A stretch of 64,000 bases of DNA from a virus (IMGVR_UViG_3300034684_000096:56005-120004), one strand, 5' to 3'. Numbered from the stretch's first letter, positions 1 to 64,000 are shown. Notes: a model not told the origin generated them from the sequence alone. Numbers and translations: made by a program.

Positions 1-75
1 AGGCATGTACAGTATATACCTACCATTTCTCACATACCATTCCATTATCAACCCCTTATCTACTTACATTCTACA

Positions 76-333
76 CTATTTCCCTTTGTTAGTCAATACT
101 ATTTTCCTAGCTATCGCAATATCTTTTTTCATCCTCTCCATGTACTCAATCTTATTATCCACAAAAACAATTTTCTCATATCCGGTATTTACATTTCTTA
201 CGAATACATACACTACCCTTTCCCCCCATTCGGTATTTACATTATACACAACACCATTATCTCTGGTATTCTTATTCAATGCATAATTCACTATTTTCAA
301 TATGTCCTCATGATTCAATTTCTCAATTATCAT
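76..333 (-). CDS. hypothetical early protein
   Basis: ORF with GGAG RBS and own TTGACT/TAGTAT promoter. Confidence 0.7.
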   Translation of the reverse strand: MIIEKLNHEDILKIVNYALNKNTRDNGVVYNVNTEWGERVVYVFVRNVNTGYEKIVFVDNKIEYMERMKKDIAIARKIVLTNKGK

Positions 334-349
334 ATCAACTCCTTATATA

Positions 350-556
350 CTACTTCTCTTTGTTAGTCAATACCTCTTTTACATATACATCTGAATAATC
401 ACTTCTCTCTGATTCCAAACATGCAAAATTATCTACACATGCATTGTCACATAACATACAATACAAACATTTGTTATACCATGATTCTATAGCTTCAGTT
501 ATTACCCCATGCTTACCTCGATATCTGACTTTAGTTCCTATTGCTAAATCAACCAT
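350..556 (-). CDS. small Cys-containing hypothetical protein
   Basis: ORF with AAGGAG RBS and upstream promoter at ~576-605. Confidence 0.7.
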   Translation of the reverse strand: MVDLAIGTKVRYRGKHGVITEAIESWYNKCLYCMLCDNACVDNFACLESERSDYSDVYVKEVLTNKEK

Positions 557-1029
557 TGTTATCTCCTTATATGTACATTCTATACTAGTATTAGTTATTA
601 GTCAAGAGTAAATGAATAAATAGTTTAAATAGATAACATATAATAGATAGATAGGTATAGTGTATATACATTGTGTATACATTGCGTATTATATGGGTTG
701 TACATTACGTATAAGCAGAAGAGGCCCCTTTTGTTGGAAAAACAACATTTTCTTGCCACATGATAGATAACACCTGTTATGTATAGGTTTTATACTACCC
801 TTTATAGGTCTTATATAGGGGAAATACTATGCTATTTTATACCTTTTAGGGGTTGCAATCGCGTCTCTCGGTACATTTTTGTAGCCCAAAGCCCCTATAT
901 AGCCCACTGTAGCCTATGCTCCTTTCCCTACACGAGCCTTAGCTACCCTAGGCTGTATCCCTACCTTACTCTACCCCTAAAACGCCGTAGAAGCCCATTT
1001 TAGAGCCTTAGAGAGCACCTAAAAACACC

Positions 1030-1083
1030 CATTTTACCCTTATTTTTAGCAACTTTAGCTCCATTTTACCCTTATTTTTAGCA
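1030..1083. repeat. 23-bp direct repeat CCATTTTACCCTTATTTTTAGCA x2
   Basis: two identical copies 31 bp apart in non-coding DNA. Confidence 0.8.
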
Positions 1084-1639
1084 TGTTTGGTCCTATCTGT
1101 AACACATATTGCACAAAATATATCTAAGGCACTATTAAATTGTGCGCAATATATCTATGGTGCTAGTGGTGTTTCAGATACTATCTTCTTATAGGGCTAT
1201 GACTTATGACATATGTTTAATTCCTAGTAACATGGTGGGTTTTGACATATGACATATGACATTGTCAAGTCCGACTCTAGGCATATATCTTATTACCCTG
1301 CGTATTGTATAGGTAAAACCCTATATATACCTTGCGTATTGGTCCAGCTACGTTTCCTCTATGGTGTTTTGTTCGTGTGAAGCATGATAGGCAAATAGAG
1401 CTGTTATTTAGCTATCGGTTAGCTTTAGCTCATTTCCTCTATGGGGTTTTTTTAGAGTATTTTGTACCTTCATTTGAGAGCGTTATTTGAGGGTGTAAGA
1501 TTTGCATAGGGGCAAAATATTTTTACCCCGTACAAAAAAGTAGAGATTTCGGGGTGTTGACCCTCAAATAAACGCTCTATTTACAGGTTGGCTGAAATTC
1601 AAACAAAAGCAGCGGTACAAAAATGAAGATACAAAGAAA

Positions 1640-1678
1640 GCCCCTCTACTGGAAATGACTAGAAACCAGTAGAGGGGC
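1640..1678 (-). terminator. rho-independent terminator of leftward early genes
   Basis: 13-bp stem GCCCCTCTACTGG/CCAGTAGAGGGGC followed on the - strand by TTTCTTT. Confidence 0.8.
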
Positions 1679-1698
1679 AAAGGGTATATAAAGAGAGA

Positions 1699-2178
1699 CT
1701 AGGTAATTTTAAGGTTTTGACGTTTCTTAGTAATGGCTTTACTAAGGCTGTGCCAATACTCACATCCTTCATCTGTAGTTTCCCATTCAAACAAACAGTC
1801 GACGTTAGAAGATTCAAGAAGTATATTGAATACTTCAGCGTCTACATCATATTTGTATTCAGCATTACACACGTTTCTGATAATCTTATCCAGTACCTCT
1901 TCAGTCAACCACTGTGTGTAATGTGCATAACCATTGATATCATCTTTGAAGTAGTTGATATAGTCATCATACTCTTCAATGGGTTTGGCTTCATAGGTGC
2001 CATACATGGAGTCTACTCCATTGAGTACTGAAGCAATGAATTCCGCATTCTTCATATCTGTGGTATAGAGATTAGATTTGTCTTTCGTCTTCTTTACAAG
2101 CTCTCCATCATTGTCAAGTACAAACTTTTCACCTTGTAATGCACCACACGTTACTTCATGTTCGATATAATATTCCAT
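1699..2178 (-). CDS. hypothetical protein
   Basis: ORF; start moved to MEYY (2178), which follows AAGGAG. Confidence 0.7.
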   Translation of the reverse strand: MEYYIEHEVTCGALQGEKFVLDNDGELVKKTKDKSNLYTTDMKNAEFIASVLNGVDSMYGTYEAKPIEEYDDYINYFKDDINGYAHYTQWLTEEVLDKIIRNVCNAEYKYDVDAEVFNILLESSNVDCLFEWETTDEGCEYWHSLSKAITKKRQNLKIT

Positions 2179-2191
2179 ACTGTTTACTCCT

Positions 2192-2488
2192 TTAGTCTTC
2201 AAACCAAAAGCTTAATCTTGTTTTAGCTTCATTTGTTTTATCTTGTAATTGGTCCTCAAATACCTTCTGTTCTTCCATGATGGTAGGAAGCTCAGAGATA
2301 TGATGAAAAGTCAAGTATTCACCTAAAGAGTCAATGAACAAGTCAGAGAAAGCATGAGTGATACATAAGGCCATTTCTTCAGTGAATAGCATCGGTTCTG
2401 GTATACCATTGTAGTGGAAGTATTTATCCGTTTCCAGAATAGCTACACCAGTGTATGGATTGGTGTATACAATAAAGTATTGTTTCAT
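2192..2488 (-). CDS. hypothetical protein (shares a domain with neighbours)
   Basis: ORF with RBS; LFTEE-A-(I)-AFS motif shared with 2485-2850. Confidence 0.7.
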   Translation of the reverse strand: MKQYFIVYTNPYTGVAILETDKYFHYNGIPEPMLFTEEMALCITHAFSDLFIDSLGEYLTFHHISELPTIMEEQKVFEDQLQDKTNEAKTRLSFWFED

Positions 2489-2850
2489 AGTTTCTCCTTT
2501 ACACCAAGTACCATATAATCATTACTAAAGGCTTTGGCAATGATTAGTGCTTGTTCTTCAGTGAATAGCAAAGGAGGTGTGTTGTATGTACTATGAAAAC
2601 AACCATCAGTTCCTAAATACCTATCACCTAATGCTTTAGCGATACCAATGAATGAAGCAACAATCATATATTGAGTATCATCTACGTCTTTCAACCATGC
2701 GTCAGAAATTCCATAACCCAATGCCCTACACTGTTCTACAGGCATACCGTCACATGCATGAGGCCAAAGGTACTCACGTCTTCTTTCTTTAGCTTCTGGA
2801 TATAGACGGTTCATATCCTCTAGGTAAGTCTCTCTATCAAATACTTTCAT
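2485..2850 (-). CDS. hypothetical protein
   Basis: ORF; start moved to MKVFD after AAGGAGAG. Confidence 0.7.
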   Translation of the reverse strand: MKVFDRETYLEDMNRLYPEAKERRREYLWPHACDGMPVEQCRALGYGISDAWLKDVDDTQYMIVASFIGIAKALGDRYLGTDGCFHSTYNTPPLLFTEEQALIIAKAFSNDYMVLGVKEKL

Positions 2851-2860
2851 TTGTCTCTCC

Positions 2861-3058
2861 TTATACCTGTACTGCATTGTATAGGCATTCGTATGAAGCA
2901 TCAACATATCTAAGTGCCATACAGATTGCTTCCGCCTGTTCCCTTGTCATGATGAACATGTCTGTTGCATGCTGGTATGTCTTGAACCCCTCATCCATGC
3001 ACAAGTAGAGGCATGGTTGCTCTTGGTCTGCTGGTGTAAGTTGTACTGTGTATCCCAT
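2861..3058 (-). CDS. hypothetical protein
   Basis: ORF directly after stem-loop promoter and RBS. Confidence 0.7.
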   Translation of the reverse strand: MGYTVQLTPADQEQPCLYLCMDEGFKTYQHATDMFIMTREQAEAICMALRYVDASYECLYNAVQV

Positions 3059-3132
3059 ATTGTTTGTCTCTCCTTATAATTCAAGTATATCATAGGGTTG
3101 GTTGTTAGTCAACCCTATTTGTAGAAGTTTTT

Positions 3133-3336
3133 CTAGTTTCTGTGCCGGAAATACAGTTCTTTGATTGGTGCATACATATCAAAATCTTCTATTTTCTGTA
3201 TGACTTCATTCATTATCTGTCTTGTCTTCTTTTCCCCTACTTCATTGTACAGGGTTGGTACAATAGCTTCCATCATCATGCTTGACATCAGGGACATACT
3301 CTCTTCAATCAATTGCAATACTTTTTCATCACTCAT
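3133..3336 (-). CDS. hypothetical early protein
   Basis: ORF with RBS and promoter. Confidence 0.7.
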   Translation of the reverse strand: MSDEKVLQLIEESMSLMSSMMMEAIVPTLYNEVGEKKTRQIMNEVIQKIEDFDMYAPIKELYFRHRN

Positions 3337-3390
3337 GTTTGTCTCTCCTTATGGTTCTATAATACCATAGTTTATGAATACTGTCAATAC

Positions 3391-3597
3391 CTAAAGATTG
3401 AACACTTTATTCAATCTTTCTACTAATAGAAGTACAGGACACGTTTCACAATGGTCATAGGCATTGTTATCTACCGGACAATTTAAACAGAATTCATCCA
3501 ACTCATTGATGACTTGTTTCGCTTCCTCTTCAGTAGTGGGTACTACGATGGAAGTGTTTCTTCCTTGCGCTTCTAGGTAAATAGTGTTTACGTTCAT
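3391..3597 (-). CDS. small CxxC...CxxC (possible Zn-binding) protein
   Basis: CLNCP and CETCP motifs; RBS. Confidence 0.65.
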   Translation of the reverse strand: MNVNTIYLEAQGRNTSIVVPTTEEEAKQVINELDEFCLNCPVDNNAYDHCETCPVLLLVERLNKVFNL

Positions 3598-3637
3598 AAT
3601 TGCTCCTTATGTTTCTATAATACAATGGTTTAGGTGA

Positions 3638-4171
3638 TTAGTCAATAGGTAAACCGAAGATTTCCCTAACTATATTTCCCAATGGTTCAGTGTACTGGTC
3701 AATATCTACAGTTTCGTTAACAATACCTTGTAAGAATGCATTATACTCATAATCTGGCATTGTCTTGGAATTCTTAATCATACGGAAGGTAATGTAGTTT
3801 GTACCATCGTGGTGCATACCTTTGGCTTTGAATTCATTCCCCTCTAGGTAATACATACCATAGTCTTGGTGGTGGTTAGGGTGAATACAGTTGCTTAAGT
3901 TATAATCCAACAGACTGAAGCCTTGCTTCCTTCCATTCCATAATCCTAGGCTTGCGATAGCAATAATCCTACCTTCCAGTTCCTTATCCAAAGTATATTT
4001 CAATTCATCTAATTGGAATTCAAGGTCAGCTGCTATAAAGTTCCATGCCTCATAATCAGATACACTAGCAATAGTTTCTTCCACATCATCTGATAAGTCA
4101 AACAATTGCTCTTTTGCTTCCTGTACTGCTTCTTCACTATAAGCGTTTTCATTGCTCCATAAAATAATCAT
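3638..4171 (-). CDS. hypothetical phage protein
   Basis: 177-aa ORF with RBS, LGLWNGRKQG motif. Confidence 0.75.
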   Translation of the reverse strand: MIILWSNENAYSEEAVQEAKEQLFDLSDDVEETIASVSDYEAWNFIAADLEFQLDELKYTLDKELEGRIIAIASLGLWNGRKQGFSLLDYNLSNCIHPNHHQDYGMYYLEGNEFKAKGMHHDGTNYITFRMIKNSKTMPDYEYNAFLQGIVNETVDIDQYTEPLGNIVREIFGLPID

Positions 4172-4425
4172 TTGTTTCTCTCCTGTATGTTTTGCATTCT
4201 CTTTCTATGAATACGGATACTTTCATTCAACTCTTCAATCATAGTTTCAATAGTACTATAGAAGCTATCCCATTCTAGAGTACGTGCAACCCCTATGGTG
4301 GTTTCTGGACTGTAGAATTCAACTTCAAGGTTGTCTTGCTCATAACCGATAAATACTTTCATGGTATCAGTTTCTAGGTCCAAAAGCTCTGCAATCATTC
4401 TCTTCACCTTGTCTTGGTAATTCAT
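4168..4425 (-). CDS. hypothetical protein
   Basis: ORF after stem-loop promoter. Confidence 0.7.
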   Translation of the reverse strand: MNYQDKVKRMIAELLDLETDTMKVFIGYEQDNLEVEFYSPETTIGVARTLEWDSFYSTIETMIEELNESIRIHRKRMQNIQERNK

Positions 4426-4499
4426 TTGCTTTCCCTCTCTTTATAACTCTATTGTACCATAGGGGTTGGTTGTTGTCAACCCCTATTTCAGAAGTTTTT

Positions 4500-4826
4500 C
4501 TAAATAATCGCTAGAGCATAAGGTACATAGTTTCCACAGTTGTCACTAATCTCTAGGTTTGCATACAACTTGGCCAAAGCGTCAGTATAAGAGGTTGCAT
4601 CGTGCACAATCTTCTTGCTTGCTTCAGAAACATGCAGAAGGTTTAAAGCATTCAACAACGCTTGTTGATAGTCATATTTTTGCCACGACCGATTAACCCA
4701 TGAATACGTTCCACGCACCGCATGTACCATTTCATAATCAGAATCAAACAATGAGATAGTTACAAACTCATAAGAATATGCTTTGGTGGTCTTGTCTCTC
4801 GTAGTGAAAATAATTGTGTTAGCCAT
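4500..4826 (-). CDS. hypothetical protein
   Basis: start moved to MANT (4826), downstream of promoter and GAGGG RBS. Confidence 0.7.
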   Translation of the reverse strand: MANTIIFTTRDKTTKAYSYEFVTISLFDSDYEMVHAVRGTYSWVNRSWQKYDYQQALLNALNLLHVSEASKKIVHDATSYTDALAKLYANLEISDNCGNYVPYALAII

Positions 4827-4897
4827 TTGTTTTCCCTCTTTATAATTCAAGTATACCATAGGGGTTGGTTTAAGTCAACCCCTATTTGATAAGTTTT

Positions 4898-5212
4898 TTA
4901 GAAAAACATAGTAATGTTAGTCCCCAATGTATGATGAATTCGTACAAGGAATTCCCCTGCAAGTGAATTAGCATTCATGATACTGTTTACTTCACTGTAC
5001 CATCTATTCATACAGAAGCCATCACCATAAAATTGGTAGGCATCATCATAGAACCTAATACCTCTTTGGGTAATTTCCCCGTCTTTGGTGAATTGTACCC
5101 CATACAACTCACCTTCCTCACTGGTATTAGTGATATAGCCGAAAGTTGCTTTCTTTTCTTTTACCGCTTCCATTTCTGCAAGTACTCTAAATTTGAATTC
5201 TTCTTTAGTCAT
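4898..5212 (-). CDS. hypothetical protein
   Basis: ORF with AAGGAG and TTGACA-17-TAGAAT promoter (5243-5271). Confidence 0.7.
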   Translation of the reverse strand: MTKEEFKFRVLAEMEAVKEKKATFGYITNTSEEGELYGVQFTKDGEITQRGIRFYDDAYQFYGDGFCMNRWYSEVNSIMNANSLAGEFLVRIHHTLGTNITMFF

Positions 5213-5315
5213 TGTTGTTTCTCCTTGTTCTCTTTATACCTAATTCTACCATGTATAAGGTATGGTGTCAATAGTATTTGAAAAAATAAATAAAAAAGTT
5301 TTTTCTTTTTAGGTA

Positions 5316-5535
5316 TTGACAACGGTGTGAAAGTATGATATACTGAACAAAAAAGACTTTATTTTTTCTTAAATTTGTATACAGATTAACGTATGACTTA
5401 TGTCATATGTCAGAAGTTCGGAAGTCATAAGTTCTGACATATGTCATAAGCTAACTTCTCACATAAAAAAGCCAACTTTTGACATATGTCATATGACAAG
5501 CGCGAAGACCGATATATGATAATATATCGGTCTTC
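5316..5535 (+). repeat. heptad-repeat non-coding unit, copy 1
   Basis: TTGACA-17-TATACT, TATGAC(A/T) heptads in both orientations, conserved GACAAGCGCGAAGACC, closing hairpin. Confidence 0.85.
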
Positions 5536-5588
5536 AATTTAATTACACGCTATAAAATAAGGGACTATCTCTAGTCCCTTATCAGTTG

Positions 5589-6002
5589 TCACCTCATGTA
5601 CAATTTAATTGGTTCTTTCTCTGATGGAATTTTTACCAAGAAGGTATTGACTCCAGTCTCTCTATCACAGTCAATTTCCATTTGCTCTATCAATTCCCAT
5701 TTGTCGGAATATTCATCAGAATAAGCAATGAGCCTATCTGGTTGTTTCTTTGAACGTTTGATGTTCATAGTTATTCCGGAATCAGAAACCAAGAATACCC
5801 ATGAATAATTACCATCATCATCTAATGAATAATCATTGATGACTACCATGTACAAGTATTCGCTTAAGTATTCATTCCATTCTCTATCGTCAACAATCTT
5901 CTGGAAGTCTTCCATGGAAGGATTGAACAGCGTAATGTGAGTGTTATGTGCTCCTTCTGTGAAGTTTCCACCATTTTTCTTTTTCCAGTCTTGAATAGTC
6001 AT
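5589..6002 (-). CDS. hypothetical protein
   Basis: ORF after stem-loop promoter. Confidence 0.7.
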   Translation of the reverse strand: MTIQDWKKKNGGNFTEGAHNTHITLFNPSMEDFQKIVDDREWNEYLSEYLYMVVINDYSLDDDGNYSWVFLVSDSGITMNIKRSKKQPDRLIAYSDEYSDKWELIEQMEIDCDRETGVNTFLVKIPSEKEPIKLYMR

Positions 6003-6071
6003 TGTTATCTCTCCTTATAATTCAAGTATAGCATAGGGTTGGTTGTTAGTCAACCCTATTTCATAAGTTTT

Positions 6072-6386
6072 TTAGATAAATTCTACTTTCATGTATTGCT
6101 CACTAATCATGATACAATCTTGTTTGAGGATATTTTTCAATACTTGTGCTATGTTGTTAGCTTGGAAGTCATTGTCCATAACTTCCAATACATAGGAAGT
6201 CTCTTGTACACCATTCCAATAACCATCAGTGGTATACAGTGTATATCCTTCCCATTGGGTATTGTGTCTGTTGTACGCTTCCCTAGCTATTTCTATAGCG
6301 TTTACAACTTCTTCTTTTGTGAAAGTCTGTTTGACTTCTGAATTGCTACCAGTCTGTGAACCAATGTAAAGTTTTGTTACTTTCAT
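6072..6386 (-). CDS. hypothetical protein (possibly PII-like/DUF3574-like fold)
   Basis: LYIG...EGYTLY...GYW...E...LKQDCIM pattern; family call tentative. Confidence 0.55.
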   Translation of the reverse strand: MKVTKLYIGSQTGSNSEVKQTFTKEEVVNAIEIAREAYNRHNTQWEGYTLYTTDGYWNGVQETSYVLEVMDNDFQANNIAQVLKNILKQDCIMISEQYMKVEFI

Positions 6387-6488
6387 GTAGTTTCTCCTTG
6401 CTCTCTTTATACTTAATATTACTATATATATAATATAGTGTCAATAGTATTTGAAAAAATAAGTAAAAAAGTTTTTTCTTTTTTAGTA

Positions 6489-6748
6489 TTGACAAAGTAA
6501 TAAACATATGATATACTATAAAGATATGGTTATTTTTATATCCTAGTGTCAGTGTAGACTATGACTTATGTCATATGTGTAGGGTATGACTTATGACATC
6601 AGTATATGGTATGACATATGTCAGAAGTTCGGAATCCAGAAGTTGCACAGTTGTCATATGACATAAGTTTCCCATAAAAAGACCAACTTTTGACACATGT
6701 CATATGACAAGCGCGAAGACCAAAAATAATATATTATTTTTGGTCTTT
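6489..6748 (+). repeat. heptad-repeat non-coding unit, copy 2
   Basis: same architecture as copy 1. Confidence 0.85.
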
Positions 6749-7264
6749 ATTAATCAATTCTCTAAATGAAGCATTATCAATGTATTCTTCTATATGCTTG
6801 CACGCGCTTACATAAATATTGTGTGCTTCCTCTTCAGTAGCATAACGACCCAAATGTATAACCTTTTTGCCTATCCGTATCTTTGCCTCGTACCTACCCT
6901 TATGTTTATCAAAATAACAACCAACAAGTTTACCTTTCCTGTGTACTTTTCGATTTTGATTATTTCCCCTATCAGTAACCAATCTTAAGTTTTCAAACCT
7001 ATTGTCAATCCTATTTCCGTTAATATGGTCAATCTGCATTCCTTCTGGAATATCTTCACCTGTTGTTAATACCCAAACAATAGTATGATAGTATATCCGC
7101 ATACTATTGAACCTTACTTGACAATAACCATTATTAGTACCATTGTTCTTAACAAGAACCCATTTAGTACTTGGGTAACTTCTCAGCCTTTCCAAAGTAC
7201 CATCCTTAAGCCTAAATACTTTCTTCAATTCCTCTACATCAATAGGTTTTCTTTTCATATACAC
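6734..7264 (-). CDS. HNH homing endonuclease with C-terminal AP2-like domain
   Basis: IDHINGNRIDNRFENLR HNH motif; YEAKIRIGKKVIHLGRYATEEEA AP2-like motif. Confidence 0.9.
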   Translation of the reverse strand: MYMKRKPIDVEELKKVFRLKDGTLERLRSYPSTKWVLVKNNGTNNGYCQVRFNSMRIYYHTIVWVLTTGEDIPEGMQIDHINGNRIDNRFENLRLVTDRGNNQNRKVHRKGKLVGCYFDKHKGRYEAKIRIGKKVIHLGRYATEEEAHNIYVSACKHIEEYIDNASFRELINKDQK

Positions 7265-7507
7265 TCCTTGAAATAAAAACCCTATTATACTATCTCCCCC
7301 TTTCGGGTCAGCACGGAAACAGTATAATAGGGTAAGATTTTACTCAAGGAAACAAGAAAGTGCTGATGTCTCTTGTTTCCTCAAACCATATAAAGAGTGT
7401 ATCACATTCCATATGACATTGTCAAGTCCTACTCTAGAAAAAAGTCAACTTATGATATACATATTTCCGGCTTTATAACTAAAGGGGAAGTTACTCCCCT
7501 TGTTGAT

Positions 7508-7720
7508 TTAAAGATAGGATACAATGTTCTGGATATCCGTAACTCTAAGACTGTCAGAACACCCGCTTTCCATGTACAACTTCAGTACGTCGATTGGTTT
7601 CATTTCGTCAATCTCATACGCTGGTACTCTACCCAATGCTCTGTACTCTGTAAGGTTTTGAATCCTTGAGTAAACGTTTGTGTAATACTTTTGTTTCATC
7701 ATTTGTCTCTCCTTGTTCAT
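7508..7720 (-). CDS. hypothetical protein
   Basis: ORF after stem-loop promoter; terminator-like hairpin at ~7481-7502. Confidence 0.65.
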   Translation of the reverse strand: MNKERQMMKQKYYTNVYSRIQNLTEYRALGRVPAYEIDEMKPIDVLKLYMESGCSDSLRVTDIQNIVSYL

Positions 7721-7787
7721 CTTGCCTCTCCTTATAATTCAAGTATATCATAGGGTTAACTAATTGTCAACCCTATATCCAGAAGTT

Positions 7788-8102
7788 TTACAATGTTTTT
7801 ATGAAGTTTTGAATACTTGTGATATCCTCATCAAGGTCGTTGTATGCCTGTTTAGCTCTTCCATATGTGTAATCTAGCAGAAGGTTTGGAAGTGCCTTCA
7901 CAAGTGCCTCATGTACGCTTACCAGCTCAAGGAGCGTAATGTGTCCGTTATTATACTTTTGTTGGTATTCTGCAAGAGTATCCGCTTGGGTACGCATGGC
8001 AGTAATGTTCATCTCAAGCTCGTTGGTCAAAGACTTTCCTCTCTTCCTCAACTCTTCCTTCAGGTTTTCTACTGATTTGTTCATCTCTTCTTTTGTGTTC
8101 AT
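7788..8102 (-). CDS. coiled-coil hypothetical protein
   Basis: start moved to MNTK (8102) after AAGGAGAG. Confidence 0.7.
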   Translation of the reverse strand: MNTKEEMNKSVENLKEELRKRGKSLTNELEMNITAMRTQADTLAEYQQKYNNGHITLLELVSVHEALVKALPNLLLDYTYGRAKQAYNDLDEDITSIQNFIKTL

Positions 8103-8205
8103 GTTGTCTCTCCTTGTTCTCTTTATACCTAATTCTACCATGTACTATAGATAATGTCAATAGTTTTTCAAAAAATAAATAAAAAAGTTTTTTCTTTTTT
8201 TGGTA

Positions 8206-8428
8206 TTGACATATAGAGTAAAGTATGGTATACTGTAAATAGTATGGTTTGTTTTCATATCCTAGCATGTTGCTTGCCTATGACTTATGACATAAGTGAG
8301 TTAGAAGTTCAGAAGTCATAAGCCCTGACATATGACATAAGTAAACTTCTCACATAAAAAAGCCAACTTTTGACATATGTCATATGACAAGCGTGAAGAC
8401 CAAAAATAATATATTATTTTTGGTCTTT
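8206..8428 (+). repeat. heptad-repeat non-coding unit, copy 3
   Basis: same architecture; 3' 60 nt nearly identical to copies 1 and 2. Confidence 0.85.
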
Positions 8429-8431
8429 ATT

Positions 8432-8584
8432 TTACTTCACCTCTTTAAGTATCACGTCTGTTTCGATTCCATTGTACTTAAGTTTAAGCTCTGTTACAAT
8501 CTGTTGTGCAGTACATAAGTGCTCACATACTGCTACACAATTCCAGTCATCTTGACAACCAGCCATTACTAGATATACTTTCAT
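8432..8584 (-). CDS. 50-aa protein below the ORF-track cutoff (MKVYLVMAGCQDDW...)
   Basis: translated by hand; AAGGAGAG RBS and stem-loop promoter upstream. Confidence 0.7.
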   Translation of the reverse strand: MKVYLVMAGCQDDWNCVAVCEHLCTAQQIVTELKLKYNGIETDVILKEVK

Positions 8585-8660
8585 ACTCTCTCCTTGTTCT
8601 CTTTATACCTTAAGTATATCATAGGGTTGGCTTAACTGTCAACCCTATTTGATAAGTTTC

Positions 8661-8999
8661 CTAGAAAATTTTATAGATAAGCTCTTCAAACTTCTCTCTT
8701 GATGGATACTCATAATCACAATAAATGACTTTCCCTTCTACCATAACAACAAAGCTGAAATAGTTGTCCTTGTTCAAAGAATCTTTTATCACAATGTAGT
8801 TATCACTCGTACACTCTGAAGAGATATATACCTTTGTTTTTCCTTCTCCCTCGTAAGTTATGGATACAAGGAACGTAACATTTGTACAAATCGCTTTATC
8901 CAGTTTTTGCAATTCCTGCATTAAACTTACAGGTAGGAATGTTTCTTGCACACCAGAACCCGTTCTCACAATCTTTCCATTTACTGAATATACAATCAT
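8661..8999 (-). CDS. hypothetical protein
   Basis: ORF between two stem-loop promoters. Confidence 0.7.
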   Translation of the reverse strand: MIVYSVNGKIVRTGSGVQETFLPVSLMQELQKLDKAICTNVTFLVSITYEGEGKTKVYISSECTSDNYIVIKDSLNKDNYFSFVVMVEGKVIYCDYEYPSREKFEELIYKIF

Positions 9000-9069
9000 C
9001 TTTGTCCTTCCTTATAATGTAAGTATATCATAGGGATTGATTAATGTCAATCCCTATGTAAGAATGTTT

Positions 9070-9582
9070 CTACAAGTATTTTACCAGTAGTTCTGTATCG
9101 ATATACACTGAACCTCCCATCTCAATACAAGCGTACTGACTGTAATTGTTCTTCAGTTCCTCGTAAGCTCTCTGCTTCAGTCCATAAGGAATTTCATCCT
9201 TATAATCATCCCAAGCTTTCAATACTGCTTTGTATTCATATTCTGCCACAGCTTCGTCGTCAATTGCTGGATATACTGCTAGGTTTGCCACAACATCATA
9301 AATTCTCTGCATGGTATTCAAGGATACCTTATCGAAATCAACGACTACCGCAACTGAACCATAATCACTGAAGAATCTTTTCACTCCCTTGATGTTGCGG
9401 AACATTTTCATAAACTCCTGTACGTTGGCTCTTTCCACACCGCAAGAGGAATCATAATCCCCATAGCAACAGAATGGAATTGACGCATAGTTCGTGTTGT
9501 CCCAATTTTGATAGCACTTGTCCAGCATTGCAACTTCTTTGATAAGCTCCATAGTCTGTTTTGTGAGTTCTTTTCTAGTCAT
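9070..9582 (-). CDS. hypothetical protein
   Basis: ORF between two stem-loop promoters. Confidence 0.75.
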   Translation of the reverse strand: MTRKELTKQTMELIKEVAMLDKCYQNWDNTNYASIPFCCYGDYDSSCGVERANVQEFMKMFRNIKGVKRFFSDYGSVAVVVDFDKVSLNTMQRIYDVVANLAVYPAIDDEAVAEYEYKAVLKAWDDYKDEIPYGLKQRAYEELKNNYSQYACIEMGGSVYIDTELLVKYL

Positions 9583-9652
9583 TGTTCTCTCCTCTATAAT
9601 GTAAGTATATCATAGGGATTGCTTAATGTCAATCCCTATATTTGAAGTTTTT

Positions 9653-9928
9653 TCAGAACGGCATCATTTCTCCATCCCTGTACATATGTCGTAACCTTTG
9701 ACCAACGACCATTGGTTCAATTGTGTATGTATACATACCATACTTGTGATGTAATGTACATTTGGAAGTGTATCCAGCTCGTAAGATACTTGCAATTTCA
9801 GCTTGTGCCAACAGGTAGGTTGTGTGAGCTGAGTGAAAGTCCATTTTTCCAGTTGCTGCGTTGTACACGTAGACTCTATTGATTGCTTTATCCGTTGCGT
9901 AGCTTGCTTTTCTTGGAACGTTTGTCAT
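9653..9928 (-). CDS. hypothetical protein
   Basis: ORF with RBS and promoter. Confidence 0.7.
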   Translation of the reverse strand: MTNVPRKASYATDKAINRVYVYNAATGKMDFHSAHTTYLLAQAEIASILRAGYTSKCTLHHKYGMYTYTIEPMVVGQRLRHMYRDGEMMPF

Positions 9929-10035
9929 TGCCTTTTCTCCTTTACTCTTTAACTATCTATAGTATAGTGGATACTAGTATAAATGTCAATACTATTGTAA
10001 AAAAAAAGATTTATTTTTTATTTTCTGTTTTACTA

Positions 10036-10452
10036 TTGACAAAACTGTATTTTTATGATACAGTTTTTTATAGTGGGGAGCTTATGACACATGACATAAG
10101 TCATAAGTTCAAAATAGAAGTCACTTATGTCTTATGACTTATGACATAAGTTGGTAAAAAAAGCCGTTTTAAGATATGTCATATGACACAAGCGCGAAGA
10201 CCAATATAATACTTATGTCATATGACATAAGTTAAGTTCGGAAGTCATAAGTCCTGACATATGACATAGGCAAACTTCTCACATAAAAAAGGCCACTTAT
10301 GACATATGACATATGACATAAGTCAAGCCGGATATTTACCATATCCGGCTTGTGACATAAGTATAATCCCCATAAGTCATAAGTTCGGAAGTTCGCTATA
10401 CACATATAGTGGTTGCCTAGTTTCTCCCCAACTTTTGACCAACTTATGACAT
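10036..10452 (+). repeat. heptad-repeat non-coding unit, tandem copies 4 and 5
   Basis: TTGACA-17-TACAGT, dense TATGAC(A/T) heptads, CAAGCGCGAAGACC, AACTTCTCACATAAAAAAG block. Confidence 0.85.
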
Positions 10453-10564
10453 TGCCTATAGAACAGGTACAAAGCTATATATAGAATGGTAAAAATAGCC
10501 AAAAAAAATAGCCAAACCCAACGTATGAAACGTTGGGTTTGGTGGTAGTATGGTATATTACATA

Positions 10565-10717
10565 TTATCCAAAGTAGTATACCATACCAGTTTTCTCATT
10601 ATAGCATACGCTATAAAGTCCCTCTTTATCCAATATAGCTTGGATACGCTTGTCATCGTACCCAACATACAACTTGTGACGAAACACACGATTGACCCAT
10701 CTTATTATGTTACTCAT
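10565..10717 (-). CDS. 50-aa protein below the ORF-track cutoff (MSNIIRWVNR...)
   Basis: translated by hand; follows hairpin-RBS repeat; terminator-like hairpin ~10512-10542. Confidence 0.6.
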   Translation of the reverse strand: MSNIIRWVNRVFRHKLYVGYDDKRIQAILDKEGLYSVCYNEKTGMVYYFG

Positions 10718-10945
10718 ATTCAATATCCTTTATATTTTAGGGTAGTACATTACATACTACCCTAGTCATTAATTATAAAGTACCTGTTTTTATACCTCGA
10801 AATTTCATTACTGCTAGTACTTTCTTCCCTTCCCTAGTATTGTACTTTTTAGCGCATACAATACTATCAACCCAGTGCAATCCTGTATAGTAAACTCGAT
10901 ACTTGTCTTTCATATACCGGACCTTTATATCACGATATATAATCA

Positions 10946-11224
10946 TCAATAGTACCTTTCATCTTTGGGTACTATATCGTTATACATGTTTTGTATCAAC
11001 ATGTTATTAGTAACCTTATGATACAAGGGTTTATGCTCTCTTGCTTTTCTAGGTTTACTATGTACAGACTTATGAATTCTATACATTGCTGTATCCAAAT
11101 TGAATAGGTCGTTGAATTTAGCCCGTTCTATACAAGCCTTCTCTACCAGTTCCTTGTAACTGTTACAATTACAAGCTTTAGCTTTCTTGCTACCAGACAA
11201 TTCTAAAAACCGTACTTTAGTCAT
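10946..11224 (-). CDS. basic hypothetical protein
   Basis: ORF after hairpin-RBS repeat. Confidence 0.65.
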   Translation of the reverse strand: MTKVRFLELSGSKKAKACNCNSYKELVEKACIERAKFNDLFNLDTAMYRIHKSVHSKPRKAREHKPLYHKVTNNMLIQNMYNDIVPKDERYY

Positions 11225-11281
11225 TTTTAAATCCCCTTTATATTTTAGGGTAGTACATTACATACTACCCTAGTCATTAAC

Positions 11282-11584
11282 CTAGCAGATAAAACTGTAC
11301 TCACCTAACTCTATACCACCGTACCCATAAGTGAAACTTACAAGGTTTTCAAAACTGAATGTGTTCCATTCTAATTCAGTAACATACAGGGTATTAATTT
11401 TTACCTTGCCATTTAATGCATACAGCCAGTGGTCTACGAATACCAGCCTTGTGCCGCTTGTAAATTCTACAGTAGTGATATCCAAGTGCGTTGATACTTT
11501 ACTGTATACCCTACCACCATGTGCCATTAGAAACTCAATAATTGTATCCTTGTCAATAGAATTGACAACCGTGTGTTTATCCAT
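11282..11584 (-). CDS. hypothetical protein
   Basis: ORF exactly between two hairpin-RBS repeats. Confidence 0.7.
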   Translation of the reverse strand: MDKHTVVNSIDKDTIIEFLMAHGGRVYSKVSTHLDITTVEFTSGTRLVFVDHWLYALNGKVKINTLYVTELEWNTFSFENLVSFTYGYGGIELGEYSFIC

Positions 11585-11639
11585 TTAAATCCCCTTTATA
11601 TTCTAGGGTGGTACATTACATACCACCCTAGTCATTAAT

Positions 11640-12023
11640 TTAGTTAAACATAAACTTGTATAACTTCTCTCGTACTACTTTCCTACTAGGGATAGTCCAG
11701 TCTGCATATCGAGTATAGTCGACTAGTTTCTCACTATTCTTATGCTGACTATAGGTGAACCTTACTGTATTATCGTAAAATGAGTAATACATAGAATGGC
11801 AATGTATATACGGTAAGTCAATATGTTCAACTACCATATATACATCATGGTTGCAATGAGTGTTAATTCTAGCGTTCCAACCAACACCGTTTACTTGCTT
11901 ATTCAATGTTGCAACCATTGATTCGAATTCGTAAAGCAAATAGCTATACTTGCTCCCGATAGTCTCTACTACCGTCTCTCGACTCGACTCATTGTAATCA
12001 ACACAATACTGAATTGTAATCAT
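11640..12023 (-). CDS. hypothetical protein
   Basis: ORF between hairpin repeats. Confidence 0.7.
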   Translation of the reverse strand: MITIQYCVDYNESSRETVVETIGSKYSYLLYEFESMVATLNKQVNGVGWNARINTHCNHDVYMVVEHIDLPYIHCHSMYYSFYDNTVRFTYSQHKNSEKLVDYTRYADWTIPSRKVVREKLYKFMFN

Positions 12024-12086
12024 TATAAATACCCTTTATAAAAGCTTGTATAAGGTAGGGTAAAATACCCTACCCTAGAATGTTAC

Positions 12087-12278
12087 CTAACAAGTAGTGT
12101 TATTCAATAACCACTGTTTGCTAGCGTTGTCAATATGCTGGACCTTGCTATCTGCTAGTAATGTTTCGTATGCCTCTTTAAGCTCTTTATTGCTATAATC
12201 TTTCAACTCTATAGCAAACAGCTCTACATAAGACTTAGAATATAGCTTAGAAGCTAGCTCAATAATTTTTTCTATCAT
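12087..12278 (-). CDS. hypothetical protein, first gene of the early array
   Basis: GGAGG RBS. Confidence 0.65.
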   Translation of the reverse strand: MIEKIIELASKLYSKSYVELFAIELKDYSNKELKEAYETLLADSKVQHIDNASKQWLLNNTTC

Positions 12279-12986
12279 GGTATATGCCTCCCTCTATTGA
12301 GATACGATACTACAAAGTAGTATTTTTCAGATATCCTACGGGTTACACGCTGAACTACTAGGGTCAGTCCTCAACTGACGGCTTTTTATCTGGTAACCGG
12401 ATATCATGCTAGTTAATGTAAAAAAACCTTATCTATACTTAAGAGTATGGGCTGCCAATGTGTTCTTGTGTTGTATGATTTATAGAGTGTTTATGTAGTA
12501 TGTGTGGTTTATGTGTAGTAGTGTATCTAGTAGCATATACATAAACATGCGATATCATAGTACTATCTAATTTGCTCTCATTTGCACGTGAGGCGGCCTA
12601 GAATCAATCTTATATATCAAGTTAAAGAATTACACCGGCCATGTTAATAAAATGCAGTAGCGACAATATACGGGTTTTTACAATATACTACTAGTATAAA
12701 AGTTATATAAGAATTATATAGGATAGCATAGTGTATATTTTATGCATAGAGATTGCATAAACAGGTTGTATGGTATTGCTATAGTTGTTGTATAAAAGTT
12801 ATATAGGTTTTATACAGGTTTTATACAGGTTTTATATAGGACTGATATTTGTCCGATATCAAAGTTATATAGGTTTTATATTAAAATAGTTGAGTTTTTG
12901 TATAGGTTTTATATGGGGGGTACTGCGCACTCCCCTCTCGCAATTTTTGCACTATTTTCCATTCCCTATTTAGGAATTTTTGTGCG

Positions 12987-13128
12987 TAAGTTGCTTATAA
13001 GGGTGGTTTAATTCCGGTAAGTTGCTTATAAGGGTGGTTTAATTCCGGTAAGTTGCATATTAGGGTGGTTTAATTCCGGTAAGTTGCTTATAAGGGTGGT
13101 TTAATTCCGGTAAGTTGCATATTAGGGT
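12987..13128. repeat. 31-bp tandem repeat, ~4.6 copies
   Basis: TAAGTTGC(TTATA/ATATT)AGGGTGGTTTAATTCCGG at 12987, 13018, 13049, 13080, 13111 (partial). Confidence 0.95.
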
Positions 13129-13368
13129 TTTGAATGTCTCTATATAGGTAAGTTGCATACATGATACATAACATCTGTTATATAACAACTACTACGATAA
13201 TGTTTCTTATATCTCATTTCTTTACTGAACAGCTACTATAGTATTACTTATACCCTATATGGTATATTTAATAAATAACCCTTAAAAGGTATAAGTTCGG
13301 ATATGAAAAAAGGGAAGTAGTATATAAACTACCTCCCTCTATATTTTTTCCTCCCAATTTTTTATTAC

Positions 13369-13599
13369 TTATTGGGTCAATTTCGCTTCTATGTCATCAA
13401 CATATGATGTAGGCTCTTTTTTATCATGTTCTTTTCTTATATTCTCTAGTTGCTGGCTATACTTCTCATCTATTGAATCTAATGCTTTACCAATTCTTTT
13501 ATTAGTTACGATTAAGGATATGATTTCTATAATATCCTTTATTGCTGAGATTAGACCATAGACCCCGAATCCCATAAATACTAATGCTAGTGTTTCCAT
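13369..13599 (-). CDS. small membrane protein
   Basis: hydrophobic N-terminus; terminator-like hairpin ~13310-13340. Confidence 0.65.
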   Translation of the reverse strand: METLALVFMGFGVYGLISAIKDIIEIISLIVTNKRIGKALDSIDEKYSQQLENIRKEHDKKEPTSYVDDIEAKLTQ

Positions 13600-13616
13600 C
13601 TGTATATTCCTTTATA

Positions 13617-13841
13617 TTATACTCTGTTGTTCCAATCATTAACAAGTTTTATTGCCTTCTCTCTTGTGAACTTTTTATCATCACTCCAACAAATATTCAA
13701 AGTACAGCCATCAATCCAGCCCCATGCAGTGCCATTTGTGTTTGGGTGCCTATTTGTATGTACTTCTAGTGTTACATTATCGTTTATTGGTATGATTTCT
13801 TGCTTACAACAATCAATTCCTAATACAATCTTTTCCATCAC
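13617..13841 (-). CDS. hypothetical protein
   Basis: translationally coupled ORF. Confidence 0.65.
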   Translation of the reverse strand: MMEKIVLGIDCCKQEIIPINDNVTLEVHTNRHPNTNGTAWGWIDGCTLNICWSDDKKFTREKAIKLVNDWNNRV

Positions 13842-14209
13842 ACCCTCCTATTCCAGATGTCTATCGCCTCTTGCTTTGTTTTTCCTGTTCCGACCTCTGC
13901 TAAACAATCATCATTGGTACAGCAATACCAAAAATACCCATTGTTTTCTAGATTTGGATATTCCCCACAGAACGGGCATGGCAAGCATCCATCCTCGTTG
14001 AGGATACCAAGGTCTTTGAAGGAAATTACTTTTGGGTCTGAATTCGAACAACTACTCCCAACATCAAGATTTGCTTCAACCCCATTTCCAGTTTCCCTGT
14101 ATACCCACCTATAACCAAAGCCATACTCCTCAACCAATTTAAACATGTGACGAGTACCATCCTTTAATGTTTCAACCCACTGTTCACCTAACTTTCTCTT
14201 TTCCATCAT
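13838..14209 (-). CDS. Lar (restriction alleviation)-like Zn-finger protein
   Basis: LPCPFCGE...C..C...TKQEAIDIWNRR motif. Confidence 0.7.
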   Translation of the reverse strand: MMEKRKLGEQWVETLKDGTRHMFKLVEEYGFGYRWVYRETGNGVEANLDVGSSCSNSDPKVISFKDLGILNEDGCLPCPFCGEYPNLENNGYFWYCCTNDDCLAEVGTGKTKQEAIDIWNRRV

Positions 14210-14592
14210 TTCTCCTCCCATTCGTCGGGCAGGGTGAGTGAATCTTTCCAGTTGCCTGTGTAGTCGATGAGGTTTTTTGGTAGTTCTTCACCAAAACTCC
14301 CGAACTGATTGTCATACCAAATCCATGTAACCAACCCTATTTCAGGCTTCTTTGGGAACCACCACAACCTGTTTTCTGCATCGATTGCGACAGGTTTACC
14401 GAGAATGTTTGCCCATTCCTTGAGCGATTTCTTCCCACCACTCATTAGCCTGTCATAGGCTTTGGCTTTATTAAAAGCATCTATGCAATATGCCTTCATC
14501 CATTCAAGATAGCCTTGTGGTGTCCTTGTGCCATCCCACTCAATCCCCGTCTCTTCCTCAAACCGCTTCATCATTTCAGTCTTTTCCATCAT
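14206..14592 (-). CDS. hypothetical protein, MMEKTEMMKR family
   Basis: paralog of 14589-14987; start moved to MMEK. Confidence 0.75.
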   Translation of the reverse strand: MMEKTEMMKRFEEETGIEWDGTRTPQGYLEWMKAYCIDAFNKAKAYDRLMSGGKKSLKEWANILGKPVAIDAENRLWWFPKKPEIGLVTWIWYDNQFGSFGEELPKNLIDYTGNWKDSLTLPDEWEEK

Positions 14593-14987
14593 TTTTCCTC
14601 CAATCCGTCGGGCAATGTGAGTGAGTCTCGCCAGTCTCCGGTGTAGTAAACCGGAATACCACATATCTCCACATAATCTTCAGAGCTACTGCTCCAAAAA
14701 TCAAAATAAGCTCCTTTTATGATTTTAGGCATAGATTTGTGGGCTGTGAAAGTGCCATCACTTTCTTGCACCACAGGAAGACCAACAAAATTAGCTAATT
14801 CCTTTATAGACATTCCCCCACCACTCATCAGCCTGTCGTAGGCGTCGGCTTTGGCTTCAAGCCATTGAAGATACTGATAATGCCAGATATCAAACCAAAC
14901 ATTATGGATACCGTCAGTTATGCCTCTTACACTCTTCCTACCAGTCTCCGCTTCATACCTCTTCATCATTTCAGTCTTTTCCATCAT
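14589..14987 (-). CDS. hypothetical protein, MMEKTEMMKR family
   Basis: shared N-terminal, central and C-terminal blocks. Confidence 0.75.
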   Translation of the reverse strand: MMEKTEMMKRYEAETGRKSVRGITDGIHNVWFDIWHYQYLQWLEAKADAYDRLMSGGGMSIKELANFVGLPVVQESDGTFTAHKSMPKIIKGAYFDFWSSSSEDYVEICGIPVYYTGDWRDSLTLPDGLEEK

Positions 14988-15166
14988 TTCAACTCCTTGT
15001 AATAATCAATCATTTTGTTATAGATGGCAAAGAACGTCTCCGCTATTGTTCCCACATCCTCAACACTAAATTTTGCTCCCCTCCCTGTGTAGAGTTGTTC
15101 CAACGGCTTCACACCTTCTTCAAGAATTGAGACAACCTTTTCATAAATCTCATTGGTTTCTTCCAT
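14984..15166 (-). CDS. hypothetical protein
   Basis: coupled ORF with GGAGG RBS. Confidence 0.6.
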   Translation of the reverse strand: MEETNEIYEKVVSILEEGVKPLEQLYTGRGAKFSVEDVGTIAETFFAIYNKMIDYYKELK

Positions 15167-15458
15167 GCAATTCCTCCTTGATTCTCTCTATCAGTTCCTT
15201 CGCTTCTATCGGGTGCGTCTTTGGGTCGAGTAGTACAGCATCATTGCACTTCAGACTGCACACGGTAGCTATGTTCAATGGGTGGTGAATCACTTCCTTT
15301 CCGTATTGCTTCAAGTAGCTCTTGCTTTTCGCTATCCTATGAGCTATCTGTAGGTTGCCGAGGTGCAACGGTTTCCCGCACACCTCGCATTTACAACCAC
15401 GCTCTACCATCAAGCGGATACGGTTCTCTTGACAGTCCAATCGTTCTCGTTCTGTCAT
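15150..15458 (-). CDS. HNH/NinG-like Zn-binding nuclease
   Basis: CEVCG...QIAHRI...NIATVCSLKCN. Confidence 0.65.
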   Translation of the reverse strand: MTERERLDCQENRIRLMVERGCKCEVCGKPLHLGNLQIAHRIAKSKSYLKQYGKEVIHHPLNIATVCSLKCNDAVLLDPKTHPIEAKELIERIKEELHGRNQ

Positions 15459-15925
15459 GAAAGCATCTCGTGGTTGTCGTGAATATTGCCGATGACTTCA
15501 AAATCTGCATCACAAAAATTCAATTCTGAGAATGGCGTTAGGTAATCCATATCAAGTTCATCCGCTCCAACAAAATCTCTCCATTCTTTGTTTTTAACGC
15601 CTTTAAGCTGGAACGACATATTATCTGATGAATACACAATCGTTCCTGTAAGTTCTGATTCTCTCTCTGCGCCATCAAACCACCACCATATAAATCTAAC
15701 AATATCACCCTCAAAAATCATTTTTCCATTGCGGTCTTTAAGGCCAGTGAATTGCTCAATTACAACATTGTCACTGAATTTCGTGTTGAATGGAGATAGG
15801 CTTGCAGAATCATCTACATCTAATCCACCATTCATTGGATTAATGTAGAACGCTCCAAATTTACCAACCATAACATCATACTCATAGTTTACCCCATTCC
15901 AAACCCTAAACAATATCTCTCTCAT
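15455..15925 (-). CDS. YopX family protein
   Basis: MREILFRVW...QFTGLKDRNGKMIFEGDIV...EVIGNIHDN. Confidence 0.9.
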   Translation of the reverse strand: MREILFRVWNGVNYEYDVMVGKFGAFYINPMNGGLDVDDSASLSPFNTKFSDNVVIEQFTGLKDRNGKMIFEGDIVRFIWWWFDGAERESELTGTIVYSSDNMSFQLKGVKNKEWRDFVGADELDMDYLTPFSELNFCDADFEVIGNIHDNHEMLS

Positions 15926-15934
15926 GCTTTCCTC

Positions 15935-16165
15935 CTAAAACGGAATTCCTAAATCTGAACTATCATCAGCAAAACTCTCCGGTCCACTCTGTTGCTTCAG
16001 GTATCGGTTCTCTTCCTTCGGCTCGCTCTTACCACTCATCAGCCTGTCATAGGCTTCGGCTTCTAGCCATCGAGTATACTCATCAAACGGGTATTCAGTA
16101 AGGTAGTCCACAGCCTCCCTACCAGTCTCCGCCTCATACCTCTTCATCATTTCAGTCTTTTCCAT
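15935..16165 (-). CDS. short member of MMEKTEMMKR family
   Basis: MEKTEMMKRYEAETGR...AYDRLMSG with acidic DLGIPF tail. Confidence 0.65.
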   Translation of the reverse strand: MEKTEMMKRYEAETGREAVDYLTEYPFDEYTRWLEAEAYDRLMSGKSEPKEENRYLKQQSGPESFADDSSDLGIPF

Positions 16166-16542
16166 CACACCCTCCAGTTCCATGCGTCTATAATCTGCTT
16201 TAAGAAATAGGCCATATCTGTGGAATAACCCCTCATAATATGCTCATAATACCCACAAGTAAGTTTGATAAAATGCCAACCCCCTATTGGCTCAATACCT
16301 CTTTCAATCTTTGGATACTCCCCACAGAACGGGCAGGGAAGCAAGCCATCGTCATTAAGTATGCCAAGGTCTTTGATGATAAAAAAACTTCCCATCTGAC
16401 AGTCGTCAAAACCCTTCCAGCAACAACCACCTTGATTGCAGTTGAATAGGCATCCTTTGCACAGTTCAATAGGTGCCACCGCCTTCACCATATGCTTCTG
16501 CCCGTCGATAATCTCTATCCACTGCTCTCCTAGTTCTCTCAT
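16165..16542 (-). CDS. Lar-like Zn-finger protein, paralog of 13838-14209
   Basis: LGEQW..KDLGILNDDGLLPCPFCGEYP..IDAWNWRV. Confidence 0.7.
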   Translation of the reverse strand: MRELGEQWIEIIDGQKHMVKAVAPIELCKGCLFNCNQGGCCWKGFDDCQMGSFFIIKDLGILNDDGLLPCPFCGEYPKIERGIEPIGGWHFIKLTCGYYEHIMRGYSTDMAYFLKQIIDAWNWRV

Positions 16543-16826
16543 ATTGGTTCTCCCTCTGGTACTGGTGGGATGGGGACATATCTAATTACTTGATAACGAC
16601 CTAGCCATCCACCAACGTATTGGCATAGGTTGTAATGAACACTTCCTGTCTCGTTATCAAGTAACTCGCACCAATATAGTCCTGCCTTTTCCGGCTTCTC
16701 AGTTGTTGGTCGCCAGCGGAGTTGGGCTTTCAGTTTAGTATTTTCTAATTTCATAATAGAAAATTTCTCTCTTAACATACGAATCTCTTGATACATATTT
16801 TTCTCAAAGTCATTCATTTCAAACAC
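16539..16826 (-). CDS. DUF551-like phage protein
   Basis: WRPTTEKPE...YW...VIRYVPIPPVPE. Confidence 0.55.
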   Translation of the reverse strand: MFEMNDFEKNMYQEIRMLREKFSIMKLENTKLKAQLRWRPTTEKPEKAGLYWCELLDNETGSVHYNLCQYVGGWLGRYQVIRYVPIPPVPEGEPI

Positions 16827-16835
16827 ACCCCTCTA

Positions 16836-17144
16836 TCATAGCTTCTCCAATAATGCATCCACCATTTCAAAGGTTTCTTTATCTGCGTAATCAATATGGT
16901 AGTCAGTACATAATGATACTAATGCTTCTTCAAAACCATCAACATCACCTATGTAATTGAATATATCATAGAGATTGTATTCTGCGGTTACTTTTGCACA
17001 GTTATTGCAAACCCTCCACGTGTAGATATCATCATTCTCTTCCACCACTTCTTTCAGATATTCAGTACCTGTAGTAATAGATTGAGAACAATAGCTACAG
17101 AAATATTGTTTGTCTGCTTTAACTATTTCACAGCTTAGTGTCAT
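16836..17144 (-). CDS. Zn-finger hypothetical protein
   Basis: CSYC...I..G.EY...CNNC. Confidence 0.65.
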   Translation of the reverse strand: MTLSCEIVKADKQYFCSYCSQSITTGTEYLKEVVEENDDIYTWRVCNNCAKVTAEYNLYDIFNYIGDVDGFEEALVSLCTDYHIDYADKETFEMVDALLEKL

Positions 17145-17147
17145 AGT

Positions 17148-17429
17148 TTACTCACATACCTCATAAGTCTTTTCAAAGATATCAGGTTTACATGGGTAGA
17201 ATTCACCATTTACACCCCGAATAATCCAGTCCCCTTCATTAGCTTTCATAACTCCCTCTAGTGTTTCAATATTTAAAGAAAATATTGGAGGAGCAATACC
17301 TGCTACATATGCGGTTTCGGATTCTAGATTTTCCTCAAGTTCCTTGCCGATAAATGCTTCAATCTCTTGCCTATTGTATTTTGTATATTGAATCGCTTCA
17401 ATTACCACTGGTTTCTTTCTAAATTTCAT
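17148..17429 (-). CDS. conserved phage protein (RKKPVVIEA / PGDYG-like family)
   Basis: MKFRKKPVVIEAIQ...TLEG...GDWIIRGVNGEFYPCKPDIFEKTY. Confidence 0.85.
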   Translation of the reverse strand: MKFRKKPVVIEAIQYTKYNRQEIEAFIGKELEENLESETAYVAGIAPPIFSLNIETLEGVMKANEGDWIIRGVNGEFYPCKPDIFEKTYEVCE

Positions 17430-17802
17430 GAATTAACTCCTAAATACTCTTCGCCCATATAATCGTTATATCTACTAGTACTCTCAGCATAAGCCAAGGC
17501 TTCAAATAAAGCATCTTTAGTAATAAATGTTCTAATACTTACTTCATTAGAAGTATTTTTTAAATCAATCTGATAGGCATTTCTATATACCTCGATGTCT
17601 GTAATTATGTAGCTATCTCCCATATTATTTATCTCCTATAATTGTATGCTTTGGCTCTACTTGATGGTCACAATCAATCATAATGTTCTCATTTCTATCA
17701 ATGATGATATCTTCATTCAATAACTGTCGTGACTCTTTATCAAATGAAGAGTAAATAAGAACATTTGCACTGTCAGATAAATCTGCCAATAGGTGTTTCA
17801 GT

Positions 17803-18129
17803 TCATATACTAACATTATCTACTACCTCCAATTTAGTACCAAAAGTATTAGCATAATACTCTTGTTCTTCAGTCAAATTATCTTCAAATACATGTCCGT
17901 GTTCCCATAAACTATCATTTACTTTATCAAAAGCAATTGGTCTGGTGTTATAGCTCACAATTGTTTGTGTATAGAGAGTGAACGGTCTCCCACAACGGTC
18001 GCATTCGGTTATCTGACTATCTTCATCCATATACTCCCAAGAGTCTGAGAATTTATGCCCACAGTAAGGGCAGATAATGGCATCGGTATAGGCGCAGTCT
18101 ACAAAACTCGTCTTTACTTTAACTTTCAT
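17803..18129 (-). CDS. Zn-ribbon hypothetical protein
   Basis: CPYCG...CDRCG. Confidence 0.65.
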   Translation of the reverse strand: MKVKVKTSFVDCAYTDAIICPYCGHKFSDSWEYMDEDSQITECDRCGRPFTLYTQTIVSYNTRPIAFDKVNDSLWEHGHVFEDNLTEEQEYYANTFGTKLEVVDNVSI

Positions 18130-18365
18130 TCTTTAATCCTTCTTCACAGTACTCTTTACGGTTATACACAGTGCCTTGTTGCATATCCACCCTATACCAG
18201 TTATGTTCCCCTACATCTTTATTACCTTCAATATTTTTATTAGGTAACACATTTATTTCAAATGTATCATCTCGCATACAAATAGCTATTTCATTACCTT
18301 CTTCTGTTCTCATAACAAAATTACTATATACTTCCTCAATAATAAAGCATCTATCTTCATCTACA

Positions 18366-18812
18366 CTAACTTTCATTCTTTCCTCCGTTTGGAACCCATT
18401 CCATTGCTTGATAATCCTCTTCTACTTCATAAACCGGAACAAAATGATGCTTTTCATAAAACCCTTGCACATCTTTGTGAGCATATAAAAGTAACTTTTG
18501 CTGTAAGTTCTTTGCCATGACTTTAAATGCAAATACAGCGAGTGAGCCAAAACCCTGTCCTCTGTAAGACTCATGAACACAAAGAGGACCAATATAAATC
18601 ATTTCTCCACTCCGCTCACTGAATCCATATTCAAAACCAAATACACATGCTACATTATCGTCTTGAAAAATAGCAGAGAAAGTAGTTTTTCGTTTACCAC
18701 TTATATAATCTGGGTCATATTTTCTACACGCTACTGCGGTGACTAACATAGGCCATTCCCCGGTATTTGCTAATTCTTCAACCTCTTGGAATGTTATCTC
18801 TTTCATATTCAT
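18366..18812 (-). CDS. GNAT family acetyltransferase
   Basis: LCVHESYRGQGFGS acetyl-CoA motif A; GFYEKHHF motif B. Confidence 0.85.
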   Translation of the reverse strand: MNMKEITFQEVEELANTGEWPMLVTAVACRKYDPDYISGKRKTTFSAIFQDDNVACVFGFEYGFSERSGEMIYIGPLCVHESYRGQGFGSLAVFAFKVMAKNLQQKLLLYAHKDVQGFYEKHHFVPVYEVEEDYQAMEWVPNGGKNES

Positions 18813-19133
18813 TGTTCCTTGTTTACGTTTTAGGCTATCTGTTAATTTTTTGGTCCAACAGATAGCCTTTATATTTCTATCAAACCTCTAAGACATGCTT
18901 ATGTGCTCTGTCAAGCAATATTATTGTGCGGTGAAGTAGGTCAAGCATTTCTTCTGCCATAGCATCTGGTACTGGTCTTTCTTCCTCTTTGTAATCATAC
19001 CCAAAGTACTTTCCACCCCTGTCTCTAACATCTAAATCAAGATATACAGCCGTTTCGTATACTCTATGGATTTCTTTTCTCAACTCATCCATAAACCCTT
19101 GTTCTTGTTTTACTTCCTGTTTTGCTTTTTCAC

Positions 19134-19391
19134 TCATAATATCTCCTTTTTTGTTATTCTCTTTACTGGTTGTCCACCAAGCCAAGCATAAACATTCTTT
19201 ATCCTTCTATGATTGAAAGGACTGACAAATTGCCAGTTTCCTTGCCTTCCTATGTCTATGTAATAGGCAAATCTTACATTACCCAACTCATCAGTTACAA
19301 GATATTTATCATAAGTCCTATTACTGTAAGGAGGAGGATAAGTAGGATATTTTCCTTCAGGTAATCGTTCTGATACAAGTGTCCATTCCAT
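19134..19391 (-). CDS. DUF551-like protein
   Basis: MEWTLVSERLPE...YLVT...VYAW. Confidence 0.65.
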   Translation of the reverse strand: MEWTLVSERLPEGKYPTYPPPYSNRTYDKYLVTDELGNVRFAYYIDIGRQGNWQFVSPFNHRRIKNVYAWLGGQPVKRITKKEIL

Positions 19392-19729
19392 TATTTTATC
19401 TCCTTTTTTGTTATTCTAGCTTGTGCCATACCAAGCTTTACTGCTTCTTCGATTGCAGACATGGTAGCTATATTATCTTCTGGTAGGTGCTCAACTAGTG
19501 CAATAGCTACACTTGCAAGTTGCACTGCATACTTCTGTATTTTGGCTAAATCATTGGTTGGCTTTTTACCTAGATAAGCATCATTCGTAGCCTGTGCAAG
19601 CTTTCCAAACTCCTCACCTAGTATAGAAATCCACTCAAAAGGAGAGTTGTTCTGCGGGTATCCCCATTTTGCGTCCTGCTTATTACGTTCTTCAGTAACC
19701 TTTCTAAAGACACTATCTCTTTGAATCAT
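19391..19729 (-). CDS. MazG-like NTP pyrophosphohydrolase fold protein
   Basis: ERNKQDAKWG...ILGEEFG.LAQA...VQLASVA; some acidic residues replaced by K/Y. Confidence 0.65.
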   Translation of the reverse strand: MIQRDSVFRKVTEERNKQDAKWGYPQNNSPFEWISILGEEFGKLAQATNDAYLGKKPTNDLAKIQKYAVQLASVAIALVEHLPEDNIATMSAIEEAVKLGMAQARITKKEIK

Positions 19730-20273
19730 CCATTTTCTCCTATTATTTTCTCATTCCATTCCTTAATTACCTCTTCTTTTGTGTTGGCGTATGCCTCACA
19801 ATGAATATAAGGTGAATCAATATAAGGTCCATTTTTATATAAAACTTGTGCAAGCCAATAATTACCTTGTTGTGTTATTGAAGGATATTGCCCATTATGG
19901 TGAGGTAGACAACCTTGGTAATCTTTCTTTTGTGCAGTATATTCCTTAGAAAAATCACATTCTTGGATTTGGTTTTTAGCCAACATTGCTGACCCAAGTG
20001 AATCAATTACATATTCCATTATTCTTTATCCCTAGTTTCATTTTGCTCTTCTTTCGCTCGTTCTACATGTGCATAAAGATTTCGGTTATTTACATTCATT
20101 TCAATGCAAACCATTTCTGCATAAGAAGGTGATTCATGACTAAACAAAATATTACCATTTATGTCAACAATATTATATTTCATTATTCTTCCTCCTACTT
20201 CCTAGTCCATCTATCAAGCAAATAAAATTCCATAGCAACTACTATAACAGCTAACATGGCTGACGATAATGTA

Positions 20274-20575
20274 TTAGTATCCATAGCCTTCCCCCAACTT
20301 CTCTATATTATACTCAAAAGTATCCTCACTTGGTTCCTTGCCTTCTAGTTTTCTCATTCGTTCTACATGTTCTTTACCAAAAGCAACTACTTTAAGCAAG
20401 TCTTCATTAGGTACTCCAGCACAAGCATTGACACAAGCTACTATACGCTCAGCATTGGCTTCAGAGTCAATAGACCAAGCCACGTCATAGTCTTCTGACT
20501 CACTAAATATCTCATAGCTGTTATCCACGCCTACCACATACCAAGGCTCCTTTATATGCTTTCTCTTACACATAT
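20274..20575 (-). CDS. hypothetical phage protein (H.KEPW...RIVACVNAC family)
   Basis: paralog of the adjacent gene; start approximate (MCKRK). Confidence 0.65.
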
Positions 20576-20949
20576 CTGCCACACTCCTCAAACACAGGAG
20601 CACCTTCATAGTAAGGAACACCTCCATCCCAATCAACTCCAATTTGCTTACCTTCATTTAGAACCAAAGCAACACCATCGGCAACAATACCACTTTGCAA
20701 CACTTCATTGGTAAGTCCAATACAAGCATTCACACAAGCCACGATACGCCGTGCATCAATCTCATCTACTGCCCAGTCATCTACTACTACCATTGGTTCA
20801 TCTTTCCATGGATGGTCAGGAGATATTCGCTCTCCATATGTCTGTACTCTGCTTACAATACGACTAGACCAATTATAGTCCTCTACTGTATTAATAACTG
20901 CCCAAGGTTCTTTTGTATGCTTCATACTTCCTCCATTTCTTATACTCAT
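20566..20949 (-). CDS. hypothetical phage protein (H.KEPW...RIVACVNAC family)
   Basis: HTKEPW...ARRIVACVNAC; true start probably MKHT. Confidence 0.65.
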   Translation of the reverse strand: MSIRNGGSMKHTKEPWAVINTVEDYNWSSRIVSRVQTYGERISPDHPWKDEPMVVVDDWAVDEIDARRIVACVNACIGLTNEVLQSGIVADGVALVLNEGKQIGVDWDGGVPYYEGAPVFEECGRYV

Positions 20950-21069
20950 ATACTATCATACTTTAGCATAAATGTCAATAGGAAAATAAAAAATAAATAA
21001 AAAACCTCCATGGAGTTCATGGAGGAAGTAGGTCTGGGGAATCTATGTGTAGGGGTATCGACCTACTTT

Positions 21070-21726
21070 TTAATTATTACTTCTTAGTCTACTCTTCAAA
21101 AACAGAGTAAAGTCTTTATTCATATTTATAGGATATATTACAATCTGTGCATTTATTCCTATAAATAGGTGTATGTCTGGTTGCCTATTAAATTTTCTAA
21201 AATACACATTTGTTCCATCTATCTTATAGGTAGGAATCATGTCATGAAATTTTATAACGTCGTGTCCGTCATGTAAAGCCAATGCTGTTAATTGCCTCTC
21301 AAGGTGTGAAGGAGAATCAAAACCTGACTCTACAACAAATATATTTTGTATTTCTCTATTTGGTCGTTCTGTATTCTTATAGAAATAACGTAACACATAA
21401 CTAATATCTTCTTCTGGCATTACTCTAATATCATTATCTAAAGTAGCAAACACATACACATTTTCAGCAATAACGTAGCCCGAAAGCACTATTTCCTTAC
21501 CCTCATCATAGAAGTTTATTTTTCTAATTACTCCGGTACTTTCTAACCAATATAAAATCTTTCCCAATTGTATTCTATTATCAAAATTACCCTGTACACT
21601 TAGCTCTTGTAAGATATCTTCCTCTGTTATAGCGAACCCGTTATATATGTAATTATATGTGTAAATGATTCTTGCTACATCTTCTTTATCAAACATATTA
21701 TTCTTCCTTATAATCTTTAGCATCAT
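21070..21726 (-). CDS. hypothetical protein, possible winged-helix N-terminus
   Basis: 218-aa ORF; LGKILYWLESTGVIRK. Confidence 0.6.
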   Translation of the reverse strand: MMLKIIRKNNMFDKEDVARIIYTYNYIYNGFAITEEDILQELSVQGNFDNRIQLGKILYWLESTGVIRKINFYDEGKEIVLSGYVIAENVYVFATLDNDIRVMPEEDISYVLRYFYKNTERPNREIQNIFVVESGFDSPSHLERQLTALALHDGHDVIKFHDMIPTYKIDGTNVYFRKFNRQPDIHLFIGINAQIVIYPINMNKDFTLFLKSRLRSNN

Positions 21727-22020
21727 ATATAATTCCTACTGTACCTATTACTCGCTTCATATTATACTACCAATAACTTCATGCAAACTAACATTGTTAT
21801 CAAAGCTACGGAAGTATAAAGAAAATACAACCCAGTAAACAATAATAGTTTATCAATAAAATCATAAGGCATTATTGCCTTCTTTGAGTCACACGTTACT
21901 GTTATAAAAGCTACCAACGCTGGTATAATTACCAGAGAAAACAAAATGAATACAAGTTCCATACTTACTCCTTCTTATACTTAAGATACTAGCATAAAAT
22001 AGAAAAATAGTCAAGTACTT

Positions 22021-22689
22021 TTACAATATTATTTTTCTATTTTCTCTCTGTGCTTTTACTTCCAAGTAATCCCAGTTGTCAATGCCTTGGAGTTTTTCAA
22101 TAACTTGCTCACTACTAATTGGTTTATAATCCCAGAATTCACAGTTGACATTAAGTTGTCTTCCATCTTTAATAATATCCGGGGTACCTTTATGAATATG
22201 CCCATATAAGTTAATACTATTGTAATGAGAACAGTCCCACACTTTTAGAGGATAATGGCAGAGGAAGAATTTATGATTTAAATCTTTAACCATAAGATAC
22301 TCGTGATAAGGTATCTTACTGGTTCGTGCCATTCTCTGTACAAAACTTTTGTCATGGTTTCCATGTATCAAATGCAATTGTACTGCCTTTGGCTTATGTG
22401 CTAGTAGCTTTGCCATACCTTCTTGAGAGAAAGCAATGTCCCCTAGTACGTATAAATCACTTCCTTTTGGAATATCGTATATTCTATCCAACACCCAGTC
22501 ATCATACTCAGCAACAGTTTTTACAGACACATCCCTATGCTTTAATATAGAAAGATGACCTAAGTGCAGGTCACTCGTGAAGTACTTCATCCTTAGCCTC
22601 CTTATAACATTCAGGGGGTTCCATAAATTGAAATAACCAGACTCCTTCTGGGATATCTTCTGGTACTCTCCTAAAGCAATTCTCTCCAT
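22021..22689 (-). CDS. calcineurin-like metallophosphoesterase
   Basis: DLHLGH, GD, GNHD, H, GHIH motifs; true start may be MKYFTSD (22590). Confidence 0.9.
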   Translation of the reverse strand: MERIALGEYQKISQKESGYFNLWNPLNVIRRLRMKYFTSDLHLGHLSILKHRDVSVKTVAEYDDWVLDRIYDIPKGSDLYVLGDIAFSQEGMAKLLAHKPKAVQLHLIHGNHDKSFVQRMARTSKIPYHEYLMVKDLNHKFFLCHYPLKVWDCSHYNSINLYGHIHKGTPDIIKDGRQLNVNCEFWDYKPISSEQVIEKLQGIDNWDYLEVKAQRENRKIIL

Positions 22690-22727
22690 CTATACATGAT
22701 TCCCAAAATGGACAAAAGGTCATATCT

Positions 22728-23549
22728 CTATATATCATTAGCATTTCCTTTTAGTAGTTCTTTAAACTGTTCTAATTCTTTAACCATAGAATCAACTTTT
22801 TCAATAACACCATGCTCTGGATGTTCATTTCTTTCAAACCAGTCAGATAGTGTTTTTCTTGAAGGAGTATTCTCCTCTAATATATTATGTACTAACTGAT
22901 AATGATGAAGACCAAATACATCATATACCTTTTTAAAGAAAGTATCAATATCGTTTGCTTGTTCTTCTAATCGTTTCTTAGTACGTACTATATCTTCTTT
23001 ATCATATTCAAGTTGTCTCAATTCATGCTGTAGATTCTGAGCCACATATTTACCAATAGCACTAAAGGTCGCTTTCCCTTCTTTGTACGCAGTAAAATCA
23101 TTAAGCTTCTTTACTCTTCTCATTAACTCATAGTCTGAATCAGATAACATCTTATCTTTATTCTTCAATCTATTGACAATAAGTGCTCTCCAGAAACCTT
23201 CTGGTATCTCTACTTCCCGTACCGGTGCTTTTATCTTTGTCAGCAACCTTTTCTCTGTGGCTAGTATAAAACCAAAGCCCTCTGGTAGCTCACCATCTTT
23301 TACTACACCTTTAGGAGCTACCAGATACATTTGATTGCAGTAAGGCATATACTCTTGCATCTTAGTGTCATGAAGAAAATCAGCACGTGATACTTTTACT
23401 TCATACGCAGTAACAAGACTCTTGGTATATGAAGGTTTCATAGCCCACGCATCCATTCTTCTTTGTCCAGAGTTTATAGCGACTTCTGAGAAGAAGGCAT
23501 CGTCTTTATGTCTTGTCTCTAACATACTAATAATATCTACTGCTTTCAT
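22728..23549 (-). CDS. MmcB-like PD-(D/E)xK nuclease with coiled-coil tail
   Basis: FFSEV...RRMDAW...YEVKVSRADFLHD.K...Y..YCNQMYLVAP. Confidence 0.8.
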   Translation of the reverse strand: MKAVDIISMLETRHKDDAFFSEVAINSGQRRMDAWAMKPSYTKSLVTAYEVKVSRADFLHDTKMQEYMPYCNQMYLVAPKGVVKDGELPEGFGFILATEKRLLTKIKAPVREVEIPEGFWRALIVNRLKNKDKMLSDSDYELMRRVKKLNDFTAYKEGKATFSAIGKYVAQNLQHELRQLEYDKEDIVRTKKRLEEQANDIDTFFKKVYDVFGLHHYQLVHNILEENTPSRKTLSDWFERNEHPEHGVIEKVDSMVKELEQFKELLKGNANDI

Positions 23550-23723
23550 TACTACTTCCTTATTTCAATACTGGTCCACGTAATTCAAGAAATTCTCCGT
23601 CATAGAAAAAGCTTCTTAGTTCTGTTGGGATACCGAACCCCTCTTCATCCCCATAACCATACCCAAGCACATATACACTAGCTTCTTCATCCAACCCACT
23701 TAAAATACTTATTAATTCTTTTA

Positions 23724-24056
23724 CTAACATACTTCCTCACTTTTTTCTTCTAAAAAATCTCCGTCTGCTGTCTTTACTGTTTGATGTAACAAATCAGCAA
23801 ACATGTCTACTAACTCTTCATCTTTTTGAAGTTCTGTTCTATTCAATTGTCTAAAAATCCAATGTACTAGCTCATGCAAGAATACATGTTCTAATTGTTC
23901 ATGAGTCATCTTAAACGTTGCGGTATTCGGGGCAATAAAGATTTTGTTTCTCCGATAATTAGCCATTCCCATTGCATCACTATCCAACATCATATCTGCA
24001 TTGTATTCTAATTCAATAGTCGTTCCCATTAACTCAAACTTCTTAGGTATTTTCAC
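23724..24056 (-). CDS. HExxH metallopeptidase-like phage protein
   Basis: VFLHELVH...E.LVD. Confidence 0.75.
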   Translation of the reverse strand: MKIPKKFELMGTTIELEYNADMMLDSDAMGMANYRRNKIFIAPNTATFKMTHEQLEHVFLHELVHWIFRQLNRTELQKDEELVDMFADLLHQTVKTADGDFLEEKSEEVC

Positions 24057-24248
24057 TATTTTTCTCCAATTTAGGTAATTTTTTTAACAATTCCATCACT
24101 ATATATATTGCTTCATCAAAGGTGTTACACACTCCCGATTCAACAATTATAAAATTAATTCTCCCAATATGCCCTACGTTAACTACATTATGTATTGGAT
24201 GCTTCTTAATAGACCAATACACTTCACCTAGTACTTTGTACATCTCTA

Positions 24249-24863
24249 TTAAGTAGCCCTTTCGTATTGCCCTAACATACTCATCTCCGTTAAATTTCTT
24301 TCGTCCCAATGGAGCAATGTCAATCTCAGCCATGATGTACTCCTTGCATGTATACATAATTCATCAAATAAAGGAAGCCATTCTTGAATATCCTTTTCTG
24401 TTTCTGGGTGAAAAATCATACTGTTTTTATGTTTACGATAATAGACTGATGTACTCATTTCACGGTATAAAAGAGTTTCCACTGTTAAATTAAGCAACAC
24501 CTTGAACAGCATATAAGTAGGTATCTTTATTGGCTCAATACCATCTTTGTTTACTAACATCCAATACTGCCACCGATAATCTTCAAAATGTTGTAATTCC
24601 AACATAGCGTACTCATGCTCATCTTTGCTATACGCATTCCCTAGAGTATTCCTATCATATAGTACAGAAGAGTACTCCCTAGAGAAATTAAAGTAGTCAT
24701 ATATTTTAATCTTACTCTTAACTCTGCTTGCCTCTTCTTCTGATAGTGTACTTAAGTATGTTTTCACTTTCGGAAAAGTCTGCAATCTTATTAATAAATG
24801 TTTATATACCTTTTGTCGTAAAGCAAATATTGAGTAATAGTTAGTCTTCTTCTGGTACTTCAT
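24249..24863 (-). CDS. hypothetical protein
   Basis: 204-aa ORF in operon. Confidence 0.55.
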   Translation of the reverse strand: MKYQKKTNYYSIFALRQKVYKHLLIRLQTFPKVKTYLSTLSEEEASRVKSKIKIYDYFNFSREYSSVLYDRNTLGNAYSKDEHEYAMLELQHFEDYRWQYWMLVNKDGIEPIKIPTYMLFKVLLNLTVETLLYREMSTSVYYRKHKNSMIFHPETEKDIQEWLPLFDELCIHARSTSWLRLTLLHWDERNLTEMSMLGQYERAT

Positions 24864-25111
24864 ACAACTTCTAACCTGTCACCTATGCCTAAAATTCTTA
24901 CATCTAATGCACAAGTTCCAGAAAAGTAGTCACCTGTACCATCAGGAACTAAGAAGTACTTTCCTAACTCCTCATTATATGTACAAAGAACTAATCTTCC
25001 CTCATGAGGGGTAGTGTGGTCAACGACTTCTGCAATATCTCCTAATTCTAGTGTATGCATTTCAACAACAGGAGCTTCATTTCTTACTAACTTCAATTTC
25101 ATACTGTTCTC

Positions 25112-25732
25112 CTAATATCTCTTGCCGTGCTTAAATTCTCTCGTAACGTTATACCTATGTTTTAGTTCTGCAAATTCAATAAGTTCAAAATCATACTCAT
25201 ACTTAGCGAGATACATAACAAGATAAATTACATCACACAGGTGTCCAGCAATATCATCAGTCTCTGCCATCCAAGCCACATATTTCTCCATAAGAAGCAG
25301 TATCTTTTTTGGATTAGTATAGGTTTTCTTACCTTTTTCATCATCCCAAACTAACCTACTTAATAATTCGGAGACATCATCAAGGTACTTTTGTAGTGTA
25401 GGTGTGTCTCTGTCATTCTCTAATTCATATCCATATAAATCTAGACATCTGATAAAGAAGTCTGTTAATTCCATTTCAAAAGTATCTTTTAAAAGAAATT
25501 CAAATAGAGTCGTCCAGCTTTCAGAACCTTCGTTGTAAGCATCAACCACTTTCTGTACATCGGCTTCCTTAGCGTGTAACCACTTACGGTCAGCTTCAAT
25601 CGCCTCAGATATTTCACAGTTAAGAAGTAGCAAGGAGTTAATCAGGTCAAAATCTAAGTAAAACCCCTTAGTAACGGCATTTTTATGAAATATTTCCACG
25701 TAATCATCTAAGTCTTTTCCTATCGTCCCCAT
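25112..25732 (-). CDS. MazG/all-alpha dUTPase-like pyrophosphohydrolase
   Basis: HKNAVTKGF...EISEAIEADRK...ELTDFFIRCLD...K.RYN..R..KHGKRY. Confidence 0.8.
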   Translation of the reverse strand: MGTIGKDLDDYVEIFHKNAVTKGFYLDFDLINSLLLLNCEISEAIEADRKWLHAKEADVQKVVDAYNEGSESWTTLFEFLLKDTFEMELTDFFIRCLDLYGYELENDRDTPTLQKYLDDVSELLSRLVWDDEKGKKTYTNPKKILLLMEKYVAWMAETDDIAGHLCDVIYLVMYLAKYEYDFELIEFAELKHRYNVTREFKHGKRY

Positions 25733-26106
25733 TTTTCCCTCTTTTCATCTGAAATCTGTTCCACAAAATCTGGGTAGGTAAGCAGTTTGTCAAGGTATTC
25801 GTCAAATGGAATATCTTTCTTATTTTCCCTGTCCCAGATAAGAAATAGTACATCACAAGCCAAATGTGCTAAATGTGACTCACCTGATTCCTTATCAAAC
25901 TCTTCTCCATCATTGAAGTACTGTTTCCAATGACGAATAATTGCATCTGCATATGCTGCTTTATGAGGAACATACTTCCAATTATTTTTACAATATTTCG
26001 TAGTAGCACCATAATTTAACACATCTATGACGGGCAGTAAGGCATCCATAGGAAGTAAACTCCATCTAGCCTTATCTTTATATTCCTTTACACCATTATC
26101 ATCCAT
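25720..26106 (-). CDS. dATP/dGTP diphosphohydrolase domain protein (DUF5664-like)
   Basis: K.RWSLLP...VL.YGA.KY..NNW...AIIRH...DKESGESHLAHLAC. Confidence 0.85.
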   Translation of the reverse strand: MDDNGVKEYKDKARWSLLPMDALLPVIDVLNYGATTKYCKNNWKYVPHKAAYADAIIRHWKQYFNDGEEFDKESGESHLAHLACDVLFLIWDRENKKDIPFDEYLDKLLTYPDFVEQISDEKREKWGR

Positions 26107-26791
26107 TCTATCTTTCCCTCCGATACTCTAAGTCAAACCAGTCACAATACATATCACGATATTCCACAGGAAGATGCTCTGGGTATTTAACCTCAGGTAA
26201 AGGCTCATATTTAACAAAAGGTTTCTTTACCATAACTACCAAATCATCCGGTATAGATGAATCTTCTATTGGCAATAGATTAAACCACAGCTCATAATAC
26301 AAATGCTGTTGTATCCACTGTACATTGTTAGGACTTAAACGTATACTACTGATATCATATGCATACCCTTCATTAGGTGTGCTCATATAGGTAAACTCAA
26401 ATAATCTATCACACCACTCTAAATACATCTCAAGATTTTTGTTAAAATTAGAAGCATGTGGTCTAAATCTAGTACGAAACACAAACTTAAAAGGTAATTC
26501 TATCTTTTTATCAAAATCCTTAATAAAAACTATCTCAGGGCTTGTATACATCCAAAAACCTCTCTTCTAGACTACGTGCCAAGTGAGTGTTACAGGCTTC
26601 AATTACTTCTTCCACTGAAACACCAGTATACAGCTTCTCTGTCTCATACTTGAACTCAGTAGAGGTATCCACAAACTGACAAGTCCATATACCGTTTTTG
26701 TATTGTGCAATATAATGACCATACACACCTTGTGATGCCAAAATATCCATATCCTCGCTATAATCAAACACCAATGGTCTTATTGTATACA

Positions 26792-27100
26792 TTATCCAAA
26801 CATCCCCGCTATTCTTTTCCAAAACCCATATCCTTCATAGGTACTACTCCAATCAAATAACTCACTCAATAAAGCATCGTCCTTGATATATGTATAAATA
26901 AGTTCTGGTCCGTGCTGTGAAATACCGTGCATTACTGCAACAGTCCAAACAATATCTAACCCTATTTCCTGCAAATTCTTCTTCAATGTACAGTTAGGAG
27001 TGTTTTCTGTGATAGAGTTTACCAACGGTGCATAAAATGAGTTCTTATCCATCATCTTTGTCAATGTGTATTCAAAATCAGTATCTGTGTATTTCTTCAT
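26792..27100 (-). CDS. hypothetical protein
   Basis: C-terminal LFDWSSTYEGYGFW resembles LFEWETTDEGCEYW of 1699-2178. Confidence 0.6.
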   Translation of the reverse strand: MKKYTDTDFEYTLTKMMDKNSFYAPLVNSITENTPNCTLKKNLQEIGLDIVWTVAVMHGISQHGPELIYTYIKDDALLSELFDWSSTYEGYGFWKRIAGMFG

Positions 27101-27330
27101 GCTTGCTCCTGCTCCTCTGGTGACTTACTAAATAAAAGAAACAAAAATACTATAATAAATAAAATTGCTCCCGTTCCTGCAAGTAGAATTGTTGGGGCTA
27201 AAACGTATAACCATGTCCAATTAATTACATCAAGCAGTTTTAAGATAACAAATGGCAATTGTAAGAGAAGATAATTCAACACCTTCAATTGCCATGCTAC
27301 TGAGTTTACCTGTACTATTAGTTGTTCCAT
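27097..27330 (-). CDS. small two-TM membrane protein
   Basis: FVILKLLDVINWTWLYVLAP; paralog of 30736-30948. Confidence 0.7.
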   Translation of the reverse strand: MEQLIVQVNSVAWQLKVLNYLLLQLPFVILKLLDVINWTWLYVLAPTILLAGTGAILFIIVFLFLLFSKSPEEQEQA

Positions 27331-27859
27331 TAATCACTCTCCAGTACTAATGTGTTTTCCTCTAACTCTTCATCAACAGTAATCCACGGTTTGTAAAAGT
27401 CTGTGTTTAATAACTTATCCTTAAAATACTCAAACACATTACTCGCCATGTTAATTTTTGAGGCTTCCGGGAACTCTTCTTTAATGCTTTCAAGAAACTG
27501 ATTATATTTTATAGCATTCTCTTTTACAATATCCTTCCAACACTTAGTCTTTCTTACTATTCCTGCATAAGAAGTCATTCCCAGCTCTTCTGGGTTAAAC
27601 TCTAATGTGAATGGATATTCTGGTGATATCATTTCTTCTACTTCTGTGTCTTCTTCAGTTACCTTTAGTGGTAAATCCAATACCTGCTTATCAATAGTTA
27701 TTTTGTAATCATCTACTTCATCGTTGTTCATCTATATCTTCCTCTTCATCTTCGTCATAAGCCAAACACATAAGAGTATGTGCTTCTTCATCATAATCAT
27801 CATCTTCATCAATATATTCAGAAAGCCTCAAATTACACTCTCCTATGTGTTAAATGCTA

Positions 27860-27943
27860 TACTCAGGGAGGGACTTGAACCCTCACATCCGAAGACACTA
27901 GCTCCTTAAACTAGCGTGTTTACCAATATTACACCACTTGGCA
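27860..27943 (-). tRNA. tRNA-Leu(AAG)-like gene with mismatched acceptor stem (chimeric or pseudo)
   Basis: good D arm, anticodon arm (CTAGT-TTAAGGA-GCTAG), long V arm and T arm; 5' TGCCAAG does not pair with 3' CCTGAGT. Confidence 0.7.
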
Positions 27944-27946
27944 ATT

Positions 27947-28020
27947 TAGCTAGGGAGGAACTCGAATCCTCATTCATCGAATTTTAAGTCCGATTGCGTT
28001 ACCATTTAGCATACCTAGCC
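27947..28020 (-). tRNA. tRNA-Leu(TAA) with short variable arm
   Basis: GGCTAGG/CCTAGCT acceptor, TCGGA-CTTAAAA-TTCGA anticodon arm, GAGGA-TTCGAGT-TCCTC T arm. Confidence 0.8.
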
Positions 28021-28028
28021 ATATATCT

Positions 28029-28781
28029 TTATAACTTAATTCCGAGACTTTTAAGGTCTTCTTTTTCTAAAATTATAATCTTTCTATTAGGATTATAATT
28101 TAAAACTGCTTCCATCTTTCTCCTATCATCAACTCTACCATCAGCAGTTTTCCAATAATATCCTTTAACCTCAACAAAAGAGTTAGAGTCTGGAAGATAG
28201 AAATCAGGATAATAATAATGAGTATAATCATCTTCAAAAAGCTTATATTTTAAATGTTTTTTCTTAGTTTTTTCCCAATTAATGTTATTCTCATTTAAAT
28301 ATATAGCATATTTGTACTCCCAACTTCCTTGAAGAGAAACTTCTCTATTCATATAAGGACTAAATAGTTTATACCATTTTGTTCTTACACAACCATTATT
28401 TCTTACTCCCATACTATTTGATATTTTTTGTTTTGTCTCTTTTGTATGCTTTCTTCCTAAAAAAGGTGGAGCAATCTTATTTTCTTTTATATTATTTGTA
28501 TAGGTTTTTCCTTGTTTTATTCTACTTTCTTTTTCTTTTTCTTTATTATTCTCTCTCCACTCTTCTGAAGCCATTCCAAAAGGTCCTTTTCTATCTTTAA
28601 AAGAATAACTCTTAGGATATTCTTTATGAGCTTTTTTAACCCCTTTTGAATTTTTTTGCTTATTAATTGGACATTTAGAAGGTGAGCTTTCACAAATTAA
28701 TTTTCCATTTTTTAATCTATATTTTGCTACATTTCCACATCCATAATAACACAGTTCTTCTGTTTCTATTTTTTCTAGCAT
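28029..28781 (-). CDS. free-standing homing-type endonuclease (NUMOD3 + PD-(D/E)xK)
   Basis: GRKHTKETKQKIS NUMOD3; YYPDFYLP...VEVKG nuclease motif; visibly more AT-rich than flanks. Confidence 0.8.
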   Translation of the reverse strand: MLEKIETEELCYYGCGNVAKYRLKNGKLICESSPSKCPINKQKNSKGVKKAHKEYPKSYSFKDRKGPFGMASEEWRENNKEKEKESRIKQGKTYTNNIKENKIAPPFLGRKHTKETKQKISNSMGVRNNGCVRTKWYKLFSPYMNREVSLQGSWEYKYAIYLNENNINWEKTKKKHLKYKLFEDDYTHYYYPDFYLPDSNSFVEVKGYYWKTADGRVDDRRKMEAVLNYNPNRKIIILEKEDLKSLGIKL

Positions 28782-28854
28782 ATTATAACCCTCTCATTAT
28801 TATAATAATTATAATATCTATAATAAGCCTATTCCACCACCTAAGCAAAATCAA

Positions 28855-28927
28855 TCAGAATGGTAGGACTCGAACCTACGACTTCCTGAATCCAAATCAG
28901 GCACGCTACCAACTGCGCCACACTCTG
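28855..28927 (-). tRNA. tRNA-Pro(TGG)
   Basis: full cloverleaf, CCTGA-TTTGGAT-TCAGG. Confidence 0.92.
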
Positions 28928-28946
28928 AAGATGTGTTATACACACA

Positions 28947-37688: not shown

Positions 37689-38906
37689 TTAACCTCGCAT
37701 AAATCTAGGCTTGTAGGTAAATTCTGCTAGCTTACCTAAGTCATAATCAAACATACGAATCAATCCTTCTCTCACGTGGTAGTACCCTTCAGAAGAAGAC
37801 CAAGCATCTTCAGGCACCATTGCCGGATGCTGAACTACCAACACATTCTGTTGATATTCTTTTGTTACATCCATATTCTTCAATGTATGTAAATGTCCGG
37901 TATTCATAATCAAATCTGTACATGAGGCACAATCTTGAGGCCATAGGCTATACATGCTCTGTACTACATTTCCTTTCAACTCATGTGAGTATGCTAGCAA
38001 GGTATTGCCAAATACAATTCTCTTCCTTGGTGTAGGTTCACACATTACATTCACTGATTCATCGTTTCTGTAATATGCTTGAATAAACCTACCTAACATC
38101 AGTATTCTCGTAGCATCATGATTCCCCGGAACAATCATCAAGGTAATATTCTCGCTTATCTCATGCAAAGACTCAATAGCATCAACCAACATACTTTCAG
38201 CATATGCCTGTGTTTTTATATAGCGAGAATCTTCTGCCTGTGCAGTACCAGCTACTGTGGTGTTAGCAGATGAATCAACATTGAACCAATCACCTAATAG
38301 TTCTAATACAATTTCTTTTGGATGATAGGGTGTAATCACCATTTTTGCATACGCAATATAGTTTTCAAACTCAGACCTTGATTCATGAATATCCCAGTTA
38401 TCTCCACCACCTGAGACTTCCTTACCCCAGACCTGTTTTCCATGGTGCCAGTCAGCTAGAGATATAGTTGCCATCATGTTATTGAAATCATGAACAACTC
38501 TATCAAAAACAGGAGTCTTATATTCTGAAACAAACTCTCTAAATGCGTCTGCATATGCTGAAGGATTCATTACCCCAGCATCTACTGTGGGAACAAATGA
38601 GGCTTTGAATTGTAATTTACCATCAGCTCTCTGATTATAATCAACTCTATGTGGTTTCCATGTTGAAGCATCAAGCTTACCATAGTCCATTGCTTCAAAT
38701 ACATTGGTAATTGGTTTATTATCAGTTGAAGTTATTTCTACAGTCCCATTTGGTTTTTCATTAATACCTTCTTTTGACTGTTGCTTGTATAAGTTAATAT
38801 ACCTTTTCACAGACTTTACAGAGATATCAAAATATTCACTTGTTTCTTCAAAACCATGGTCCATAAAATAATCATATACTTCATTCAATTTTTTATTACT
38901 TATCAC
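37689..38906 (-). CDS. metallophosphoesterase with N-terminal HTH-like segment
   Basis: DWHHG, LGDW, PGNHD, SH, GHLH motifs. Confidence 0.85.
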   Translation of the reverse strand: MISNKKLNEVYDYFMDHGFEETSEYFDISVKSVKRYINLYKQQSKEGINEKPNGTVEITSTDNKPITNVFEAMDYGKLDASTWKPHRVDYNQRADGKLQFKASFVPTVDAGVMNPSAYADAFREFVSEYKTPVFDRVVHDFNNMMATISLADWHHGKQVWGKEVSGGGDNWDIHESRSEFENYIAYAKMVITPYHPKEIVLELLGDWFNVDSSANTTVAGTAQAEDSRYIKTQAYAESMLVDAIESLHEISENITLMIVPGNHDATRILMLGRFIQAYYRNDESVNVMCEPTPRKRIVFGNTLLAYSHELKGNVVQSMYSLWPQDCASCTDLIMNTGHLHTLKNMDVTKEYQQNVLVVQHPAMVPEDAWSSSEGYYHVREGLIRMFDYDLGKLAEFTYKPRFMRG

Positions 38907-39207
38907 TACATAGTTCTCCTATCAATAGAATCAGTGTATCATAATTCATATGCCATTGTCAAGTCCATTAATTCCTAAACAGAGTATTTATATTGTTAAA
39001 ATGAAATCTTCTGATAAGTAAAGATTTTTCAAAATCTGTTGTAGGACTTGAAAAGTCCTTATATTACGAAGTAATATTCTTTTCTTTTATATAGTATTAT
39101 ATATATTATATTATTGCAGGATTCGTGCCAACTTTTTTATAACTTAGTAACTGCTTATCTTATAATAGTTTACTGTTAATGGATAAAAATATATTTACTT
39201 CAGCCTA

Positions 39208-39316
39208 CACCCAAAAACCATGGAACGGCTATGTACCGTCACCCAAAAACCCGGGAATGGTATCAAAGGTCTGAGTACCGACACCTAAAAACCCGGGAAT
39301 GGTAGTAAAGGTCTGA
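39208..39316. repeat. 42-bp tandem repeat x2 plus partial third copy
   Basis: GTACCG(T/A)CACC(C/T)AAAAACCCGGGAATGGTA..AAAGGTCTGA at 39233 and 39275; CACCCAAAAACC at 39208. Confidence 0.9.
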
Positions 39317-39371
39317 TTATTTATATTTTAAAATAAGATAGTTAACAAATATATAAAGTTTCTGTACAGAC

Positions 39372-39400
39372 TTGACAATGGCGTAAATACGTGATATACT
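39372..39400 (+). promoter_or_regulatory. promoter of terminase gene
   Basis: TTGACA-17-TATACT with extended -10 TG, then AAGGAG. Confidence 0.75.
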
Positions 39401-39425
39401 GGTTATATATGAGAAGGAGAATAGG

Positions 39426-40988
39426 ATGAGTAGTTATGCTGACTTTGGATTAGATTTTAATTTGTTTCCTAAGCAAATGTTAATGTTCGCACACCCTGAT
39501 GTGATACCACCGGGCTATGAAATACCGAGAGAAGTGCTGTTCGGGGGCGCTGCAGGTGGCGGCAAATCTTATAGCATGAGAGCTATGAGTATTGCATTAG
39601 CTATTGAATGTCCCGGTGTTAATATTTACTTGTTCAGAAAAACATACACAGAGCTAGACTCAAACCATATGCTTGGTCCTAGTGGCTACCGTGCAATGTT
39701 GTCGACTGCTGTGGAAAAGAAACTTGTACGTATTGATTCACAGAAGAACTTGATTCAGTTTAAGAATGGTCCAAATGGTTCCTTTGCTGGCGGTTCAACA
39801 ATATTCTTACGCCATGTGCAGTACGATAAAGATGTGTACATTTATCAGGGAGCTGAAATACATGTGCTTATGATAGATGAGGCTACTCACTTTTCTGAAC
39901 CAATTTATAACTTCCTTAGAGGTCGTGTGCGTCTAGGAGATTGGAAACCACCAGAAAAGTGGAAGAATTGGTTCCCTAGAATCATCTGTTCATCTAACCC
40001 GGGGTCTACGTATCATAACTTTTGGAAACATATGTTTGTTGATTTTGTAGATAAAGATAACATTTATCGCCCTAAACGAGCATCTTCGGAAGAAGGTGGT
40101 ATGCTTAGACAATATATTCCTGCAACAGTATATGACAATCCTGCATTACTAGAAGGTGACCCGACATATATTGATAGGTTGAAAGGACTTGGTTCACCTG
40201 AGCTTGTAAAAGCAATGTTAGAAGGTGACTGGGATATTGTTGCTGGTGGTATGTTTGATGACATATGGAGAAAGGAAATACATGTAAGAGAACCATTCAA
40301 GATACCTAGTGGGTGGTACATTAACCGAGCATTTGACTGGGGTTCCTCAAAACCTTTTGCAGTGCTTTGGTTTGCTGAGTCAAATGGCGACCCTGTAGAA
40401 TTTGATGATGGCACATGGTATAAATTTCCTCCCGGTACTTTGTTTGTTATTGATGAATGGTATGGTAATGATAAGTGGGCTAAAGACCCTAACACTGGAT
40501 TGTTCATGGCTAACTACGATATTGGAGAAGGTATTAAGCGTCGTGAGCAACACAATAAGATTTTACGAGGTGTGTCAGGTAAAATAAACCCCGGACCTGC
40601 TGATGCAAGTATTTATACTATAATAAATAATGATTCACAGGCATCTGGTATAAATGCTGGATATTGGGGGAGTGCTTCAAGGAAACATAGTGATATTTTC
40701 TTTCCTTCTGATAAACGTTCAGGTACTCGTGTAAAGAGATGGTCTCTTATTCGTGATAGGTTGAATAATTCATTGGATATTAAAAAAGATACTCCTATGG
40801 AAAGACCGGGTTTATTTATATTCAATTCTTGTTCAGACTTGATAAGAACATTACCCACCGCTCCTAGGGATGAAAAGAATATTGATGATATTGATACTGC
40901 GTCTGAAGACCACTTGTTAGATGCTTTAGGATATCGTGTAATGCAGACACGAGCAGGGGTAGGAAGGCTTGGTGTTAAGCTAGGATAA
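39426..40988 (+). CDS. terL: terminase large subunit
   Basis: GGAAGGGKS Walker A, IDEATHF Walker B, SNPG, DWG and DHLLDALGY nuclease motifs. Confidence 0.95.
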   Translation: MSSYADFGLDFNLFPKQMLMFAHPDVIPPGYEIPREVLFGGAAGGGKSYSMRAMSIALAIECPGVNIYLFRKTYTELDSNHMLGPSGYRAMLSTAVEKKLVRIDSQKNLIQFKNGPNGSFAGGSTIFLRHVQYDKDVYIYQGAEIHVLMIDEATHFSEPIYNFLRGRVRLGDWKPPEKWKNWFPRIICSSNPGSTYHNFWKHMFVDFVDKDNIYRPKRASSEEGGMLRQYIPATVYDNPALLEGDPTYIDRLKGLGSPELVKAMLEGDWDIVAGGMFDDIWRKEIHVREPFKIPSGWYINRAFDWGSSKPFAVLWFAESNGDPVEFDDGTWYKFPPGTLFVIDEWYGNDKWAKDPNTGLFMANYDIGEGIKRREQHNKILRGVSGKINPGPADASIYTIINNDSQASGINAGYWGSASRKHSDIFFPSDKRSGTRVKRWSLIRDRLNNSLDIKKDTPMERPGLFIFNSCSDLIRTLPTAPRDEKNIDDIDTASEDHLLDALGYRVMQTRAGVGRLGVKLG

Positions 40989-40991
40989 CCC

Positions 40992-41023
40992 GGACTTGAC
41001 AATGGCATATCGTATATGTTACT
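40992..41023 (+). promoter_or_regulatory. conserved late-type promoter motif (also at 42600, 47044, 61869 on +; 38966, 7429, 1272 on -)
   Basis: GGACTTGACA(A/T)TG(G/T)C-N8-T(A/G)TG(A/T/G)T. Confidence 0.75.
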
Positions 41024-41052
41024 GTATAATGTAATTTGTAGGAGAAGCTATT

Positions 41053-42588
41053 GTGGAATTAAATATAACAGATGTATCATACACACGTGGTGAATTAGTA
41101 AGAGCGTTACCTAACATGAAGAAAGTTAGGGACGCTGTTGCTGGTGAATGGGCTATTAAACAGGAAAGTACACTTTATCTTCCTAGACTTCCGGGGCATA
41201 CGGATACAAAAGAAGGGAATGAATCGTACTTAATTTATTTACAATATGCTCACTTTTATCCAGCTACTGCGAGAACTGCACAGGGGTTACGTGGACTAGT
41301 ATTTAGGCGTGACCCGGTAATTAATATACCAGAGGAGTTGGAACGCTATAGAGACAATATTACTGCAGATGGGCAATCTCTTGTATCATTTGCTAAAGAT
41401 GTGTTGCTCGAAGTTATTCAGACAAACCGTTGTGGTATATTTGTTGACTTTCCTGAAGTTAATACAGAGTATAATTATTCTCGTGCAGATATGGAAAAAT
41501 TTAATATTAGACCATATGTACGTTTGTATAAAGCTGAAACTATTATCAATTGGCGAACAGAGGTGGTTAATAATCAAACAATCACCTCTTTAGTCGTGTT
41601 AAAAGAAGATGTTGAAAAACCAGATGTGGGTGGTTTTAGAACAAAGACCATTCCGCAATATCGTGTATTATATTTAGATGATGATTATGTCTACACACAA
41701 AATGTATACCAGTATTTAGATGCAGACCCACGTGTAGGTATAGAAGGTGGAATGACTTTGATTGATAGTGTACAACCACTTGTGAATGGGAAATATTTAG
41801 ATTATATCCCATTTTACCCAATTACTGACAAAGGTATTACTTGGGAATTAACCGATTCCGTATTACTTCCTCTTGCAGAAACTAATATTAGTCATTATAG
41901 AAATAGTGCAAACAGAGAGAATGCTTTAATTTGGACAGGGAACCCTACTCCTGTCTTCTCAGGCTATGCTGGAGACCCAGATGAAGGAAGTATACGCTTA
42001 GGCTCATGTGAAGCGATACTGGTCCAAAACGGTGGTTCTGCAAGCTTCTTAGAATTCACTGGTCAAGGCTTAACTCCTATTAAAGATGTTATGGATGAGA
42101 AAGAGGAAGAGATGGCTGTTCTTGGCGCACGTATTATCGCTCCTGATAAGCGTAGTGCAGAGACTGCTGAGTCTGCTGCAATACATAGAGCTGGTGAGCA
42201 AAGTGTATTGGCAGACATTGCAAATTCTGAATCTGATGGTCTTACTCGAATTATGAGGTTTATTGCTTTATACCATGGAATAGAAGATGTGGAAAGTATT
42301 CAGATTATGCTTAATACTGACTATATGCCTACTGAAATGAAAAGTGATATGGTTGCTCGTCTTGGTGAATTATACCAGCTTGGTATCATGTCTTTTAAAT
42401 CATATTTCCATGCATTACAAAAAGGTGAAATCTATAAGAGTGATTTAACTGCAGATGAAGAATATGCATTGATTGAAGCAGATAGAAAGAAGAAAGAAAA
42501 ACAAGCAGTTATTGCTGAAGAGAAAATAATAAATCGTACTTCTTCTTTAAAACCCAATGTACAAAATACTGAAAATCAGCAAAAATAA
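41053..42588 (+). CDS. portal protein (DUF4055-like)
   Basis: position after terL; YLPRL, IINWR, NISHYRNSA, AETA motifs. Confidence 0.9.
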   Translation: MELNITDVSYTRGELVRALPNMKKVRDAVAGEWAIKQESTLYLPRLPGHTDTKEGNESYLIYLQYAHFYPATARTAQGLRGLVFRRDPVINIPEELERYRDNITADGQSLVSFAKDVLLEVIQTNRCGIFVDFPEVNTEYNYSRADMEKFNIRPYVRLYKAETIINWRTEVVNNQTITSLVVLKEDVEKPDVGGFRTKTIPQYRVLYLDDDYVYTQNVYQYLDADPRVGIEGGMTLIDSVQPLVNGKYLDYIPFYPITDKGITWELTDSVLLPLAETNISHYRNSANRENALIWTGNPTPVFSGYAGDPDEGSIRLGSCEAILVQNGGSASFLEFTGQGLTPIKDVMDEKEEEMAVLGARIIAPDKRSAETAESAAIHRAGEQSVLADIANSESDGLTRIMRFIALYHGIEDVESIQIMLNTDYMPTEMKSDMVARLGELYQLGIMSFKSYFHALQKGEIYKSDLTADEEYALIEADRKKKEKQAVIAEEKIINRTSSLKPNVQNTENQQK

Positions 42589-42719
42589 GTAAAAATCCCG
42601 GACTTGACATTGGCATAACGAATATGTTACTGTATTTATAGAATAAAAATATGTGGTATTAGACCATAGGTAGGAACAAAATTCAGTCGGAGACTGAGTG
42701 AATCAACCCGGAGGGTTTT

Positions 42720-43535
42720 ATGGAACGAGAAGAATTAGAAAAATTGTTAGAGTCTGAAGATGTTCAGGCTGTGTTGAGTGAGAAGTATGTCCTTAAGAAT
42801 GATGTGGAAAAGCTTGAGGGTAAAAAGAATCAGATTCTCGGAGAGAAGAAGAAAATTCAGGAAAAGAATCATGAGCTAGAGCAGACATTGGCACAATATA
42901 AGGCTATGTCTGAAAAGATTGGACAACTAGGATTTAATCCTGACGAAAAGTTTGCTGAATTTATTGCATCACTAGAGGTTAAACCTGAAGGTGACGTAGA
43001 AGGTGCCCCACATAAAGATGGTACCAAACTGGAAGACAGACTTGTCATCCAACAGAGAACCTATGAAGCACGTCTCGAAGCTCTTAAAGAGTCTAAGGAT
43101 GCCCGCATCAAGGAACTTGAGGATACACTGCATAATACCATCTCAGGATGGGATGCTGAAAAAATTGAGAACGCACTGAATCATGAATTAGACAGAATTG
43201 ATGTGCTGCCCACACACAAGAAAATCCTAAAAGACGCTTTTAGGGGTCTGGCTAGTATTGAGGAAGATGAGGATGGAGTCCGTAGCGTTCAAATTAGAAC
43301 AGAGGACGGGCTACAAGTTTCTGCAAAAGAATACTTTGATGCCTTTGCACAGAGTGCGGAAGGTAAAGCCTACATTGCTGCTCCTACTACGACAGGTGGC
43401 GGTGCTCTTGGTGGAAAAGGCACTAGGAACACAATTGATTTCGTTGCCGAACGTAATAAGGCTATGCAGAATGGTGACACACCGCAATCTATTCATCTTG
43501 CATTAAGTGAATGGAAGCGAAGACAAAAGAATTAA
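42720..43535 (+). CDS. capsid scaffolding protein
   Basis: acidic coiled coil with GGGA tail, directly before capsid gene. Confidence 0.75.
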   Translation: MEREELEKLLESEDVQAVLSEKYVLKNDVEKLEGKKNQILGEKKKIQEKNHELEQTLAQYKAMSEKIGQLGFNPDEKFAEFIASLEVKPEGDVEGAPHKDGTKLEDRLVIQQRTYEARLEALKESKDARIKELEDTLHNTISGWDAEKIENALNHELDRIDVLPTHKKILKDAFRGLASIEEDEDGVRSVQIRTEDGLQVSAKEYFDAFAQSAEGKAYIAAPTTTGGGALGGKGTRNTIDFVAERNKAMQNGDTPQSIHLALSEWKRRQKN

Positions 43536-43549
43536 ACGGAGGTGCTTAA

Positions 43550-44560
43550 ATGGCACAATATACTGGAACTGTTTCCTCATGGGAACTCCCTAATTTTGTT
43601 GGAGAGTTGTATACTGCCGAGATTATTCCCGGCGTGCAGGAAGTAAACCCTACTTTCTTGACCCTTATTGGTGGACTTAATGGAGCTAATGCTCGTATCG
43701 TCCCTGATATGAATTTTACTATGAACGTCGACTTTGATTATCCTGCGCCTAGTCAGCCAGCTATTTCAGAGCAGAGTTCAATTACTGGTGTTCCTGAACC
43801 AGTTAACCCAATTGTGACCCCTTCCGACAATACTTGTCAGATTTACATGGCTGGTGTTGAGGAATCTTATGTCAGCATGGCTACTCGTGGTCGTATTATT
43901 ACTGACCAATTGTATCCCGCTGTCAATCCTACTGAAGGTTGGGTGTCTGAAACTAGTCCTATGAATGACATGGCTGCTATCGAAAAGCAGATTACCTATG
44001 CATTACAGAGGATTTCTCGTGATGTTAACTTTACTTTCGTAAATGGCGTCTATCACAAGGCTACTTCTAAGGCAGATGCTGCCAAGACTAGAGGTTTGCT
44101 TGAGGCTATTACTACTAACGCTGTTGATGCTGCTGGAGCAGAGCTTTCTGATGAAATTTTCAGTGCTCTAACTCGTGCTGTTGTCACCAACTCTGGTGGT
44201 CGTGCTTTTGGTAGTCTTCCTATCTTACTGATGAATGCAACTCAGAAGCAGAAATTCTCTGCAATGTATGCATATCCTCCTACTGATAGGAATATTGCTG
44301 GTTACAATATCAAGCAGTTTGAAACTGATTTCGGACCTGTTGGTGTTGTGTACGAACCTACTATCCCTAATGACACTATCTTACTTGTGTCTCTTAGCTT
44401 GATTAAGCCTGTATTTAACCCAGTTCCGGGTAAGGGTATCTTGTTCTATGAGCCAAAGGCCAAGGTTGGTGCTTCTGAAGGTGGTATGATTTACGGACAT
44501 ATCGGTCTTGACTATGGTCCAGAATGGATGCATGGTAAGATTACTGGATTAGCTGTATAA
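43550..44560 (+). CDS. major capsid protein (DUF5309/SU10-like)
   Basis: LPNFVGEL, NTCQI, TRGLL, ETDFG, GLDYGPEWMHGKITGL. Confidence 0.9.
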   Translation: MAQYTGTVSSWELPNFVGELYTAEIIPGVQEVNPTFLTLIGGLNGANARIVPDMNFTMNVDFDYPAPSQPAISEQSSITGVPEPVNPIVTPSDNTCQIYMAGVEESYVSMATRGRIITDQLYPAVNPTEGWVSETSPMNDMAAIEKQITYALQRISRDVNFTFVNGVYHKATSKADAAKTRGLLEAITTNAVDAAGAELSDEIFSALTRAVVTNSGGRAFGSLPILLMNATQKQKFSAMYAYPPTDRNIAGYNIKQFETDFGPVGVVYEPTIPNDTILLVSLSLIKPVFNPVPGKGILFYEPKAKVGASEGGMIYGHIGLDYGPEWMHGKITGLAV

Positions 44561-44585
44561 GCTAATTATTGTTAACGGAACTAAT

Positions 44586-44604
44586 GGGGGGAGTTACTCC
44601 CCCC
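44586..44604 (+). terminator. hairpin after capsid gene
   Basis: GGGGGGAG-TTA-CTCCCCCC. Confidence 0.6.
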
Positions 44605-44623
44605 TTCGTTAAAGGAGATTTTT

Positions 44624-45205
44624 ATGGCTACTGAATTTAACTTAAAAGTTAGAAACCCTGAACTTAAGAGACAGCTTGAAGAGATTGTCGGAGTGGTAAA
44701 CACTCTTGAAGATGCAAACACTGCTGTTGCTGTTTCTGGAGCACCTACTGCTCCTGTCGCTTCCACTGTTGATTTAGAGTTAGCTACTCAACCTACTGCT
44801 GGGGACACATTTAGTATCTCTCAGGGATTAGTTGTTGAGGAGTTTACATTTGTAGAAACTGCGGAAGATGCATTTGACGTTGCACTTGGTCTTGATGTAT
44901 CGGCTACTCAGGCAAATGTTGTAACCGCAATCAACACTGACAGTGTTCTTGTAGAAGCTGGTGCTTTTGAATCTGATGTTAGTGAGTTAACTGCACTTGT
45001 TGCAGGTACTGTTGGTGATACCATTGCTGTTGAATCAGTACTTACTGATGAGACTGATGGGTTCTCTGCTGCGAATCTTTCTGGTGGGGTTGATGGTACT
45101 GTTGGTTTTGATGGACAGTTACGTTATGCATCTGATGCATTGTATGTCTCTGTTGGTGAGAGCACTACTGCTGTTTCTAATTGGAAGTCTGTTGCACTGA
45201 GCTAA
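44624..45205 (+). CDS. probable head decoration/structural protein
   Basis: acidic beta-rich protein after MCP; hairpin at 45220-45249. Confidence 0.6.
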   Translation: MATEFNLKVRNPELKRQLEEIVGVVNTLEDANTAVAVSGAPTAPVASTVDLELATQPTAGDTFSISQGLVVEEFTFVETAEDAFDVALGLDVSATQANVVTAINTDSVLVEAGAFESDVSELTALVAGTVGDTIAVESVLTDETDGFSAANLSGGVDGTVGFDGQLRYASDALYVSVGESTTAVSNWKSVALS

Positions 45206-45268
45206 TGTGTATATTGTAGTCAGACTTTCCTTATATAAGGAAAGTCTGATTGTAATTAGGAGTAAGGA

Positions 45269-45727
45269 ATGGCTAAATATACTAAGACTTATACATTCTT
45301 AGGTACTGGAATTATATGGGACAGTGCTGAGCATAAAGAATTATGTTCTTTTGATAAAAATGGCAGACTGGTAACCAGTGATTCTACCCTTGTTGATAAG
45401 TTATTGAAATTAGGTGTTCCTTATGAAGATGCTCAATCAAACATTTTATCCCGTACTGAATACGCTGTAGAGATACTTAAAGAGCGTATTAATATACTTG
45501 AACGTATCAATGAAGAACAACGTATTAAAATTGAAAAACTAGAAAGAGATAATATGATGGAGACTATGTTAACGAGAGAACAGCTTGAGGCTGAACTTAA
45601 GTTCATTGGTGCTCCGTATCCTAGAAAAGCAAAAGATAGTACATTGGTCTATATATTAAGAGAGTATAAGAGACAGTTACGGGAAAAGATAGAGCGAGAA
45701 CAACACGCTAAAGAGCACAGTATATAA
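45269..45727 (+). CDS. hypothetical protein
   Basis: ORF with RBS in head module. Confidence 0.65.
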   Translation: MAKYTKTYTFLGTGIIWDSAEHKELCSFDKNGRLVTSDSTLVDKLLKLGVPYEDAQSNILSRTEYAVEILKERINILERINEEQRIKIEKLERDNMMETMLTREQLEAELKFIGAPYPRKAKDSTLVYILREYKRQLREKIEREQHAKEHSI

Positions 45728-45743
45728 TTAGGCGGTATAATAG

Positions 45744-46130
45744 ATGAGCACTATAACATGGGACTTGGTCCTTGCTATTGTAGGTAGTGGATGTTTAGGT
45801 GGTGCCATCATGTGGATATATTCTACAATTAAGAATAAAGGTATAAGTGAGTTTAAAACCAATGAATTATTCTGTCGTGTAGACGATATTGAAAAAAGGC
45901 AAGACGAACATGATACTAGCTACATAGAATTTAAACAAGAAGTGAGTGAAGAACTTAATTCCTTGGAGAAAAAGATGAATGATTCTAATAAGGATTTAGC
46001 TCTTAGATTAACTAAAATGGAAGTTGATTTATCGCATATTAAAGAAATGCAGATTGCACATAATCAAGCGTTAATAGAGACTTCTAGAGATATAAAACAG
46101 ATTTTGAGTAGGACGCCTACAAAGGAGTAA
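45744..46130 (+). CDS. membrane-anchored coiled-coil protein (holin/spanin-like?)
   Basis: single N-terminal TM segment then coiled coil. Confidence 0.5.
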   Translation: MSTITWDLVLAIVGSGCLGGAIMWIYSTIKNKGISEFKTNELFCRVDDIEKRQDEHDTSYIEFKQEVSEELNSLEKKMNDSNKDLALRLTKMEVDLSHIKEMQIAHNQALIETSRDIKQILSRTPTKE

Positions 46131-46134
46131 CATA

Positions 46135-46647
46135 ATGTTTATAGTAGAAGATGGGACTGGATTATCAGATGCTAATTCATATGTTTCTTTAGATTGGGCG
46201 AATTCCTACTTTGCAGACCGAGGAAACACTTCTTGGTCTGGGGCGCTCGATGCTGAAAAGCAGGTGGCGCTAGTAAAGGCAACAGACTATATTGATGCGT
46301 CGTATGATTTCCCCGGAGAGATTTTAGTTTCTTCACAAGCATTAAAATGGCCTAGGGCTAATGCCACAGATAAATATGGCGAGACACTGGAAGGCATTCC
46401 TGTAATATTAATGAAAGCTACTGCTGAACTAGCAGTACGTGCCTTGTCTGAAGAGTTACTCCAAGACATTGAGAAGCAAGGCTACATAAAGAGAGAGCGT
46501 GTCGAAGGTGCCGTTGAAAGAGAGTATGGAGGAGATGGAGTATATCCTCTTAAATCATATGTTTATATAAATAGGCTATTAATGGGAAGTGGTATTGCAA
46601 TATCCAAGAGTGGAACATTAGGCCAAAAAAGAATAATAAGGTGTTAA
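46135..46647 (+). CDS. head-tail adaptor (DnaT-like annotated family)
   Basis: IVEDGTGL..ANSYVS...ATDYID...QALKWPR. Confidence 0.85.
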   Translation: MFIVEDGTGLSDANSYVSLDWANSYFADRGNTSWSGALDAEKQVALVKATDYIDASYDFPGEILVSSQALKWPRANATDKYGETLEGIPVILMKATAELAVRALSEELLQDIEKQGYIKRERVEGAVEREYGGDGVYPLKSYVYINRLLMGSGIAISKSGTLGQKRIIRC

Positions 46648-46648
46648 T

Positions 46649-47041
46649 ATGGGCGCATTTAGTGATTCGATGAAAGGTGTTTCTGAATCTCTCATTATTG
46701 AGTATGGTTCAGAAATTACATTAGTTCAGAGTCCACCAGAACCTCAGATTGAGATGGGGACAACAAGACCATATTGGATGATAGAGGGTGTGAAGTCGTA
46801 TACTCCGCCCTCTTCTGCTCGTTATGCTGGATATGCGATTCAAAAAGACGTAAAAGCACATGAAACATTAGACGGACGTATTCGTATAACCGATATGGTA
46901 ATGATAGCAGTGAGAATTCCCACTCCTACAGTTAAAGACATAATTGAATGGGCTGGAAATAAATATACTATTTTACATGTCATTCCAACATATGTGCAAG
47001 GGAATATTGTTATCCATAAACTGTATGTTAGGAAGTCTTAG
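46649..47041 (+). CDS. probable head closure protein
   Basis: synteny and size; LIIEYG..ITL. Confidence 0.65.
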   Translation: MGAFSDSMKGVSESLIIEYGSEITLVQSPPEPQIEMGTTRPYWMIEGVKSYTPPSSARYAGYAIQKDVKAHETLDGRIRITDMVMIAVRIPTPTVKDIIEWAGNKYTILHVIPTYVQGNIVIHKLYVRKS

Positions 47042-47089
47042 TCGGACTTGACAATGTCATAGCAAATATGATACTGTATAGGAGTAACA

Positions 47090-47659
47090 ATGGGAGCAAG
47101 AGTTAGTATAACAAGTAATCCTAAAAAGCTAAAAGCCAAGATGGAAAAAGCTATAGGAAAAAAGAAGAAAGTGTTGAATGAAGCCATTACTCAATACGTA
47201 CTAGCATCATTTGAGACAACTCTACAAAACACTCCTACTGATACTGGTCAGTTAATGGCTAACTGGAATTTTTATATAACAAGAGGGGAAGCTCCTTTTG
47301 TTAGGTTACCGGACTATAATGCAAGACGTCATGACAGATATGATTATTCTGGAAGACGCGCAATGCATGAAATAGCGGTAAGAGAACAGATGATGGTTAT
47401 CAAACGTGAACTAGCAGTTTCTGGTATTAACTTCCTTAAAAAAGGCAGAACAAGAATAACTGTTGGTATAAAGAATGAAGCGCCATATTTTGATGTACTT
47501 GATAAAGGGTTATACAGAGTAAAACCACCTTTAGTAAACGTTACACCAAATGGTTATTCAATACAAGCACCACAAGGTATTATAAGAGTTACACTTTCAT
47601 CTATAAAAGGTGAAAATGAGTTTAAGCAATTTATTGGAGTGAGAGGAGTTAGTACATGA
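47090..47659 (+). CDS. neck/tail completion protein (HK97 gp10-like)
   Basis: TPTDTGQLMANW...N.APY...L..G...S.QAPQG. Confidence 0.8.
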   Translation: MGARVSITSNPKKLKAKMEKAIGKKKKVLNEAITQYVLASFETTLQNTPTDTGQLMANWNFYITRGEAPFVRLPDYNARRHDRYDYSGRRAMHEIAVREQMMVIKRELAVSGINFLKKGRTRITVGIKNEAPYFDVLDKGLYRVKPPLVNVTPNGYSIQAPQGIIRVTLSSIKGENEFKQFIGVRGVST

Positions 47660-48090
47660 TAGACAGTCAGACAAAAGCTGAGTATGCACTAAACACTCAC
47701 TTGCAAACATATATTACAGAAATTCCCCTAGTATTTCCAAATACTCCATACAATCCGTCAGTGACGAATGAGTTTATAAGAGTATCACATATACCGGGAG
47801 GTAAGCGACAAGCCACATTGGGCAGTACTGGTTTGAATCGCATAAGTGGTATGTTCGTGCTTTATGTCAGTTATCCAATAACGGCAGAAAACATAGGTAC
47901 ATATAATGCTAATCAAGTTGCAGGGCAATTAGTGGCATTATATGAACGAGGCACAAAACTTACCTACGATGGAGTGGTCGTTACATGTGAACGAGCACAA
48001 AGAACAGGTTCTTTTGGTGATGAGACAAGATATACAGCTACGGTTGAAATATCTTGGTATGCTTACACTGATAAAGAAACTGTATCATAA
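47656..48090 (+). CDS. tail terminator protein
   Basis: synteny; FPN.PYNP, R.SG.F, GTKL. Confidence 0.75.
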   Translation: MIDSQTKAEYALNTHLQTYITEIPLVFPNTPYNPSVTNEFIRVSHIPGGKRQATLGSTGLNRISGMFVLYVSYPITAENIGTYNANQVAGQLVALYERGTKLTYDGVVVTCERAQRTGSFGDETRYTATVEISWYAYTDKETVS

Positions 48091-48156
48091 CTGATAGTAT
48101 AGGAATGGGCAACTTTACAATTCAGTGAATATTAATTGTATTATGGAGGTTGGCTA

Positions 48157-49098
48157 ATGGCAACTGCAACTGGTTCTCTACGTAGAATCATATATGGGAC
48201 TGAAGCGACATTTGGTGCGGGTCTTGGAGCAAGCGCTTCTATCTTGCGAAATGTAAGTGATTCCCTTAATTTAGCTAGAACTACTTCAGAGTCTGCAGAG
48301 TTGAGAGGTGACCGTTCAAAGCGGTTTCTTCGCTTAGGAAATGAATCTGTTACAGGTGATATTTCATTTGAGTTAGCTCATGGGGATTTTGATGATATTT
48401 TAGCTGCGGTAATGTGTAATAGTTGGGTAGCAGGTACAGGTACTAAAACACTTGTGCAAGGCGATACTATTACTTCGTTCGCTTTCGAAAAAGGCTTTAC
48501 TGATATTAGTCGGTATATTGAGTATGTTGGATGTGTGGCAAACAGTCTTGCAATCAGTTTTTCTACTGATTCGATTGTCTCTGGCACATTAGGCATCATT
48601 GGTGCAGGAAATGACGGAGGATATACTAGTGTTTCTGGCTTTGCTGGCACACCTACTGAACCTACAAACACAGAACCTTTTGTATCCTTTGATGGTGAAT
48701 TACTAATTGATGGTGCTGATGGATGTGGTATTATTACTGCATTAGATTTCACTATTGATAATGGATATACTGCAAATTATACCTTGTGCACACCTGAGGC
48801 GGTTTCTATGACTCCTGCTTCATTTAATGTCACAGGTACTATTACTGCATTATTCCAAGATTCAGTAGAGTTAGATAAGTTCTTAGCTGAGGAGACTTCT
48901 ACTTTAAAGGTTACCTTAACAGATGTTGATGCCAATACTTTAGAGTTTGAATTCCCGAAGATTAAGTATACTGGTGGTGATGTACCAGTAAGTGGTGATG
49001 GAGTTATATCTCTTTCACTACCTTTCACTGCGTTGTATGATGAGACTGTTAAGTCTTCTATCAGAATTACTACCAGTGATGCATCTGCTGGGTTATAA
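48157..49098 (+). CDS. major tail tube protein
   Basis: start at MATATG after GGAGG; ESAELRGDR, GDISFEL, FPKIKYT; hairpin 49109-49137. Confidence 0.88.
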   Translation: MATATGSLRRIIYGTEATFGAGLGASASILRNVSDSLNLARTTSESAELRGDRSKRFLRLGNESVTGDISFELAHGDFDDILAAVMCNSWVAGTGTKTLVQGDTITSFAFEKGFTDISRYIEYVGCVANSLAISFSTDSIVSGTLGIIGAGNDGGYTSVSGFAGTPTEPTNTEPFVSFDGELLIDGADGCGIITALDFTIDNGYTANYTLCTPEAVSMTPASFNVTGTITALFQDSVELDKFLAEETSTLKVTLTDVDANTLEFEFPKIKYTGGDVPVSGDGVISLSLPFTALYDETVKSSIRITTSDASAGL

Positions 49099-49164
49099 TT
49101 GAATTACTTGTTTGGCTAGTAATTAGCTAGCCAAACATATATAAACGAACAAGGAGAATATAGT

Positions 49165-49548
49165 ATGGATTTAGCTAGTTTAGACATTACTACAAAAGCA
49201 GAAGATGGAGTTGAAATGCACCTTCTTCACCCAGTAACAAACGAAGATACTGGTATTGTTATGGTATTACGTGGAGCCTCTTCAAAGGTTGTGAAAGCAG
49301 CTTTAGCGAAGTATAGAAAGGTTTCTGAAGATGAGAGAAAGAGTGATGCGGACAAAGAACGTGCAGCATCAGATTTCTTATCAAAGTGCATTATTGAAAT
49401 GCGTGGTGCAACGTATAATGGAGAACCTGTAGAATCTACTACGGAGAATATCAAGTGGTTCATTGAAAAGTTCCCTTGGGCATCCCCTCAGATTACAGAG
49501 TTTATTAATGAATTAGAAAATTTTTTACCGGAGAAAGACAGCGATTAA
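49165..49548 (+). CDS. tail assembly chaperone (G-like)
   Basis: between tube and tape measure genes; ends ENFL over a slippery site. Confidence 0.85.
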   Translation: MDLASLDITTKAEDGVEMHLLHPVTNEDTGIVMVLRGASSKVVKAALAKYRKVSEDERKSDADKERAASDFLSKCIIEMRGATYNGEPVESTTENIKWFIEKFPWASPQITEFINELENFLPEKDSD

Positions 49549-49928
49549 CTGATGCTGTCGCTCAAAAAATAGAGCTAGATTACCCCAGAGACTCACTGGA
49601 TGGAAAATCGCAGAGAGAGCAATACTTATTCGCTTTATCAAAATCAAACATAAAAGAGTCAATGAAGAAGGACTTAGAAAGTAAGTTAGAAGAAGTAGAA
49701 ATACCTGAAGGACGTGAATTATTATGGACAATTTTCTGGGATTTATTTTCTGGAGAACGATGCTCATACACTGAGATATATTCTTATCTTCATCTGACTA
49801 ATCTTACATTGACAGAGTATGAAATTGAACTCCTTAGGGCAATGGACAATGTAGCTTGTGATAGAGCATATAAAATACGTTATCCTAAGAAGGATAAGGC
49901 AACACCTGCGGGTAAAAATAATAAGTAG
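49521..49928 (+). CDS. -1 frameshift extension of tail chaperone (GT-like)
   Basis: T TTT TTA at 49521-49527; -1 frame open without stops into ORF 49662-49928. Confidence 0.8.
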   Translation, partial: FFTGERQRLTDAVAQKIELDYPRDSLDGKSQREQYLFALSKSNIKESMKKDLESKLEEVEIPEGRELLWTIFWDLFSGERCSYTEIYSYLHLTNLTLTEYEIELLRAMDNVACDRAYKIRYPKKDKATPAGKNNK

Positions 49929-49936
49929 AGGGTACT

Positions 49937-52900
49937 ATGGCTATTGATAATGAAGACGACATCCAGATTGGTATAAATTATAATGAAGAAGGTGAGCGTC
50001 AAGCTTTAAAAGGGATTGAACGTTTATCTACTGAATTACAGAAGTTAAAGAAGACAGCTTCTGCAACTACGAATGATTTAGCCGAGATTGATAAGTCGGT
50101 AGTTAAATTACAAAAAACTTTACAAAGCGCTACTGGTTCTGCAAAAGAATTCGGTGGCGCTGTTGTGTCTTCAGGCAAACCATATACTGTTGCTGGAGCA
50201 CGAGGTCAGAATACTAAACAGACTACTTCAGCTAGCAATGCTATGCAGACTGCTTCTAACCTAAATATGCCAGACTATCGGTATATGAATAAGCTTCAAG
50301 ACGAATTAAGTGATACCAAGGATTTACTTAGTCATTTAAATCAAGTCTATAAAAATACTGCTCCCGTAAATAAATATCTAGCATCACAAGACGCTGCAAA
50401 CAGTAAATTGTTACAGTCTAATCAGGCACTCAGTAGCCAGATTGAAGCCCTATCAGATACTAGTAGTAAGGTGAAAGCTGTGGACAATGCTATTGCGCAG
50501 TTAAATACACGTATAAATAGCACTAATTCCGCAATGAGTAGTGCTAATACATTATTAGCTAACTCTACACAAAATATTCAAAAATATACTCAATTGGTCG
50601 ATGGGGAAGATAAGGCATTAGCTGGTTTGAAAGAATCAGTTAAATTGGTTGTGAATGAACATGATAGATTGAACTCAATATTAAAAGAACAAGTTAATAA
50701 TCAGAAAAAGCAAATTACCGCGTTAACAGATTATAAAAGAGAATTGCTTAATACTGAGAAAGCTCAGAAAGAAGCAAATAAAATTGCAGATGAACAGAAG
50801 AAATTAGAGATACTAAAAGAACAAGAAGAGCGATTATTAAATGCAAAGAGATACTATCAGTCGTTAGTAGCACAGGCAAAAAAGTATAGTGATGAGTTAA
50901 TAAAAATATCTGGTCTAGATTTAAAAGGTTGGCAAACAGTACCTTCTACAACATCTCAGGTAACTACTCAGTATGATGTAGGCGCTCGTATGACTGCTGT
51001 TAAGACTGATTATGAGATATTATTAAAGAACGTTGAAGCAAGGAAGCAGAGCACACAACAGATAATGCAAGAAGCAAAGGTTTCAGCTAAATCTGCGCTG
51101 GAGCAACAGGATTTATCCTCTGCTATTACTTCAACACGCCAACAGATAGATGCTTTGGAAAGTAGTCTGAATAAAAACAGGGCTACGATGCAGTCGGTAA
51201 GTAATTTATCTACTAATTTGAAGACAAATTTTAATACGTATACTAAGGTATTGGGTGAAAATGATAAGGCTTTGGCTGAATTAAAGGTATCTAGTACTAC
51301 TGTAAGGGATGAATTTGAGGAGTCTAGGAAAGCATTGAAAGAAACAATGACTACTCAAAGATTGCAAATAAAGACATTAAAAGACCAAGAAAAACAATTA
51401 ATACTTAATAAAAAAGCACAAGATGCGTTAAATGAAGCACAAGAAAAATCGAGGATGTCTGCTCAAGCAGTAAGTGCTTTAGGTGGTATGGAGTCTGGCT
51501 TAGCTAGAGCTACAAGCACAATTAATACAGGGTATAATCGTAGTGCAAGTGCCATGGATAGCTCTGCTTCAATGGTCAGAGAAGCCAATAATATCGAAGA
51601 TTATGAAAAAAAGATAGCTAAATTACAACAAGCATATACTGTATTAGATACCGCCATTTCTGATAATAATGCTACCATGAAAAATGCTTCTGCTATAGTA
51701 GACCAGTTAAATGTTATTTATAAACAATATTCTGCTAATTTAGATGAGAATGATGAAGATGCGGTAGAGTTAAAACAGTCGATTGAAAAGTTACAGAATG
51801 CGCATAAGCTGGCTACTGCTGAAATGACAAAACAAAATACTGTACTAGGTAGACGTAAGTCTTTTATTAAAGGTGAGATGAGTTCTTGGAAAGCATTAGA
51901 TAATCAGGTTAAGAAATCAAATGACAAGATAAAGAAAGATGTATTAGATACTGAACGTAAATTAAAACAAGCATTTGCTAACACTAGGCAGAATATGAGA
52001 GATATTTCAATGTTTGCCAGTAGCTGGGGAAGAACCATGTCTCGTTTTATAACTGCACCGTTAATTGCAGCTGCAGCACAAGCTGTTAAGTTTACTGCAG
52101 AGATGGAAATGAATATAAAGTCATTAGAGATATTGTTAGGAAATAATGCTCGTGCAGCTGAAGAATTGTACACGCAGGTCACTAGATATGCGGCCGAAAC
52201 ACCATATGAAATTCCAGACTTAACAGATGCTACTAAGCAGTTATTAGCCTTTGGTTCTGCATCAACTGATGTATTACAGGAATTAAGTATGTTAGGTGAC
52301 TTAGCACAGAACGATGCTGAGAAGTTAGAGTCCGTGACTTCTGCTTTTGGTAAAGTACAGGCTCGTGGTGTAGCGCATATGCGTGAATTGAATAGATTCA
52401 TTATGGCTGGTGTACCTATTATTCAAACATTGGGTAAAGTAATGAACATGTCTGCTGAAGAACTGTTTAAAGCAGTCGAACAAGGACAGGTTAGCTTCGG
52501 TGCAGTAAAGCAGTCAATAGAGATGCTTACTAGTGAAGGTGAGCGCTTCTATAATATGTCTGAGAAATTAGCTACTACTGTTAAAGGTAGATGGTCTACG
52601 TTGAGTGATGAAGTAAACTTGGCTTTAAAGTCGTTTGCAGAAGATTACATGGAAAGTATTTTAAAGATTATTAATAAAGTTATTGAGTTAGCTCAAGCAA
52701 TACAGGCTATGTCTCCTGCACAACGTAATGTTATTAAAAACTGGGCATTGGTAGCAGCTTCTATTGGACCTGCATTATTGATGGTTGGTAAGTTAGTGTC
52801 TTCTGTAAGAGCTATATATGGACTAATGAAAAATATTTTCATAGTGCAGAAAGCAATGGCAATAGGGAGCACAATTGGAATAGTACTTACTATAGTATCT

Positions 52901-55900
52901 ACTTTAGCATTAGCATTAGGGATGGTGTATACTAACGCTAAGAAAGCTACTGAGGAGTATAGAGAACAGAAAGATTTATTAGACGCAATATATTCTAAAT
53001 CTAAAATTTCTCCTACTTCTAGTAAGGAATTAATTACTGTAACTGCAAGAAAGTATAAAATGGATGAAGACGGTAATGATTTATTACCTAATTTAAGTGT
53101 AGAAGAAATTTCAAAAGTATTAAGTACACAAGCTGCAAGTACGGTAAGTGATACATTAGTTAAGTTAAATACTAAGGTAGGCTACTATAAAGGCCTTATT
53201 GATGAATTGCAATCTGAAATAGACACGAAACAAGGCATAATGGATAGTTTTACTGCTGAGGACGCTAGCCCTCGTCTTCGGAGGAATTCCGCTCCTGATT
53301 ATACAGAAGACATAATTATAAATACTAATAAAATTATAGAATTAGAGAAAAAGTTAAAGAATGAATACGCCGAAACTGTTCAAGCTCCAACATTTTTATC
53401 CCACATGGCAGGGGAGTTTCAATTAATGGGAGCTGAGCTGACTAGTGTTAGTGAGTTAATGGAAGTATTTAAATATAACACAGAAGAGGCTATTAATGGA
53501 AGTGTTGCTCAGTTTGGTCGTTTTGCAGGTGCTGTTCCTTTAGTAACTAAGGCAAAAGAAGCTTTAGCTGAATTAGATACATTTGAAAATAAGCTTACTA
53601 AAGATGGTGACCGATTTATTTTAAATAAAGGCATTTCTGAGGAAGCGATTGATACTGCATTAAAGAATGCCGGATTAGACAATAATATTGTTATTAAACG
53701 AATATTTGATTATTTATTAGACCCAGAAGAAGCAAATCTATTAGTATTAGCTAGGTTAGGTGAGGTATTTGATGGAGTTGAAAAATATTCTGCAAGTGCT
53801 ATAGATGATTATATTAAAGCTACTCAAAAGAAATTCCGGCAAGATAATTTAGCTACATTATTACTTGAGAATACATTAGATAGTGGTGGTTTTGATAATA
53901 ACGAACTTGTGAAAGAAAATGCTAAAGTTATGCGAGATGCTTATGTTAATATAGCTAATGAGGCTATAGACCAGATAATGGCATCAGACACAACATTAGA
54001 TTTTGAAGGTGCTGTTAAACTAGCTAAAGAACAGTACGAAGATGTTTTTGCTAATATCGCTAAGTATGCTAAAACATATGAAAATTTATCAACTAGAAAT
54101 GAGTTTGATAAACTAGTAGATAAATATGGTACAGAACTAAAACAGATAGATTTGAATGAGATTGATAAGTTTAGAATAGAAGTAGAGGCCATTACTGACA
54201 AGTTAAAAGGCACTGAGTATGAGGTTACTACTGAGGCTATTGACAAGTTAGTACAGTCATTTGCTACTCTTAAATTTGAAGACGCTAAGAAGGCATTACA
54301 AGACCAAAAGAATGAGTTAATATTAAATGCAGATGCATTGACTGAATTAACAGATAAGCAAAATGGTTATAAAGATGCTCAGATAGCTTCTTTAAACCAA
54401 ATGAGAAGTTACATTGAAGCATTAAGAACATTACAAGAGGTTGCAAATGCTAATCCACAAGTTAATCAAGGAGCTAGTTTTTCTAGTGTTTATGGGGCAT
54501 TACAGTCACGTGCAAAGAATACTCCAGTAGCTGATACACAAGCATCTTTATTAAGCAACCTTGTACCTGTAAGAGCGCCTCAAGCACTTGCTCCATTAGC
54601 ACAAAACATAAAAGAACAGGTTGCTTTTACTAAGGCAGAGAAGGAAGCAATAGCTTCTTTAGCTGCTCAATATGTTCAAATGGATGATGTTACTAAGAAA
54701 CTTACTGAGAGTAGTGAAGGGTATCTTAATTTAGTCGAGTTAATTACTCAAGCAGAATGGGATAGCGCAACTAGTAGTGCATACGTAAATAAAGCAACAG
54801 AAATGCTTATTGCTAATGAGTTATCTTTAAGTCAGCATGGTAAAGATGCTAATGAGATACAAATAGAATTTTGGACTAATCTTAAAAATTCATTGGCAGA
54901 TACATTGGATGATTCACAGATTGCTGTATTTGATAAGTTAATTGCTTCATTTCAGAAGTTAATTGATTTAGATGCAGAAAAAGCAGGTACTGCTTTTAAT
55001 GATGCGCTAAAAGGTATTCGTGAAGAGATAGATGCTTTTGGACGGTCTGCTTCTGATACACGAGCATTTGAATCATTAAATAAACAAAATGAATTATTGC
55101 AAGCTATTGCAGACGACATGGGTATGTCTTTTGAGGATGTCTTTGCTCAATTTACTGGACGTAGTACTGATGTTGATGAATCCTTGAGAGAAAAATTTGA
55201 GTTAGTAAGAAATATACTGGGGGATTTTGATGATTATTTAAAAAATCAGGCATTAGAAGGTATTAAAGGCACGGTAGCAGATTATCAAAAGCAGGTGAGC
55301 CAATTAGGCATGACTGATAAAGAAAAATTTATGGATGATTTTATTAGGCAGTATGAAGAAGCAGGAATTGCAGTAGATAATTTTACTGTGTTTGTTTTAG
55401 AAAACTTGTATGATAAGATTGAAAAAAATAATGCTATGGAAGATGCTACTGAAGCAATTGAAGGGTATAATAAGCAGATTGCTCAATTAGGTATGAGTGA
55501 ACAAGCTAAAGCAATAGATAATTTAAGAAGACAGGGAGAAGCTTCTAAGTGGAGTGCAGAGAAGATTGACGAAGCCACTGAAGCTCTGAATAGGTATTAT
55601 ACTGCTGTTGCAAATAAAGAGGCACGAGACGCAGTAAGAACTAATGCTGAAGCATTTGAGGGGACAATAGAGTCTCTTACTATGGAAGGATTATTAGCAG
55701 GTAAAGATGATTTAACTGTGTGGTTAATGACAAATGCTACAGCGATTGCGGATTATGGAAAAGCTAATAATATGTCTAATAAAGAGGCTATTGAATTTGC
55801 TACTTCTATATATGCTCAGTCAAAAGCCATGAAAGATGCGGTGGAAAGTACTGATGCATTAGAAGAAATAGTTACATCTTATGGAAGTAAACTTTCTATG

Positions 55901-56902
55901 TTAAATTCTACAGAGTATGAACAAGCTGTAAATAGTATTTATACACAGGGTATTGCATCTAAATGGACTGCAGAACAATATAAAGAAGCAATGGATGCTC
56001 TTAATGCATATTATGATGTAGTTAGAGAAAATAAATTTAGTTCTATGGAAGACAGTATTGGTAAAGCTTCTAGTAAATTTATAAATACTGCATATTGGGG
56101 ACAGAGAGATGATATTGACAAAGCGGTAAAGGCCGAAGAGATAACTGAAGTACAGGGCGAGCAACTAGAGAAGTTATTAAATACGGTTACGGTTACGCAA
56201 GAGCTATATAATGTATTAGATAGTATTGGAGATATTGCATTTGATGGTTTAGTTTCAAGTATGGAAGCTATTGGGGATGCAATGTTTAAGTCTTCTGATG
56301 CTGGAGAAGCATTTAAGAATTCATTACAGGATATTGGTATCGCTATTGTAAACGCACTACCTAACTTGTTACTACAGGCTGGTTTACAGTTAATACCTAC
56401 TCCAATGTGGGGTATCGGTTTAGGCTTAATCGCAGCCTCTGGGTTAGTAGCAATAGGTAAGGGGTATATGAATGCTAAGTTAGATAGTGACATAGAAGGC
56501 ACTACATCTTCAGGAAGCTCTATTACCTACAGTGCTAAAGGAAATGCATGGTCTGGTGGAAACTTAATAAACGTGCCTACAATGTTTAATGCTAATAATG
56601 GGTTGAACGTAGGTGGAGAGTTAGGTACTGAAGCTATCTTACCATTGACCAGAACTACTACTGGACAATTAGGGGTTAATGCAAGCACAGGAGCCACTAA
56701 TGTTACAGTTCCAATTCAGGTTAATATAGTTAATGAGACTGGTGCTGAGACTGAAGCCGAAGTTAACCAGACAACAAATTCTGATGGTTCACAATCAGTT
56801 GATGTGATTATTAAGAAAGTTGTTAAGAGCAGTATGGCGAATGGTGAGTATGATAGAGTACTTTCATCTAGATATGGTGTTAAATCAAGAGGAGTTTCAT
56901 AA
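49937..56902 (+). CDS. tail tape measure protein
   Basis: 2321 aa, helical, tape-measure core (AAETPYEIPDL...GVPII) and C-terminal GGELGTEAILPL. Confidence 0.93.
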   Translation: MAIDNEDDIQIGINYNEEGERQALKGIERLSTELQKLKKTASATTNDLAEIDKSVVKLQKTLQSATGSAKEFGGAVVSSGKPYTVAGARGQNTKQTTSASNAMQTASNLNMPDYRYMNKLQDELSDTKDLLSHLNQVYKNTAPVNKYLASQDAANSKLLQSNQALSSQIEALSDTSSKVKAVDNAIAQLNTRINSTNSAMSSANTLLANSTQNIQKYTQLVDGEDKALAGLKESVKLVVNEHDRLNSILKEQVNNQKKQITALTDYKRELLNTEKAQKEANKIADEQKKLEILKEQEERLLNAKRYYQSLVAQAKKYSDELIKISGLDLKGWQTVPSTTSQVTTQYDVGARMTAVKTDYEILLKNVEARKQSTQQIMQEAKVSAKSALEQQDLSSAITSTRQQIDALESSLNKNRATMQSVSNLSTNLKTNFNTYTKVLGENDKALAELKVSSTTVRDEFEESRKALKETMTTQRLQIKTLKDQEKQLILNKKAQDALNEAQEKSRMSAQAVSALGGMESGLARATSTINTGYNRSASAMDSSASMVREANNIEDYEKKIAKLQQAYTVLDTAISDNNATMKNASAIVDQLNVIYKQYSANLDENDEDAVELKQSIEKLQNAHKLATAEMTKQNTVLGRRKSFIKGEMSSWKALDNQVKKSNDKIKKDVLDTERKLKQAFANTRQNMRDISMFASSWGRTMSRFITAPLIAAAAQAVKFTAEMEMNIKSLEILLGNNARAAEELYTQVTRYAAETPYEIPDLTDATKQLLAFGSASTDVLQELSMLGDLAQNDAEKLESVTSAFGKVQARGVAHMRELNRFIMAGVPIIQTLGKVMNMSAEELFKAVEQGQVSFGAVKQSIEMLTSEGERFYNMSEKLATTVKGRWSTLSDEVNLALKSFAEDYMESILKIINKVIELAQAIQAMSPAQRNVIKNWALVAASIGPALLMVGKLVSSVRAIYGLMKNIFIVQKAMAIGSTIGIVLTIVSTLALALGMVYTNAKKATEEYREQKDLLDAIYSKSKISPTSSKELITVTARKYKMDEDGNDLLPNLSVEEISKVLSTQAASTVSDTLVKLNTKVGYYKGLIDELQSEIDTKQGIMDSFTAEDASPRLRRNSAPDYTEDIIINTNKIIELEKKLKNEYAETVQAPTFLSHMAGEFQLMGAELTSVSELMEVFKYNTEEAINGSVAQFGRFAGAVPLVTKAKEALAELDTFENKLTKDGDRFILNKGISEEAIDTALKNAGLDNNIVIKRIFDYLLDPEEANLLVLARLGEVFDGVEKYSASAIDDYIKATQKKFRQDNLATLLLENTLDSGGFDNNELVKENAKVMRDAYVNIANEAIDQIMASDTTLDFEGAVKLAKEQYEDVFANIAKYAKTYENLSTRNEFDKLVDKYGTELKQIDLNEIDKFRIEVEAITDKLKGTEYEVTTEAIDKLVQSFATLKFEDAKKALQDQKNELILNADALTELTDKQNGYKDAQIASLNQMRSYIEALRTLQEVANANPQVNQGASFSSVYGALQSRAKNTPVADTQASLLSNLVPVRAPQALAPLAQNIKEQVAFTKAEKEAIASLAAQYVQMDDVTKKLTESSEGYLNLVELITQAEWDSATSSAYVNKATEMLIANELSLSQHGKDANEIQIEFWTNLKNSLADTLDDSQIAVFDKLIASFQKLIDLDAEKAGTAFNDALKGIREEIDAFGRSASDTRAFESLNKQNELLQAIADDMGMSFEDVFAQFTGRSTDVDESLREKFELVRNILGDFDDYLKNQALEGIKGTVADYQKQVSQLGMTDKEKFMDDFIRQYEEAGIAVDNFTVFVLENLYDKIEKNNAMEDATEAIEGYNKQIAQLGMSEQAKAIDNLRRQGEASKWSAEKIDEATEALNRYYTAVANKEARDAVRTNAEAFEGTIESLTMEGLLAGKDDLTVWLMTNATAIADYGKANNMSNKEAIEFATSIYAQSKAMKDAVESTDALEEIVTSYGSKLSMLNSTEYEQAVNSIYTQGIASKWTAEQYKEAMDALNAYYDVVRENKFSSMEDSIGKASSKFINTAYWGQRDDIDKAVKAEEITEVQGEQLEKLLNTVTVTQELYNVLDSIGDIAFDGLVSSMEAIGDAMFKSSDAGEAFKNSLQDIGIAIVNALPNLLLQAGLQLIPTPMWGIGLGLIAASGLVAIGKGYMNAKLDSDIEGTTSSGSSITYSAKGNAWSGGNLINVPTMFNANNGLNVGGELGTEAILPLTRTTTGQLGVNASTGATNVTVPIQVNIVNETGAETEAEVNQTTNSDGSQSVDVIIKKVVKSSMANGEYDRVLSSRYGVKSRGVS

Positions 56903-57249
56903 TGACAAACTGGCCTTCAACACTTCCACAATACGTGGACCAAGACGGATACAATCAAACAATTCAGAATCCTGTGTTAAGTACAGATATGGATGCTGGT
57001 CCAGTGAAGAAAAGACTCAGGTACACATTTGTGCCTGAGCAGTTTTCTATTACACTGACTATGACAAAAGCACAGTTTGACACATTTGTTACATTTTTTA
57101 AACAAACTATTCACTATGGTGCTGACACATTTTCATGGAAGCACCCGGTAACACGAGCTATAGCAAACTGTCGGTTTACCTCTATGTATAGTGCTGTGCC
57201 ACATGGGTTAGATTTTAAAGTTAGTATATCGATGGAGATACTTCCATAG
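56902..57249 (+). CDS. distal tail protein
   Basis: WPSTLP...MDAGP.K.R.RYT; synteny. Confidence 0.8.
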   Translation: MTNWPSTLPQYVDQDGYNQTIQNPVLSTDMDAGPVKKRLRYTFVPEQFSITLTMTKAQFDTFVTFFKQTIHYGADTFSWKHPVTRAIANCRFTSMYSAVPHGLDFKVSISMEILP

Positions 57250-57263
57250 GAAGGAGTAATTAT

Positions 57264-57743
57264 ATGTCAAGAGCAATGAGTACTGCTGCGTTAGCAGCGT
57301 TATCAGCACAAGAAACGAGTGAGATATTTCTTTATTTGTTAGAAATAGGGATTACTGTTAATGGTACTACTGATACTTATTATTTTGTAAACAATACTGT
57401 ATCAGTAGAAAGGAATGGTACTACATATGACCCACTAGCATTTAAAATTGTATTACCTCAAGAAGGTGAACATATCAATAGTGCTACTATTAACTTAGAT
57501 GTTGTAGATAGGGAAATGATTGAAGTAATGCGTTCTGCTGATGAACCACCTACTATTAGTTTCATTCTTATATTGGCTTCTAATTTAAATGGAGACCCAG
57601 AAGCTGGTCCATTTAATTTTGTACTCAAGGAAGTTTCTTATAATAAAACCAGTCTTTCTGCTACATTATCTACAGGTAATCATTTAGATGGGACATTTCC
57701 TAAAGTGATTAGAACTCCTTATTACTTTCCGGCATTGTTTTAA
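57264..57743 (+). CDS. minor tail protein (DUF1833-like)
   Basis: LLEI...VNNT...F.I.LP...TP..FPALF. Confidence 0.8.
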   Translation: MSRAMSTAALAALSAQETSEIFLYLLEIGITVNGTTDTYYFVNNTVSVERNGTTYDPLAFKIVLPQEGEHINSATINLDVVDREMIEVMRSADEPPTISFILILASNLNGDPEAGPFNFVLKEVSYNKTSLSATLSTGNHLDGTFPKVIRTPYYFPALF

Positions 57744-57744
57744 T

Positions 57745-58116
57745 ATGGAAGAGTATATTGGTATTCCCTATATAATAAATGGGAGAGATAAAAACGGTTT
57801 AGATTGCTATGGTTTAGTTTACCTTGTTGAGAAGGAATATTTTCACAAGGATTTACCTGAGTTTAGTAATATCTCATTGGGTAATGACTCAGAGATTCTT
57901 ATAGCGGAGAATAAACCATTATTAGAAGCTACTAAAGTAAGTAAACCATTGGATGGGGATATTGTATTATTGTTTATTCAAGGCACTCCTTCCCACGTAG
58001 GAGTATACTTTGACAATGGTATTTTACATTCAACACAAGGACGTGGCGTAGTATATGAGAAGATTAATTCGCCTCATCTAAAGAGGTTTGGTACGAAGGA
58101 GTATTACCGTGTATAG
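57745..58116 (+). CDS. NlpC/P60 tail-associated peptidase
   Basis: YIGIPY..GRD..GLDCYGL...HVGVY...LH. Confidence 0.9.
   Translation: MEEYIGIPYIINGRDKNGLDCYGLVYLVEKEYFHKDLPEFSNISLGNDSEILIAENKPLLEATKVSKPLDGDIVLLFIQGTPSHVGVYFDNGILHSTQGRGVVYEKINSPHLKRFGTKEYYRV

Positions 58117-64000: not shown

What the first reader, a model, noticed from the sequence alone, without database searches (positions are those of the whole stretch)
5243..10452. Five promoter-driven, ORF-less heptad-repeat units dispersed through the early region
Seen: at 5316, 6489, 8206 and 10036 a rightward TTGACA-17-TATACT (TACAGT at 10036) promoter sits back-to-back with a leftward gene promoter across an A/T tract. It points into ~200 nt with no credible ORF, built from 7-bp units TATGAC(A/T) and variants (CATAAGT, CAGAAGT, CGGAAGT) in both orientations. 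A conserved block AACTTCTCACATAAAAAAGCCAACTTTTGACATATGTCATATGACAAGCGCGAAGACC and a closing hairpin follow. The last locus holds two units, and a fragment lies at 1198-1262. These are the only clear + strand promoters I saw in a - strand region. Established: mixed-orientation heptad arrays are how ribbon-helix-helix proteins such as omega of pSM19035 coat parS sites. Inference: either a family of abundant early small RNAs (protein sponge or anti-defence decoy) or multi-site loading platforms for a phage DNA-binding protein. I recognise no named element of this kind.
Basis: partly seen in the sequence, partly recalled or inferred. Interest (0 to 1): 0.82.

Follow-up and report, generated by a model that had tools for sequence, protein, structure and literature searches.

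The report
Promoter-driven heptad-repeat non-coding units in phage
An uncultured 120-kb phage carries five copies of a new ORF-less unit, each with a strong host-type promoter, arrays of 7-base palindromic repeats and a closing hairpin; the units are real and match no known element, but sequence alone cannot show whether they act as RNA or as DNA sites.

Summary
Four + strand consensus promoters (5316, 6489, 8206, 10036) lie back-to-back with early-gene promoters. They point into five ORF-less units: U1, U2, U3, and U4a fused to U4b. Each unit holds TGWCA cores at 7-bp spacing, a conserved block and a closing hairpin.

TGWCA-N2-TGWCA occurs 19 times in the 120,004-bp genome. All 19 lie in the 1,123 bp of units, against 1.2 expected by chance. 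The hairpin exists in three sequence versions, all fully paired.

I found no match in Rfam, INPHARED, IMG/VR or JGI metagenomes. Relatives exist only in Logan contigs of DNA runs. There the units are kept, diverge more than flanking genes, and sit at rearrangement joints.

The phage encodes no recognisable RHH, omega, HTH_3, Crp-type or ParA protein. The likely host is a Deferribacterales bacterium, judged from CRISPR spacers. Its genome shows no site enrichment and no unit-like CRISPR repeat.

Best reading (0.45): early non-coding RNA genes inside roughly 350-bp divergent-promoter cassettes, which also act as recombination boundaries. The decoy role is inference. The main rival (0.30) is DNA arrays for a dimeric binding protein. 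No RNA data were available. Other readers of this scan noted the same stretch, and no look-alike was found on other DNA.

The parts
5243..5344 (.). U1 divergent promoter pair: - strand TTGACA-17-TAGAAT (5271-5243) for gene 4898-5212, an A/T tract, then + strand TTGACA-17-TATACT with TG (5316-5344)
   Evidence: part of the 155-nt repeat family D3
5345..5545 (+). Unit U1: leader, heptad runs (5390-5451), conserved block (5453-5510), closing hairpin 5504-5535 and a T-rich tail
   Evidence: hairpin -21.4 kcal/mol, z -8.0; listed as terminator-like
6416..6517 (.). U2 divergent promoter pair: - strand 6444-6416 for the SAM-lyase-like gene 6072-6386; + strand 6489-6517
6518..6756 (+). Unit U2: as U1, with an internal 25-nt duplication (6552-6628); hairpin 6715-6748 overlaps the stop of the HNH gene 6734-7264
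8132..8234 (.). U3 divergent promoter pair: - strand 8160-8132 for gene 7788-8102; + strand 8206-8234
8235..8440 (+). Unit U3: heptad runs 8279-8342, block 8343-8401, hairpin 8393-8430 whose core stem and loop (8396-8428) equal those of U2, then a T-rich tail
9961..10064 (.). U4 divergent promoter pair: - strand 9989-9961 for gene 9653-9928; + strand TTGACA-17-TACAGT with TG (10036-10064)
10065..10205 (+). Unit U4a: heptad runs and a diverged block, with only the 5' arm of the hairpin. It ends in a promoter-like ATGACA-16-TATAAT (10183-10210).
10205..10352 (+). Unit U4b: a 22-bp perfect palindrome (10211-10232), heptad runs, the block, and hairpin 10324-10352 in a third sequence version with no T tail
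10353..10452 (+). Tail of loose heptads (CATAAGT, CGGAAGT, CTTATGA) after the U4b hairpin
1198..1262 (+). Fragment: two short heptad runs with no strong promoter, block or hairpin, inside a 0.9-kb non-coding region. One relative (run X10) has loose ends that match the flanks of this fragment next to unit sequence.
   Evidence: (table 7)

Best explanation
The five units are early non-coding RNA genes. Host sigma-70-type RNA polymerase starts at a consensus extended -10 promoter. It transcribes about 190 nt (U1, U3), 230 nt (U2) or 290 nt (U4a+U4b) and stops at the closing hairpin.

The RNA is a string of self-complementary UGWCA heptad modules, an AAGU/ACUU module pair that can form two nested helices, an A-rich conserved stretch and a terminator.

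Each unit is one half of a roughly 350-bp cassette. The other half is the promoter and 5'UTR of a - strand early gene. Recombination between cassettes reshuffles early genes, as PeSL cassettes do in T4-type phages.

Inferred, not shown: the RNA acts in trans as a multivalent decoy or sponge for a nucleic-acid-binding factor during host takeover.
For: Shown by the sequence:
1. All 4 loci have a + strand promoter of the same class as the phage's early gene promoters (TTGACA-17-TATACT plus TG). These make up 5 of the 6 strong + strand sites in the 62-kb - strand arm.
2. Every unit has the same polarity: promoter, leader, heptads, block, hairpin.
3. The closing hairpin occurs in three different sequences, all fully paired (U1; U2 = U3; U4b). 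They fold at z -5.8 to -8.0.
4. U1 and U3 hairpins have T-rich tails on the + strand only and are listed as terminator-like. In U2 and U3 the stem extends through G-U pairs on the + strand.
5. U4a, the one unit without a hairpin, runs directly into U4b.
6. Two nested helices pair in 98.2% of cells across 4 units, against 31-59% when slid. They show one double change and three one-sided changes that keep a pair through G-U.
7. No shared ORF exists.
8. Flanking genes are not paralogues, so the units are kept on their own.
9. In Logan contigs of three other studies the units persist and lie at joints. One example is 5531 to 7471 in one X4 contig, with 248 nt on its shorter side.

Context: neighbouring early genes include a SAM-lyase-like ORF and two Lar-like ORFs. 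Notes from other readers, which I did not check, describe an RNA-repair and small-RNA toolkit elsewhere in this genome.
Against: No RNA data exist, so transcription is inferred from consensus matches alone.

Covariation is not significant: 126 of 500 shuffles reach the observed score.

Whole units fold as well or better as - strand RNA. The - strand is more stable in 4 of the 5 stretches folded. Structure therefore does not single out the + strand.

Only 2 of the 4 hairpins pass the terminator scan, and U4b has no T tail.

Palindromic cores at a strict 7-bp spacing are the classic mark of dimeric DNA-binding proteins, not of RNA ligands.

Heptad runs also occur without a promoter at 1198-1262.

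In run X4 the units laid at 81-88% identity with gaps counted, against 94-98% for flanking genes. Per-base constraint is therefore weak, or paralogues were laid on each other.
Confidence: 0.45

Rival explanations
1. DNA-level arrays. The TGWCA cores, each a small palindrome and spaced 7 bp apart in runs of 2-4, are cooperative binding sites for a small dimeric DNA-binding protein of phage or host. The binding mode would resemble omega or MetJ. The protein-coated arrays could block RNA polymerase coming from the strong promoter, control the internal promoter-like sites, organise or anchor the incoming genome, or titrate a host protein. In this reading the RNA is a by-product.
For: All 19 TGWCA-N2-TGWCA sites in the genome lie in the units. 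Cores are palindromic and runs read the same on both strands. The units fold equally well on either strand. Heptads occur without a promoter at 1198-1262 and 10353-10452. The last heptad pair of every block forms the -35 of a promoter-like site: ATGACA-16/17-TAnnnT at 5493, 6704, 8384 and 10183. Omega sites show that contiguous heptads in mixed orientation can bind one RHH dimer each (passages of PMC9499535).
Against: No binder was identified. Omega_Repress, RHH_1, HTH_3, HTH_Crp_2 and CbiA/ParA gave 0 of 5 families in six-frame searches of the 120-kb record, which is 85% complete. No DNA-binding family except HNH and zinc ribbons or fingers appeared among the 47 early ORFs scanned. The likely host genome has only 2 sites of the 12-mer, against 4 for the reversed control. 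This reading explains neither the invariable promoter-to-hairpin polarity nor the compensated hairpins.
Confidence: 0.3
2. Purely architectural cassettes. The units are divergent-promoter and terminator modules that insulate early genes from read-through and antisense transcription. They also provide homology for modular shuffling, as an enlarged PeSL would. In this reading the heptads arose by slippage and hairpin selection, and the RNA has no function in trans.
For: Nine PeSL-like hairpin promoters occupy the other gene junctions of the same region (family D1). The cassette includes the neighbouring gene's promoter and 5'UTR (D3). Relatives show joints at or between units. U2 and U3 share the same core hairpin stem and loop although the rest of the two units differs, which points to gene conversion. 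U2 carries a 25-nt internal duplication. Short TGWCATA runs occur as simple tandem repeats in unrelated viral contigs, where 8 loci were found, about the number I estimate for chance.
Against: A terminator and a promoter need about 70 bp, not 200-290 nt of ordered modules. The same module order is kept in all units and in the pieces seen from relatives (table 5c). Heptad runs are of mixed orientation and interrupted, so they are not simple satellites: TRF reports only 4 short period-7 rows between 1000 and 10600, and one of those (10010-10024) is a T-rich run with no heptad cores.
Confidence: 0.15
3. Transcription-activated replication origins. The strong promoter makes an RNA that forms an R-loop in the AT-rich, easily unwound palindromic region and primes DNA synthesis. 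This is the mechanism described for T4 oriF and oriG, which I recall and did not read here.
For: Promoter plus ORF-less AT-rich structured DNA, in several dispersed copies.
Against: The units end in a strong hairpin. There are 0 DnaA boxes in the 4 loci, against 16 in the window. GC skew follows gene orientation and shows no turn at the units. A better origin candidate lies nearby: 4.6 tandem copies of a 31-bp iteron at 12986-13128 inside a 1.1-kb non-coding region.
Confidence: 0.05
4. Chance or neutrally drifting satellite sequence with fortuitous promoter matches.
For: Units diverge faster than genes in relatives.
Against: The enrichment is far beyond chance. Four promoters scoring 10 or 11 of 12, each with TG, sit in the same position and orientation. 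Three hairpin versions are compensated. Five copies lie between unrelated genes.
Confidence: 0.02

Closest known systems
PeSL (promoter-early stem-loop) cassettes of T4-type phages (Arbiol et al. 2010, PMC2839356; abstract and outline read)
   Same: [quoted passage not shown] They lie between small non-essential early genes, and recombination between copies shuffles genes. This window has 9 such hairpin promoters, and the heptad units sit at rearrangement joints in relatives.
   Different: As the abstract describes them, PeSLs are a promoter plus a stem-loop serving the genes. The units here add a second promoter on the opposite strand and 190-290 nt of ordered heptad modules with no gene. There is no sequence similarity.
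Omega (RHH ParB) heptad arrays, the parS and operator sites of pSM19035 (PMC9499535; passages read)
   Same: 7-bp repeat units, contiguous, in direct and inverted orientation, present at several sites on one replicon.
   Different: The omega consensus is 5'-WATCACW-3' and non-palindromic, in runs of 7-10 that overlap the promoters they control. It works with cognate omega and ParA genes. Here the core is TGWCA, in heptads such as TATGACA and TATGTCA. Runs are 2-4 long and begin about 40 nt or more (about 15 nt at U4a) downstream of the predicted start. No omega, RHH_1 or ParA gene is found.
Untranslated repeat regions R1-R3 with the injection stop signal in the pre-early region of T5-like phages (Davison, bioRxiv 10.1101/866236; passages read)
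   Same: [quoted passage not shown] They lie among poorly conserved early ORFs of a roughly 120-kb phage, are better kept than the ORFs around them, are of unknown function, and in T5 have an HNH endonuclease gene inserted between two of them. Here an HNH gene abuts U2.
   Different: The T5 regions carry ordered DnaA boxes and are not described as promoter-driven units. There are 0 DnaA boxes here. There is no sequence similarity, and the terminase of this phage is at most 45% identical to any cultured phage's.
Phage-encoded small RNAs with a promoter and terminator but no ORF, including RNA anti-CRISPRs built on solitary CRISPR repeats
   Same: A stand-alone promoter, a short ORF-less transcript and a terminator, set in an anti-defence gene neighbourhood.
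   Different: No Rfam family matches. The units do not resemble the CRISPR repeat of the likely host, whose best ungapped match anywhere in the phage is 22 of 36.

Membership tests
Omega/RHH-ParB heptad sites (pSM19035 type) | Contiguous 7-bp repeats in direct and inverted orientation | tested here: met
   19 core pairs at exactly 7 bp, in runs of 2-4 of mixed orientation. Omega sites have 7-10 repeats, and at least 4 are needed for ParA activation.
Omega/RHH-ParB heptad sites (pSM19035 type) | Repeat consensus 5'-WATCACW-3' | tested here: not met
   The heptads here are TATGACA, TATGTCA, TATGACT and similar, with core TGWCA. Consensus taken from PMC9499535.
Omega/RHH-ParB heptad sites (pSM19035 type) | Arrays overlap the promoters they regulate | tested here: not met
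   Arrays start about 40 nt or more (about 15 nt at U4a) downstream of the main promoters. They overlap only weak internal promoter-like sites.
Omega/RHH-ParB heptad sites (pSM19035 type) | Cognate RHH protein and ParA ATPase on the same replicon | tested here: not met
   PF07764, PF01402 and PF01656 gave 0 matches at E <= 1 in six frames of the 120-kb record. The controls responded for PF01402 and PF01656. The record is 85% complete, so absence is not proven.
PeSL cassettes (T4-type phages) | Strong sigma-70-like promoter joined to a stem-loop terminator in a repeated cassette | tested here: met
   Promoters scoring 10-11 of 12 with TG, and hairpins at z -5.8 to -8.0. Function is untested.
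PeSL cassettes (T4-type phages) | Recombination between copies shuffles neighbouring genes | tested here: inconclusive
   Joints at or between units appear in Logan contigs of X4, X6 and X10. Most have short sides, the tool warns about repeats, and the contigs could not be fetched.
PeSL cassettes (T4-type phages) | The cassette is only a promoter plus stem-loop serving the flanking genes | tested here: not met
   The units add an opposite-strand promoter and 190-290 nt of ordered ORF-less modules.
Any curated RNA family (Rfam 15) | Score at or above the family's gathering threshold | tested here: not met
   Only 8 tRNAs appear in the window at gathering thresholds. In 5200-10500 the 10 sub-threshold matches have E 0.88-4.9 and scores of 17-22 bits, against cut-offs of 43-171.
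RNA anti-CRISPR / solitary repeat unit | Sequence resembles a CRISPR repeat of the host | tested here: not met
   The only host array found (L011) has a 36-nt repeat. Its best ungapped match in the phage genome is 22 of 36 and lies outside the units. Other host arrays were not surveyed.
T5-type untranslated repeat regions / injection stop signal | Ordered DnaA boxes within conserved inverted repeats | tested here: not met
   0 DnaA-box matches in the 4 loci, against 16 in the window. Feature taken from 10.1101/866236.
Type III toxin-antitoxin RNA (ToxI-like; recalled) | Tandem direct repeats of about 34-45 nt followed by a toxin gene on the same strand | tested here: not met
   TRF finds only period-7 rows and one 25-nt duplication of 2.8 copies in U2. 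No + strand gene follows any unit.

The most novel reading that the evidence does not exclude
The units are a new class of nucleic-acid anti-defence element. They would be abundant early RNAs, or their DNA, whose many UGWCA/TGWCA modules titrate a host defence or takeover target. They would work alongside the neighbouring SAM-lyase-like and Lar-like anti-restriction genes and the phage's RNA-repair toolkit.
Probability: 0.15. Interest if true: 0.85.

Novelty: new variant of a known kind. Interest (0 to 1): 0.6.

Why it matters
If the units make functional RNAs, they add a new family of phage early non-coding RNAs. Their repeat-built, multivalent design is not described for phages. They come from a phage that probably infects Deferribacterales, a group with very few known phages.

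If they are DNA sites, they point to an unrecognised heptad-binding protein and a new use of omega-like cooperative arrays in a lytic phage.

In either case they mark the boundaries at which early genes are exchanged between relatives. This extends the PeSL idea of mobile regulatory cassettes beyond T4-type phages.

Tried and rejected
Homologues. None were found in the following searches:
- INPHARED near and distant modes. All 20 listed rows of the 23 distant hits lie outside the units, 19 of them under the HNH gene.
- IMG/VR patterns. L008 is a chance hit in a coding region.
- IMG/VR by protein. The only hit was L009, an 11-kb contig that starts in the terminase.
- JGI metagenomes by protein and by pattern. 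L010 is a chance hit.
- Earlier findings of this scan by sequence and by relatives.

Expression. No RNA holder was listed among the 20 runs.

Contigs of relatives. One flanking protein has 3 Logan homologues at 89, 64 and 62% identity. No alignment of homologous units could therefore be built, and no covariance model was made.

Anticodon-loop mimicry. UGUCA and UGACA equal U33 plus the Asp or Val anticodon plus A37. The likely host's tRNA-Asp and tRNA-Val loops have G at position 37 and unrelated stems. Most cores sit in runs that would pair rather than loop. I rejected this as unsupported.

CRISPR-repeat mimicry. Rejected.

Host regulon. The 12-mer TGWCATATGWCA occurs at 2 sites in the host MAG against 4 for the reversed control. 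BLAST of one unit against 63 genomes of the same order gave only noise, with best E 0.003 on the AT-rich hairpin. The one 53-nt hit lies in a coding region.

Restriction-site decoy. CATATG is not avoided elsewhere: 53 copies outside the units region, and 73 in the whole genome against 40 expected.

Segmental duplication. The flanking genes are unrelated.

Heptad triple runs in IMG/VR. Eight loci were found, about my rough chance estimate. Several are simple tandem repeats, and L039 has a larger array. None resembles the unit architecture.

Literature. A full-text search for four 12-14-nt motifs found 4 papers, none about phage operators. I saw the listing only. A search for heptad repeats plus phage non-coding RNA gave nothing relevant, again from the listing only.

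Supplements of papers were closed and were not needed.

Full report
Setting. The window is bases 56005-120004 of a 120,004-bp IMG/VR phage record that CheckV rates 85% complete. Genes run on the - strand from about 32.8 to 94.9 kb of the record, and the structural genes follow on the + strand. Strong - strand sigma-70-type promoters cluster between 50 and 68 kb, so the finding lies in the middle of the early region. The nearest cultured phages share at most 45% terminase identity.

The promoter scan lists + strand TTGACA-17-TATACT sites with a TG extension at 5316, 6489 and 8206, and TTGACA-17-TACAGT with TG at 10036. Each lies back-to-back with a - strand promoter of the same class. Across the whole record only 15 + strand sites reach this quality. 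Six lie in the - strand arm, and five of those six belong to the units.

Repeat search and alignment define five units:
- U1 (5345-5545)
- U2 (6518-6756)
- U3 (8235-8440)
- U4a (10065-10205), which has no hairpin
- U4b (10205-10352)
A loose heptad tail runs to 10452, and a fragment lies at 1198-1262.

The repeated cassette also includes the - strand promoter and the 5'UTR of the neighbouring gene. This 155-nt family has 3 copies. The flanking genes are not paralogues.

Anatomy of the heptads. The repeating element is best described as a core TGWCA, itself a small palindrome. Cores are spaced exactly 7 bp apart, joined by TA, and runs of 2-4 are capped by ACTTA on the left and TAAGT on the right.

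TGWCA-N2-TGWCA occurs 19 times in the record, and all 19 lie in the 1,123 bp of units. Thirty Markov-1 genomes gave a mean of 1.2 and a maximum of 3. Triple runs occur 5 times, all in the units, against none simulated. Single TGWCA cores are not enriched genome-wide (286 observed, 312 simulated), so it is the arrangement that is special. TRF reports only short period-7 rows, so these are not simple satellites.

The closing hairpin. U1, U2/U3 and U4b carry three different hairpin sequences, and all are fully paired at z -5.8 to -8.0. This is the clearest sign of selection for a structure. U1 and U3 have T-rich tails on the + strand and are listed as terminator-like. The U2 tail has too few T, and U4b has none. 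The hairpins fold almost as well on the - strand.

RNA or DNA? For RNA, three points stand out:
- Every unit has a promoter of early-gene strength.
- Polarity from promoter to hairpin is invariant.
- The one hairpin-less unit is fused to the next.

RNAalifold proposes two nested helices: GUCAGAAGUU with AACUUUUGAC, and GGAAGU with ACUUCU. On four units they pair in 98.2% of cells, against 31-59% when slid. They show one double change and three one-sided changes that keep a pair through G-U. With four sequences, however, 126 of 500 shuffles do as well, so this is not evidence of covariation.

Against a specifically + strand RNA, whole units fold as well or better when read from the - strand. 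This is expected if the symmetry belongs to the duplex. A strict 7-bp register of palindromic cores is how small dimeric DNA-binding proteins such as omega read DNA. Heptad runs also occur without a promoter.

I looked for a binder and found none. Five DNA-binding or partition families gave no match in six frames of the record. Forty-seven early ORFs gave no DNA-binding family apart from HNH and zinc ribbons or fingers. What those scans did show is an anti-restriction neighbourhood. A SAM-lyase-like ORF is driven by the U2 cassette's - strand promoter, and two Lar-like ORFs lie nearby.

Relatives. Searches of INPHARED, IMG/VR and JGI metagenomes found nothing. Public DNA runs of nine studies hold parts of the stretch, from subsurface, aquatic, sludge, hydrocarbon and other habitats. 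None is on record as RNA.

I laid Logan contigs of four runs on the stretch. The units are present in relatives. In X4, gaps counted, they laid at 81-88% identity against 94-98% for flanking genes. Contigs join one unit to another, or to a distant gene. In X4, for example, 5531 joins 7471, skipping two genes, U2 and the HNH gene. The letters lying between joints are again heptads and block pieces in the same order. This fits units that are kept as modules, exchange parts by recombination, and mark the borders of gene cassettes.

This behaviour matches the PeSL cassettes of T4-type phages (abstract of PMC2839356). The window also has nine PeSL-like hairpin promoters at other junctions. The joints therefore rest on one table, and most have short sides.

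Host. A search with an alignment of a flanking protein hit a 2.5-kb contig of a Deferribacterales MAG that is a CRISPR array. Two overlapping spacers are involved: spacer 5 matches the phage gene 9653-9928 at 25 of 29 nt, and spacer 3 shares about 22 nt of it. Another spacer shares 15 of 15 nt with the U4b hairpin arm. This makes Deferribacterales or close kin the likely host and fits the habitats of the runs.

Neither that genome nor 63 genomes of its order contain unit-like sequence or an excess of the 12-mer site. Its CRISPR repeat does not resemble the units.

Comparison with known systems. The units are not members of the omega/parS family: the consensus, run length, promoter overlap and partner genes all fail. 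They belong to no Rfam family, do not mimic the host's CRISPR repeat, lack the DnaA-box structure of the T5 injection stop signal, and are not ToxI-like arrays.

In architecture they come closest to two things. One is the PeSL cassette, enlarged by a second promoter and an ORF-less transcript. The other is the set of dispersed untranslated repeat regions in the T5 pre-early region, whose function is also unknown and which also host an HNH insertion (passages of 10.1101/866236).

Verdict. The feature is real, highly non-random and without a described counterpart. I commit to early non-coding RNA genes inside divergent-promoter cassettes as the most likely reading (0.45). DNA-level heptad arrays are a close rival (0.30). 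A purely architectural role (0.15), R-loop origins (0.05) and neutral drift (0.02) follow. A nearby iteron region is a better origin candidate than the units. The decoy or sponge role is inference from context only.

Noticed in passing
L011 (2503-bp contig of a Deferribacterales MAG); window 9816-9844 and 10320-10334: The contig is a CRISPR array of 10 repeats of 36-37 nt. Spacer 5 matches phage gene 9653-9928 at 25 of 29 nt, and spacer 3 overlaps it by about 22 nt. Spacer 1 shares 15 of 15 nt with the U4b hairpin arm. This gives a likely host, Deferribacterales, for an otherwise unassigned phage.
   Followed up: partly
window 7797-8121 (run X10, table 7): A 353-nt Logan contig carries phage sequence 7797-8121 and then runs into 28 letters that match the Deferribacterales CRISPR repeat at 22 of 28. 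It is either an assembly chimera through a spacer or a repeat-like sequence in a relative phage.
   Followed up: no
window 12280-13370: A 1.1-kb non-coding region holds 4.6 tandem copies of a 31-bp iteron (12986-13128, 94% matches) and 11- and 22-bp AT-rich repeats (12780-12886). It is a candidate replication origin or packaging region.
   Followed up: partly
window 1000-1700: A 0.7-kb ORF-poor region holds five pairs of short direct repeats and nested inverted repeats (1430-1451/1637-1658, 1461-1475/1621-1635, 1483-1494/1560-1571). These may outline a large structured RNA or a protein-binding region. The heptad fragment lies inside it.
   Followed up: partly
window 557-9651 (9 copies) and 10708-11640 (3 copies): Two families of hairpin promoters lie at gene junctions. 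In each, the -35 hexamer of a - strand early promoter sits in a stem-loop that follows the previous gene, as in the PeSL cassettes of T4-type phages.
   Followed up: partly
whole record G000: TGATCA is absent, with 0 copies against about 40 expected from base composition. CTTAAG (20) and TTCGAA (14) are also low. This suggests avoidance of particular restriction sites.
   Followed up: no
window 6072-6386; two of the 37 ORFs in alignment A4: A SAM-lyase-like early ORF (PF23780, E 6e-5, below the cut-off) and two Lar-like restriction-alleviation ORFs (best E 7e-10) mark the region as an anti-restriction module.
   Followed up: partly
window 6734-7264 and about 7262-7425: An HNH homing endonuclease gene (PHROG 99, E 1e-43) abuts the U2 hairpin. 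It has its own promoter (7425-7396) and a long hairpin-forming leader at about 7262-7352. In run X4 one contig joins 5531 to 7471, so the segment containing this gene is skipped in that contig.
   Followed up: partly
L039 (IMG/VR contig of 80.5 kb), around locus 7740-7880: An unrelated viral contig (GC 0.43) has an intergenic array of CATATGACA-type heptads interrupted by a repeated spacer. Similar motifs may therefore recur in other phages.
   Followed up: no
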